Below, in pieces: positions 1-64,000 of a stretch of DNA of 64,000 bases (position 1 is its first letter; each line of letters opens with the position of its first letter). A program made the translations under genes and the position numbers. The notes below the pieces were generated by a model. That model was not told the DNA's origin, did no database searches, and worked only from the letters and a program-made list of their open reading frames with translations. This stretch comes from a virus (lineage: Duplodnaviria; Caudoviricetes). The stretch covers positions 99,396 to 163,395 of IMG/VR virus record IMGVR_UViG_3300028591_000098; one strand, given 5' to 3'.

Positions 1-332
1 TTGACTGTTTGATTTTCTGGTTTTACTTCAACAATAATATGAGTACCTTGTTCAGTTTCTAATACATAATCTGGATAATAATTACATTCTTTATTATCTA
101 ATCTACTAAAATATTTTATTGCAATAGGTTCACTTGCCCATTTTTTTATTTTTGGATTATTTTCACAAAATTGTATAAATTGATATTCTAAACCTGAACG
201 ATAAATAACTGGTTCATTTTTACATGAAGTAAAATATTTAGTTAAAAATCTTTGAGGAACTGTACCTTGATGATACTTAGAATCTCTTTTAGGTTTTAAA
301 TTTTTTATATTATTTGAAAATTTCTTTACCAT
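1..332 (-). CDS. T4 gp4-like head completion nuclease (TnsA-like), partial at window edge
   Basis: Not in ORF track; manual translation MVKKFSNNIKNLKPKRDSKYHQG...IYRSGLE...WASEPIAIKY...YYPDY...VEVKP shows gp4/TnsA motifs. Confidence 0.8.
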   Translation of the reverse strand, partial: MVKKFSNNIKNLKPKRDSKYHQGTVPQRFLTKYFTSCKNEPVIYRSGLEYQFIQFCENNPKIKKWASEPIAIKYFSRLDNKECNYYPDYVLETEQGTHIIVEVKPENQTV

Positions 333-334
333 AG

Positions 335-363
335 TTGAAATATATGCCTCTTTTTTCTATATT
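335..363 (+). promoter_or_regulatory. putative early/middle promoter TTGAAA-N17-TATATT
   Basis: Same motif recurs upstream of several minus-strand gene blocks. Confidence 0.55.
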
Positions 364-543
364 TAAAAATAAAATTATTTTTAATTATATTATAGGAAGC
401 GTCCTATAATTTAGCAACTAGATTTTCAAGAGTCAAATGAGTGACATTTGCATACAGAAGTTATGTAAAGTTTTGGCTAAGTCGAGTTTAAATATGTGAC
501 AGATATTTATAACAAGGCGATAAACTAAAAAATAAGTAATAAT

Positions 544-1185
544 ATGGAACAAACTAAATTCAAAAGATTCAAGAGAATCATTAAAAACCAATTGACAATA
601 ACTGTTATAATACTAATATTATGTTTATGCAGTTTAATGTTTGTAAATTGTAATAATGCAACAGCAAAACAATTACCAAAAACAACAAAAATAGAAACTG
701 TACAACAACAAAGGATTGATACTGCATCTATTAAAGATAGTTTACAAAATCAATTAATTAGTGAAGTATCAAAGTATGTAATGAGTCAAGCACCTAAGTC
801 TCATAAATTCATACCTAAATATTTAGTAAAAGCAGGTTTGTCAAATAATATTGATATATGTTTTATGATGGCTCAAACACAAATTGAAACTTGTTATGGA
901 ACCACTGGTGCAGGTCGTGAATCATCAAGACGTTCAATGTTTGGAATTATAAAGAGACATTATCCAACATATGAGGAAGCAATTAATCATTATTGCTCAG
1001 TATTAAAAAAATATTATTTAGTTAAAGGACGTACAGAACAACATTTATTGACTAAATATGTAACTGGTAGTGGTGGTAGATATGCAGGAAATCCTCATTA
1101 TGAAATGGAATTAAAATTAGCATATAACAATATTAAAAAGAGAACTAATATTCATTCATTACAAGAAGAATATAAGAAACTCTAA
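544..1185 (+). CDS. putative peptidoglycan hydrolase (glucosaminidase/lysozyme-like fold) with N-terminal membrane segment
   Basis: AQTQIETCYG and GRYAGNPHY motifs; hydrophobic N-terminus. Confidence 0.6.
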   Translation: MEQTKFKRFKRIIKNQLTITVIILILCLCSLMFVNCNNATAKQLPKTTKIETVQQQRIDTASIKDSLQNQLISEVSKYVMSQAPKSHKFIPKYLVKAGLSNNIDICFMMAQTQIETCYGTTGAGRESSRRSMFGIIKRHYPTYEEAINHYCSVLKKYYLVKGRTEQHLLTKYVTGSGGRYAGNPHYEMELKLAYNNIKKRTNIHSLQEEYKKL

Positions 1186-1206
1186 TAAATATATTTAATA
1201 AGAACA

Positions 1207-2007
1207 TTGAAACAACTTAAACAATTTTGGAAAAATTTTAAGACACATATTATTTATATATTAGTATTATGTTTATTAGTGTGTGCTTTTAGTATTTCTG
1301 TTAATAAATGTTCAAATGTAAGCAGAGAATATAGAAATAACATTGAAGCCTTGAATGATACTATTAAGTATTATCAAGACAAACATGGAAATTTGGTTGC
1401 TACGAAACTTGCATTTGAATCAGATGTTAACACACTTAAATTATTAAATAGACATCTATATGATCAAATAGATAGTCTAAAATTAAATAAGAATAATATT
1501 GCGCAAATTGTTTATGTTGATGGACAAATAGAAAATCCTCAGAAAGACACTGCTTATAAAGTTTCTCATGATACAATAAGTAGAGGTTTTTCTAAGGATT
1601 TTAATTTTAATGACAAATATCGTATTTTAGAAGGAAATGTTGCATATAAAAATGATTCGCTTAATTTAAATATTAATAAAGATATAGTTAATTTTGATTA
1701 TACAGTAGCTATGGATAAAGATAATAGAATTTATATTAAGTCAACAAATCCTTATGTAAAATATAAAGAAATAACTGGTTTTACTATATCTAAAGAAAAA
1801 GAAAAACATTGGGGATTAAATGCATTTACAAAGTTTGCATATGAACCAAAACATAATGATAGATTTTTAGATTTAGGTCTTTCAGTAGATTATACAATTA
1901 AAAGATTTTCTATAGGACCAACGATATATTATAATTATGATTTTTTGAATAAAGATAAAACAGTTTATTTTGGAGCATCTGCTAAAATAAATATATTAAA
2001 GTGGTGA
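1207..2007 (+). CDS. membrane-anchored coiled-coil protein, possibly spanin-like
   Basis: N-terminal TM, coiled coil, follows the hydrolase. Confidence 0.4.
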   Translation: MKQLKQFWKNFKTHIIYILVLCLLVCAFSISVNKCSNVSREYRNNIEALNDTIKYYQDKHGNLVATKLAFESDVNTLKLLNRHLYDQIDSLKLNKNNIAQIVYVDGQIENPQKDTAYKVSHDTISRGFSKDFNFNDKYRILEGNVAYKNDSLNLNINKDIVNFDYTVAMDKDNRIYIKSTNPYVKYKEITGFTISKEKEKHWGLNAFTKFAYEPKHNDRFLDLGLSVDYTIKRFSIGPTIYYNYDFLNKDKTVYFGASAKINILKW

Positions 2008-2012
2008 ACAAC

Positions 2013-2043
2013 ATGGATAGATTTTTAAAATCTATCCATTTTT
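2013..2043 (+). terminator. intrinsic terminator
   Basis: ATGGATAGA/TCTATCCAT hairpin followed by T tract. Confidence 0.75.
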
Positions 2044-2109
2044 CATAATTATTTTTTGTGAATAGATTTATTTTTAATAAATATTATAAATAAATTTAAA
2101 TATAAAACA

Positions 2110-3537
2110 ATGGATATATTTTTTGGTCAATTCGCTGTGGTGTTAGAATATTTAACTTCACAAGAAAAACAATTAAATAAAGAAATAAAATTGTTAAATC
2201 GTCAAAAAAATAATTGTGAAATTTTACTTAATACATTAGATACAACCGATCCACAATATAATGATATTAGTAAAAATTACACTAAATTAGAAACTGAATT
2301 ACATACAAAAGAAAACGAATTAGAGGCTATTAATAATGAAATTAGTAGTTTTAAAGATAATGCATCTTATGGTGGAGCAGCTAAGATTATTACTTCCCCA
2401 AAATTTAATCGTAATTTAGTATATAATGGAACTCCACAACAATTAGTATCAAATATTGGATATGCTATTGGAGGAACAATACAATTTAGATTATCAACAC
2501 AACAAGAATATAGTTCAGATATACCTACAGTAACAAATGCTGGATCATATTATGTATATTATAAAGCAATAGGTATTGATGGCAGAGAAGATTCAGAAGA
2601 AGTTGAAATAAATGTAAATATTTCAAAAGCAAATTTAACTATTATTCCACCTACAGGTATTGAAAATTTAGCTTATAATGGACAAGATCAAAAATTAATT
2701 AATCCAAATACTGGTCTTGTTAATGGTGAGCAATTAATAGAATATTCTATCGATAATAGTAGTACTTATAGTAGAAATATTCCAACCGGACAAAATGTAG
2801 GAAGTTATACTATATACTGGAGAATATATACAGCTGGAATAGATACCAATAATTATAATTATAGTGAAAATGATGATAATAGTGGTCAAATAAACGTTAA
2901 TATTAACAAAGGTAATTATAATATTACTGTAACTGTTGATGATTGTATCGTCGGTAGTACTCCTAATGTAATTATAGATGGATTAGAAAGATATGGTATA
3001 GAATCTTATACTGAGGAATATAAAAAAGTAACAGATCCAGATACTGAATATTCAACAGATGTACCTACTGAAATAGGTAGTTATATTGTTAAAGTACAGA
3101 TTGCTGGTAATAATAATTATAATGATTTTGTAAAAACTGTACAATTTAGAATTATGTCAGAAAATACTGATGTTCGAGTTGATGAATATTATTGGTATAT
3201 AGGTATTGATAACCCTATGGATAGTGATTCCATTTCATCTGTAGTTAATTATGATTCAACATTACCTGGTTGGAGATATATTGGAAATACTTTAGGTACT
3301 TATGATAAAAATACTAATAAATTATGGGATGGTGATAAAAACTCTATTATATTCCCTAAAAGGTCTAACTATTATATTGCATTACCATCAAATAAATTAA
3401 ATTTATATAATACTTTTGGTGCTAATGAAATGGAAAATTGCAACTTTATAGGAACTAAGAAAATAAACGGCAACATAGATTATTATATTTATCAACGTGC
3501 TGTATCTGTAAAACAATTTAACTTTAATATATATTAG
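2110..3537 (+). CDS. virion surface/fibre protein with coiled coil and Ig-like repeats; ends at TAG
   Basis: Repeated LxYNGxxQxL..YS..IP...NAGSYxVY units. Confidence 0.55.
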   Translation: MDIFFGQFAVVLEYLTSQEKQLNKEIKLLNRQKNNCEILLNTLDTTDPQYNDISKNYTKLETELHTKENELEAINNEISSFKDNASYGGAAKIITSPKFNRNLVYNGTPQQLVSNIGYAIGGTIQFRLSTQQEYSSDIPTVTNAGSYYVYYKAIGIDGREDSEEVEINVNISKANLTIIPPTGIENLAYNGQDQKLINPNTGLVNGEQLIEYSIDNSSTYSRNIPTGQNVGSYTIYWRIYTAGIDTNNYNYSENDDNSGQINVNINKGNYNITVTVDDCIVGSTPNVIIDGLERYGIESYTEEYKKVTDPDTEYSTDVPTEIGSYIVKVQIAGNNNYNDFVKTVQFRIMSENTDVRVDEYYWYIGIDNPMDSDSISSVVNYDSTLPGWRYIGNTLGTYDKNTNKLWDGDKNSIIFPKRSNYYIALPSNKLNLYNTFGANEMENCNFIGTKKINGNIDYYIYQRAVSVKQFNFNIY

Positions 3538-3591
3538 TTCAAATACGTAAGAATAAATAAGAAAACCAATATAAAATAAAATTATAATAAT

Positions 3592-5784
3592 ATGGCTTAT
3601 ATAGATAAAAAAAATAATATTGAATTTAATTCATTTGATGGTAATTTATTTCCATTTGGTAAAAAACTTGGTAATGAAATATATAACGGTGTAAATGTTG
3701 ATGATTTAATAGATATTTATGCAGATTATGGAAAATTACCTACAACATTTAATGGACTTGAAATTGATTGGAATGGTGCAACATTAAAAAATTTTCCACA
3801 ACCAAATGTAGACACCGAAATTAATACTACACCAGATTTAGTTAATGCAATTAAATCAACCAATAATTCAACATATAATTTTATTGGTGGATATGAGGGA
3901 TATTATACTAATAGTCAAGATTTTTCTTATATATCTGGAGAATTTTCAATATTTGGAGAAAAAGTAAATAATAATGATCATTATTATATTGGGTGTATTT
4001 TATATTATGATACTCGAAGTAATAATGAATCCCACATAGTTAGATGTGTACAATATGATAAAATAATTGAAAATACCAAATATTATGCATGGTCTAATGT
4101 AAATACTTATCAAGGAAATTTTTATATTGTTTATACTAAAAATGTTTGGAATTTAAAAGACAATATACAAAATCCTAATAATCCTGATAAAGTATATTAT
4201 TGTTCAAAAAATAATGATATGTTTGAAACAGGATATATTGTTAACAGTTATGGTTTTAGCGATAATCGAATAAGATATACCCCTGAAGAAAATGCGTTAC
4301 CACTGTTTTCAATATTCACAGATAAATCTGGAAAAGAATATGTTTATGATAATAAATTTGATGAAAATACAGGGTTCATACATTCTTTAAATAATGATAA
4401 TGAAAATCCTAGTGAAGTTGGTCCACAAGGTCCAAGAGGTTATCAAGGTTATCAAGGTAATAAAGGTGATACAGGTATTGGACAACAGGGTCCACAAGGT
4501 AACCAAGGTGTTAAAGGAGATACTGTAACTGGTCCACAAGGTAACCAAGGTGTTAAAGGAGATACTGTAACTGGTCCACAAGGTAACCAAGGTGTTAAAG
4601 GAGATACTATAACTGGTCCACAAGGTAACCAAGGTGTTAAAGGTGATACAGGTATTGGACAACAGGGTCCACAAGGTAACCAAGGTGTTAAAGGAGATAC
4701 TGTAACTGGTCCACAAGGTAACCAAGGTGTTAAAGGGGATGCAGGAAATGATGCAGTTACTTATGAAATACAATCATCCATTGAAAGTGTTAAGATTTTA
4801 AGCGATCAAACATCTGTATCTAAATCTATAACTTTTAAATTTTACTCTAAGACAGGAAGTGCAGAAAAACAAAAATTTAATACCTATTTTACAATCTATA
4901 CAAGAAATAGTGTTGGATTTTATTCCCTTGTTTATCCTCCTATATCTTCTGTGTATAATACTACTTCAGTATCACATACATTTGATAATATCACACAAAG
5001 TGTTAATGCTATTGTTATTTATATTTGGGGTAATGACTCTTCTAATGTTCCAACTGAAAACCCTCAAAATTATCCTCCTGAAAATTATTCTTACCTTGCA
5101 AAAAAGGAAATTCCTATCTTAAAGGATGGCAATACTGGAGAGAAAGGAGATGCTGGTCCACAAGGTACCCAAGGTCAAAGAGGTCCTCAAGGTCCTAAAG
5201 GTGAATCAGGTTTATCATTGGCATATCAACCATATAATTTCTTTGGTGTTGCATTACAAATCGGTATTCAAAATAAGGCGGCATATTTTAGAACAATGTA
5301 TGATGTAGATACACCAGTTAAATATTATTTTGCCGAAATATCGATTCAGAACATTGGAATGGCAGTTAGATATGTACAATTTGATAAAACAATAGGAAAC
5401 ACTAAATATTATGCATGGTGTTTACGTAATGATTCATTTAATGATATAAATGATAATTATCAAGATGCTAGTGAATATGTATATTATACCACAGAGGTTA
5501 AAAATCTTACTGGTGCTTATGGTGATGTTGATGATCCAGTTGCATCACCAGTATATAGATATTCTGATATACTTGAAGATGAACCACAACCAGCATCTGT
5601 TGTTGACGATAGTTATTTTAGTATAGAAGAATTGGATGGTTGTGCAGATGAAGATGCAGTACCATTATTTTCTATAATTTCGGATAAAAAAGGAACACGT
5701 TATATTTATGATAATAATATTCGTGGAGATTTAGGTGTTGTACGTTCATTAAAAGATGATATAAACTATATTCTTAGTAATTAA
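3592..5784 (+). CDS. collagen-repeat tail fibre-like protein
   Basis: Two Gly-X-Y tracts; duplicated globular domain. Confidence 0.7.
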   Translation: MAYIDKKNNIEFNSFDGNLFPFGKKLGNEIYNGVNVDDLIDIYADYGKLPTTFNGLEIDWNGATLKNFPQPNVDTEINTTPDLVNAIKSTNNSTYNFIGGYEGYYTNSQDFSYISGEFSIFGEKVNNNDHYYIGCILYYDTRSNNESHIVRCVQYDKIIENTKYYAWSNVNTYQGNFYIVYTKNVWNLKDNIQNPNNPDKVYYCSKNNDMFETGYIVNSYGFSDNRIRYTPEENALPLFSIFTDKSGKEYVYDNKFDENTGFIHSLNNDNENPSEVGPQGPRGYQGYQGNKGDTGIGQQGPQGNQGVKGDTVTGPQGNQGVKGDTVTGPQGNQGVKGDTITGPQGNQGVKGDTGIGQQGPQGNQGVKGDTVTGPQGNQGVKGDAGNDAVTYEIQSSIESVKILSDQTSVSKSITFKFYSKTGSAEKQKFNTYFTIYTRNSVGFYSLVYPPISSVYNTTSVSHTFDNITQSVNAIVIYIWGNDSSNVPTENPQNYPPENYSYLAKKEIPILKDGNTGEKGDAGPQGTQGQRGPQGPKGESGLSLAYQPYNFFGVALQIGIQNKAAYFRTMYDVDTPVKYYFAEISIQNIGMAVRYVQFDKTIGNTKYYAWCLRNDSFNDINDNYQDASEYVYYTTEVKNLTGAYGDVDDPVASPVYRYSDILEDEPQPASVVDDSYFSIEELDGCADEDAVPLFSIISDKKGTRYIYDNNIRGDLGVVRSLKDDINYILSN
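4420..4746 (+). repeat. coding tandem repeat (42- and 51-bp units) encoding interrupted collagen
   Basis: ggtccacaaggtaaccaaggtgttaaagg repeated five times; GPQGNQGVKGDTVT / GPQGNQGVKGDTGIGQQ. Confidence 0.95.
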
Positions 5785-5816
5785 ATCATTTTATAAAATA
5801 AATAATAAATTGAATT

Positions 5817-6182
5817 ATGGGATATACATATGATAATGTAGAATTTAAATCATTTGATGGTAATATATTTCCATTTGGTAAAAAACTTGGTAATGAAACA
5901 TATAATGGTGCAAATGCCAATGATTTATCAGATATTGTTACAGAAAATAATGGAAAATTGCCTACAACATTTAATGCCATTGAAATAGATTGGAATACTG
6001 CAACACTTGATAAATCAGGAAAAAATATTAGTATTAAAACAACTCCAGAATTAATGGCATTATTAGAAAAAATGTTACAAAGTTACAAAAAAAAGAATGA
6101 ATCTGATAATAAATGGAGTTTATATTTAGGATATTTTCAACCTGATGAAAATAATCCAAATGAAGGAACATTGATATTGTAA
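5817..6182 (+). CDS. hypothetical protein, paralog of the N-terminus of 3592..5784
   Basis: Shared SFDGNxFPFGKKLGNExYNG...GKLPTTFNxxEIDWN. Confidence 0.75.
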   Translation: MGYTYDNVEFKSFDGNIFPFGKKLGNETYNGANANDLSDIVTENNGKLPTTFNAIEIDWNTATLDKSGKNISIKTTPELMALLEKMLQSYKKKNESDNKWSLYLGYFQPDENNPNEGTLIL

Positions 6183-6190
6183 ATAAAATA

Positions 6191-6220
6191 AAAAGTGGAA
6201 GTTTCGAAACTTCCACTTTT
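6191..6220. terminator. bidirectional intrinsic terminator
   Basis: Perfect palindrome aaaagtggaagtttcgaaacttccactttt between convergent genes. Confidence 0.85.
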
Positions 6221-6224
6221 ATTT

Positions 6225-7310
6225 TTATGCCAATTCAAATACTGGACGAGTATTACACTTAACAATATTTCCTCGTTTATTGATAACAAAAGGTTCTTTA
6301 CCTTCCTGTACTTCAAATTCTTTAATCTTAACTTTTATCTTATTACCTGCTTTATAATCAAGTAAATCACTTGCATCTATAGGCATAAGACCAGTTATAT
6401 ATTTTCCATCCAATTCAATAAATACGCCTGTTTTCTTTTGTGAATTTATTATACCTGTAATTGTACCATCATATACTTCTGGAACATATGTAACATTTTC
6501 ATTTTGACCAAGAAGATATTTATTATACATTTCAGAAAGATTATTCATACCCATAATTTGAAGTACTCTCTTTCTAGAACCAACCAATGAATTTTCAACT
6601 TCACCAGTTTTGAAATCTTTTCTAAACTCTACAAACTTTTGAGGAACAATAATAACATCCTTATCAATCCATTGTTCAAAATTATGCTCAATATTTAATA
6701 CAATATGAGAACCTGGAATAAATACTGAATGTGTATAATTCTTTCCAGTAAGATTATTAAGGGTTACAATAGGTGTATGACAAACAAATCCTCCTTCAAC
6801 ATTCTTATCAATATGAACTTCAATTCCTTCTTCCTTTTGAATTGCTTTATTAATATTAGCAACCCATGCTTTATAATATGCAGTTATTATAGAAACATAA
6901 TATTTATTATTTTTCTTTTCACGTACTTCAAAAATCAATTTGTTTCCATGATCCAAAAGATAGTTTTGAATATTATCAATACATGTTGTAAAGTTTTCCT
7001 TACATATAATTTCTTCTTTAACACCAGGTACATCAAATGTAATATAGTTCTTAGTAAGTTCTTTAACTGTACCTGAAATAATTTGACCAAGAGAAATTTG
7101 TGTTACATTATTAATTGATTTATTGGTCTTTACATCTTGAGATATATCAATACCATAATATATCGCAAATGCTTTTGACAAAGGAATATTTTTATATGCT
7201 TCCTTTACATATTTAAGACGTTCTTTATCGTTCTTAAAAATTGGAAAGTCTTCATCCTTCATTATATCTGCATAGGTAAGAAGACGTTGTTTATTTGTAT
7301 TATTTGCCAT
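6225..7310 (-). CDS. ribosomal protein S1-like protein (about three S1/OB domains)
   Basis: GQIISGTVKE, GGFV...VFIPGSHI, SLVGSRK, GTITG...GVFIEL..ITGLM. Confidence 0.7.
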   Translation of the reverse strand: MANNTNKQRLLTYADIMKDEDFPIFKNDKERLKYVKEAYKNIPLSKAFAIYYGIDISQDVKTNKSINNVTQISLGQIISGTVKELTKNYITFDVPGVKEEIICKENFTTCIDNIQNYLLDHGNKLIFEVREKKNNKYYVSIITAYYKAWVANINKAIQKEEGIEVHIDKNVEGGFVCHTPIVTLNNLTGKNYTHSVFIPGSHIVLNIEHNFEQWIDKDVIIVPQKFVEFRKDFKTGEVENSLVGSRKRVLQIMGMNNLSEMYNKYLLGQNENVTYVPEVYDGTITGIINSQKKTGVFIELDGKYITGLMPIDASDLLDYKAGNKIKVKIKEFEVQEGKEPFVINKRGNIVKCNTRPVFELA

Positions 7311-7431
7311 TTATTTTTAGATTTTGTGGACTGCAAACTAGTCCGGGTTAAACATAAGTTAATTGTTAAAATTTGTTTTATAATTATAATATAGACTTTA
7401 TATATTTTAAAATTTAATAAAAATGTTAAAA

Positions 7432-7749
7432 TTAATCAGCTTTTACTAAATTATCTGAATCATCTGGTTTTTTAGGATTACCGCGTTGATCTAAAGCTTT
7501 TTGACATGTACCGTCATCTAACCATTCATATTCAAAAAGATCATCTTTAATTTTTACTTGACCATGAATAATATTTGGTACCTCTTTATAATCAACTTTG
7601 GTAACTATAACTTGACGACCATCTTTAGTCATTACTGGTTTTTCATCTTGAATCCATTGATCATCTATAGGATCGCCTTTTTGTTCAAAAGCTTTTTTTA
7701 GATTTACTTTAAATAGTTCTTCTTTAAGTAATGTTACTATATCTTTCAT
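7432..7749 (-). CDS. hypothetical protein, possible internal head protein
   Basis: N-terminus MKDIVTLLKEE; late-type motif upstream. Confidence 0.5.
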   Translation of the reverse strand: MKDIVTLLKEELFKVNLKKAFEQKGDPIDDQWIQDEKPVMTKDGRQVIVTKVDYKEVPNIIHGQVKIKDDLFEYEWLDDGTCQKALDQRGNPKKPDDSDNLVKAD

Positions 7750-7784
7750 AATGATGATGAAATATTTATTTAAAAATAATTTAC

Positions 7785-8039
7785 TTATATTTTTATTGAG
7801 GTCTTATAATCATCATTTTCCTCTTTTATCCAAACTTTACCAATAATTCCACCACGATTAATGGTATTCAAAAGATGATTTTTAAATTTTTCTTCATCAT
7901 CAAATTCTTCAATAAAATCCCAACATCCTATTTTCCATGGTTCTTCAATACAATTCCAGAATTCACAATTATTATTAAATTTATTATGAATATCTCGATC
8001 TTCTAACCACCATTCTTCAATACAATAAATCTTCTTCAT
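7785..8039 (-). CDS. hypothetical protein
   Basis: ORF in dense minus-strand cluster. Confidence 0.6.
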   Translation of the reverse strand: MKKIYCIEEWWLEDRDIHNKFNNNCEFWNCIEEPWKIGCWDFIEEFDDEEKFKNHLLNTINRGGIIGKVWIKEENDDYKTSIKI

Positions 8040-8066
8040 ATTATTCTACTTCATCTATTGTAATTA

Positions 8067-8273
8067 TTAATTATTTAATGTATATTTCAAATATTCTCCT
8101 TTATTTAACCCATGTAAAAACCACCTAAAATCTTCTAAATCAGACCATTGTCCAGATGCCGAATAAAATCTACCATTTTTTTCTAAATGTGGTTCATCAA
8201 AATGTAAACAATATTTACCATCTAAATTTCTTACAATATAAACAGTTTGTGGTCTATCTAAATCTACGTCCAT
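8067..8273 (-). CDS. hypothetical protein
   Basis: ORF in dense minus-strand cluster. Confidence 0.6.
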   Translation of the reverse strand: MDVDLDRPQTVYIVRNLDGKYCLHFDEPHLEKNGRFYSASGQWSDLEDFRWFLHGLNKGEYLKYTLNN

Positions 8274-8290
8274 GATTATTTATTATTATA

Positions 8291-8464
8291 TTACCATTTA
8301 TGTATTAATTCGATATGTAAAGAAGGACATGTATTGCCATTTTCGTCTTTAAAACACCCACATAATTCTTTGTTAATTTCATATAATCCTTCATATGCAT
8401 CAACATAAACAACATCATTATCAGAATATTTACTTAAGAATTTTTTTATTTCTTTTATTGTCAT
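8291..8464 (-). CDS. hypothetical protein (57 aa, not in ORF track)
   Basis: MTIKEIKKFLSKYSDNDVVYVD... fills the gap between neighbours. Confidence 0.6.
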   Translation of the reverse strand: MTIKEIKKFLSKYSDNDVVYVDAYEGLYEINKELCGCFKDENGNTCPSLHIELIHKW

Positions 8465-8465
8465 A

Positions 8466-8732
8466 TTAATTAATTTTTATAAGTTTATGTGGTTGTCTTA
8501 ATATGTATGGTCTTTCAACATAACTATATTTACCATTTTTATATATAAAACTTTTAGCCCAAAATTCATCTTGGTCCTTTTCATTAATTTGTATCTTAAC
8601 AAAACATTCAGTAAATCCAATCACAGTACCTTTATGAAAACTTTCCCATCTACCATCATACCATTGGTGCATATAAACAACATTATCACCAATATTCAAT
8701 TCATTATTAAATGTATCTACCATAATTACCAA
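8466..8732 (-). CDS. hypothetical SH3/KOW-like protein
   Basis: DTFNNELNIGDNV..KGTVIGFT..FVKI, shared with C-terminal half of 13483..13926. Confidence 0.6.
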   Translation of the reverse strand: MVIMVDTFNNELNIGDNVVYMHQWYDGRWESFHKGTVIGFTECFVKIQINEKDQDEFWAKSFIYKNGKYSYVERPYILRQPHKLIKIN

Positions 8733-8914
8733 TTATTTTTCTTTTTTATTTTTTCCCAAACTTTATCATACTTTTCTTTTTCCGTCATTTTCCTTAAGAG
8801 TTCGGTAAAATCAATTTGCCAATGTTGACCTCCTTGTCTTAAAAATTCAATCTTCTTAACTTCATTCCATCTTTCAATATCAAAGGATGGATAATTTTTT
8901 GTTGTATATGGCAT
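8726..8914 (-). CDS. hypothetical protein
   Basis: Tightly packed ORF. Confidence 0.55.
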   Translation of the reverse strand: MPYTTKNYPSFDIERWNEVKKIEFLRQGGQHWQIDFTELLRKMTEKEKYDKVWEKIKKKNNW

Positions 8915-8916
8915 AT

Positions 8917-9453
8917 TTATAAAACTTTATTTTTGTAAAGACCTTCTTGTACAAACCATTCATCAATATATTTCCAATCACAAACTTTGCATTTTTCACC
9001 AAATTTGTTTTCAATTATAATATATTTCATTCCAACACTATGATCATCTATAAAATAATCAGCATATACTTTTCTGGAATTATCATTAGTACATTCTTCC
9101 CATAACCCATTACAATTTATCCAATCTAACTTTATTCCATTATCTGTAAAAACTTTAATTGCAGGAGTTAATATATCTACAAATCCCATATTCATTCCAT
9201 ATTTATCTATAGAATATTTATAAAGATCTTTACAACATATTGGGTACATATAGCTACGTTGGGTGTACAAACTCAATTTATGCCCTTCATATTGTAATTT
9301 TTTAACGACTTCTATTGCGCCAGGAATTATTGGTCCAATGTAAGGCCATTCATCTAAACAAATAGTATTATCAAAATCAAGACATATATTTTTTGATTTT
9401 CCTAAAATTTTATAATATTTATCTGTACCGTATTCTGTATCAATCGTCTCCAT
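8917..9453 (-). CDS. HAD-superfamily hydrolase
   Basis: ICLDFDNTI motif I, LYTQR, KVYADYFIDD. Confidence 0.8.
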   Translation of the reverse strand: METIDTEYGTDKYYKILGKSKNICLDFDNTICLDEWPYIGPIIPGAIEVVKKLQYEGHKLSLYTQRSYMYPICCKDLYKYSIDKYGMNMGFVDILTPAIKVFTDNGIKLDWINCNGLWEECTNDNSRKVYADYFIDDHSVGMKYIIIENKFGEKCKVCDWKYIDEWFVQEGLYKNKVL

Positions 9454-9664
9454 TTACTTTATCAAATGTTTTTGCAAATAATTTAATACGTTCCTCTTCA
9501 TCTAAAGATTTAAATTCAGGATATTTTTCATTAATTATCTCTGCAGCTTTAACCATGTTTTTCATTGACTCATTTTGTTTTCTGCAAGATTCATCCCATC
9601 TTTTTCTATCTTCTTCTTGTTTTTGTCGAACAATTTTGCGTCGTTTATTAAATACTGACATATC
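9440..9664 (-). CDS. hypothetical protein (start probably MSVFNK)
   Basis: Shorter start avoids overlap with the upstream gene. Confidence 0.5.
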   Translation of the reverse strand, partial: DMSVFNKRRKIVRQKQEEDRKRWDESCRKQNESMKNMVKAAEIINEKYPEFKSLDEEERIKLFAKTFDKVNGDD

Positions 9665-9665
9665 A

Positions 9666-10553
9666 TTAATCGTTATTTTCTTTAAGCCATTTTTGAAAAT
9701 ACCATAACTGTCCACATCCACCACCTATATCATCTTGACCAGCAGGATTAAATACTCTAATAGAAGCATTATGTGAAATCATATGTGATTTAAATTCATT
9801 AATAATATCAAGTTGTCGTTGAATAGAATTAGCAACTGATTCATCCTTTTCACATATAACTGATAATGTAGTTTCCCATATATCAGGGTTAAATAGTTTG
9901 GTTAATCTAACGGCATCTTCTTCTGTATTATTACCTTCATGAACACAATAATTATAAAAAGGTTTTCTACCAACAAATGCCGCCCACATATTACCTAATG
10001 AAGATATTTGTCTAAGTGTACAGGTATTGGTAGGAATAAGTTTCTTTCTATTTTCATCTAAAGATTCATGTACAGAAAATTGTAATCCAACTTTATCTAT
10101 CTCTTTTGAAAGTATAATGAATTTTGAAAATATATTATCCATACCCTTAGGTGCAGATGTACTTACTAATAATTGTGCATTAGGATATTTTTCATGTAAT
10201 AATCTAATTGCAATTTCCAAATTATCATAATTAAGCATTGGTTCACCCATGCTCATAAACATAATTTGAAATTTTTCTATATCTTTAGTATCACAATCGA
10301 TAGTATTAATACATGAATCCACCTGACTTACAATTTCTCCTCCTGTAAGATTTCTAATAAAAAATTTTCCGGTCCCGCAAAATGTACAACCAACAGGACA
10401 ACCACTCATTACAGAACAACAAATTACTGTTCTTTTTTGGTAAGAACCATATCTATAAAGAACAGCTTCAGCTATTCCTTTAGGTGAATCCCATTCAAAA
10501 ACAAATTTCTTAACATTTGTATCAGTACTTTCAAATATTTTTTCCTTAATCAT
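9666..10553 (-). CDS. rlmN: RlmN/Cfr-family radical SAM RNA methyltransferase
   Basis: CPVGCTFC, FMSMGEP, FSVH, DIGGGCGQL. Confidence 0.8.
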   Translation of the reverse strand: MIKEKIFESTDTNVKKFVFEWDSPKGIAEAVLYRYGSYQKRTVICCSVMSGCPVGCTFCGTGKFFIRNLTGGEIVSQVDSCINTIDCDTKDIEKFQIMFMSMGEPMLNYDNLEIAIRLLHEKYPNAQLLVSTSAPKGMDNIFSKFIILSKEIDKVGLQFSVHESLDENRKKLIPTNTCTLRQISSLGNMWAAFVGRKPFYNYCVHEGNNTEEDAVRLTKLFNPDIWETTLSVICEKDESVANSIQRQLDIINEFKSHMISHNASIRVFNPAGQDDIGGGCGQLWYFQKWLKENND

Positions 10554-10589
10554 AATAAATTATTTTATCTCTATTATTTCTTATTATCT

Positions 10590-11252
10590 TCATTCTAATT
10601 TAAATTTACTTCCAAATATTTCCATTAATGTATTAAATTCCCAAACATTATCAATATCTGCTGTACCTATAGTATCGCATGCATCATTATCTATATGTAA
10701 ATGCCATCTGGTTCCTCTATTAGTCCATCCATTATCAATAGTTAATTGTATTTGACTTGATTTTTTTATAGGAATCCATTTGCGAAATATTTTAAAATCA
10801 GTTATTCCATAATTATTTTTTTGAACTTCACCAAGTAATTTTGTTTGATCATTTAATAATTCAAACCCATTTTCAACTAACATTTCTGATGTAATATTTG
10901 TAAATCTGTCACATTCTGATTTTTCAGATTGTATATACTCCACAAATTTACACATATTGTCATAATCTTCATGTTGTTCTCTATATGTGGTTGAAGATAT
11001 CAAACGTATTTCATAATCATCTTGCAATAAATCAGAACAAGTTATATTTGTATCTTTCAATAAATCAGAAATTATATATTTATCTACATATCTTTTAAAA
11101 TCTGTATAGTATATAAATTCATAGTTTTTTCCAAATTCATATATACCATTATCGTCTTGATATCTTGCAAACATATCATTTACATCAAAGTCTGTAACTC
11201 TAATTGATGATATTATGTTATTCTTATTTACAAGTCCAAAAAATGTGCTCAT
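10590..11252 (-). CDS. hypothetical protein
   Basis: 220-aa ORF. Confidence 0.65.
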   Translation of the reverse strand: MSTFFGLVNKNNIISSIRVTDFDVNDMFARYQDDNGIYEFGKNYEFIYYTDFKRYVDKYIISDLLKDTNITCSDLLQDDYEIRLISSTTYREQHEDYDNMCKFVEYIQSEKSECDRFTNITSEMLVENGFELLNDQTKLLGEVQKNNYGITDFKIFRKWIPIKKSSQIQLTIDNGWTNRGTRWHLHIDNDACDTIGTADIDNVWEFNTLMEIFGSKFKLE

Positions 11253-11270
11253 TCTTTTAATAAAATTTAT

Positions 11271-12053
11271 TTATTGATTTTGAATATTCTTTAATCTTTC
11301 CTCCGTTTTAACTTCTTCATCTTTCCACTTTTTATCCCATATTTCTTTCCAATCTTCCCCATATTCTTCTTCCATTATTTCTTCAAATTCGTCTCCATAA
11401 TAATCCTTTTCCCAAAACAATAATGGGTTCCTTTCTTCTATTTCTATATCAACATCATAATGATCTTTCCACCATTTCTTTACCGTTTCTGCATTTCCTG
11501 TAGGAGAACATTTCAAACAAACCGTATTTCTAAACTTTTGCTCATCAACATTAAACATATAAAAATTCTTACATGTATCTATGTCATCCATCACAATTTT
11601 TGTAATAGCATTAGCAGCACCATTACATTGATCTTCATTATCAACCCATTTATATATTTCTTTAAGAATTAATTCTTTTAATGGTGGTACATCTTCATAA
11701 CTGCGATATCCTGGATGATGATCACCATTCTCATCTGTATAAGCATCAATATATTTATCTTTTGTTCCTCCTTCAGATAAATATTTTTCAACAACTTCTA
11801 CATCTTCATTCCATTCAGAATTAATTCTATATGCTTTCATATACTTATTAAGTATATATGTAAATTCTGCATGTGACAAATAATGGCGGTCATAAATTGG
11901 ACCATCCTTTTCCTCATCAATTTTACCTGCTTTAACTTCTTCAATTATATTATCAAAATCTGCCGCTGGTTGTGCTTTTGCAAACATTTCACGAATACAA
12001 TCGTCATAAGCTTTACATAATACGTCTTCTCGTTCTAAATATTCTTTACTCAT
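11271..12053 (-). CDS. hypothetical acidic protein
   Basis: 260-aa ORF. Confidence 0.7.
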   Translation of the reverse strand: MSKEYLEREDVLCKAYDDCIREMFAKAQPAADFDNIIEEVKAGKIDEEKDGPIYDRHYLSHAEFTYILNKYMKAYRINSEWNEDVEVVEKYLSEGGTKDKYIDAYTDENGDHHPGYRSYEDVPPLKELILKEIYKWVDNEDQCNGAANAITKIVMDDIDTCKNFYMFNVDEQKFRNTVCLKCSPTGNAETVKKWWKDHYDVDIEIEERNPLLFWEKDYYGDEFEEIMEEEYGEDWKEIWDKKWKDEEVKTEERLKNIQNQ

Positions 12054-12129
12054 AATTATTTAATTAATTTATTTATAACAAAATAGAAATCTATTTTATT
12101 ACAAATTTATGATTTAAATTTTTTTAACA

Positions 12130-12402
12130 TTATCTAAAATTATTGGTTTTTAATTTGATATTATTACTTTTTGAATTTATAGAATAATCCTTATCACCAA
12201 AACATTCTCCCTTTAATTTATCTTCAAATTCTGGGAATGCACATTCTTCCAACCAACCCTGAACATATTTTGAATATTCACTCATGACCCATTCTTTAAG
12301 AGCCGGTGTACCAACATCTTTCATGTAATTATGTATAAGACTGTATGCATTTTGCTTATCACAATCTAATTTATTATAAAATTCTTCTAAAATTGTATTC
12401 AT
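12130..12402 (-). CDS. hypothetical protein
   Basis: ORF. Confidence 0.55.
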   Translation of the reverse strand: MNTILEEFYNKLDCDKQNAYSLIHNYMKDVGTPALKEWVMSEYSKYVQGWLEECAFPEFEDKLKGECFGDKDYSINSKSNNIKLKTNNFR

Positions 12403-12502
12403 TTATTACCAAATAAAATTAACTAAAATAAAATACATTAAACCAAGTATAGCCCAGATACCTAATACCTGAGCTATTGCCATTATATGAGTTTTATAGT
12501 TT

Positions 12503-12850
12503 TTATTCATAAAAAACTTTCTTCATTAAATGTTCAAACTTATTCTTTGTCTTAGACTTGTAAGGATAAATTGAATGTCCATATGTACCTTCAAAAACAT
12601 ATCCTATTTTTGTTGCATAATTATAGTCAATATATGTATACTTTTCACCATCGATACAAAAATACTCAGGAGTTGCATCATCAACTATAGGCTTATAATT
12701 TCCTTTTAAAATATCTGACCATTTTGTATTTTTATTTACTTTTGTTGTCAATACTACAGGATACCCATTAGAATAGTCAATAATAAAATTATTCTTTGGG
12801 TGCTTACAAGTAAATACTTTATATTCTTTACAAATTAAAATATCTTCCAT
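12503..12850 (-). CDS. hypothetical protein
   Basis: ORF. Confidence 0.6.
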   Translation of the reverse strand: MEDILICKEYKVFTCKHPKNNFIIDYSNGYPVVLTTKVNKNTKWSDILKGNYKPIVDDATPEYFCIDGEKYTYIDYNYATKIGYVFEGTYGHSIYPYKSKTKNKFEHLMKKVFYE

Positions 12851-12851
12851 A

Positions 12852-13460
12852 TTAACAAATTTTAGATTTTACACATTCAGCAATAAGCTTTCCATCAGCT
12901 CTCTCAAATGCCTTCTTAACTTCACCAATAACTTTACCCATTGACCTTTGTTCTACACCATTAGGATAGTACTCATTAAGATATTCTATAATGTCTTCTT
13001 TAGTGGCCTCCTTAGGTAAGAACTGTTCAATTATTTGTAATTCAAATGCTTCTTTACGAAGTATATCCTCATATCCAGGTTTGTTATAGTTGACAAGATT
13101 CTCTTTATGAGATTTTACCATCTTCTCAAGCACAGTTCTCTGAAACTGCTCAGGAAGATTATCAATTTGATAATCCATAGATTCATTGACTACAGTAACC
13201 TTAATAATCTTACCATCTTTCTCTGCATCTTCTTGACGAGTGGTAATAAGTTTTTCTGCCAACATTACGGGGAAAACTTCCTTATTCTTTGTAATTTCCT
13301 CCATAAAAGCACCTTTAAGAATCTTATAAAGTTCAAGAGTAGTATTTAACTCAAAATACTTTTGAGTATCTTCTTTGGTTACTTCACTATTTAACATAAT
13401 TTTTTTCTTAATAGGCATGTACTCCTTAGTTACTGCCTGAATCAATTCATTTATTTTCAT
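12852..13460 (-). CDS. GatB/YqeY domain protein
   Basis: C-terminal ELQIIEQFLPK...MGKVIGEVKK..ADGKLIAECVK. Confidence 0.75.
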   Translation of the reverse strand: MKINELIQAVTKEYMPIKKKIMLNSEVTKEDTQKYFELNTTLELYKILKGAFMEEITKNKEVFPVMLAEKLITTRQEDAEKDGKIIKVTVVNESMDYQIDNLPEQFQRTVLEKMVKSHKENLVNYNKPGYEDILRKEAFELQIIEQFLPKEATKEDIIEYLNEYYPNGVEQRSMGKVIGEVKKAFERADGKLIAECVKSKIC

Positions 13461-13482
13461 ATTTAATATTTATAATTGGTTA

Positions 13483-13926
13483 TTAATCTTCTATCACAAT
13501 AATTCTATATGGTTTTCTTAAAAATTCTAATTTAGTATGATCAAACCATAAATTCAATCTATCATGCTTAATTGGTTTAATTTTTACAAATTCCTTTGTA
13601 AATCCGGTAACTTCTCCTTTAACATATCCTCTAAATGAACCATCATAATAACAATCCATTATAAGTACATTATCACCTACAAATATTTCATTATCAAAAG
13701 CATCTTTAAAATTACTAACATAAATAGTTAACCACTTATTTTCGTCATAACTATATACTTCATTTGTTTTAATATACTTATTAAGCAAATGTGGTGTAGC
13801 TTTACCTATTTTATGATCATACACAGATTTTCCAGATTCATCTGATCTGTAATTTGTTCCATGAACATGACCATACAAATAACCTTCTTTAACAAAATAC
13901 AAAGGTGTTTCATCTATCATTGACAT
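13483..13926 (-). CDS. hypothetical protein
   Basis: C-terminal domain paralogous to 8466..8732. Confidence 0.6.
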   Translation of the reverse strand: MSMIDETPLYFVKEGYLYGHVHGTNYRSDESGKSVYDHKIGKATPHLLNKYIKTNEVYSYDENKWLTIYVSNFKDAFDNEIFVGDNVLIMDCYYDGSFRGYVKGEVTGFTKEFVKIKPIKHDRLNLWFDHTKLEFLRKPYRIIVIED

Positions 13927-13928
13927 AA

Positions 13929-14666
13929 TTACTTAATATAATTTTTTATAAATTCTTTTGATTCTTTAGAAAAATTACATTTATCACTTATAGCCCATTT
14001 TAAATATTGTTGATCAACTTGTGATATAAATTCTAATGATAAGCTTTTATACTTACCTAACGTCATACAAGGTTTTACTTCTCCTCTAAATTCTTGATCT
14101 GTTATAACATTATCCGGTCCATACATTTTTTCTGGTCCGTAAGGAGATATTTTTTGTTGGGCTACAAATATTGAATATGTAGCTTTAACATCTGATAATG
14201 CGTCATGGGCAGTTAAACCAGATTCTATCATAGTTTTTCCTTTATAACGTTTATAAGTATTTTCCAAACTAATGCCATTTCTACGTTTTTCTTCCAAGAA
14301 TGCATCATAAACTGGACGATCCATTATGTTTAAATCAAATCCATATCTGTGTAATTCTTCTAATAGAAATGCAATATCGAAAGAATTTCCATTATAAGTT
14401 AATATTGCACAATCATCTATAAAATCTATTAATTCTTGTGCAATATCTTTAAAATGAGGTTTATCTTTTAAAAAATCTGGAGTAAGTCCGTGTTTAAAAT
14501 AAGCACCATAACCAATAGTATAATTACCAATTGGTTGTACATATTTATTAAATTCTCCAAGTATTTCGTTTGTATCGGTATTTACCTTTAATGCACTAAT
14601 TTGTATAATTTGATCTTTTGTGCGATCTAACCCTGTAGTTTCTAAATCAAATATTACTAATTTCAT
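13929..14666 (-). CDS. DEDDh 3'-5' exonuclease (DNA pol III epsilon-like)
   Basis: FDLETTG, YNGNSFD, AHDALSDV; C-terminal LGKYK domain. Confidence 0.9.
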   Translation of the reverse strand: MKLVIFDLETTGLDRTKDQIIQISALKVNTDTNEILGEFNKYVQPIGNYTIGYGAYFKHGLTPDFLKDKPHFKDIAQELIDFIDDCAILTYNGNSFDIAFLLEELHRYGFDLNIMDRPVYDAFLEEKRRNGISLENTYKRYKGKTMIESGLTAHDALSDVKATYSIFVAQQKISPYGPEKMYGPDNVITDQEFRGEVKPCMTLGKYKSLSLEFISQVDQQYLKWAISDKCNFSKESKEFIKNYIK

Positions 14667-14790
14667 TCGTTAATTTATTTAAGTTTAATTATAGATTTAA
14701 TATAGAATGTAAATGTTTAATGTTCAAATACAGTTTATTTTTACAATTTTTGTTATTTTTAAATAAATGAATGTAAATTGATATTTATAG

Positions 14791-16485
14791 ATGAAACGCA
14801 AAACTAATCTTTTTTATACAGAAGGTCCTGATAGTAAATTTTTAACATTTAGTAACTATACAGAATCATTAACAGGTAATTTTTTAAGTACAGATACAAA
14901 ATTATATCCTTCAGTGTTTTTATGTTTAAATGTTAATATTAATAAAGATAATAAAAAGAATTTTATAAATAATTATCTTACAGGATATTATGAAAATAAG
15001 TTAGCTGCATTAAGAGATTATTTTATCGAAAATAATAAAAAACCTGAGGATTATATGTCACCATTAGGTTATTTATTAGATACTATTAAAAAATTCGATT
15101 CAAATTTTACAATTACATATGTAGGAGATATTACAGAACAGGATTATAATGGAACATATACTGATACTATATGTACAATAAGTTTTGCTAATTATTATAA
15201 AGGTACATATTCGGCAGAAACACAAAGTGAATTAGATGATAATTATATTGATTATTCAGAAAATTCATTATATGGTTGGAAAGAAAATGAATTAGTAATG
15301 ATACAAATAAATGACAATGAAATTATATGCAAATATCAAGGTAATGGTAATATACCTGTTAATTTATATCAAGATCTTCCTAATTTGGAATATATAAAAA
15401 TAGATAATAATTTATATAATATTAATAGTTCTAATAATCCATTTTATAAAGATAATGATGATAATGATAGATGTTATTGTATATTTAATGATTATAATAA
15501 TCATATAGTAAGATATATATTTAATAATAATGTAAATTCAATTGCCAGTGATGCATTTTATGAATCTCAACTTATTTCTATTATATTACCTACCTCAGTA
15601 ACTTTAATTGGTCAAAATGCATTTAAAAATTGTATAAATCTTATTTCAATAACATGTAATACAATGACTGCACCAATTTTTGAATCTGGTCCTAATACAT
15701 TTGGTAATATACAAAATAATGGTATTTTATATATACATGAAAATGCTATAGGATATAATACATGGATGGAACAATTAAGTAATGGTTGGAAAGAAAAAAC
15801 TATGAAAGAAAAAATTCAACTTAATTTTGATAAAGAATATAATAAATATTGTATTAAATCAAATATTAATAAATTAAAAATAGAAAAAAATACAAATGAT
15901 AATCCAATAAATTTTAATATTGTAATTCCGTTATTTGATGTTACAAATATTAATTATCATACTCAACATTATATAAATGAAAATAATGAAATTAATACAT
16001 CTAATGAAACAATTGAAATTGATTTAAATAATGTTACAAGTAATGATTTATATAGAAAATATGTTCCACTTGGTATATGGTTTGCTGATGAAATAATAAC
16101 ACTTAAAAAAGATTCTAATAATATATTTTCACAATCATGGTCATTATTAATTAGTTCACAATTCAAACCATTCCCTTATTCAAATGCAAATGTAAATACA
16201 ATTAATGAAAATTCTGTATCAAATGCATATCCAACGTTTGCAATGGTATTATCAAGACAAAACGATATATTGAATAAGTTTAATGAAATAAATAAACAAT
16301 TAAAAAACCAACAAGAAATAATAAAAAACATAAAAATAGATCTAAATAATACTTCATCAGTAAGTATTGATAAATTAAATTCAAAAATTATTAATATTGA
16401 AAAAAATGTGAATGAAAGAATTGATAACTTACAAAATACAATGAAAGAATTCATGAATAATTTCATATGGAATACTTCACGATAA
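14791..16485 (+). CDS. putative structural protein with internal BspA/LRR5 module
   Basis: IASDAF..LISIILPTSVTLIGQNAFKNC..L; C-terminal coiled coil. Confidence 0.55.
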   Translation: MKRKTNLFYTEGPDSKFLTFSNYTESLTGNFLSTDTKLYPSVFLCLNVNINKDNKKNFINNYLTGYYENKLAALRDYFIENNKKPEDYMSPLGYLLDTIKKFDSNFTITYVGDITEQDYNGTYTDTICTISFANYYKGTYSAETQSELDDNYIDYSENSLYGWKENELVMIQINDNEIICKYQGNGNIPVNLYQDLPNLEYIKIDNNLYNINSSNNPFYKDNDDNDRCYCIFNDYNNHIVRYIFNNNVNSIASDAFYESQLISIILPTSVTLIGQNAFKNCINLISITCNTMTAPIFESGPNTFGNIQNNGILYIHENAIGYNTWMEQLSNGWKEKTMKEKIQLNFDKEYNKYCIKSNINKLKIEKNTNDNPINFNIVIPLFDVTNINYHTQHYINENNEINTSNETIEIDLNNVTSNDLYRKYVPLGIWFADEIITLKKDSNNIFSQSWSLLISSQFKPFPYSNANVNTINENSVSNAYPTFAMVLSRQNDILNKFNEINKQLKNQQEIIKNIKIDLNNTSSVSIDKLNSKIINIEKNVNERIDNLQNTMKEFMNNFIWNTSR

Positions 16486-16504
16486 ATAATATATAAAAAA
16501 GTTT

Positions 16505-19500
16505 ATGAAAGAAAGTACTATAAAAGAATTATATATAAAATTACAAGAATTATATAGTAATATATTAAATGTATTAACAGCTATTAATCAAAGTTTTCAA
16601 ACTACATCATCGGAAATTACTGTTAATATAATGGATAGTGATGATATACAACAAACATTACGTATTCCATCATTTTTATATTTAGAAAGTAAAATTGAAC
16701 AAATTGATAGTAATTTAAATAATTTGTTTAATATGCCTAAATCTGGTGAAGCCTGGTTTAGTAAATCATCAGATATGTATAAATTAGAATTGGTTAAATC
16801 AAATAATGCGCCAGTTTCACCTAAATTATCTGATGATAAATTATATGCATATTCTAAAGATACATATATATTTAAAGATTTAGTTAATCCAAAAACTTAT
16901 TTAAAATTAGGAATTGATAACTTACCTGATAACATTCAAAAAATGTTTGTTAAAAAGATGGTATTTTATAATGCAGATACATATTCTAAAATTTTAAGCA
17001 GTGGATATACTAAATATGATGAGATTAAAGCATTATTATATAATTTAAATGAAGGAATTGATTATGAAGAATATGATTCTGTAATTGATTTACCAATTAA
17101 ACATGATGAATATGTTTCTGATTTTAAAATTTTAGATATACCACAAGGAGAACAAGAAAATCCATATTTTAATACAGAAAGTGAAAATAATAATAATTTA
17201 ATATATAAAGTTATATTAGATACATTAATTTATTCTCCCGAAGAAGATACAGCAATAGAATATACATTACAACCTGGACAATATCTATGTTTAGATAATG
17301 AGTATGTTATTTATAAAGTACTTTCAATAAATACAATTATTAATAACAATAATGAAAATATTAAACAACATGAGGTTACATTAGAAGAAATATCTGGGCA
17401 TATAGCTTTACAAAAGTATGAAGAAAATTCATCAATGATATTGCATATTTATAATAAAGATTATTCTAAATATCATTATGTTGAATTACCTCTTGAAGAA
17501 AATCCTTTTGTTGCATTCTTTGTAAGTACAATATATAATAATACTCGTAGTGTATTATCAGATGCATTATTATTGAATCTTAATAATATATTAATGGTTA
17601 ATTCTGATGGTACACCAATGTTGGTAAATGGTAAGGAAATTTCATATATAGATTATTACAATCATTTTTGTTCAAATGTTGGAGATATGCTTTTAGGTAT
17701 ATCTAATATTGCGTATTCACAAATGAGCAATTACAGTAATGAACAAATTAATGAATTGTTAAATAGTGATGCTATACAAAGTCATGTATCGATGACTATT
17801 AATGATGAATTGTTTAAAGTTCAACGTATTAATGCTCACTTAATTAATGATGAATATTCTACAAAGATAATTAATTTACATACTAAACGTAATGAGTTAA
17901 CTTCAGATATTAATTCTTTACAAGCAAATATAGATACAATATATAATCAATTGGTAACTACAGATTTCGCATCTGATGTAACGCAAACTCAATTATCATT
18001 AAAAAACCAATTAGATAATTTATATAGTCAACGTATACTTCTTCAAAAGGAATTAATTTCTATTGTTGACAATATTAATTCATTAAAAATATATGTATCA
18101 GGTTTAAGTGACTCAAAATATAGAGTTAGGGGTACAACATCAGTAAGTGAATTGGAATCATTTATTGATGAATTATATCCTAAATGTAAAATTATTAAGA
18201 TGGAAGTTGAATATAAATATAAGTCAACAAATCTTGATACAACACAAGTTCAAAATATAAATTCTAATATATTTACAGATTGGAATAAACTTGATACAAT
18301 AGTTCGTGAAAGAAAACCTAAATTTAATAATATAAATAATTCTTATACTATCGAATTTGAAAATTATGATAATATAGATAATATAATTAAATGGAATCAA
18401 ATTGATATACCTATTACATCTGGTGAAGATGTTGTAATTCGTGTTCGTTATTTATATTCAATAGGACAACCATTTATTAACTTATATTCGCCATGGTCTA
18501 ATGAAATAACTGTTGCATTTCCAGTAGAATTATCAGATAGTTCAGAAATATCTTCAATTATGGCACAAAATAAAGAAGATGAAATTGATGCACGTTTCAA
18601 TAAGACTTTATTAAATGATGGTTATCAAGAACATATAGCAAATAAAATTATTGATAATTCTCAGGTATATTTCCATATGCCAGAAAACATATATTCTGGA
18701 TTTAATACTCCTGAAAATAAATTCATTAACCTTAAAGATAAATTACAAGAATTAACTAATGAAATTAATAGTTATAAAGATTTAATATTAGGAGATGCTA
18801 CATCATCATATTCTTTATATCTGGTATTTGATAATAAACAAATTGAATTATTTTCAGAATCAACTAATGATATTACAATTAATGAAAATGCACTTATTTC
18901 ATCAGATACAATCATAACTAAAAATATGAAATTAGTGTTAAAGAATACTGGTTCAGAACCATTAAAATTATATAGTTTATTCCCAGGTAATAAAAGTAAA
19001 TGTCTTATACAATTAGATGATCAATATGCTCGTACATATGAAAGTATGAATTATGAAAGAGTACCTATATTACTTGAAACTGATGGTCCTGAAAATTTAC
19101 GAGTTAATGATACAGTAAGATGGCAAACATTAGGACAATGGATTTACTTTAGACAAAATTCAGTATTTAATACTACATCATACTATATAGATAATAAATA
19201 TGATTATATAGATACATTAATTCAAAATGTTAATGAGGAAAAAACTTCATTTAATATAGAAAATAAATATAAATTAGAAGATTATATTAGTACTATTCAA
19301 CAACCATTATTACCAAATAGATTAAGATATTGGGATATTCTTGGTGGTTATAATTTAAATGGTATCATATATAATAATTCATATATTTATAGTGGCGGAA
19401 ATTATAATATTTTACCAACACAAAATTTAACAAATACAAATGAATTAAATAAATATTATTCAAAAATTGATAATGCAAATAATGATTTCAAATATATAGA

Positions 19501-19972
19501 TAGTGAAGATAATAATTTCATATTAAGATATGAACATATTTGGGGTAAAAATACATCGAATAAAAATATACAAATACGAGATAATTATTCTATTACTGAA
19601 TTATTAGAAAATAATACATTTGAAATAAAAACAAATAATGAAACTAATCGTTTAAAGTCAACAGATATTATTGGTGGATTTTTAATACCTACTTTAACAT
19701 CAGAAAATCAAATAATGTGTAATGAAAATAATAATAGTTGTATTACATTAGCTGTTAGTGATTCATTAACTATTCCTATAACATTCCAATATTATTTAGG
19801 TAATGGTAATAATAATGATGATGAAAACAATAAAAATACTAAAGTTGAAAAATATTTAAGTTTCGATATTAAAAAATCATTATTGCAAAATCCGAAAAAC
19901 TATGTTATTCATTTAATTGCTAACTATAATGTTAATTCTGATATTAATATTTCAACAGTTTCTTCAAATTAA
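16505..19972 (+). CDS. large putative virion protein with coiled coil
   Basis: 1155-aa ORF in structural block. Confidence 0.55.
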   Translation: MKESTIKELYIKLQELYSNILNVLTAINQSFQTTSSEITVNIMDSDDIQQTLRIPSFLYLESKIEQIDSNLNNLFNMPKSGEAWFSKSSDMYKLELVKSNNAPVSPKLSDDKLYAYSKDTYIFKDLVNPKTYLKLGIDNLPDNIQKMFVKKMVFYNADTYSKILSSGYTKYDEIKALLYNLNEGIDYEEYDSVIDLPIKHDEYVSDFKILDIPQGEQENPYFNTESENNNNLIYKVILDTLIYSPEEDTAIEYTLQPGQYLCLDNEYVIYKVLSINTIINNNNENIKQHEVTLEEISGHIALQKYEENSSMILHIYNKDYSKYHYVELPLEENPFVAFFVSTIYNNTRSVLSDALLLNLNNILMVNSDGTPMLVNGKEISYIDYYNHFCSNVGDMLLGISNIAYSQMSNYSNEQINELLNSDAIQSHVSMTINDELFKVQRINAHLINDEYSTKIINLHTKRNELTSDINSLQANIDTIYNQLVTTDFASDVTQTQLSLKNQLDNLYSQRILLQKELISIVDNINSLKIYVSGLSDSKYRVRGTTSVSELESFIDELYPKCKIIKMEVEYKYKSTNLDTTQVQNINSNIFTDWNKLDTIVRERKPKFNNINNSYTIEFENYDNIDNIIKWNQIDIPITSGEDVVIRVRYLYSIGQPFINLYSPWSNEITVAFPVELSDSSEISSIMAQNKEDEIDARFNKTLLNDGYQEHIANKIIDNSQVYFHMPENIYSGFNTPENKFINLKDKLQELTNEINSYKDLILGDATSSYSLYLVFDNKQIELFSESTNDITINENALISSDTIITKNMKLVLKNTGSEPLKLYSLFPGNKSKCLIQLDDQYARTYESMNYERVPILLETDGPENLRVNDTVRWQTLGQWIYFRQNSVFNTTSYYIDNKYDYIDTLIQNVNEEKTSFNIENKYKLEDYISTIQQPLLPNRLRYWDILGGYNLNGIIYNNSYIYSGGNYNILPTQNLTNTNELNKYYSKIDNANNDFKYIDSEDNNFILRYEHIWGKNTSNKNIQIRDNYSITELLENNTFEIKTNNETNRLKSTDIIGGFLIPTLTSENQIMCNENNNSCITLAVSDSLTIPITFQYYLGNGNNNDDENNKNTKVEKYLSFDIKKSLLQNPKNYVIHLIANYNVNSDINISTVSSN

Positions 19973-19992
19973 AATATAAATAATTAAATATT

Positions 19993-21483
19993 ATGGATAA
20001 TAAATTATTAAAACTTAATAATGAATATGTAAAATTGTATATTACAACAAATAAAAATTTACCTGAATTATTAAAAAACTCAGGTTCATTAATAGTGTAT
20101 CATGATAAAACTTCGGATATTATTGGTACTAATTATTTATATTTAGGTAATGAAGTGTTGGCTAGTGGATGGGGATTTAATACTAAACAACAAAAAAATA
20201 AGATAATTAATTATTTAGACGAATTACCAACAAAGATAACCACTATTCAAGAAGACTTAGATAATATTAAAAAAGGTATAACTAGTAATGAAAATTTATA
20301 TATAACAAAAAATTCTGATTTAGGTAACTATAAAGATTTATATATATCTAAAAATTATTTTCCATCAAATATAATTAATGGAAATAATAACGATAACAAT
20401 AATATTAAAATAAAGGATTTACCTCAATTATTAAATAAAGCTACATATAAAGAAGAAGAAATTACTAGTGTAGAATATTCTATAGAAAATATTAATGGTA
20501 CTAAAATTAATTTTAAAAAGGATGATTTAAATAAATATTTTTATGTACCTTATAATAGTGATATAAAATTTAAAATTACAATTAACTATAAAACTAATGA
20601 TACAGGTGGTGCAGTCAAAAATATTAAGTTTAATGATGAAAATTTAATATCTGAAATCCCCGATAATACTAATGGAGATGAATATACATTAATTATAACA
20701 AAAGATTTATATAATATTAATGAAATAATTGATCCAGATATTTATATTACATTTAAAGAAACACCATCAGAAAAATATAAATTTTATAATAAATTAAATA
20801 AAGAAACTGAATCTTCAATCGATAATACTTTATATTCTATTGAAAACATTATTCCAGAACATACAGTAAGAATTAATAATTTATTTGAGAGATATAAAAT
20901 TATTCCTACATATGAAATTTGTTATAGTACAACATTATTAGAAAATAGTTTTGTTAATAATATACCCGATTATGATCAACAATGGACATATATAGGAAAT
21001 TTACAAAATTTTAATATGCCTTCATTAAATAATTTTAAAAAAGTATTGATAATTAATGAAAATAACATAACATTTAATCTCGAAATAAAAAATGACAGAT
21101 ATTTATTAATATTTATGATTCCTACATTATATAATATAAATAAAATAATGTTATGTTCATCAGATAATAAAATCAAAAAAAATATATTGGGTGAATTTAA
21201 AATTTTATATAATTATAATTTTAGTAATATTATTTATACAATACTAGATTTTGATGATAATAATTATTATTTGAAATTTGAACTTTCAAAAAATAATATA
21301 AATAATGAAACTACCATTAAAGCTACTAATGCATTATCTGGAATTAATTTATTAGATACGAATATTATTAATAACACATATTATTTAACTAATGATGATT
21401 TTGATGGTTCACATTGGTATAATGGACCTGAAAATAATTATATATTAAATGAGGTTATTCCTAATATTTTATTACATATCTAA
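19993..21483 (+). CDS. hypothetical protein
   Basis: 496-aa ORF. Confidence 0.6.
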   Translation: MDNKLLKLNNEYVKLYITTNKNLPELLKNSGSLIVYHDKTSDIIGTNYLYLGNEVLASGWGFNTKQQKNKIINYLDELPTKITTIQEDLDNIKKGITSNENLYITKNSDLGNYKDLYISKNYFPSNIINGNNNDNNNIKIKDLPQLLNKATYKEEEITSVEYSIENINGTKINFKKDDLNKYFYVPYNSDIKFKITINYKTNDTGGAVKNIKFNDENLISEIPDNTNGDEYTLIITKDLYNINEIIDPDIYITFKETPSEKYKFYNKLNKETESSIDNTLYSIENIIPEHTVRINNLFERYKIIPTYEICYSTTLLENSFVNNIPDYDQQWTYIGNLQNFNMPSLNNFKKVLIINENNITFNLEIKNDRYLLIFMIPTLYNINKIMLCSSDNKIKKNILGEFKILYNYNFSNIIYTILDFDDNNYYLKFELSKNNINNETTIKATNALSGINLLDTNIINNTYYLTNDDFDGSHWYNGPENNYILNEVIPNILLHI

Positions 21484-21593
21484 ATAAAGAACAAAATAAT
21501 TTAACTATGAATAATTATAAAAATAAAATCAAAAATAGATTTTATTCTATAAATAGTGAAGCATTATTACAAACATTATAATTGTAAATTATT

Positions 21594-24500
21594 ATGACTA
21601 ATAAATCAGATAGAGAAAAAATAACATTTATACAAGGATTTAACGATAGTGATTCAAAAACATTATCCGAAAATTATCCTAATATTATTGTCTTTTCAGA
21701 AGATGGAAAAAATATTTATAAAAATGGTGTTTCATATACATCAACACAAAATATAAATTCAAAAAATAATAGTTTTATATTTGACGATAATATTATATCG
21801 TTAGACTTAGATAATGATGATATTTTGTTAAGTTTACATAAAAATTCAATTGATACAAAACGATATTTTTATACTGGAATTAATGTTCCTAATTTAGAAT
21901 GGAAAACTAATAAATTAAATCATTATAATATAAAAAATAAAAGTATAAAAAACTTTAAAACTATTAATGATTTTTTAGATAATTCTACTATTTATGAATC
22001 AGCTTATAATTATTGTTTATTTATAGAGTCTTTGGAAGATAATAATGAAATAATTTTTATTAAAATAAATAATGATGATGATGCAAGTATAACATATAAA
22101 AAAATTGGAGATAATGATTTTACAATATTATCATTATCAAGTAATATACAATATGATGTTACATTAGGAAAAGGTGAAAGATTATATATTAGTGAAGTTA
22201 AAAATGTTAATATTACATCAACAACTACATCAGGTACATTTAATATATCTGGTGATTTAAATTTTACAGATGAAGATAATAATAAATTTGATGGATCAAA
22301 TTTATCTAGTTTATTTAAAGATTCTAAGGTTGTTGATGCATCTAAATTAATATTACATAACACATTAACTAAAGGTTGTTATAAATCAATGTTTGAAGGT
22401 TGTAAAGAATTATTATATCCACCAAAATTACCTATAACAAAATTAGAACAATCATGTTATGAATCAATGTTTAAAGGTTGTACATCATTAACGACTGCAC
22501 CAGAATTACCTGCAACAACATTAAAAACTAATTGTTATGCACATATGTTTGAAGGTTGTAGTAAACTTAATTATATTAAAGCATTATTTACAACCGATAT
22601 TAAAGATGAAACAAATAATTATCCTTATACAGAAAAATGGGTTGATGGTGTATATACAACAGGTACATTTATTAAAAGTAATGATTGGAATATATACGAT
22701 AAAAATGATACTATTAAAGACGGTATATTAGGTATTAATGGTATTCCAGAATTATGGAACGATAAAAATGGTTATAGATATAGAGATAATTTTTATAATA
22801 TGTATTTAACCATTGAATGTTTATCTGAACCTGTAATACTTCAGTGGCCAAGTAATGATTATGATAGAATAGATTATAATAACAATAATAATTATGCAAC
22901 ATTAGAATATTCTTATGATAGAAAGAATTGGGAAACAATATCTTCTAATACTATAAATAAAATACAATTAAATATAAATAATAATCATAATAAAGTTTAT
23001 TTAAGAGGTAATAATAACTCATATGAACAATTATCATTAGGAGATTATTCAAATATAATTGAATGTGTATATGATGTAACTTCTACTACAGAAAATACTA
23101 AATTGTTTAATGAAACTAATAATACTGCATCTATATTTAGTTTAATAGAAATAGATGATGTAGAACTTAATAAAGTAGTTAATACATATACATTTAATAC
23201 CACTGGAGAACATACAGTTAGATTTACATTAAATGATTTTATTGATAATGAAGATAAGATAAAAACAATTCCGGATAATACATTTTCTGGATGTACTGAT
23301 CTTATTTCTATTATTATTCCAAATCGTGTAAAATTAATGGGAGATAATGTCTTTAATGGTTGTGATAAGCTTACTTCTATAACATGTGATTCATTAATAG
23401 CTCCCGAAATTAGTTCTGAAACATTTAACAATATAGATACGGAAAATAAAGTAAAATTATATATACCAAGTGGATGGGATTTGAATAATATTAATGTACC
23501 AGAATTTGTAGATTTTGGATTACCTTCAAGAACACTTTGGGCAACAAAAAATCTTGGTGCACAAACTGAAGATGAATATGGATATTATTATCAATGGGCA
23601 AGTACATATAATAATTATATTAAAGAAGGAAATAATTTTTCCCCAGCACAATATAATAATACAGATGCTGCAAACTTAAAAGCAAATATAATACCTGGAG
23701 GTATTTATGATACTGCAACATCATTTGATAAAAATTATCAAATGCCATCACATGAAAATTTTCATGAGTTATTTTATAATTCAAAAAATAGTTATAAATG
23801 GTGTGAACATATTAAAGATACATTTGGATATAAAATATACAATAACAATGACCCTAATAATTATATTTTTTTACCTGCCGCAGGAAATTATAATTATGAT
23901 CAAAACTACAATAGGTATGTATTGTCGTACTATAATAATCTTGGTAGATATGGTAGATATTGGGTTACTGAAATTCATTTTAATAATAATTATGCAATAA
24001 ATCTTTATTTTGGTGAATATCATATGTATACATTAAATGCACTTGAACGTTTTAATGGATGTTCTATTCGTCCAATAATAAAAAGAACAAATGATGTGAA
24101 TAAATATTTATGGAAAAAAATATTTAAAAATATAGAAACAAATAAAAATATAAATGATAATAAAGGAACATTTAAAGTTTATGGTAATATAATGTCATTA
24201 TTTTATGGAGATGATTTTAAGAATAAAACAGAAATTCCAAATAATATTTCAGATAATTTACATAATTTTTTTAATAATACAAATATTGTTGATATATCCG
24301 ATTTAATATTACCTGAAGATCTATTAAATAAAGGTTGGGATAAATTAATTGAATTAATGTTTAAAGATTGTAATCATTTAAATTTAGAAAATTTACCACA
24401 AAATAATTTAGAAATAACTCCAACATATAATGAAAATGAGGAAGAAACTTTTGAATTAAATTTAACAAATGATAATATTTATCGTAAGTATATTTTTGAA

Positions 24501-24716
24501 AATGAAAATGGTTATCAATGTTTTATACTTATACCTGTAGAATGGGAAAATCATTTAATAGTAAATTTTGATGATGAAAAATGGGGAAATGTTTTTAATA
24601 TTCCAGAAATTAGTAAAATAAAACAAAATATTATATTAAATGATGGTTGTAAATATAATTTATATGAAACAAAATTTAATTGTAAAAATATAGTTTATAA
24701 AATGAGCTCAATATAG
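21594..24716 (+). CDS. adhesin-like protein: LRR repeats plus FDLGLPS-type C-type-lectin-like domain; ends at TAG
   Basis: CYxSMFxGCTSLxxAPELPATTL repeats; VDFGLPSRTLWATKNLGA...RFNGCSIRP. Confidence 0.7.
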   Translation: MTNKSDREKITFIQGFNDSDSKTLSENYPNIIVFSEDGKNIYKNGVSYTSTQNINSKNNSFIFDDNIISLDLDNDDILLSLHKNSIDTKRYFYTGINVPNLEWKTNKLNHYNIKNKSIKNFKTINDFLDNSTIYESAYNYCLFIESLEDNNEIIFIKINNDDDASITYKKIGDNDFTILSLSSNIQYDVTLGKGERLYISEVKNVNITSTTTSGTFNISGDLNFTDEDNNKFDGSNLSSLFKDSKVVDASKLILHNTLTKGCYKSMFEGCKELLYPPKLPITKLEQSCYESMFKGCTSLTTAPELPATTLKTNCYAHMFEGCSKLNYIKALFTTDIKDETNNYPYTEKWVDGVYTTGTFIKSNDWNIYDKNDTIKDGILGINGIPELWNDKNGYRYRDNFYNMYLTIECLSEPVILQWPSNDYDRIDYNNNNNYATLEYSYDRKNWETISSNTINKIQLNINNNHNKVYLRGNNNSYEQLSLGDYSNIIECVYDVTSTTENTKLFNETNNTASIFSLIEIDDVELNKVVNTYTFNTTGEHTVRFTLNDFIDNEDKIKTIPDNTFSGCTDLISIIIPNRVKLMGDNVFNGCDKLTSITCDSLIAPEISSETFNNIDTENKVKLYIPSGWDLNNINVPEFVDFGLPSRTLWATKNLGAQTEDEYGYYYQWASTYNNYIKEGNNFSPAQYNNTDAANLKANIIPGGIYDTATSFDKNYQMPSHENFHELFYNSKNSYKWCEHIKDTFGYKIYNNNDPNNYIFLPAAGNYNYDQNYNRYVLSYYNNLGRYGRYWVTEIHFNNNYAINLYFGEYHMYTLNALERFNGCSIRPIIKRTNDVNKYLWKKIFKNIETNKNINDNKGTFKVYGNIMSLFYGDDFKNKTEIPNNISDNLHNFFNNTNIVDISDLILPEDLLNKGWDKLIELMFKDCNHLNLENLPQNNLEITPTYNENEEETFELNLTNDNIYRKYIFENENGYQCFILIPVEWENHLIVNFDDEKWGNVFNIPEISKIKQNIILNDGCKYNLYETKFNCKNIVYKMSSI

Positions 24717-24727
24717 AGCTCATTTTT
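24699..24727 (+). terminator. intrinsic terminator overlapping the gene end
   Basis: aaaatgagctc/gagctcatttt hairpin. Confidence 0.7.
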
Positions 24728-24761
24728 ATTTATTTTTAATTAAATAATTTAATTAATTGTT

Positions 24762-25445
24762 GTGAGTAATAAATACGATAGAGAAAAAATAACATTTATA
24801 CAGGGATTTAATAACGAAGATTCTAAAAAAATATCTAGAAAATGTCCTAATGCTATTGTTTTTTCAGAACCAAAAAAATATAAAGGTATAATATATATAA
24901 AAAATATTTATAAAAACAATATACCATATATATCAATACAAGGAATAGATCCGGATAATAATAAATTTATTTTTAATGACAATATTATTTCTTTAGATTT
25001 AGATAATAAAAATAGTTTATTGAATTTAAATAAAAATGAAATTGAAGTAAAATATTTTTATATTGGATTTGGAGATAGAAAAATATTTTCTAAAGAATCA
25101 TCTATTATTGAGTTTTTTGGATATTATATTTCAAATAATGATAAATATGTAGATGGTGGAAATGAATATCAATTATTTAAAAACAAATTAAATAATTTAT
25201 TTGATAATAAAGAAGATAAAAATAGTATTATATTTTATCCAGCAGTTCCACCCACATATTTAATTATACCAGTAGAATGGGAAAATCATTTAAAAATATA
25301 TTGTAATAATATAAATATTGGTAAATATATTTTTGAAATAGAAAATGTTGAACAAATACAACGAAATATAATATTACAAGATTGTAAATATAATATATAT
25401 GAATTGTCTAATTATAATACAATAAAAATTGAGAAGAGTTTTTAA
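24762..25445 (+). CDS. short paralog of the flanking adhesins (N- and C-terminal frame only)
   Basis: DREKITFIQGFN at N-terminus; IPVEWENHL..QRNIILQDCKYNIYE at C-terminus. Confidence 0.7.
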   Translation: MSNKYDREKITFIQGFNNEDSKKISRKCPNAIVFSEPKKYKGIIYIKNIYKNNIPYISIQGIDPDNNKFIFNDNIISLDLDNKNSLLNLNKNEIEVKYFYIGFGDRKIFSKESSIIEFFGYYISNNDKYVDGGNEYQLFKNKLNNLFDNKEDKNSIIFYPAVPPTYLIIPVEWENHLKIYCNNINIGKYIFEIENVEQIQRNIILQDCKYNIYELSNYNTIKIEKSF

Positions 25446-25510
25446 TTAAACTCTTCTTTTATTATTAAATGTTATTTTTAATAAATAAAAAATGGATTTA
25501 ATTAAATAAT

Positions 25511-28500
25511 ATGAATAATGATAAAAATAAATATGATAGAGAAAAAATAACATTTATACAAGGATTTAATGATAATGATTCAAAAACATTATCTGAAAAT
25601 TATCCTAATGCTATTGTCTTTTCAAAACCAAAAAAATATAAAGATATATATATAAAAAATATTTATAAAAATGGTTTTTCATATAATAAAATACAAGGCA
25701 TAAATTCTAATAATATTATACTTGATGATAATAAAATTTCATTAGGTATTGATGATCATGATCTTTTAAATATAAATAAAAATCTAATTATACCAAGATA
25801 TTTTTATACTGGTGCATATAATCCATTTTTTAAAAAATATTTAACATTAAACACAGAAAAATTAAATCATTATAATATAAATAATATTGAAAATTTTAAT
25901 AATATTGATGATGATTTTTTGTGTGAGGAAACAAATGAACAAAATAAATTAAATGAAAATAATTATCTTATAATTGAATCAATAGATAATTATAATAAAA
26001 TAATTATATCAAAAATTGATGAATCTCAACTATCATTAATATCTTATAAAAAAATAGATGATGATAAATTTATAAAACAAAATTTATCTGATGAAAAAAT
26101 TATAATTTTATTAGATAAATATGAAAGATTATATATTAGTAAAGTTGAAAATGTTAATATTAAATCAAGTGGTAAATTTAACGTATTTGGTAATTTAAAT
26201 AATAAAAATAATAATGATCAATATTATTTTGAATCACAAAATTTATCTGGTTTATTTAAAGATTCTAAAGTTGTTGATGCATCTAGTTTAATATTGCATA
26301 ACACATTAACTGAAGGTTGTTATAAATCAATGTTTAAAGGTTGTACAGAATTAGAAAAGGCGCCAGAGTTACCAGCAACAACATTAGTAAATAATTGTTA
26401 TAAAGAAATATTTTATGGGTGTAGTAAACTTAATTATATTAAAACACAATTTAAACAAAGAAAAAATAATGAAAATAATTTTGAGGATTTAGATGGAACT
26501 AATCTTCCATTATATACATTAAATTGGGTTAAGAATGTAGCTGAAATAGGTACATTTATTAATATATTTATTAAAAGTAATGATTGGAATATATATGATG
26601 AAAATAATAATATTAAAGATGGTATATTAGGTGTTAATGGTATTCCCAAATTATGGGTTGATGATGAAGAACGCCCATATGATATAAATTTTGGTGGTCC
26701 TTATATTAAACAATATTTAACTATTGAAAATGTGTCGGATGATATCGCTTCTATTATATTACCAATAGGAGTTTCTTATCGTAAATCAAAAGATATTACT
26801 TGGACTAAGATTGAATCATCTTCAGAACCTTCAGATAGTATAATTGAATTAAATAATGAAGATAATAAAGTTTATTTAAAAGGTAATTTTAATTCGAATT
26901 CATATGAAAATGGGAAATTATATCAATCTAATAGTTTTGGAAAATTTATTGTTTATGGTAATATAATGTCATTATGTAATGGTGATGGTTTTAAAGATTC
27001 ATATAATGAAATTAGTTCCAATAATTGTTTTAAAAATTTTTTTAGTAATTTAAACATTATAGATGCAGCTAATTTAATATTACCTGCAACAACAATAACA
27101 GATAGTTGTTATGCATATATGTTTGCTGGTTGTAAAGAGTTAATTACATCACCAGAATTACCAGCAACAACATTAAAAGAATCATGTTATGAATCAATGT
27201 TTAAAGATTGTGAAAATTTAAAAAATGCACCAAAATTAATCGCCACATCATTAGCAAATAATTGTTATAAATCAATGTTTGAAGGTTGTAAAAATTTAAA
27301 AAATACACCAGAATTAATCGCCACATCATTAGTAAATAATTGTTATGAATCAATGTTTAAAGATTGTACTTCATTAATAAATGCACCAATATTACCCGCA
27401 ACAAATTTAAGTTATGAAGAAAATGGAGAAATAAAAACTGCAGATAATTGTTATACACATATGTTTGAAGGTTGTACTTCATTAACAATTGCACCAGATT
27501 TACCTGCAACAATATTAGTTAATGGTTGTTATATGCATATGTTTGAAGGTTGTACATCATTAACAAGTGCTCCATATTTAACAATAAATGAATTAAGTAC
27601 TAATTGTTTTAATTCAATGTTTAATGGTTGTACATCATTAGATTATATAAAATATAATGGATCATATAAAAATGATAATAATCAATTTACAAATTGGCTT
27701 AATGGTGTTGCCGAATCAGGTACATTTGTAAATATAAAAGATGATAATAATATAATAACAGGTTCAGTAGATGGAATTCCTGAAGGTTGGACAAAATATG
27801 ATTCATCATCTAAGCGTCTTATAATCGACCCATTAGAATTAGGTCAATTATTTATAAATAAAGGAACATATGTAAATAATCAAAAAATTAATTATTTAAA
27901 GAATAATAAAAATATACAATATGAAAGTGATAATAATCATTTAGAAATAAATCTAACCAAACGTGACATAATTATAATTAAATCAATAACAGAAGATCTA
28001 AATACACAATTAAATAATATAATTAATGATGAAAATAGTCTTGTTCATATTAGTTCAAATATAAAATTTAATTTGTTTGGAGATCTTAGTTCATATGATT
28101 TAATTAAATTAAATAATTCAAATTATAATTTATTATTATATTTATTTATAAATTCACTTGTATTTGATGCATCTAAATTATGTTTAAAAGAAGGTACTTT
28201 AAATGTAGATACTGATAAATATTGTTATTATAAAATGTTTAAAGGGTGTACCTTATTAACAAATGCACCAAAATTACCCGCAACAACATTAACTGAAGGT
28301 TGTTATCAATCAATGTTTGAAGGTTGTACATTATTAGAAAAGGCACCAGAGTTACCTGCAATAACATTGGTAAATAATTGTTATCAATCAATGTTTGAAA
28401 ATTGTAGTAAACTTAATTATATTAAAGCATTATTTGAAGATATTAAAGAAAATAATAATTATCCTTATACCAAAAACTGGGTTAAAAATGTAGCAGTAAA

Positions 28501-30190
28501 TGGTCAATTTATTAAGAGTGATAATTGGAATATTAGTGAAAATAATATTATCAAAGATGGAATATTAGGAGTTAATGGTATTCCAGAATTATGGGTTGAT
28601 GAACAAAATAATAATTATTTTATTGAATATAAAAATAGATATTTAACTATAGAACGTACATCTGAAGATATAGTTAAATTACAATGGCCAAAAACGGCAA
28701 CAACCAATAATCATAAAACAATATCTTATAGTTTTAATAATATTAATTGGAATGAAATAAGTTCTGAAAATTTAAACATTATAGAATTAAATAATGAACA
28801 TAATAAAGTTTATTTAAAAGGTAATAATACTTCTTATAGTAACATGACATTACATAATATTATAGAAAATAATAGTAACATATCATTTAAAGTTTATGGT
28901 AATATAATGTCATTATTTTATGGAGATGATTTTAAGGATAAAACAACATTTCCAAATAATAGTTCATATAATTTAACTAATTTTTTTAAAACAACAAATG
29001 TTGATGATGCGTCTAATTTAATATTACCTGTAACAACATTAACTAAATGTTGTTATCAATATATGTTTAATAATTGTAATAAATTAATAAATATACCAGA
29101 ATTACCCGCAACAACATTAGCAGATAATTGTTATTTAGGAATGTTTATGGATTGTACAAATATAATTAATGTTTCTAAAAAATTATTGCCTGCAACTACA
29201 TTATCAAAACAATGTTATTGGTATATGTTTAAAGGTTGTAAATCATTAGAAAATGCCCCAGAATTACCGGCAGAAACATTAGCACAATCATGTTATAAGT
29301 CAATGTTTGAAAATTGTACTTCATTAGAAACTGGTCCACAATTACCTGCAACAACATTAGCAGAAAGTTGTTATCAAGCAATGTTCAAAGGATGTGAATC
29401 ATTAACATCTATAATTGGTGAATTACCTGGAGAAAAAATGGAAAAAAGTTGTTATGAATCAATGTTTGAAGGTTGTAAATCATTAGAAAATGCACCAATA
29501 ATTTATGCAACCCAGATAACAAATAGATCATTTGCATATATGTTTAATGATTGTTGTAATCTTAGAACTATTGTTTATGCTGGTAGATGGGCTAATGCTA
29601 CCTCTTCTTATGATCCTAATACAGATCCAACATATCCATATGCTACTTCACATTGGAATACAGTTGAACAAGCTCCATTTTATCATTGGGTAGATAATGT
29701 ATATGAAACTGGTCAATTTATTAATCCTAATAGTTTACCATTTGAAGATTATGTATTAGGATATGATGGTACAATTATATTATATTATATTATACCTTCA
29801 GATTGGGAAAAAATAAATAATCAATTATATACAAATAATACTCGTGCAGCAAGACTTTCATCGTTAACAGTTGATTTTGATAATACTGATAATAATGATA
29901 ATAATAATTTAAATACTTTTTCATTATTAAGAAACAATATTGAAAACTATCATAAATACACAATAGTTGACGAAAATAATTATCCTGCACAAGCGTTTAT
30001 TATTATGCCAGATAAATGGGAAAATGAATTATTAATATTTAAAGATAATGATAAAGAAAATATTAATATATTTAATAAAAATTTATTTAAACCATTAAAA
30101 CAAAATATTATATTGGATGATGAATGTAAATATAATGTTTATGTTACACAATTTACTTGTAATACAATAACATTTAAGAAGAGTTCATAA
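25511..30190 (+). CDS. large LRR-repeat adhesin-like protein
   Basis: More than 15 CYxxMFxxCxxLxxAPELPATTL repeats. Confidence 0.75.
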   Translation: MNNDKNKYDREKITFIQGFNDNDSKTLSENYPNAIVFSKPKKYKDIYIKNIYKNGFSYNKIQGINSNNIILDDNKISLGIDDHDLLNINKNLIIPRYFYTGAYNPFFKKYLTLNTEKLNHYNINNIENFNNIDDDFLCEETNEQNKLNENNYLIIESIDNYNKIIISKIDESQLSLISYKKIDDDKFIKQNLSDEKIIILLDKYERLYISKVENVNIKSSGKFNVFGNLNNKNNNDQYYFESQNLSGLFKDSKVVDASSLILHNTLTEGCYKSMFKGCTELEKAPELPATTLVNNCYKEIFYGCSKLNYIKTQFKQRKNNENNFEDLDGTNLPLYTLNWVKNVAEIGTFINIFIKSNDWNIYDENNNIKDGILGVNGIPKLWVDDEERPYDINFGGPYIKQYLTIENVSDDIASIILPIGVSYRKSKDITWTKIESSSEPSDSIIELNNEDNKVYLKGNFNSNSYENGKLYQSNSFGKFIVYGNIMSLCNGDGFKDSYNEISSNNCFKNFFSNLNIIDAANLILPATTITDSCYAYMFAGCKELITSPELPATTLKESCYESMFKDCENLKNAPKLIATSLANNCYKSMFEGCKNLKNTPELIATSLVNNCYESMFKDCTSLINAPILPATNLSYEENGEIKTADNCYTHMFEGCTSLTIAPDLPATILVNGCYMHMFEGCTSLTSAPYLTINELSTNCFNSMFNGCTSLDYIKYNGSYKNDNNQFTNWLNGVAESGTFVNIKDDNNIITGSVDGIPEGWTKYDSSSKRLIIDPLELGQLFINKGTYVNNQKINYLKNNKNIQYESDNNHLEINLTKRDIIIIKSITEDLNTQLNNIINDENSLVHISSNIKFNLFGDLSSYDLIKLNNSNYNLLLYLFINSLVFDASKLCLKEGTLNVDTDKYCYYKMFKGCTLLTNAPKLPATTLTEGCYQSMFEGCTLLEKAPELPAITLVNNCYQSMFENCSKLNYIKALFEDIKENNNYPYTKNWVKNVAVNGQFIKSDNWNISENNIIKDGILGVNGIPELWVDEQNNNYFIEYKNRYLTIERTSEDIVKLQWPKTATTNNHKTISYSFNNINWNEISSENLNIIELNNEHNKVYLKGNNTSYSNMTLHNIIENNSNISFKVYGNIMSLFYGDDFKDKTTFPNNSSYNLTNFFKTTNVDDASNLILPVTTLTKCCYQYMFNNCNKLINIPELPATTLADNCYLGMFMDCTNIINVSKKLLPATTLSKQCYWYMFKGCKSLENAPELPAETLAQSCYKSMFENCTSLETGPQLPATTLAESCYQAMFKGCESLTSIIGELPGEKMEKSCYESMFEGCKSLENAPIIYATQITNRSFAYMFNDCCNLRTIVYAGRWANATSSYDPNTDPTYPYATSHWNTVEQAPFYHWVDNVYETGQFINPNSLPFEDYVLGYDGTIILYYIIPSDWEKINNQLYTNNTRAARLSSLTVDFDNTDNNDNNNLNTFSLLRNNIENYHKYTIVDENNYPAQAFIIMPDKWENELLIFKDNDKENINIFNKNLFKPLKQNIILDDECKYNVYVTQFTCNTITFKKSS

Positions 30191-30252
30191 TAGAGCTCTT
30201 CTTTTTAATATCAAATGTTATTTTTAATAAATAAATATTTATATATCAATAA

Positions 30253-30708
30253 ATGTTAAATTATAAGATATTAGATTATAAAACATTAACGAATAGAAAA
30301 GGTGAAACATATTATGATTTAATGTCAAAATCTTTTAATTACAAAACCGATACTTCTGGAGGATTTTTAATTGTTAACAAATATTATGTTGCACGTCCAG
30401 ATCTTTTATCATTGGCTATATATGGTTCAGATGAATATGCTGATATTATATGTAAAATAAATGGAATATCAAATCCATTTGAACTTAATGAGGATGATAT
30501 AATTTATTATCCATCAGCTGAATATATTGAAGAATGTTATCGATATACTGGAGAAGAATCTGAATATATAGAAAGTGAATCTGATGAAATAACAAAACGT
30601 GAAAAAACATATCAAAAAGCAATTAATGAACAACGTTCTCCAAATGAGCAAACTCTTGGTGAACAAAACTTTGTAATAGATAAATCATTAGGAATGGTAT
30701 TTTATTAA
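30253..30708 (+). CDS. T4 gp53-like baseplate wedge protein (LysM-like)
   Basis: ARPDLLSLAIYGSDEYADIICKINGISNPF. Confidence 0.7.
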   Translation: MLNYKILDYKTLTNRKGETYYDLMSKSFNYKTDTSGGFLIVNKYYVARPDLLSLAIYGSDEYADIICKINGISNPFELNEDDIIYYPSAEYIEECYRYTGEESEYIESESDEITKREKTYQKAINEQRSPNEQTLGEQNFVIDKSLGMVFY

Positions 30709-30711
30709 TAT

Positions 30712-32622
30712 ATGGGAATATTAAACAATATAACTCAAAATTTAGGATTTAATTTAGATAATAATCAAGAAGGATATTCACAACATAATTCATATGTGTT
30801 ATATCCTAAATATGATAGTGAAGAAATTTCAGAAAAACAAACTGATGAAATAAAAGAACAAGTTATACCTCCTTTAGCAATAAATGAAGAGTTTAAGCCT
30901 GTTAATCCAATAAACGATACAGATCCTATAGTTCGTCACGATCCAATTATTGATAAAAATAATATTGTGACAAAATATCAACCACAAAATTCTGAAGAAA
31001 ATCCTAATGGAATTAATGAAAGTGTTGAAATGACTTCTATTGATGGTATTCAATATCCTCTTATTAACATAAATAATATTAATATATCTCCAGAACAAAT
31101 AAAATATATGAATATTGATTATAGAGGATTGATACCTACAATAAATTTAATTATATATGATCCAAGAAATACATTAAAAAATATTAGTACGCCAAGTATT
31201 AATAATAGAATTACTGTTGTTATGTTACCAGAAGTTAATGGTGCATATAAGTCAATTTCAATAGATTTTTACATAACTGATTATAACGCTAATATATCGA
31301 ATATAATAACATATTCTGGTAAATTATTATGTTTACCATTAGAGCAAGAAATCACTGGACAAATAAAATATTCTGGTTGTAATAATTCCAGAAAAAAATC
31401 AAATATTTCTAGTGAAGTTAGTGATACATCTATGGTGTCATGTAATGTATCTCCTCAAAGTAGACCAAATACATGGGAATATCTTCATGAAATTGCGGCC
31501 GCCGCAGGATTGGGTTTTGCATCAACACATCACTGTAGAGAAATACAAGATAGATTACCACGTCTTTTAAGAAATAAAACATATTTAGAATTTATTGAAG
31601 ATCAATTATGTAAAAGTGGACTTGATGAAAATTCTTGTTTTGATGTATGGATTGACTTATATAGATATTTAGTAATGGTAAATGTATCATGGGTATTAAA
31701 TTCAGATATTAAATATAATCAATTAACTATTAAAGCAATAGTAGGTAAAAATGGAACTGATGCAAATTTAAATAAAGCCGAAAATAAAGAAGTATTTAGA
31801 ACATTAACATCTTATAATAAATTAAATGCTATAACTAATTTAGAATTTTTTGAAGATAATTTTAAAGAAATAGTTGATAATAATATTCATGATACAGGTA
31901 TTCATGTAGAATGTCCTGTAATGCAAATTAGAGGAGGTTCATGCGATAATACTGGTAATAATGGTACGATGAATATACAAAGTGTACAGGCACAAGAACA
32001 ATCTGTTGATGGTGCACCTCAAAATAATTATATGCATCAAACATCAAGATCAATGCCAGTTACAATTCAGGTTGATCCATATAACACAAATTATCAACAA
32101 CTTATACGTACTAAATTTTTCGAAATAAAACGTTCTAAATATTTTACATTAGAGTTAACCAGACCTAATTTTGGTTTACAAAGGGGTACTTTAATAAATG
32201 TATTAGTAACTACGGTAGATACTGTATTAAAACGTAAAATAATGACAAATGCATCTAATATTACTGGAGAAAATGCAAATAGTATAAAGGAAGATAATAT
32301 AGAATTACCAGAAGGAACAAATAAAAGGGATATAATAACTGATGAAAATACGGCTATCCCTAATATATCAAAAACTGGTATGTATTATATTGATGGTATG
32401 ACTTTTGAATATAAACAATCAGAAGGAAAAATTATTCAAACATTATATTTAATTAAGAAAGATTTGGTTAGTAATTTACAAAATATTACAACTGCTCCTA
32501 AATTTAATGAAAATGCATTTGGTACATTAACTGAAAATAATGAAAATACAGGGGATGTTTCAACTTCTGAAAATAATGAACAACCTAATAATACTCCTTA
32601 TTATGCACAATTATATAGATAG
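30712..32622 (+). CDS. putative baseplate hub/tail protein; ends at TAG (read-through would extend to 32634)
   Basis: Follows gp53-like gene; C-terminal PNFGLQRG...TGMYYIDG pattern. Confidence 0.5.
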   Translation: MGILNNITQNLGFNLDNNQEGYSQHNSYVLYPKYDSEEISEKQTDEIKEQVIPPLAINEEFKPVNPINDTDPIVRHDPIIDKNNIVTKYQPQNSEENPNGINESVEMTSIDGIQYPLININNINISPEQIKYMNIDYRGLIPTINLIIYDPRNTLKNISTPSINNRITVVMLPEVNGAYKSISIDFYITDYNANISNIITYSGKLLCLPLEQEITGQIKYSGCNNSRKKSNISSEVSDTSMVSCNVSPQSRPNTWEYLHEIAAAAGLGFASTHHCREIQDRLPRLLRNKTYLEFIEDQLCKSGLDENSCFDVWIDLYRYLVMVNVSWVLNSDIKYNQLTIKAIVGKNGTDANLNKAENKEVFRTLTSYNKLNAITNLEFFEDNFKEIVDNNIHDTGIHVECPVMQIRGGSCDNTGNNGTMNIQSVQAQEQSVDGAPQNNYMHQTSRSMPVTIQVDPYNTNYQQLIRTKFFEIKRSKYFTLELTRPNFGLQRGTLINVLVTTVDTVLKRKIMTNASNITGENANSIKEDNIELPEGTNKRDIITDENTAIPNISKTGMYYIDGMTFEYKQSEGKIIQTLYLIKKDLVSNLQNITTAPKFNENAFGTLTENNENTGDVSTSENNEQPNNTPYYAQLYR

Positions 32623-32630
32623 TTATTTAA

Positions 32631-33227
32631 ATGATTAAATATGTAAATAAAAAATATAACGATATGTTATATGATACAAAACCAGTAAAATTTTCCGATT
32701 TTATGAGCAATAAGTATAATATTGTTCATAAAAAATTATATGAAAATGCATTAAACAAATATATTAGTGAATGGATAAATGCAAAAAATACTGGAAAAAC
32801 AGAAAATATTGACGATAAAAAATATATTGATAAATTTAATGTTAAAAATATAAAGGAATTTAAAGAAAATTCATATATTTTGGAAATACCTGGTAATGAA
32901 TATTGGCAACCTTCTAAATGTTGCATAATCACAAAATTTATAAATAGTTCATCACCAAATTTAAGATGGACTGTTGATTTGACACCATATTGGAATAATT
33001 ATCAGACAAAGAAAAATAATAAAATCGAAAATTTAAAATTAAGTAATGAAAATATTGATGATTCAGAAATAATTAATCTTAATTATATAACAGGTAAAGC
33101 AACTTTATATTCAGAAAATGCAGATAAAGAATATGATGTAGATTTTGATTATTTGGATGGTAATACTAATAAGGTTAGTGAAAGTATGATGTTAAAAGAA
33201 ACATTTGGTTATAAAATAAATAATTAA
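32631..33227 (+). CDS. hypothetical protein
   Basis: ORF in structural block. Confidence 0.6.
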   Translation: MIKYVNKKYNDMLYDTKPVKFSDFMSNKYNIVHKKLYENALNKYISEWINAKNTGKTENIDDKKYIDKFNVKNIKEFKENSYILEIPGNEYWQPSKCCIITKFINSSSPNLRWTVDLTPYWNNYQTKKNNKIENLKLSNENIDDSEIINLNYITGKATLYSENADKEYDVDFDYLDGNTNKVSESMMLKETFGYKINN

Positions 33228-33232
33228 TAAGT

Positions 33233-34747
33233 ATGGGTTTTTTAAGTGATATTGGTGGTGGATTAATTAATGCAGGTAAAAGTTATATTGGAATGAATAC
33301 AGGTAATTTTGCTACTGATGTATTTAATCTTTATTCTAATTTAACTAAACGAGGATCACAAACATTTACAAATATATATTCAGAACCTAATATATATTCA
33401 CCAACAACAGTCAATCCTGATGATAGAAATAAAGGTTTTGCTAAAGCTAATAATATATCACGAGTAAATAATAATGATAGTAAAGTTAAAATATTAAGAA
33501 ACAATTTAACTTTTGATAATTTCAATGAGAATAATTATTCACTATCAATTCCAGATTATGGTTATGATATGTGGCTTAATGAAAGATATATGTTTCAAAG
33601 AGGATTAGGTAACTTCTTTGGTGAACCAGGATATTTTTATTATAGAATATTTTTTAATTTTAATACTGAACATGGATTATTTGGTGGTATAATGAATAGT
33701 TCTGATATGACAGCTACACATAATGGTGCATTTAAATATTTGTCTATTTTGAATTCTACTCAAAGATATGATTCATTACTTATAACACAACGAATGAAAT
33801 CATTAGAAAGATTTACTCGTACATTATCATATATTAGTACAAATGCCCCATGGTTTTTTAAAGCAGTAAAAGGATTAGATAAAGCAACAAATCCAATATT
33901 GGGAGATTTTAGTAAAGAAAAATCTATAGAAATAGAATGTAATGTTGATGCTATAGATATGCGTTTGTCTAATTTAATGGATTTATATAAGTTTGCTGTA
34001 TATGATGATATGTTTAAACGTGAAGTATTACCGGAAAATATGAGACAATTTGATATGGCAATTATGATATTTCCTTCACCTATAAACAAACTACATATGC
34101 CTATTGCAGATATTAATAAAACAGTTCCATTTGCATCAACACAAGAAGGTAATTTCATGTCATTTAAATTATTTGAATTTATTGATTGTGAAATAGATCC
34201 TCAAACAATAGGTGTTATGGTGCCTGGAGATATTAATAATGAAGAACCATTTCAATTAGGTAAAGGTAGTATTAAAATAAATTATAGACAATGTTATCAA
34301 CACACAAGTAATGAATTCGATAAAATAATGTGGGGTTCTGATGGAATATTTTATGAATATTCTAATGAAAGTAGTAAGATGTTATATGGAACAGAAAATC
34401 GTATTCCTTCTATGAAATCTACTTCTAAATCAGTGATTAATCATTTTGGTAATCTATTACTTGATTATGCAAAAGATAATGTAAATAAATTTGTAAATAA
34501 AAACTTAGGAAAATTATTAGGAAATACTTGGAAGAATTTAACATCATTAGGATATCTTACTGGATATGATGAATATGGACCTGGATCAAAAAATTGGCAA
34601 GATAAAGTAAATAGATTATCGTCAAAATATATACACACATTTACAACCCCACCTACAACAAATAATATAAATACTAACGTACCAAATACAGTCAATAATT
34701 TATTTAATAATTTGACAAGATTTATGATGACAAAGAGGAATAACTAA
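33233..34747 (+). CDS. putative tail/baseplate protein
   Basis: Context only. Confidence 0.45.
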   Translation: MGFLSDIGGGLINAGKSYIGMNTGNFATDVFNLYSNLTKRGSQTFTNIYSEPNIYSPTTVNPDDRNKGFAKANNISRVNNNDSKVKILRNNLTFDNFNENNYSLSIPDYGYDMWLNERYMFQRGLGNFFGEPGYFYYRIFFNFNTEHGLFGGIMNSSDMTATHNGAFKYLSILNSTQRYDSLLITQRMKSLERFTRTLSYISTNAPWFFKAVKGLDKATNPILGDFSKEKSIEIECNVDAIDMRLSNLMDLYKFAVYDDMFKREVLPENMRQFDMAIMIFPSPINKLHMPIADINKTVPFASTQEGNFMSFKLFEFIDCEIDPQTIGVMVPGDINNEEPFQLGKGSIKINYRQCYQHTSNEFDKIMWGSDGIFYEYSNESSKMLYGTENRIPSMKSTSKSVINHFGNLLLDYAKDNVNKFVNKNLGKLLGNTWKNLTSLGYLTGYDEYGPGSKNWQDKVNRLSSKYIHTFTTPPTTNNINTNVPNTVNNLFNNLTRFMMTKRNN

Positions 34748-34762
34748 TTATTCCTCTTTTTA
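34733..34762. terminator. bidirectional terminator
   Basis: aagaggaataa/ttattcctctt between convergent genes. Confidence 0.75.
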
Positions 34763-34785
34763 TTTTACAATTATTATGTCACGTT

Positions 34786-36000
34786 TTATGTTCCTTCTGT
34801 TACTTCTGAATCACTTGTTTCTCCTGAAATATTTTCTTCATTATACATATTTTGCATAATTAGGAAACATAAACCTTCATTATCACAATAATAAATATTT
34901 ATACCTGTATATATATCTGATTCTCCTGTTGTTTGATTTTTTTGTGAGTTTTTAAATTTATATTTATAAAATATTAATGAATTACTGCATTTACTAATAT
35001 TAGATGTATATGTATTATCAGTGTTTTTCATTAATCGCGTTAGAATTGCTTCATTTATACTATTTTTTATACTTTTTATATCATTAAATGATACTGGTTT
35101 ATCAAATGGTGATATATCATCATATATAGTATTAATCTTAGTTATTGTAAAATTTTTATTTTCTAAAAATTTTTCATATAAAATTTCAGATAAATTTTCG
35201 TAATTAATATTTTCACTATTATTTTTCTGAACATTATTTCTGGTTCTATAATATACTGGTCTAATAGAATATGCACGCCAACGAATATCTGATGATAAAT
35301 CTGAATTAATATCCCAACCCAATATTCTCTCATTATTTTTAGTATCATATTCAGAAAATGCCAAATTACTTGCAAAAATATAATCTCTAGTATCAATATA
35401 TGTGGACCAATATGAACCAGTAATTTGGTTATAATCACCAGTTTTAACTTTATATTTTAATTTAAAATCTACTGAAAAATCAGGATTTTTTTTAATTTCA
35501 TTAATATATTCTTCTTGTAATAGTGTACCAATATAATCTTCGGTAATAAAACCTGCGGCCGGTAAAAATATTGAATTTCCATTTGTATTTGATGTAATTA
35601 ACAAACCTGAAGCATCGGTTTTGTCATACTTATTTTTCCATTGTATATCAACATACCTATTATCAAATAACTCTTTAAATTGTAGTTCGGTGGGCATTTG
35701 CCATTTTGTACCCAAAAGATGTGTAACAGTATCATATTCACCACCAGGCACAATATCTCTCGTTAATTTAGCTCCAGGTACATTATTATATCGTTTGTAA
35801 CTAAGATCATAAACATTATTATTACCGTTTTTATAATAATTAGCATTTTCATATATATTTTCTATACCACCCCATTGATAATAGCCACCATCTTCATATT
35901 TATTGTTTGCACCTAAATTTCTATCACACCAAAGAGTACCTGATGGAAGGCCTAAATCAACATATTTATAATTGGTACTAACATAGTTTTTATTATCCAT
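34786..36000 (-). CDS. VDLGLPSGTLW-type (Fib_succ_major/C-type-lectin-like) domain protein
   Basis: YVDLGLPSGTLWCDRNLGA, WQMPT, IFLPAAG, YWS, RWRAYSIRPV. Confidence 0.7.
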   Translation of the reverse strand: MDNKNYVSTNYKYVDLGLPSGTLWCDRNLGANNKYEDGGYYQWGGIENIYENANYYKNGNNNVYDLSYKRYNNVPGAKLTRDIVPGGEYDTVTHLLGTKWQMPTELQFKELFDNRYVDIQWKNKYDKTDASGLLITSNTNGNSIFLPAAGFITEDYIGTLLQEEYINEIKKNPDFSVDFKLKYKVKTGDYNQITGSYWSTYIDTRDYIFASNLAFSEYDTKNNERILGWDINSDLSSDIRWRAYSIRPVYYRTRNNVQKNNSENINYENLSEILYEKFLENKNFTITKINTIYDDISPFDKPVSFNDIKSIKNSINEAILTRLMKNTDNTYTSNISKCSNSLIFYKYKFKNSQKNQTTGESDIYTGINIYYCDNEGLCFLIMQNMYNEENISGETSDSEVTEGT

Positions 36001-36005
36001 ATTTT

Positions 36006-36833
36006 TTATATATTATGTGTATATTTTTCATTATCTTGTAAATAAGCATCCGGATCATTTGGACTAATATCGTACATTTTAACTGATCCTTTAAATTGTG
36101 AAATTATTTGTGTATTTGCAATTTCTGATTCAATATTTATTATAGGATAATTAGAACAAATTTTAACATTTAAGTTAATATTTTTTTGATTAACCTCAGG
36201 ACTACTCATATCAATTTTATTTATTTCAGGATTTGTATTACCAGGAAATTCAATAGAACATTCAATAACTTGTCCTAAATATGTTATATTGAAATATTTT
36301 TGAAACACTATTTTATCTAATAATTCCTGAAGCAAAATTATTTGTTCATTAAAATTACTGAGAACATATTTTAAATTAATAGATAATTCAATAGGTAGTC
36401 TATGAATTTCTGCATTAAAACCTTTTATGTCATTTCCTGAACGTCTTTCATAATTACCTCTAACAAATGGTTGAGTTAATTCCTCCATAGGTATATTTAT
36501 ATCTTCTATTTCAATAAGACATCTTGGCATATGCATATACATTTGATCTTCTCCAGTTGTTTCACACCATTTAAATTTATATCCATTTTTTTCTACATAC
36601 ATATAAGAGGAACCTGTATTAAATATGAAATGATTAATAGGTTTTCCATATAATACAATATTTCTGTTTAACCAAGATATTAATCCTTTTATTAATATAG
36701 AAAAGAAACGTTCATCACGATTATAAAGATCATCAAATTGTTCAGTATCCCAAGGACGAATCCATTTTTCAATATCTCTATTTACTACATTATTTACATG
36801 AGTATAAAATGTTTCGTTTGTTTGATCACTCAC
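36006..36833 (-). CDS. T4 gp15-like tail terminator/sheath stabiliser (start probably GTG)
   Basis: MPRCLIEI, RLPIELSINL pattern; late motif just upstream of the GTG. Confidence 0.5.
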   Translation of the reverse strand: MSDQTNETFYTHVNNVVNRDIEKWIRPWDTEQFDDLYNRDERFFSILIKGLISWLNRNIVLYGKPINHFIFNTGSSYMYVEKNGYKFKWCETTGEDQMYMHMPRCLIEIEDINIPMEELTQPFVRGNYERRSGNDIKGFNAEIHRLPIELSINLKYVLSNFNEQIILLQELLDKIVFQKYFNITYLGQVIECSIEFPGNTNPEINKIDMSSPEVNQKNINLNVKICSNYPIINIESEIANTQIISQFKGSVKMYDISPNDPDAYLQDNEKYTHNI

Positions 36834-36886
36834 TGCTAAATTTACTATTTTAATTAAAAATAAATTTAATTTTATAATTAACACAT

Positions 36887-37264
36887 ATGAAAATAATTAA
36901 TATTACAGATATAGAAGATTTAATATCTACTAAAATAGAAATTGATAAAATACTATTAGAACATAAAGATATTGATAAAAAAATGTCTATTCAAGAATAT
37001 ATGGATAAATATTGTACATTAAATAAATATGCGTATAATTGTTGCGGAGATGTCATTCCATTTGCATATTATAATGTATACGGAAATGAATATTTATTTA
37101 TAACAGAAGAATCTGATAATATTGATGAATTAATTAACAAACTTAAAGAAATAAAGTTTGATTATACCAAACTTAAACAAATATCTCATTCGGATATTAT
37201 AGGAAAATATGAAGAATATGAAAAAGCTAAATATTTTATTATAAATGGCAAATATTTTGAGTAA
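36887..37264 (+). CDS. hypothetical protein
   Basis: ORF. Confidence 0.6.
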   Translation: MKIINITDIEDLISTKIEIDKILLEHKDIDKKMSIQEYMDKYCTLNKYAYNCCGDVIPFAYYNVYGNEYLFITEESDNIDELINKLKEIKFDYTKLKQISHSDIIGKYEEYEKAKYFIINGKYFE

Positions 37265-37272
37265 TATTTAAA

Positions 37273-37352
37273 ACAAGACACACGATGACACTTTATATTT
37301 AGTTATATATATCTTTATAATCCAATATAATAAGTGTCACCGTGTGTCTTGT
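37273..37352. repeat. 21-bp inverted repeat with ~38-nt loop
   Basis: acaagacacacgatgacactt / aagtgtcaccgtgtgtcttgt (one mismatch). Confidence 0.9.
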
Positions 37353-37374
37353 ATTAATCGAGATAACAGTTTAA

Positions 37375-37779
37375 TTATTCAGCTTCATCTTTATCTTTAT
37401 CTGTTTCTCCTTTTTTATCATCATTTTCATCTTCAGGATTAGCAATTTTATCTAATGTTTCATTAAATTCTGCTAATTTTTCTGCAAATTTCTTTGTCTT
37501 TTGTGCATATTGTTCATCAGATGATCTTTTAACTGAACTACGTATAGTATCAGTATATTTTTGAAGAATATCTTGTACTGTATCTAATTTATCAACATTA
37601 TCCTGGGTAATAGTCACAGTAAGTTTATTATCTTCAATTTCACAACCTTCTTGGTCTTTAAGTGAATCTAATGTTTCTTTAGCATTTTCCAAATCACTAA
37701 AATCAAATGTTATTGATTTTGATTCTTCAGACTCATTTAAATTAATTGATTCATTAATATAATCTTCTAAATGTTTCAT
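37375..37779 (-). CDS. possible internal head protein
   Basis: MKHLEDYINES N-terminus, acidic. Confidence 0.5.
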   Translation of the reverse strand: MKHLEDYINESINLNESEESKSITFDFSDLENAKETLDSLKDQEGCEIEDNKLTVTITQDNVDKLDTVQDILQKYTDTIRSSVKRSSDEQYAQKTKKFAEKLAEFNETLDKIANPEDENDDKKGETDKDKDEAE

Positions 37780-37810
37780 TTTTATTTAACTATTTATTTA
37801 TTTGTTTAAA

Positions 37811-38038
37811 TTAATATATTTTATTTTTATGTTTATTTTTTCTTGTGTATTTAGTTCTATCTCTAAATGTTCTATTATATGAGATAGGTTTACCATGAGC
37901 TTCTATTTCTTCTTCTCTTGAACCTCTTTTATATGCTTTCATAGCATCTTTATTAATATCCTTTTTTGATCTAATAACTGTTTCATAGATACCATTTTCA
38001 TCCATATATTCATCAAGATAATTAGCAATATTCTTCAT
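37811..38038 (-). CDS. small basic protein
   Basis: MKNIANYLDEY; K/R-rich C-terminus. Confidence 0.55.
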   Translation of the reverse strand: MKNIANYLDEYMDENGIYETVIRSKKDINKDAMKAYKRGSREEEIEAHGKPISYNRTFRDRTKYTRKNKHKNKIY

Positions 38039-38058
38039 AGTTGTATCAAATTATTTTG

Positions 38059-38244
38059 TTAAAATTTAAGTTTATTTCCACATGTTGGACAAGTGGCTTC
38101 ATAAATATAAAGTTTAGGATTATCTGTCAAAACTTTAAAATCTCCATCCTTAACTGTTCCTGAAAATTTACAACCACAATATTGGCATTCAGCAACCATT
38201 TCTCTTTCATTCCATTTTGAATTACCTTCTTCTATTATTTTCAT
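38059..38244 (-). CDS. zinc-ribbon protein
   Basis: CQYCGC...CPTCG. Confidence 0.7.
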   Translation of the reverse strand: MKIIEEGNSKWNEREMVAECQYCGCKFSGTVKDGDFKVLTDNPKLYIYEATCPTCGNKLKF

Positions 38245-38246
38245 AA

Positions 38247-39227
38247 TTAAAATTGTAGTTTTGGAAATATTTTACCAAAACGTTCACCATATATTTTTAT
38301 TTTATTTATATTTTCTTCTATTTCACAATTTTTAATATATGTCAATACCTTTTGAAAATCATCAAGTATTTTATATACTTCACTATTTTCGGTATTGATT
38401 TCTTCGCAATAACAATGATTATTAGAAGATTTATCAACATCTAAATTAATATTTAATTTCTTTAAATCTTCTATCAAATCATATAATGAATCTATTAAAG
38501 TTACATTTGGATCATTATCAATAAACATAAAATTGTTATAGAAATCTAAATCTTTAAACATTTGTACTAAATACATATACATTGACTCTGTATATGCAGT
38601 CACGCAATCACTAGTTGTTATAATACCTGATGCATTTGTTGTTGTAGTATTTATATCTGTAACCGCCTGATTACAACCACATGTAGTATAAGAAGAATTA
38701 TCAACATAATCTAATGAAACACCCTTTAATATCAATTTAAGATTAATTAATGTTTCATCAATTTGTCCATTCTTATAGAACTCTATAACCTTTTGATATA
38801 TTTGTGTCTTTAATAATTCTGTGTTTTGTACATTTGCATTAGATAAAATATTCATAAATGTTTGATAAAAATTAAGAATTTCATTTTCTTCAATATTTTT
38901 ATCTTTTAACTCATTTATTGTTGCATAATATATATAATTTGTTGATTGAACAATTTCAGATGAAATATTATTTTGATTTGTTCTAAAAAACAATTCATTA
39001 TTTTCATCATAATTATTTATAGATTCTTCAATATTAATTTCAGAATTTTCATCGAATAAATTAGTATTTAATTTTATATATACACCATTTGAAAAATATT
39101 TATTAATATAATTTTCTTCTACTATATTATTTTCTACAAATGGAATATACACAAAATATTTATTTTCAAAATCTTCTATTTTATATATATCAGCATTTAT
39201 TTTATTTAAAAATTCTATATTATTCAT
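38247..39227 (-). CDS. hypothetical protein
   Basis: 326-aa ORF. Confidence 0.6.
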   Translation of the reverse strand: MNNIEFLNKINADIYKIEDFENKYFVYIPFVENNIVEENYINKYFSNGVYIKLNTNLFDENSEINIEESINNYDENNELFFRTNQNNISSEIVQSTNYIYYATINELKDKNIEENEILNFYQTFMNILSNANVQNTELLKTQIYQKVIEFYKNGQIDETLINLKLILKGVSLDYVDNSSYTTCGCNQAVTDINTTTTNASGIITTSDCVTAYTESMYMYLVQMFKDLDFYNNFMFIDNDPNVTLIDSLYDLIEDLKKLNINLDVDKSSNNHCYCEEINTENSEVYKILDDFQKVLTYIKNCEIEENINKIKIYGERFGKIFPKLQF

Positions 39228-39242
39228 TATTATCTTTATTTT

Positions 39243-39845
39243 TTAATTTTTTCCATTAATTGCATTTTTAATTATATCTATACATTCTTTATCATAATAA
39301 TATCCATCTATTTTAGGCAATATAATTTCTATTATATTATCATTATTAGATTGCTTCGCAATAATTTCTTTTATATTATTTATTATAGTAGTTTTAATAT
39401 TGTCACCAAATATTATTACATTTGTATTTTTTGGATCTAAATTTTTATTAACATAATTATTGTAATTTGTTTTTAAATTTTTAAAATAATTATCAATAGT
39501 TTGATCTTTAAATATGTTTTTTCCTGATAATTCTTCATTTGAATTTATTGGAATTGAATCTTTATTTGAATTTATTGGAATATAATTAGGATCAATTAAT
39601 ATATAATAAAGATTATATGTAAATGAGTTATATGAGTTATTTTCTGTATTAGTTTTGGGCCATTTATAAATATCTTCAATATTATATGTTAATTCTTTTA
39701 TAAAACTATTAACATCATCAGATATAGTATTTTTAATATCTACAATAATATTATTTAAATCTTTAGAATACCAACAATATGAATAAGATAATATATTTCC
39801 ATTATTCATATCAGTTAATATATTTGATCCATTATTTTCTAACAT
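39243..39845 (-). CDS. hypothetical protein
   Basis: 200-aa ORF. Confidence 0.55.
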   Translation of the reverse strand: MLENNGSNILTDMNNGNILSYSYCWYSKDLNNIIVDIKNTISDDVNSFIKELTYNIEDIYKWPKTNTENNSYNSFTYNLYYILIDPNYIPINSNKDSIPINSNEELSGKNIFKDQTIDNYFKNLKTNYNNYVNKNLDPKNTNVIIFGDNIKTTIINNIKEIIAKQSNNDNIIEIILPKIDGYYYDKECIDIIKNAINGKN

Positions 39846-39915
39846 TAAATATTGTCTAAAATTATTATTTATTAAAAATAAATAAAAAAATAAAAGGAGT
39901 GATAAGCACTCCTTT

Positions 39916-40482
39916 TTAAATTGTTATTTTATCAACTTGTATATTATTTTGCTTTAAAAAATCTATTCCAGTAGAATCTCTATATTCTTCACAATAACAA
40001 ACTCTTTTTATTCCTGCCTGAATAATTATTTTTGAACACTCAAAACAAGGACTTAAAGTTACATAAAGTGTTGCTTCTTCTGTTGAACTAATCCATTTTG
40101 CACATTTAGCAATAGCATTAGATTCGGCATGAAGTACTTCTCGTTTTGTTGTAAGTGTTAAATATTGACATGGAAATCCTTTTTTATCATCAGCATGTCC
40201 TAATGGTTTTTGTACATTAGAACAAAATTCAACATTTATTTGTTCTTTAATAGGTTTTTCTGTATAAGCACATCCTTTATGATATTTACAACTACATTGT
40301 GGGTCTTCACAACAATTATCATATCCCGTAGGTGTACCATTAAAACCTTGTGAAATAACCTGTCCATTTTTTGAAACAATAACACAACCTACTTTGTTTC
40401 GATTAGCATAACTTAATTCTCCAATTGCCTTGGCCATTTTCATATATGCTTCATCATATTGTCTCTGTCTTTCTTTATTCAT
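39916..40482 (-). CDS. dCMP deaminase
   Basis: GFNGTP, HAESNAI, SPCFEC. Confidence 0.92.
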   Translation of the reverse strand: MNKERQRQYDEAYMKMAKAIGELSYANRNKVGCVIVSKNGQVISQGFNGTPTGYDNCCEDPQCSCKYHKGCAYTEKPIKEQINVEFCSNVQKPLGHADDKKGFPCQYLTLTTKREVLHAESNAIAKCAKWISSTEEATLYVTLSPCFECSKIIIQAGIKRVCYCEEYRDSTGIDFLKQNNIQVDKITI

Positions 40483-40945
40483 TATCTTTAATATTATTTA
40501 TGATATGATACATTTCTAATTTTTCATTAATTTTATTGATACATTCACGATATGTACTTATAACATCTTGATATTCATTATGTTTATATGAATATTTCAT
40601 TTCATTTAAATATCCTCTTACTATAAGAAATATATCATTATAAATATATCTTAATCCATTGTTATAACCACCATTATATGTACGAGTTCCATCATCATGA
40701 TATTCAACATCAAATCCATAATGTATTAAATCAATAGTTTTTTGAATATAATCTTTACGTTGATTAATTGGTAAAAACCGCCAATTATTTTGTAATATTC
40801 TTTCTACTGATGTTATATCATTAGCACGATCTTCCCATTCTTTACGAAGATTTTTGATTTCTTTAATATATTTTTTAGCTGCTATTTTTTCTGCATATAT
40901 TTTAATATATGCATCTTTAAATGCTTTAAATAGTTCAATTATCAT
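40475..40945 (-). CDS. hypothetical protein
   Basis: ORF. Confidence 0.6.
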   Translation of the reverse strand: MIIELFKAFKDAYIKIYAEKIAAKKYIKEIKNLRKEWEDRANDITSVERILQNNWRFLPINQRKDYIQKTIDLIHYGFDVEYHDDGTRTYNGGYNNGLRYIYNDIFLIVRGYLNEMKYSYKHNEYQDVISTYRECINKINEKLEMYHIINNIKDNE

Positions 40946-40996
40946 TGTTTCCTAATTTGTTTAATATATAATGTTACAAATACAAAATTAATCATA

Positions 40997-41578
40997 TTAT
41001 TTAAGTAATCTATCTGAATTAATTATGTTGTCATATTCAATTGCACTTATTTCTCCTTTAAGATATTTCCACGAATACCAATATTTCTTTAATCTTTTCT
41101 GTTCATATTCACCAAATTTGTTAAGACGTCTAATGTCCATATTATTTTCAAGATCATATATCTTAACTATTCTACCAATGTCATTTTTAGAAGCTCTTTT
41201 AATAAAATCAAAATATTTTTCGTTTTTTTGTCGAGTAACTGATTCTATAGCATCTAATATTTCTATATCATCAATACCTTCTTTTGATAATATATCTCTT
41301 GTCATATCAGTATCTTCAATAATATCATGAAGAAGTGCCACAATATATGCTTTATTATAGAAAATTGCATCATCACAGTATTTGTCTTTACAACATGTCT
41401 CGGCATATTGTCGTATACTAAATGCAACTGTTCTAAGATGTTCTATATAAGGATTTCCACCCTTATCTTTTTTATCTTTAAAATATTTTATAATTAATTC
41501 TAATGCCTTATATTGCATATCATAAATATGTTTATAAGGTTCTTTAAATTGTGGAGTAAAATATATTATTTCTTTCAT
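40997..41578 (-). CDS. HD-domain protein (RelA/SpoT hydrolase-like)
   Basis: DKGGNPYIEH, ALLHDIIEDT, VKIYDLENNMD. Confidence 0.85.
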   Translation of the reverse strand: MKEIIYFTPQFKEPYKHIYDMQYKALELIIKYFKDKKDKGGNPYIEHLRTVAFSIRQYAETCCKDKYCDDAIFYNKAYIVALLHDIIEDTDMTRDILSKEGIDDIEILDAIESVTRQKNEKYFDFIKRASKNDIGRIVKIYDLENNMDIRRLNKFGEYEQKRLKKYWYSWKYLKGEISAIEYDNIINSDRLLK

Positions 41579-41604
41579 ATATAAAAAATAGAAAAAATTA
41601 AATA

Positions 41605-41982
41605 TTATTTCAAATTTTCATCAATAATTTTATTTATCGCTTCAAATTTATCTTTAGTTATATTGACTTTTAAACCTGTCTGTAATATTAAGATATATGT
41701 TTCGGTATATTCTTCGGGAGGATTTCCAATTCTTTCAATAATTTTATTCATTAATAGTTTTGAATATTTTTCAATATCCTCCTGATTACTATTATGATTT
41801 AATTCTATTATATTATTATCTTCATCAATAAGTGGTGCAAATGATTGTTGATATTCATTTACAATATTATTATATTGTGTTTTCCAATTAGACCATTCTG
41901 ATGATTTAACCACTCTTTTTTCTAAAGAAAAAATAGAGTCTATGTTGACTCTATAATTTTCTGTAATCCATATGAATTTCAT
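41605..41982 (-). CDS. hypothetical protein
   Basis: ORF. Confidence 0.6.
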   Translation of the reverse strand: MKFIWITENYRVNIDSIFSLEKRVVKSSEWSNWKTQYNNIVNEYQQSFAPLIDEDNNIIELNHNSNQEDIEKYSKLLMNKIIERIGNPPEEYTETYILILQTGLKVNITKDKFEAINKIIDENLK

Positions 41983-41988
41983 ATATTA

Positions 41989-43080
41989 TTATATATTTAT
42001 TGTATATCCTGGTACATTCATTTCTTGATTTATTACTCTACCTTTATCAGTATTACTTGTTGTCTTTTTATATTCAACAGTTACTTTAGATGTTTCTGAT
42101 TTTTGCTCAACTGGTTTATTTTCTTGTTTATTTTCTATTTCTTGAGGAGAAAACCAAGTTATATTAACTTCTTTAGCTTTGGTAAATAAAGCATTTATGA
42201 ATTCTTTATACTTTTCATAATCTTCATAAATATCTTCATATTCTCTAGCTGCTTCTTCATATGCTTCAGCATTAATTTTTAATTCATTATATTTTTCTTT
42301 TAATAATTCATAATCTGCTTGAACTGCCAATTTTTCATTTTCACAACTATCATAAAGTTTATTCAACTTGTCAACTTTATCTTTTAATTCTATATTAAAT
42401 TTATTTAGTTCATCACAATCTTTTGCAAATTTTTCTTTTAATTCTATATCTTTTTTATGATTATTTAATGCACCAAATACTTCATCATATTTATTTTGAA
42501 GTAATTTATATGCTTTATCTTTTGACTCTATAATATTTTTTTGCTCTTCAAACTTTTTAATATATTCGGTTTGAATATTTTCTAATCTAAGTTCTGCTTC
42601 ACCTTTTGCAATATCATTTTCTTTAAATTTATTTTGAAGCTTCTCATAATTATCTTCAAGTTCATTATATCTATTTAAATCACCATCATGTAATTCTTTA
42701 ATTTCTACATATTTTTTACGAAGCTCTTCATATGCTGCTTCTGAATTCTTCAATTTTTCTTCTAATTCAGGTACTTTTGTATTAATTACATCAGATTCAA
42801 ATTTAGTTTGTTCTTTTATTTCTTCAGTTAATTTTTTATTTTCGGCAAAAACTTCATTATATGTATCTTGAAGAAGTTTATATGCTTGATCTTTTGATTT
42901 TATATTATTTTCATAACTTTCTTGTAACAAATTAAAAGACTCAGCATCATGTTTTAATTCATCATTTTTTTTGGTTAAATTTTCTATTTGAGCCTTTTGT
43001 TCTCTAAAAAATTTTGCTGCATTATTTAGACGTTCAGTCAATTTTGCATTATCTTGTTTTAATTGTTCAATTGTTTCCAT
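41989..43080 (-). CDS. long coiled-coil protein
   Basis: Heptad pattern; internal repeat SKDxAYKLLQxxYxEVF. Confidence 0.7.
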   Translation of the reverse strand: METIEQLKQDNAKLTERLNNAAKFFREQKAQIENLTKKNDELKHDAESFNLLQESYENNIKSKDQAYKLLQDTYNEVFAENKKLTEEIKEQTKFESDVINTKVPELEEKLKNSEAAYEELRKKYVEIKELHDGDLNRYNELEDNYEKLQNKFKENDIAKGEAELRLENIQTEYIKKFEEQKNIIESKDKAYKLLQNKYDEVFGALNNHKKDIELKEKFAKDCDELNKFNIELKDKVDKLNKLYDSCENEKLAVQADYELLKEKYNELKINAEAYEEAAREYEDIYEDYEKYKEFINALFTKAKEVNITWFSPQEIENKQENKPVEQKSETSKVTVEYKKTTSNTDKGRVINQEMNVPGYTINI

Positions 43081-43113
43081 AAAAATAGAAATATATTTTA
43101 TATTTAAAATAGA

Positions 43114-43142
43114 AAAGAGTTGAATTCGAATTCAACTCTTTT
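43114..43142 (-). terminator. intrinsic terminator overlapping a promoter-like -35
   Basis: aaaagagttgaatt/aattcaactctttt. Confidence 0.75.
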
Positions 43143-43491
43143 ATAAATATACATGGTTATTTTTATTTCTTCTTATTTCTTCTGCTTTATCACATACTTT
43201 TTTATATTCATTATAAGTTACAATTTTCCAATCTTCATCATTTTCATATTTATTAATCCATTCCAAACATTCTTGTAAATATCTTTTTAGTGCATATTCA
43301 TTACGAGGACTAATACTATCTATTTGATAATCAGTTTCTAATGTTTTATAATTAACACAATAAGGAGTTAACCATTCTTCATAAGAAAAAAATAAACAAT
43401 TTGTCTTAAATAATATTTCTGGTACATACCAATATTTACCATCAACATTATATGATTTTTTACATAATCTAATTTTATCTTTATTAATCAT
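43141..43491 (-). CDS. hypothetical protein
   Basis: ORF. Confidence 0.6.
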   Translation of the reverse strand: MINKDKIRLCKKSYNVDGKYWYVPEILFKTNCLFFSYEEWLTPYCVNYKTLETDYQIDSISPRNEYALKRYLQECLEWINKYENDEDWKIVTYNEYKKVCDKAEEIRRNKNNHVYL

Positions 43492-43822
43492 CTTTATTCA
43501 TTATTATATTATCAGTGTCAATTTCAATAATCTTAAATACAAATTTCATTATATCTTCTTTGGAGTTTTTATTTTCTTTCATTACACCTTTGAAGAAATT
43601 CATAACTATATTTCTAACTTTATCGATATATTTATACCAACAATGTCTTGCATCAACAAATCCTTCTTCAAATCCTACCCCATAAATATGTTCTAAAATG
43701 TCATAAAGATCATCTTTAATTTCTTCAAATTTGTCTTCTCCTATTTTACGACTGACACTATCCCATTCATCCCATTCAAAAAATGTCCAATCTTTATTTA
43801 CTTCTTCAAAAGGTCTAATCAT
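43484..43822 (-). CDS. hypothetical protein
   Basis: ORF. Confidence 0.6.
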   Translation of the reverse strand: MIRPFEEVNKDWTFFEWDEWDSVSRKIGEDKFEEIKDDLYDILEHIYGVGFEEGFVDARHCWYKYIDKVRNIVMNFFKGVMKENKNSKEDIMKFVFKIIEIDTDNIIMNKDD

Positions 43823-43823
43823 A

Positions 43824-44147
43824 TTAAGAGCGTTCTTTCATATTTACAATAAATTCTTTAATATTCTTTTCAAAACAAAGATATTCATAAAATGTATGAT
43901 CTTTTGGATGTTCACATATTTCTTCAAATGAATTCACATAATTAATATATTGAATAATTTCATCATCAGACATATTACAATATATTAGTTCAAATCCTTT
44001 TGTATAGGGATCCATAATACCCCAATCACCATTATGTTCGAAGATTACAAATCCTTCAAGTATTGTATCTTTTTTTGAAAATAATGCTCTATTAGCCCAA
44101 AAATCATCAAATTGCCAACCTAAATTTTCAAGTTTTTCTTTAGTCAT
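43824..44147 (-). CDS. hypothetical protein
   Basis: ORF. Confidence 0.6.
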   Translation of the reverse strand: MTKEKLENLGWQFDDFWANRALFSKKDTILEGFVIFEHNGDWGIMDPYTKGFELIYCNMSDDEIIQYINYVNSFEEICEHPKDHTFYEYLCFEKNIKEFIVNMKERS

Positions 44148-44160
44148 AATTATTATAATT

Positions 44161-44601
44161 TTAATATGATTTCATTACTCTATCTAGTTCGCGTTTATTA
44201 TCTTTATCTTTTATGTCATTACGTTTATCATAATTATGTTTACCTTTACAAATACCTATTTGTACTTTAATAAGTCCTCTATAAACATAAACTTTTAATG
44301 GAATAATAGTATATCCTGGAGATATTGTTTTTTGATTTATTTTTAATATTTCTTTTTTATTTAACAAAAGTTTTCTTTCGCGTTTTTCTTCATGATTAGT
44401 AAACTTATCAGAATCATATTTAGATATATGAGAATTTTTCATCCACATTTCATTCTTAGTGGATGTATAACAATATGCATCACTTATATTAGCTTTACCT
44501 GCCTTAATAGATTTAACTTCAGAACCATATAATACTATACCGGCATTATATGTTTCTAATATATCATAATCATATTTTGCTTTTCTATTAATTATTTCCA
44601 T
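44161..44601 (-). CDS. smpB: SsrA-binding protein SmpB
   Basis: NRKAKYDY, AGIVLYGSEVKS, RKLLLNKKEI, GKHNYDKR; start MEIINRK. Confidence 0.95.
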   Translation of the reverse strand: MEIINRKAKYDYDILETYNAGIVLYGSEVKSIKAGKANISDAYCYTSTKNEMWMKNSHISKYDSDKFTNHEEKRERKLLLNKKEILKINQKTISPGYTIIPLKVYVYRGLIKVQIGICKGKHNYDKRNDIKDKDNKRELDRVMKSY

Positions 44602-44754
44602 TATTTCATATTTAGTATAATTTATATAGAAATTATATGGTAATTTATTCAATATTAGTTATTTTTATTAACATTATAAGTTAAAATATCTTATAAATAA
44701 ATCTAAAAAATTATTTTTAATAAAGTTTATTTTTAAAATTAGATTATATATTTT

Positions 44755-46563
44755 ATGATTTTAGGAAATTTAAATAATGTATTTGATGGTGAACAATCAA
44801 TATATGAAGCAGTTAAAAGCAATTTTGACAATTCATATGAAAACATAAAAAATGCTTCATCTGGAATTAAAAAACCAACTAGATGGTCTAAAATATTAAC
44901 ATCATTATCTCATTATGGAATGAATTATGATGATAAAGTTTATCAAAACATGGTAGCTGTACCTGCCGATAAAGCTTTACAACCTAAAGATGATATTTTA
45001 TTACAACAAACTCTTTATAGTGCGTCAATGAATAACTGGCGTCAAAAACAAGAGGAAGATAAACCATTTAGTCAAAAAACTCTTGAACAAAAAAGAGAGG
45101 TACTTCGTAAGATGGCAATGCAACCAGAATTGGAAGATATTCTTGACATTATGTCTAATGAAGCCATTGTTTATGATGATGAAGAATCATATATTTGTCA
45201 ACCATTCTTAGATACCGGTCTTATTCAAGATTTAAATGAAAAGTCTGCTGATGAAATTAGATCTTCTATAGATGTATCATTCTATAAAATTTATATGTTG
45301 TTAGAATGGAAGAAAAATGCATGGGATGATTTCAAGAGATTTTTGATTGATGGTGTAATGGCTTATGAAATTATATATGATGATCTTGAAAGTCCAAAAT
45401 CAATTATTGGTATTGTAGACTTGGATCCGGCTACACTTACTAAAGTAGTTAAAGATGGTACTACTTATTGGGTACAATTTAAAGACGTTATTGGACGTGA
45501 ACGTACTTTATTAGATTCACAAGTTATATATATTAAATATGAAGATTCTGGTGTATCTACAAGACAATCATATCTTGAACGTTTGATTAGACCATTTAAT
45601 TTATATCGTATTGTTGAACAGGCACAAGTAATTTGGACAGTAACACAATCTTCATTTAAAACATTATTTACTATACCTGTTGGTGGTATGAATAAAGCTA
45701 AAGGTATGCAAACTTTGGCACAAGCAATGAATCGTTATAAAGAAGATATATCATTTAATACGGAAACTGGTGAACTTCAAGTAAATGGTAGAGTTAATAT
45801 GCCGTTTAGTAAAGAATATTGGTTACCGGAAAATGAACAAGGTAGACCAGAAATTGAAACTCTGGTAGATAATGGTCCACAATTAAATGATTCGGATCAA
45901 ATTAAGTACTTTGAATCTAAACTTTATAAAATGTCAAAAATCCCACAATCACGTTTTGATAAAGAGGCCCAGGCAACATGGTTTGGTTCAGATCCAACAC
46001 AAGCGTTACGTGATGAAATTGATTTTTCAAGATTTGTAACCCGTTTACGTAATACATTTGCAGAGATATTACTTAAACCACTTAAAATACAATTAACACT
46101 TTCAATACCTGATATAAAAAATGATAAGCGTATTCTCGATTCTATTTCTTTACGTTTTAATTCTTATAATGCTTTTGAAGAGCAAATGAATATTGAAGTA
46201 ATGACAAGACGTATTGAATTTATTGGAACAATGAAAGATAGTATAGCAACAACAGATGCTGAAGGAAATGAGGAATCGTTTTTCTCATTAAAATTCTTGG
46301 TTACAAAATATCTTAAGATGTCTGAAGCAGATCTTGAACTTAATGAGAAATTTAAGTTAGAAGAAAAATTGGCTAAACAAAAAGGTGGAGATGAAGAAGA
46401 ATCAGAAGAGAATTCGGATGACGAAGAATTAGGAGGATCAGATAATTCTGAAGAAGGATCTGATAATGGAGGTGCAGAAGAAGAAGGTGGTAGTGCTGGA
46501 GATATAGATTCTGAAATGATGGGTGAAGTACAACCTGAATCACCAGAAACAACACAATTATAA
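44755..46563 (+). CDS. portal protein (T4 gp20-like)
   Basis: SYLERL, EYWLPE...EIETL, IKYFESKLYKMSKIPQSRF, RDEIDFSRFVTRLR; acidic tail. Confidence 0.9.
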   Translation: MILGNLNNVFDGEQSIYEAVKSNFDNSYENIKNASSGIKKPTRWSKILTSLSHYGMNYDDKVYQNMVAVPADKALQPKDDILLQQTLYSASMNNWRQKQEEDKPFSQKTLEQKREVLRKMAMQPELEDILDIMSNEAIVYDDEESYICQPFLDTGLIQDLNEKSADEIRSSIDVSFYKIYMLLEWKKNAWDDFKRFLIDGVMAYEIIYDDLESPKSIIGIVDLDPATLTKVVKDGTTYWVQFKDVIGRERTLLDSQVIYIKYEDSGVSTRQSYLERLIRPFNLYRIVEQAQVIWTVTQSSFKTLFTIPVGGMNKAKGMQTLAQAMNRYKEDISFNTETGELQVNGRVNMPFSKEYWLPENEQGRPEIETLVDNGPQLNDSDQIKYFESKLYKMSKIPQSRFDKEAQATWFGSDPTQALRDEIDFSRFVTRLRNTFAEILLKPLKIQLTLSIPDIKNDKRILDSISLRFNSYNAFEEQMNIEVMTRRIEFIGTMKDSIATTDAEGNEESFFSLKFLVTKYLKMSEADLELNEKFKLEEKLAKQKGGDEEESEENSDDEELGGSDNSEEGSDNGGAEEEGGSAGDIDSEMMGEVQPESPETTQL

Positions 46564-46588
46564 TATAAATATAAAGTTATTTAATTAA

Positions 46589-47041
46589 ATGCAAAGTTTA
46601 AAAGATTATATATTATTGTTTGAAGCACCTTCAGAAGTTGATACTATAATAGGTGGTTTATTTACATTTAACAAAGAAACTACTGATGATGAAATTATAG
46701 ATACAATATTAAGAGATTTTGTAACAAAATGCGCAGGTATAATAAGAGATACATATGCACCTAATTGTGCATTACATTCTCTTTATACATATGATTTATT
46801 TAAACAACGTTATGGTGTAGAAAATGGCGGAGATGTTTCAACTGAAAAAATGTATCAAGAAATTCCATCAGAAAGATGTCAAGAGTTATTTAGTGAGATG
46901 TTTCCTGATTTAGCTAAGGTATTTTCTGCAGAAGAATTTAGAAGAATGTTTGATAATGGAGAATTTCCTCTTATAACAATTTGGAAAGGATATCATCAAA
47001 GTAGACAAGAAATACATGTAACATATCATATAAGTAGATAA
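46589..47041 (+). CDS. hypothetical protein, possible head-associated
   Basis: MQSLKDYILLFE N-terminus. Confidence 0.5.
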   Translation: MQSLKDYILLFEAPSEVDTIIGGLFTFNKETTDDEIIDTILRDFVTKCAGIIRDTYAPNCALHSLYTYDLFKQRYGVENGGDVSTEKMYQEIPSERCQELFSEMFPDLAKVFSAEEFRRMFDNGEFPLITIWKGYHQSRQEIHVTYHISR

Positions 47042-47043
47042 TT

Positions 47044-47751
47044 ATGAAATTAGATAAAGTTGAAATAGTACCAGGAGTTATTACAGATGTTGATGATCCT
47101 GAAAAGTTAGGTAGAGTAAAATGTGCAGCAGTTGGTTTATTTGATGAACGTACCATGGATAAAGATGTTTTACCATGGTGTATGCCTATTAGTATGGGAA
47201 GATATCAAATGTTTTCTGCTCCCGAAGTTGGTCGTAAAGTTTGGATTATAGACAATAAAGATAATGAAAACGAATTTTGGTATTTTCCAATGTTTGATTA
47301 TATTGATATTACCGAAAATTTAGTTAAAGAAAAATATGATAATGATTTAGATTTATTAGTTTCTCGAAAAACTTCATCAGGTAATGCACAATTATATTAT
47401 ACTAGTACTGATGGTTTTGTAATCAAATATGACGAATGGAATATTTCATTAGGACCTGAAGGAAATATATCTATACATGGACAAAATGGTGATATTGATA
47501 TTAAAGGTGGTCATGTATATTTAGGTAGAAATGCTGAAAGTGGAAGTTTTGAACCAGCAGTTAAAGCTAAACAATTACAAAATGTATTTCAACAATTACA
47601 AAATATATTTAGTGAATTACAACAAGCAGCTGCAGCAGGCCCATGGGATAATACAGCTTTAGCACCATATTTTCAAAAACTTGCAAATGAATGTGCAAAA
47701 GTTTCAAGTTCATCTCAAGGAATATGTTCTAAAAATGTATCTGTCAATTAA
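47044..47751 (+). CDS. gp5/VgrG-like OB-fold baseplate spike protein
   Basis: GVITDVDDPEKLGRVKC, LPWC, PEVGRKVW. Confidence 0.75.
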   Translation: MKLDKVEIVPGVITDVDDPEKLGRVKCAAVGLFDERTMDKDVLPWCMPISMGRYQMFSAPEVGRKVWIIDNKDNENEFWYFPMFDYIDITENLVKEKYDNDLDLLVSRKTSSGNAQLYYTSTDGFVIKYDEWNISLGPEGNISIHGQNGDIDIKGGHVYLGRNAESGSFEPAVKAKQLQNVFQQLQNIFSELQQAAAAGPWDNTALAPYFQKLANECAKVSSSSQGICSKNVSVN

Positions 47752-47756
47752 TTTAT

Positions 47757-49076
47757 ATGAGAATAGAAAAAGAAATAGTTGAAACAGAAAATGGTTATAC
47801 GAAAGATGGAATAGATTATTATTATCTTAAAACATATTATATATATTCTGATAAAGGTACATACGTTGGTGCTGCAACTATAGAATGTACAGCAAAAGGG
47901 TTTGAACCTGGTACTAGTGTTACATTCCAATCAAGATATAATTCTTTAGTTGAAAAGGCAAAAAGATTAGATAAAGAAGAATCTCAAGAAAAACAACAAC
48001 AATCAAAAGAAGATGAAAAAAAATCTTGGGCAATTAATCATGGTGTTAATTTTTTAGAAGGTAAACCATGTTCAACATTATCGGGCGATACTAATAAAAC
48101 AACTTATAATGTAACAATAACTAATATAAATGATGGTGTTGTATGGATAGAGAAAAAAGGTTTTGCTTCAAAAGACGAAGCAAGTAAATGGATTAGTGAA
48201 CAAAAAAATCAAGTTAATGCATTTGTTGGTGACATGAAAATATGGAAACCTAATGCTAGTGGTGAATTACAAGAAGAACCTCTTGGTATAACATTTGATG
48301 ATGAATATTCCGTAGAAATTGCTGAGGTATCTCCTAATAATGAAAAATCTTCTGCAAAAAGTGATTTACAAGAAAAAATAGGTAAAATAGAATTACCTGC
48401 AGAACTTTCACCTACAGAAATAGCCGCAAAAATTCAATCCGAAGTACAAAGTTTAACAACACAAATAAGTACCGATGCAATTAATGATTTAATAAATTAT
48501 TCTTTATCATTACCTGTAACAATTCCATCACGTATTCAAAAACATACAATGGATACGTTTAATGAAAGAAAAACAACATTATCTAAAGAATTAGGAAAAC
48601 TTGGAGTTAATATTGAAGATGATTTACTTAGTAAAGCAGAATCATATAATTCAAAAGCAAAAGCTAAAATATTAGAACAAGCACAAAAATTAATAGGTGA
48701 TGCGCAAACAGAAATTGAAAAGGCATTAGATAAAGTTGATAGTGGTGCACAAGATATTGCAAGACACGCAGAAGAAGGAATTTCATATGTAAAAAAACAA
48801 ATTAAAAATTTTGTAGAACCAATACAAAAAACTATTAATAGTAAATGTCAAACCGCAAAAAATAATATAGAAAAAACCACAGATAAAATGTGTGAAAGTG
48901 TTGGTCAAAAGGTTGGTCAAACAATGGCAGAAAAATATAATAGGGCCATTGAAATTGCAGCCAAAGAACAATATCAAAAAATAGAAACAAATAAGAAAAA
49001 GGCTATAACTAAAGCATATGCAGCTAAACAAAAGGCGATATTAAAAGTAATGGGTATGTTAGGTTTTAGTGCATAA
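47757..49076 (+). CDS. hypothetical helical protein
   Basis: 439-aa ORF. Confidence 0.6.
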   Translation: MRIEKEIVETENGYTKDGIDYYYLKTYYIYSDKGTYVGAATIECTAKGFEPGTSVTFQSRYNSLVEKAKRLDKEESQEKQQQSKEDEKKSWAINHGVNFLEGKPCSTLSGDTNKTTYNVTITNINDGVVWIEKKGFASKDEASKWISEQKNQVNAFVGDMKIWKPNASGELQEEPLGITFDDEYSVEIAEVSPNNEKSSAKSDLQEKIGKIELPAELSPTEIAAKIQSEVQSLTTQISTDAINDLINYSLSLPVTIPSRIQKHTMDTFNERKTTLSKELGKLGVNIEDDLLSKAESYNSKAKAKILEQAQKLIGDAQTEIEKALDKVDSGAQDIARHAEEGISYVKKQIKNFVEPIQKTINSKCQTAKNNIEKTTDKMCESVGQKVGQTMAEKYNRAIEIAAKEQYQKIETNKKKAITKAYAAKQKAILKVMGMLGFSA

Positions 49077-49086
49077 ATAATATAAT

Positions 49087-51012
49087 ATGGCAGAGAGTAA
49101 ACATATAGAGGAATTTAATCCAGTAAAGGAAATGGTCGGCGGTAAAGAAGCCGAACGAGTAATTTGGTCCACTAGTGTTATTGAAAGAGCATTGGAAGCT
49201 ATACAACAAGGTAAACCACTTAAAGCTTCTCCATTCTTTATGAAAAACACCAAATTATTAAAACCAGAACTTCTTTATAAACGAACTAAAGAAGAAATCG
49301 AAGATTATATTAAATGTAAAACAGATCCAGTTTATTTTGCATCTAAATGTTTTTTAATGACACCTGAAGGATTACAACCTTGTGTACTTCGTGATTATCA
49401 AATTGAATATCTTAGGCATTTACAAAAAAATAGATTTAGTATACTGCTTGCAGCGAGGCAAAGTGGTAAGTCAACAACAACAGCTATATATTGTCTTTGG
49501 GTAATATTATTTAATACAGATAAACAAGGTCTTATTCTTTCTAAATCTGGTCCGGCAGGTGCAGATTTGTTATCAAAGATTAAAGATATGTATTTATATT
49601 TACCATATCACTTGAAGATTGGCACTATGAAATGGAACCAACATGAAATTTCATTTGATAATAATTCATCTATTTCAACAGAAGCGTTCTCACCTACTGC
49701 AGGTCTTGGTAAAACAATTAACTTCCTTATTCTTGATGAGTTTGCTTGGTGTCCACCTAATGATGTAGAATTATTCTATAACAATATTATACCTACTATT
49801 ACTACCATTTCGGATTCTAATGTGTGTATAATGTCAACACAGAATGGATTTAATTTATTTTATAAACTTTGGAAAGCTGCTATAGAAAAAAAATCAATGT
49901 ATGCCCCATTTAAAGTTGATTGGCCACAAGTGCCTCAATATAATAAGAAAACAAAAAAATGGGAGAAACGTACACAAAAATGGAAAGATGAAATGGTTGG
50001 TATTTTAGGATCTGAAGAAGCATTCCAATATCAATATGGAACACAATTTAGTGCATCAGATAATTGTTTAGTATCTCGAGAATGTTTGTCTAAAATTAGA
50101 GATAAAGCAGTATTGTGGGAAAATAGATTAGAAGATATGGTTGATGCAGGATTTGACATATTTTTACCACATCCAAATATGTTATTTTGGCGTCCAGATT
50201 TTGATTTAAATGAATTACGTACAGGATATTTCTTATTATGTGATGATTTAGCTGAAGGTGGTGGATTAGATTATACTCCATTTAATATATTCCAATTAGT
50301 TGAAAAAGATCATTATAAACATGTAGGTAGATGGTATTCAAATACGGTTGATTTGGAAAATGCAGCATTAGAATTTTGGTTATTAGTTGGTCAGTTGTTT
50401 AATAGTGAAAGATGTATATGGTCATTAGAATGGAATACATATGGTGCATTATTCTATAATATTTTAATGAATTTAAATGAACCAGATTATGATGAAAAAT
50501 CTTCATATAGAAATAATATATGTCCAGAAGGAATAGAATTAAGTAATTTTGTGATGTATAAGAAAATATCTATTGAAGAACAAATATTTAATAATGGAAG
50601 TAAAGCAAAACATACAAGTAAATATGTTCCAGGTATTAAATTCACTGGAGGTAATAAAGGTACATATTGTTCATTATTGAAAATGAAATTTGAAAAAGAT
50701 CAAATAGATACAACTGATTTGATAACTATTAGTGAATTAGAGAATTTTGAAGACAAAAATGGTAATGGAATATATAAAGCATCAATAGGGCATGATGATT
50801 CTATTATGACATTTGTTCAAATACCTGCAGTAGAGCAAACACCTAAATATAAAGAATGGGTAGAAGAATTTGAAACTGGAGTTATTCAAAATAATATAAA
50901 CAATAATTGGGGAAATAATATTTGGGAAAATAATAATTCATATAATATATTTAATCAACAAATACCAACTATGGGTATGTATGATATATTTTCAACAAAT
51001 TTTAACAGATAA
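49087..51012 (+). CDS. terminase large subunit (T4 gp17-like)
   Basis: LRDYQ, AARQSGKST (Walker A), LILDEF (Walker B), DLAEG, HDD. Confidence 0.95.
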   Translation: MAESKHIEEFNPVKEMVGGKEAERVIWSTSVIERALEAIQQGKPLKASPFFMKNTKLLKPELLYKRTKEEIEDYIKCKTDPVYFASKCFLMTPEGLQPCVLRDYQIEYLRHLQKNRFSILLAARQSGKSTTTAIYCLWVILFNTDKQGLILSKSGPAGADLLSKIKDMYLYLPYHLKIGTMKWNQHEISFDNNSSISTEAFSPTAGLGKTINFLILDEFAWCPPNDVELFYNNIIPTITTISDSNVCIMSTQNGFNLFYKLWKAAIEKKSMYAPFKVDWPQVPQYNKKTKKWEKRTQKWKDEMVGILGSEEAFQYQYGTQFSASDNCLVSRECLSKIRDKAVLWENRLEDMVDAGFDIFLPHPNMLFWRPDFDLNELRTGYFLLCDDLAEGGGLDYTPFNIFQLVEKDHYKHVGRWYSNTVDLENAALEFWLLVGQLFNSERCIWSLEWNTYGALFYNILMNLNEPDYDEKSSYRNNICPEGIELSNFVMYKKISIEEQIFNNGSKAKHTSKYVPGIKFTGGNKGTYCSLLKMKFEKDQIDTTDLITISELENFEDKNGNGIYKASIGHDDSIMTFVQIPAVEQTPKYKEWVEEFETGVIQNNINNNWGNNIWENNNSYNIFNQQIPTMGMYDIFSTNFNR

Positions 51013-51067
51013 AAAAAGAAGGTAATATTATAACTATTTGTAATGATTAGTTTGAAATATTACCTTC

Positions 51068-51469
51068 TTAATGTTTTTCATTGTTAGTTGTCGCATTATT
51101 TTTTTGAACTATCGCAACTAACATATTTGAATTAGTTTTTATATTTTTAATTTCTTCAGGTAATTGAATATTAATTTTAATATTTTCAGGATAATCTAAA
51201 TATTCTTCAAATAATCTATCATCTACACAATTTATTGTTAATATATTGTTTTCTATAGTATATTGAATCGCATTATATAATTCTATATCTATTGTTTTAA
51301 TATTAATTCCAAATTCATCTCCTTGATAAATATTTATATTTGATGGAACATTTATTACAATTTCTTCTATATTTGTTTTATTTATATTGTTATCTGTATA
51401 TTCAACTGCATTTATATTGCTTATTGATAAACATATTGTTAAAATTATAGTTAATAAAAATTTTTTCAT
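51068..51469 (-). CDS. secreted protein, adhesin head (GIN)-like
   Basis: Signal peptide MKKFLLTIILTICLS; EEIVINVPSNINIYQGD...YTIENNILTI. Confidence 0.5.
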   Translation of the reverse strand: MKKFLLTIILTICLSISNINAVEYTDNNINKTNIEEIVINVPSNINIYQGDEFGINIKTIDIELYNAIQYTIENNILTINCVDDRLFEEYLDYPENIKINIQLPEEIKNIKTNSNMLVAIVQKNNATTNNEKH

Positions 51470-60207: not shown

Positions 60208-60486
60208 ATTAACAATATATTTACTAAGTATGGGTTAAGATTGCTTACTGTTTGTAAACCCCAATTGCTTCACGTTTACCCATGCAGACGTATCACTCAT
60301 CACAAGTCTTACACCATACGATTAACCATACGTACTTAGATGTTAATGAGGTATTTATAACTACCTTTAATCATTTATTCCATCGATGCTTTCTCCTTTG
60401 CAAGATTTCCTAAAGTACTAACTCACAAAAGCCAATTTCCAGTACTTAACTTTATTAGTTTCTCATACTTAGTAGTTTGTTTCTTG

Positions 60487-60560
60487 TGGAGCCAGTGAGG
60501 ATCAAACTCACGACCTCAACATTGCAAGTGTTGTGCTCTAGTCAACTAAGCTACGACCCC
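60487..60560 (-). tRNA. tRNA-Ala(UGC)
   Basis: CAACA-CTTGCAA-TGTTG; G3-U70. Confidence 0.9.
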
Positions 60561-60567
60561 ATAAATA

Positions 60568-60709
60568 AATATTCAAAGAACGTTCGATAAAAGTCCATAG
60601 AGTTGGATTCGAACCAACGACCTCCAGTTTTCAACGCTGGTGTTCTACCCCTGAACTACCCTTCCAAAATTGGCGGAAGAAGTAACTCTTATCTACACTA
60701 TTGAAATAT
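60568..60709 (-). ncRNA. Y-RNA-like (YrlA-like) tRNA mimic
   Basis: TGTAG-ATAAGAGT-TACTTC 5' strand pairing with ACTTTTAT-CG 3' strand, enclosing D, anticodon-like and T arms. Confidence 0.55.
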
Positions 60710-60710
60710 G

Positions 60711-60806
60711 CTCCTCTGCGTGGATTCGAACCACCTCTATATATGAACGTTCATAACCAATATAGAGAACCAAGGACTTATTTTTCGGCGCCTTATAAAC
60801 AGAGAA
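60711..60806 (-). ncRNA. tRNA-like RNA lacking a normal anticodon loop
   Basis: TTCTCTG/CAGAGGA acceptor and GTGG-TTCGAAT-CCAC T arm; atypical middle hairpins. Confidence 0.6.
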
Positions 60807-60812
60807 ATAATG

Positions 60813-60893
60813 AGCCGGAAGTCAGATTCGAACTGACGTGTCATACGAGTCGGGTTACAAATCCGATGGAGTCGACCACTGTCCCATTCCGGC
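60813..60893 (-). tRNA. tRNA-Thr(UGU) with enlarged variable region
   Basis: GCCGGAA/TTCCGGC; TCGGA-TTTGTAA-CCCGA. Confidence 0.75.
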
Positions 60894-61111
60894 AAATGTA
60901 AGTTTTGACTGAACTTACAAAACAGACTATGAACGTCTTCATAGATTTTAAATTTGTGATGACAACCTGATATAAATCATCACCGAATTGGTTAAGAGTC
61001 GTTCGGGTTAGGTTGATAGGCTAGTTATTTACCACTGCCTTACTGAGCCTCCCAATTCATTTTACCTATCATTCTACTTCTGTCAGGTACATGCCCTATT
61101 ACGGGACCGAG

Positions 61112-61195
61112 TTGCGGCCTTTGGAATCGAACCAAAACAAGCATTTTCTGTCTCAAGGTTATGAGCCTTGCATCTTACCATTAGACTAGACCGCG
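61112..61195 (-). tRNA. tRNA-Met(CAU), initiator-like, with long variable region
   Basis: C1:A72 mismatch; CAAGG-CTCATAA-CCTTG; 17-nt variable region. Confidence 0.8.
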
Positions 61196-61257
61196 ATATT
61201 TTATTATATATTAATGATAGTATTTTAAATTTTTAAATTCAATACCGTCATTATTTG

Positions 61258-61400
61258 CTACCTCTGAGGGACTCGAACCCCCGACCCACTGCTTAACAGG
61301 CATTAACATTGAAGTAACTCTAACCTACAACATTCTTACGAAGTAACAGCGACTAAAGTGTGTACAATAAAAGCTGCTCTACCAACTGAGCTAAGAGGTA
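61258..61400 (-). tRNA. tRNA-Asn(GUU) interrupted by 70-nt insertion (61302-61371)
   Basis: Removing the insert restores GCTGC-CTGTTAA-GCAGT and a 73-nt cloverleaf. Confidence 0.85.
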
Positions 61401-61405
61401 ATTTG

Positions 61406-61652
61406 TAGCGGCCATGGGAGTCGAACCCATTATCTGTACCTTCCCGGCACCGTGATCATTTCCAAAACAAGTAACTTGGCTCATCACTTTATCCGCGGCT
61501 TGCTTGGCCTCTAAACTTGTTTATTTCTTGATGTTGTTAAATACTTTTTTAAAGATATTTACCCGTCGATAAATAGAGCTCTTATTATAAATATGTAACA
61601 TAAAGTCCGCCGACACATCAAAATAGAAACTTATCCGTTTCACTCGGACACT
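61406..61652 (-). ncRNA. tRNA-like RNA with ~180-nt D-loop expansion and 5-nt anticodon loop
   Basis: AGTGTCC/GGCCGCT, D stem GTGA/TCAC, GTGCC-GGGAA-GGTAC, ATGGG-TTCGACT-CCCAT. Confidence 0.75.
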
Positions 61653-61661
61653 GAAAGTTTG

Positions 61662-61730
61662 TTGGAGTCGAAGATTCGAACTTCACCTCGGACGCGCGAT
61701 CACGTGTGCTTACCGTTACACCAAACTCCG
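61662..61730 (-). ncRNA. tRNA-like RNA with 4-nt anticodon loop
   Basis: Normal acceptor, D and T arms; ACGTG-ATCG-CGCGT. Confidence 0.65.
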
Positions 61731-61747
61731 ATTCTTGCAAGAATTAG

Positions 61748-61818
61748 CGGGAGTAGAGGGAATCGAACCCACACCTGGTGATTAACAGTCACATGCTCGA
61801 CCTTCGAGCTATACTCCC
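61748..61818 (-). tRNA. tRNA-Asn(GUU)
   Basis: TGTGA-CTGTTAA-TCACC; G73. Confidence 0.9.
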
Positions 61819-62021
61819 AATAAAATATCTAACCCACTTAGCCTTCCGTGATATGGTCCACTAAACTATCCTTTGGCCTCGAATGTTTCGCGAGTTGTAC
61901 ACCTCCTAACACCTGTACCACCAACGTAACCGATTTCCTTTGCGTTCACCATAACAAGTAGATGTAACCCTACTACTAGCATTGTACTCTCATCAGTTAC
62001 TCCGTCCTGATTAGATATTAG

Positions 62022-62165
62022 ATGATGGAGTGGGATTCGAACCCACGACCCGTTGCTTAAAAGGCATTAACATTGAAGTAACTCTAACCTACAACATCCA
62101 TAGGAGTAACAGCGACTAAAGTATGAAACAATTAAAACTGCTCTAACCATCTGAGCTATCCATCA
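62022..62165 (-). tRNA. tRNA-Lys(UUU) interrupted by 70-nt insertion (62066-62135)
   Basis: Removing the insert restores GTTGC-CTTTTAA-GCAAC. Confidence 0.85.
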
Positions 62166-62173
62166 AATATATT

Positions 62174-62995
62174 TTATTTATTAATCTTCTTAGATAAATT
62201 AATAAATGTATAATTATCTTCAACTATATCTTGATTCTTAAAATCAAATAATAATTCCGGATTTATTGGTTTTCCACACAAACGAGTTTCAAAATGTAAA
62301 TGTGCACCAGTACTTCGTCCAGTATTTCCAACTAATCCAATAGGTTCTCCCGAAGAAATTGTTTGATTTGGTTTAACTAATTGTTTAGACATATGTCCAT
62401 AATAAGTTTCTAATCCATTATGATGTCTAATTACAACAAAATAACCATATCCTCTTGGATCATTTTTAACAATACGAACTTTTCCGGAAAATGCTGCATA
62501 TATAGTATCACCTTTATGTCCATCAATATCTACTCCTTGATGCATTCGTTTCCATCTTTTACCATACTTGGATGTTATTAATGTTTTTTTAACTGGCATT
62601 GAAAAACCTGTCATATGAACAGTATACTTTTCTGGAATATAACTTGATTTATAATGAGTCATTTCATTATCAAAATTATCATATAAATCAAATCCTGTCA
62701 TATGATATTTTTTCATTTCTATTGTTATAGGTGCAGCTTTTGCTATCAACTTATTATCTTGTGCATATCCAAAAGATAATGTAAAAAATATAAAAATCAT
62801 CAATAATATGTATTTTATATTATTCTGATCATTCTTAAATAAAGAGATTATAGGTTTTAGTGTATTTCCATTCTTTAAATTATCTTCCTTTATGCCTTGA
62901 ATATATGAAATACTAAATATACTCAAAAACATAATCATAAGTATTACTCCCATCATAATAAACAATGAAGCCGTGCTAAATATATTAGCCATCAT
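62174..62995 (-). CDS. M23-family metallopeptidase with N-terminal TM segments
   Basis: HQGVD, YYGHM, TGRSTGAHLHFE. Confidence 0.92.
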   Translation of the reverse strand: MMANIFSTASLFIMMGVILMIMFLSIFSISYIQGIKEDNLKNGNTLKPIISLFKNDQNNIKYILLMIFIFFTLSFGYAQDNKLIAKAAPITIEMKKYHMTGFDLYDNFDNEMTHYKSSYIPEKYTVHMTGFSMPVKKTLITSKYGKRWKRMHQGVDIDGHKGDTIYAAFSGKVRIVKNDPRGYGYFVVIRHHNGLETYYGHMSKQLVKPNQTISSGEPIGLVGNTGRSTGAHLHFETRLCGKPINPELLFDFKNQDIVEDNYTFINLSKKINK

Positions 62996-63121
62996 ATAAA
63001 TTATGCTACGCTGAGAATCTACATAATTTAATGAATATCTCTTCTAAAAAACTACTATATTTAATATTTCTCTTACCGTAGAAATATTAATGTGCTTTAT
63101 TTTTAAATATTTTTGTTATAG

Positions 63122-63201
63122 TTGCGAATTCAGGAGTCGAACCTGATATCTCGTAGGTTATGAGCCTAGAATGATTTATATATCCGTTTCACTCATTCGC
63201 G
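63122..63201 (-). tRNA. tRNA-Met(CAU), initiator-like, with slightly enlarged D loop
   Basis: C1:A72; D loop AACGGATATATAAA; TAGG-CTCATAA-CCTA. Confidence 0.75.
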
Positions 63202-63209
63202 ATATTATT

Positions 63210-63842
63210 CTAATTTTTTATAATAAAATTTTTTATTTGATTAATATAATTTTCTTTATTCTTTGATTTTTTATATTCTGACCATTTAATTCTTATTCCT
63301 TCCCATCCTAATTGTTTTAAATATTCTGTACGTTCAATATCATGTTTAATCATATATGGTAAATTGTGTTGATCTCCATCAATTTCAACATATTTCATTA
63401 AATCTTCATTATAAAAATCTAATTCATATCTACCAACTTGTTTATGATATAGTAAAGGTATATTTTCTTTTTCAAATAATTTTTCAAAGTATTTTTCAGG
63501 ATAACTTTGTTTAGATGAATGATTTAATTTAAATGGAATTTTATCAGGATGTTCTTCTAAATATTTTTTCCTTGATAATGAAATTTTTTGTTTCATCTCT
63601 TCAGGTAATTTTTTTCCTTTCCAAATATTACCTATTTTTTCTTTAGCTTCTTTACTTAATGTAGGAATTGATAATCCTAATTCTTTTGCTTTAATATATT
63701 TATTTGTTGGTTTTCTTATTTTATTATAATCTCCACAAAAATAAGATAATATTCTATTAGGATTTTCTTTACATCTTATTTCATGTTGAGCTAATGAATT
63801 TTTATTTTTACATTCTTTTCCACAATATTTGCAAATAAACAT
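63210..63842 (-). CDS. DUF559/Vsr-like endonuclease with C2H2-like finger and NUMOD3-like segment (homing-endonuclease-like); ends at TAG
   Basis: CKYCGKEC...HEIRC, EEMKQKIS, YELDF...VEIDGDQH...D.ER..L...GW..IRI.W. Confidence 0.75.
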   Translation of the reverse strand: MFICKYCGKECKNKNSLAQHEIRCKENPNRILSYFCGDYNKIRKPTNKYIKAKELGLSIPTLSKEAKEKIGNIWKGKKLPEEMKQKISLSRKKYLEEHPDKIPFKLNHSSKQSYPEKYFEKLFEKENIPLLYHKQVGRYELDFYNEDLMKYVEIDGDQHNLPYMIKHDIERTEYLKQLGWEGIRIKWSEYKKSKNKENYINQIKNFIIKN

Positions 63843-63861
63843 AATATTATTATTAAATTTG

Positions 63862-63935
63862 TACGCCCACTGGGACTCGAACCCAGGACCCCCGCCTTAA
63901 AAGGGCGGTGCATCTACCAACTGAGCTACGGGCGC
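63862..63935 (-). tRNA. tRNA-Lys(UUU)
   Basis: CCGCC-CTTTTAA-GGCGG. Confidence 0.92.
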
Positions 63936-64000
63936 AAATCTCATTAGAATTAATAACACTCATTGGAATTTTACCAAATCTAAGATTTCATCAAAAATTT

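What the first reader, a model, noticed from the sequence alone, without database searches (positions are those of the whole stretch)
61258..62165. tRNA-Asn and tRNA-Lys carry the same 70-nt insert resembling a circularly permuted Y-RNA Ro60-binding domain
Seen: both inserts are 70 nt, at the same site in the 5' anticodon stem (about 29/30), and share ACTTTAGTCGCTGTTACT-[TCGTAAGA or CCTATGG]-ATGTTGTAGGTTAGAGTTACTTCAATGTTAAT although the host tRNAs differ. Uninterrupted Asn(GUU) and Lys(UUU) genes are also present. The two conserved strands are those that form the free ends of the element at 60568, here in reverse order and joined by a short hairpin. Inference: tRNA-Y RNA chimeras with real acceptor ends, a possible evolutionary link between tRNA and YrlA, which could tether Ro60/RtcB repair or bait anticodon nucleases (PrrC cuts Lys-UUU; colicin E5 cuts Asn). 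Alternative: a new small tRNA intron class.
Basis: partly seen in the sequence, partly recalled or inferred. Interest (0 to 1): 0.9.

Follow-up and report, generated by a model that had tools for sequence, protein, structure and literature searches.

The report
tRNA genes carrying a Ro60-binding hairpin
Two otherwise complete phage tRNA genes (Asn, Lys) carry a 70-base hairpin in the anticodon stem; it is the conserved RNA "handle" found beside Ro60 ring-protein genes in hundreds of phages and Bacteroidota, so they are most likely tRNA-shaped Ro60 partner RNAs (Y RNAs), not tRNAs with introns.

Summary
tRNA-Asn(GUU) (61258-61400, minus strand) and tRNA-Lys(UUU) (62022-62165, minus strand) each carry an exactly 70-nt insert after tRNA nucleotide 28, with a 1-nt ambiguity. 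Removing it restores a perfect cloverleaf.

The insert core is a hairpin: a 9-bp helix, a conserved 6/4-nt internal loop, a 5-bp helix with a bulged U, and a UACUUC tail. Its two strands are those that form the terminal stem of RNAs encoded beside Ro60/TROVE genes.
- An 18-mer from the insert hit 40 phage loci. TROVE is present in 24 of 35 of those records and in 12 of 12 complete ones, usually within 1.5 kb.
- In 79 Ro60 loci chosen by protein alone, 79 such modules lie mostly just upstream of the gene. Some carry the published Rsr motif GNCGAAG.
- The motif also sits beside Ro60 in 30 of 60 bacterial loci, mostly Bacteroidota.

Hairpin-in-tRNA versions recur in megaphage tRNA islands. They also lie unannotated just downstream of the TROVE gene of cultured crAss001-like Bacteroides phages.

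I rate it a new topological variant of Y RNA; its function is untested. The scan noted the same kind of element before on other DNA.

The parts
61258..61400 (-). tRNA-Asn(GUU)-Y RNA chimera. It has acceptor UACCUCU/AGAGGUA with G73, a normal D arm, anticodon loop CUGUUAA and T arm, plus the 70-nt insert.
   Evidence: Virtual excision followed by ARAGORN gives tRNA-Asn gtt.
61303..61372 (-). The 70-nt insert in the Asn chimera, between tRNA nt 28 and 29. It comprises a leader, the module hairpin and a trailer.
61311..61359 (-). Core Ro60-type module. P2 is ACUUUAGUC/GGUUAGAGU. The internal loop is GCUGUU / UGUA. P3 is ACUUC/GAA(U)GU, capped by GUAA. The 3' tail is UACUUC.
   Evidence: Covariance model R1 scores 73.7 bits, E 5e-14.
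62022..62165 (-). tRNA-Lys(UUU)-Y RNA chimera. It has acceptor UGAUGGA/UCCAUCA with U73 and anticodon loop CUUUUAA, plus the 70-nt insert.
   Evidence: Virtual excision followed by ARAGORN gives tRNA-Lys ttt.
62067..62136 (-). The 70-nt insert in the Lys chimera, at the same site.
62075..62122 (-). Core Ro60-type module of the Lys chimera. P3 is ACUCC/GGA(U)GU, capped by UAU.
   Evidence: R1 scores 67.7 bits, E 1e-12. These two are the only R1 hits in the 64-kb window.
60575..60702 (-). Y-RNA-like element with the same module in open form. The 5' strand is AAUAGUGUAGAUAAGAGUUACUUC and the 3' strand is ACUUUUAUCGAACGUUCUUU. They enclose a tRNA-like body, which Rfam tRNA matches at 60598-60665.
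   Evidence: P2 is 9/9 paired. P3 is AA(U)AG/CUUU, which fits the consensus register.
61747..61818 (-). Uninterrupted tRNA-Asn(GUU).
63861..63935 (-). Uninterrupted tRNA-Lys(UUU). The contig ends 65 nt further on, inside the tRNA island.

Best explanation
The 70-nt insert is a Ro60 (Rsr/TROVE protein) binding module of the Y-RNA type. In ordinary phage and Bacteroidota Y RNAs the two strands of this module are the RNA's 5' and 3' ends. Here the module is closed by a short loop and grafted as a side arm between nucleotides 28 and 29 of an otherwise complete tRNA. The products are therefore most likely about 143-nt tRNA-shaped Y RNAs. They would be transcribed with the tRNA island and trimmed at genuine acceptor ends by the normal tRNA enzymes (inferred). 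They would stay unspliced (inferred) and be bound through the side arm by a Ro60 ring (inferred from gene linkage). That ring would be phage-encoded, as in the related megaphages, or the host's own. The tRNA body then acts as the effector domain that links Ro60 to something that handles tRNAs (inferred; the partner is unknown). What is shown: the sequence and structure identity of the module, its covariation, its linkage to Ro60 genes, and the recurrence of the tRNA-embedded form. What is inferred: binding, lack of splicing, and function.
For: (1) Linkage in a pattern-selected set. The 18-mer GTAGRTWAGAGTTACTTC hit 40 IMG/VR loci, nearly all in tRNA or tRNA-like contexts. TROVE is present in 24 of 35 of those records and in 12 of 12 that are at least 90% complete. 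In about 19 of the 24 it lies within about 1.5 kb on the same strand (coordinates).

(2) Linkage in a protein-selected set. Among 79 Ro60 loci I found 79 modules in 47 loci, 62 of them within 600 nt upstream of the gene. The consensus is GUGGYGWA-[9 variable]-UACUUC paired with [9 variable]-GCYUGUUCCC, with 74 distinct P2 9-mers. The P3 pairs were not imposed and covary. Thirteen modules carry the published Rsr motif GNCGAAN0-1G (motif from PMC4201824).

(3) The permuted form. L013 holds a tRNA-Lys(CUU) body opened at 28/29, with its acceptor closed by UUU, directly upstream of a TROVE ORF.

(4) The hairpin form. In a 15-sequence alignment 95.7% of cells are paired, 0 of 500 shuffles reach that, and 5 of 5 P3 pairs are compensatory. 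Model R1 finds only the two inserts in the window. In the Ro60 loci all 14 R1 hits are on the gene strand, 13 of them within 760 nt upstream. In crAss-like Ro60 loci there are mostly two hits, 80-650 nt downstream of the gene.

(5) Cultured phages. Kehishuvirus (crAss001-like) phages carry two such elements in the unannotated gap after their TROVE gene.

(6) Relatives. Megaphage records with the same kind of tRNA island and chimeras (193, 254 and 435 kb) do encode Ro60, far from the island.

(7) Loop decay. Close relatives of the crAss-type chimera have clean Lys UUU or Thr UGU loops, or degenerate 9-nt loops. This argues against use in decoding.

(8) Bacterial genomes. The same motif lies beside TROVE in 30 of 60 loci, mostly Bacteroidota chromosomes, so a host Ro60 could also serve.
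Against: No TROVE gene is present in the held 163 kb (64% complete) of this genome. There are no expression, binding or splicing data. Thermodynamic folding does not favour the proposed cloverleaf plus side arm: -24.6 against an MFE of -36.8 kcal/mol for Asn, and z-scores are not significant. Rfam YrlA scores only 21 bits against a cut-off of 69. The window's copy of the protein-contact motif is the UGUAG variant, not the CGAAG form for which binding was studied. The two inserts in this genome are near-identical, so the covariation evidence comes from other genomes.
Confidence: 0.6

Rival explanations
1. A true tRNA intron of a new class. The hairpin is cut out by an unknown endonuclease and the halves are joined by RtcB, giving working tRNA-Asn and tRNA-Lys. 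The Ro60-type module would only mark or chaperone the precursor.
For: Excision restores perfect 5-bp anticodon stems and canonical tRNAs. This phage encodes RtcB, as does its relative G023. The authors of the YrlA structure preprint speculated that some YrlA RNAs might be processed to canonical tRNAs (bioRxiv 10.1101/312249).
Against: There is no BHB motif at the junctions (inspection). No splicing endonuclease is found in the held genome. RtcB is present in only 5 of 35 records that carry the module, and in 1 of 12 complete ones; the complete ~100-kb crAss-like records in that search have none. The same module occurs where nothing could be spliced, as the free ends of RNAs beside Ro60. Uninterrupted Asn and Lys genes already exist. 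Relatives have degenerate anticodon loops. There are no ribozyme or intron hits in Rfam.
Confidence: 0.2
2. Dead tRNA genes. A mobile or recombining copy of the phage's Y-RNA stem landed in two tRNA genes, and the interrupted copies are decaying pseudogenes made redundant by the intact Asn and Lys genes.
For: The two inserts are almost identical while the tRNA bodies are only about 70% identical. Intact isoacceptors are present.
Against: Every tRNA feature is intact in both copies: acceptor pairing, D and T arms, 7-nt loops with U33 and A37. The same site, 28/29, is used in unrelated phage groups (megaphages, crAss001-like phages, L031, L032). Orthologues in relatives keep the architecture (L009, L030). 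In crAss-like phages the chimera is the RNA that sits beside Ro60. P3 shows compensatory change between the two copies.
Confidence: 0.08
3. The conserved module binds some other factor, not Ro60, for example a protein co-encoded with TROVE or a tRNA-processing enzyme.
For: Binding has not been measured. The megaphage modules lie tens to hundreds of kb from the Ro60 gene.
Against: Across very different phages and bacterial chromosomes, mostly Bacteroidota, the one constant neighbour is the TROVE gene. The module has the bulged-helix design, and in 13 of 79 cases the exact motif, that the literature assigns to Rsr contact (PMC4201824).
Confidence: 0.07

Closest known systems
YrlA-type bacterial and phage Y RNAs (Rfam RF02553; Chen et al. 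2014, PMC4201824; structure preprint 10.1101/312249)
   Same: Both are non-coding RNAs linked to Ro60/Rsr genes. Both have a terminal bulged helix carrying a GNCGAA-like motif, joined to a tRNA-like domain at the anticodon-stem position. Both occur in phages.
   Different: In YrlA the ends are in the Ro60 stem, the acceptor is a closed loop, and there is no anticodon loop or CCA end. Here the acceptor ends are free, the anticodon arm is kept, and the Ro60 stem is a capped side arm at 28/29. The sequence class also differs (GYGWAG...UACUUC / GCYUGUUCCC), and the Rfam model scores far below its cut-off.
Thermus phage phiLo Ro60 with its Yrl1/Yrl2 RNAs (PMC12135203)
   Same: A phage-encoded Ro60 with partner RNAs encoded next to it. 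The complex was shown to bind host PNPase.
   Different: Those RNAs are simple stem-bulge-stem Y RNAs with a CGAA motif. They have no tRNA body.
Non-canonical archaeal tRNA introns (BHB type; review PMC4090602)
   Same: An insert in the anticodon-stem region, with the same insert in different tRNAs.
   Different: There is no BHB motif, no splicing endonuclease and a bacterial-phage setting. The insert is a protein-binding module that also exists outside tRNAs.
Circularly permuted tRNA genes (red alga Cyanidioschyzon and others, as discussed in 10.1101/312249)
   Same: The chimeras and the TROVE-adjacent form in L013 are circular permutations of one another.
   Different: In the algae the permuted precursor is processed to a normal tRNA. 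Nothing here shows such processing.
Phage tRNAs that defeat tRNA-cutting defence nucleases (T5 tRNA-Lys/Thr/Asn against PARIS AriB; 10.1101/2025.02.04.636281, PMC11464382)
   Same: The same tRNA species recur among the clean chimeras: Lys UUU, Thr UGU and Asn GUU. The insert sits opposite the reported 40/41 cut site.
   Different: This is a resemblance only. No nuclease or resistance was tested here, and other anticodons (Ile GAU, Gly UCC) and degenerate loops also occur.

Membership tests
Y RNA (Ro60/Rsr partner RNA, functional class) | Encoded with or next to a Ro60/TROVE gene | tested here: inconclusive
   This is met for the module family: 24 of 35 records and 12 of 12 complete ones, and 62 modules within 600 nt upstream of TROVE. 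Related megaphages also meet it. But no TROVE lies in the held 64% of this genome.
Y RNA (Ro60/Rsr partner RNA, functional class) | Bulged helix carrying the Ro60-contact motif (GNCGAAN0-1G in bacteria, GGUCCGA in vertebrates) | tested here: met
   The architecture is identical to the TROVE-adjacent RNAs: P3 with a bulged U, a 6-7/4 internal loop, and P2. The motif class is G-Y-G-W-A-G. Counts among the 79 modules are GCGAAG 13, GUGAAG 23, GUGUAG 16 and GCGUAG 14. The window has UGUAG with a compensated first pair.
Y RNA (Ro60/Rsr partner RNA, functional class) | Physical binding to Ro60 | not testable with these tools
   This needs EMSA or RIP.
YrlA (Rfam RF02553) | Score at or above the 69-bit gathering cut-off | tested here: not met
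   The best score is 21.2 bits, for a hit that spans two genes. There is no hit on the element at 60575-60702. There are no GA hits on 38 related loci, including TROVE-adjacent ones.
YrlA (Rfam RF02553) | Permuted tRNA-like domain: closed acceptor stem, no anticodon loop, ends in the Ro60 stem | tested here: not met
   The acceptor is open, the 7-nt anticodon loop is present, and the Ro60 stem is capped.
tRNA gene | Canonical cloverleaf and conserved nucleotides | tested here: met
   This holds only after the 70 nt are removed in silico: ARAGORN then calls Asn gtt and Lys ttt. As encoded, ARAGORN and Rfam miss or miscall both genes.
tRNA gene | Mature RNA with a continuous anticodon stem that decodes | not testable with these tools
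   This needs tRNA-seq and charging assays.
BHB-type tRNA intron | Bulge-helix-bulge at the splice sites, plus a splicing endonuclease | tested here: not met
   The start of the intron cannot form the 4-bp helix with the start of exon 2 (inspection). PF01974 is absent from the held genome.
Self-splicing intron or self-cleaving ribozyme | Match to a group I/II intron or a known ribozyme family | tested here: not met
   There is no such Rfam hit at E up to 10 in 58500-64000. Seventy nt is also far below group I/II size.

The most novel reading that the evidence does not exclude
The chimeras are a phage counter-measure aimed at host tRNA-cutting defence nucleases. The clean examples mimic the species that PARIS AriB-type and PrrC-type enzymes attack (Lys UUU, Thr UGU, Asn GUU, all with U36-A37-A38). 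The Ro60 handle emerges at 28/29, directly across the helix from the reported 40/41 cut site. A Ro60 ring held there could shield or sense the cut. Alternatively it could bring repair or decay enzymes (RtcB, PNPase) to damaged tRNAs, or the RNA could act as bait. This would give the tRNA-like half of bacterial Y RNAs its first concrete job.
Probability: 0.15. Interest if true: 0.9.

Novelty: new variant of a known kind. Interest (0 to 1): 0.72.

Why it matters
Bacterial and phage Y RNAs are known as tRNA mimics, but what the tRNA-like half does and where it came from are open questions. Here the half is not a mimic. It is a full tRNA with free acceptor ends and an anticodon loop, and the Ro60 handle is a side arm at one fixed position. 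The permuted (YrlA-like) and unpermuted forms coexist in related phages, opened at the same nucleotide. This gives a direct evolutionary bridge between tRNA and Y RNA. The same elements lie unannotated next to the early-expressed TROVE gene of crAss001-like phages. Those phages belong to the most abundant phage family in the human gut and have a cultured host, so binding, charging, splicing and knock-out tests can be done now. It also means that tRNA finders miss or miscall these genes, and that Rfam lacks this Bacteroidota/phage class of Y RNA.

Tried and rejected
- **Exact 22-mer scan.** A scan of viral contigs with an exact 22-mer of the insert found nothing. The degenerate 18-mer worked.
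- **Neighbouring gene.** Relatives of the neighbouring M23 peptidase gene were not found.
- **Known ribozyme or intron.** No Rfam match was found at E up to 10.
- **Archaeal-type intron.** There is no BHB motif and no endonuclease.
- **RtcB as a general partner.** It is present in only 5 of 35 records.
- **Literal YrlA membership.** The Rfam score is far below the cut-off.
- **Synteny around the G023 Ro60 gene.** I tried this to judge whether Ro60 lies in the missing part of this genome. The neighbours map to scattered places, so it is uninformative.
- **Two chimeras as close paralogues.** They are only 70% identical outside the insert, little more than to other tRNAs, so I make no firm claim.
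- **Thermodynamic support for the fold.** None was found.
- **Literature.** Searches of the papers the tool holds found no description of tRNA-embedded Ro60 modules. Two Y-RNA reviews were not held.

Full report
**Setting.** The window is the last 64 kb of a 163-kb IMG/VR phage record estimated to be 64% complete. Bases 59000-64000 hold a minus-strand tRNA island that runs off the contig end. Relatives with the same kind of island are large phages of up to 435 kb.

**The observation.**
- On the minus strand, 61400 to 61258 is a tRNA-Asn(GUU) and 62165 to 62022 a tRNA-Lys(UUU). Each is interrupted by exactly 70 nt after tRNA nucleotide 28.
- A shared T allows the site to be written 29/30, but relatives fix it at 28/29.
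- Removing the insert restores 5-bp anticodon stems (GCUGC/GCAGU and GUUGC/GCAAC). ARAGORN then calls Asn gtt and Lys ttt.
- As encoded, ARAGORN misses the first and miscalls the second, and Rfam misses both.
- The two inserts share 18-nt and 32-nt identical blocks. The 32-mer occurs twice against 0 expected by chance.
- Intact Asn and Lys genes are also present.

**Anatomy of the insert.** It folds as one long hairpin:
- a weak P1 made by its ends (UAUUG/CAAUG);
- a 9-bp P2 (ACUUUAGUC/GGUUAGAGU);
- an asymmetric internal loop (GCUGUU on the 5' side, UGUA on the 3' side);
- a 5-bp P3 with a bulged U, capped by GUAA or UAU;
- a conserved single-stranded UACUUC after P2.

The only stem difference between the two copies is a compensatory U-A to C-G change in P3.

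**What the module is: pattern-selected set.** The degenerate 18-mer GTAGRTWAGAGTTACTTC was taken from the inserts and from the element at 60679-60702. It hit 40 loci in IMG/VR, and nearly all are in tRNA or tRNA-like contexts.

In L013, a complete 54.7-kb phage, the motif begins an RNA that lies directly upstream of an ORF with a TROVE domain. Read 5' to 3', that RNA is:
- GGUGGUGUAGGUAAGAGUUACUUC;
- a Lys(CUU) anticodon arm;
- a T arm;
- an acceptor stem closed by UUU;
- a D arm;
- ACUCUUGUCGCUUGUUCCCC.

This is a circularly permuted tRNA opened between nucleotides 28 and 29, whose ends form the same P2, loop and P3 module.

Across the 35 searchable records that hold the motif, 24 encode a TROVE protein, including 12 of 12 that are at least 90% complete. 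From the coordinates, about 19 of those 24 have the motif within about 1.5 kb of the gene on the same strand.

**What the module is: protein-selected set.** To remove the bias of a window-derived pattern, I aligned 12 phage Ro60 proteins and fetched 80 loci by protein similarity. More than 521 relatives exist in IMG/VR. Setting aside L044, which is L013's own record, the remaining 79 loci gave these results.
- I anchored only on UCGCUUGUUCC (up to 2 mismatches) and a complementary 9-mer. This found 79 modules in 47 loci, 62 of them within 600 nt upstream of TROVE.
- The consensus is GUGGYGWA-[9 nt]-UACUUC and [9 nt]-GCYUGUUCCC.
- P2 is almost free in sequence, with 74 distinct 9-mers.
- The P3 pairs, which I did not impose, are 77-79 of 79 paired with several pair types. 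The bulged U is 93% conserved.
- The strand that precedes the effector domain reads G-Y-G-W-A-G. Thirteen modules carry exactly GNCGAAN0-1G, the motif that Chen et al. assign to Rsr contact (PMC4201824).
- The window's version is the UGUAG variant, which is common in this set.

**The hairpin form.**
- A 15-sequence alignment of hairpin-form modules gives 95.7% paired cells. None of 500 shuffles reach that, slid controls give 30-48%, and all five P3 pairs show changes on both sides.
- The covariance model R1 built from it finds only the two inserts in the 64-kb window, at 73.7 and 67.7 bits.
- In the protein-selected Ro60 loci, all 14 R1 hits are on the gene strand and 13 lie within 760 nt upstream.

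**Bacterial genomes.** The 18-mer hits 60 loci, mostly Bacteroidota. Thirty of them have a TROVE gene within the 8 kb fetched. This is therefore the Bacteroidota/phage class of Y-RNA stem, and a host Ro60 could recognise it.

**Recurrence of the tRNA-embedded form.** Hairpin modules at the same site occur in several groups.
- Related megaphage islands carry Lys UUU, Thr UGU, Ile GAU and Gly UCC chimeras.
- The slot that follows the same upstream tRNA-like 3' end holds Asn GUU in this window and Ile GAU in L030. L009 carries a chimera with an Asn-like body but a Thr UGU anticodon.
- L031 carries an Ile GAU chimera.
- Phages of about 100 kb carry them too. These proved to be crAss001-like Kehishuvirus phages of Bacteroides intestinalis.
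- In PhiCrAssBcn1 two R1 hits lie in the unannotated 850-nt gap just after the TROVE gene. The same pattern holds in a dozen other crAss-like Ro60 loci.
- The crAss001 TROVE gene is reported to be an early gene. No partner RNA is described in the papers I could search (PMC8375218).
- Among close crAss-like relatives the anticodon loop is a clean Lys UUU, a Thr UGU or a degenerate 9-nt loop. This is hard to reconcile with a decoding role.

**This genome's Ro60.**
- No TROVE gene is found in the held 163 kb. An RtcB is present at G000:C1:61137-62336.
- Three large relatives that hold the same type of island and chimeras (193, 254 and 435 kb) encode Ro60, tens to hundreds of kb from the island.
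- I infer that a Ro60 gene lies in the missing third or that the host's is used. This is not shown.

**Against an intron.**
- There is no BHB geometry at the junctions.
- No splicing endonuclease is found.
- There is no ribozyme or intron match in Rfam.
- RtcB occurs in only 5 of 35 module-bearing records.
- The same module forms the free ends of RNAs that cannot be introns.
- Excision nevertheless remains possible, and Wang et al. raised it for YrlA (10.1101/312249).

**Weak points.**
- Nearest-neighbour folding does not prefer the cloverleaf plus side arm (-24.6 against -36.8 kcal/mol), and z-scores are not significant.
- Rfam YrlA gives only 21 bits. It also fails on every TROVE-adjacent RNA of this class.
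- Nothing here measures binding, expression or splicing.

**A lead, not a finding.** PARIS AriB is reported to cut tRNA-Lys(UUU), Thr(UGU) and Asn(GUU) between nucleotides 40 and 41 (10.1101/2025.02.04.636281). These are the commonest identities among the clean chimeras, and 28/29 lies across the helix from that site. Other identities and degenerate loops also occur, so I rate this at about 15%.

**Verdict.**
- Observation: confirmed.
- First reading: supported in its core.
- Membership: this is a member of the Y-RNA functional class by architecture and gene linkage, with binding untested. It is not a member of Rfam YrlA.
- Novelty: a new topological variant, namely an unpermuted tRNA with a capped Ro60 arm.
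I saw that note only after reaching mine.

Noticed in passing
L125:3150-3200 and 3385-3434 (Bacteroides phage PhiCrAssBcn1, OQ221536.1, about 72.7-73.0 kb): Two hairpin-form Ro60 modules inside tRNA or tRNA-like bodies lie in the unannotated 850-nt gap after the TROVE gene of a cultured crAss001-like phage. 24 phage GenBank records in the phage collection match this region.
   Followed up: partly
window 61258-61400; L030:8805-8887; L009:6864-6912 with flanks; L199:6216-6265: L030 holds an Ile GAU chimera at the position syntenic to the window's Asn GUU chimera. L009 (Thr UGU) and L199 (Thr GGU) carry chimeras with an Asn-like anticodon stem. Identity seems to turn over while the architecture is kept.
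   Followed up: partly
L126-L190: The megaphage Ro60 is 62-64% identical to the Ro60 of the ~100-kb crAss001-like phages. This suggests that the Ro60 plus chimera kit is shared between very different phages of Bacteroidales.
   Followed up: no
window 59523-59744, 61401-61560, 61660-61740, 63120-63200 (minus strand): There are further T-arm-bearing, tRNA-like elements that neither ARAGORN nor model R1 recognises. Some hold degenerate GUUACUU-like words, for example GAGCCAAGUUACUUG near 61470. They may be more diverged Y-type scaffolds.
   Followed up: no
L199, L205, L220 (genome contigs): Contigs binned into a Clostridia MAG, a Ruminococcus RUG MAG and a Holosporaceae MAG carry megaphage-type chimeras nearly identical to those of L009 and L026. 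They are probably phage contigs mis-binned into bacterial MAGs.
   Followed up: no
L082:1988-2115, L098:1699-1828, L065:2076-2220: Rfam's tRNA model spans these TROVE-upstream RNAs as 128-145-nt 'tRNAs' with a large insert. In L082 and L098 these are hairpin-form Y RNAs with open acceptor stems in GC-richer phages, where the module replaces the anticodon arm.
   Followed up: partly
window 59261-59332 and 59760-61195: The island holds an amber-suppressor tRNA(CUA). It also holds Trp, Thr and Met tRNAs of 82-87 nt with long variable regions.
   Followed up: no
window 63210-63842 (minus strand): An ORF with DUF559/REase_MTES_1575 endonuclease-like domains sits inside the tRNA island, next to an M23 peptidase gene at 62174-62995.
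   Followed up: no
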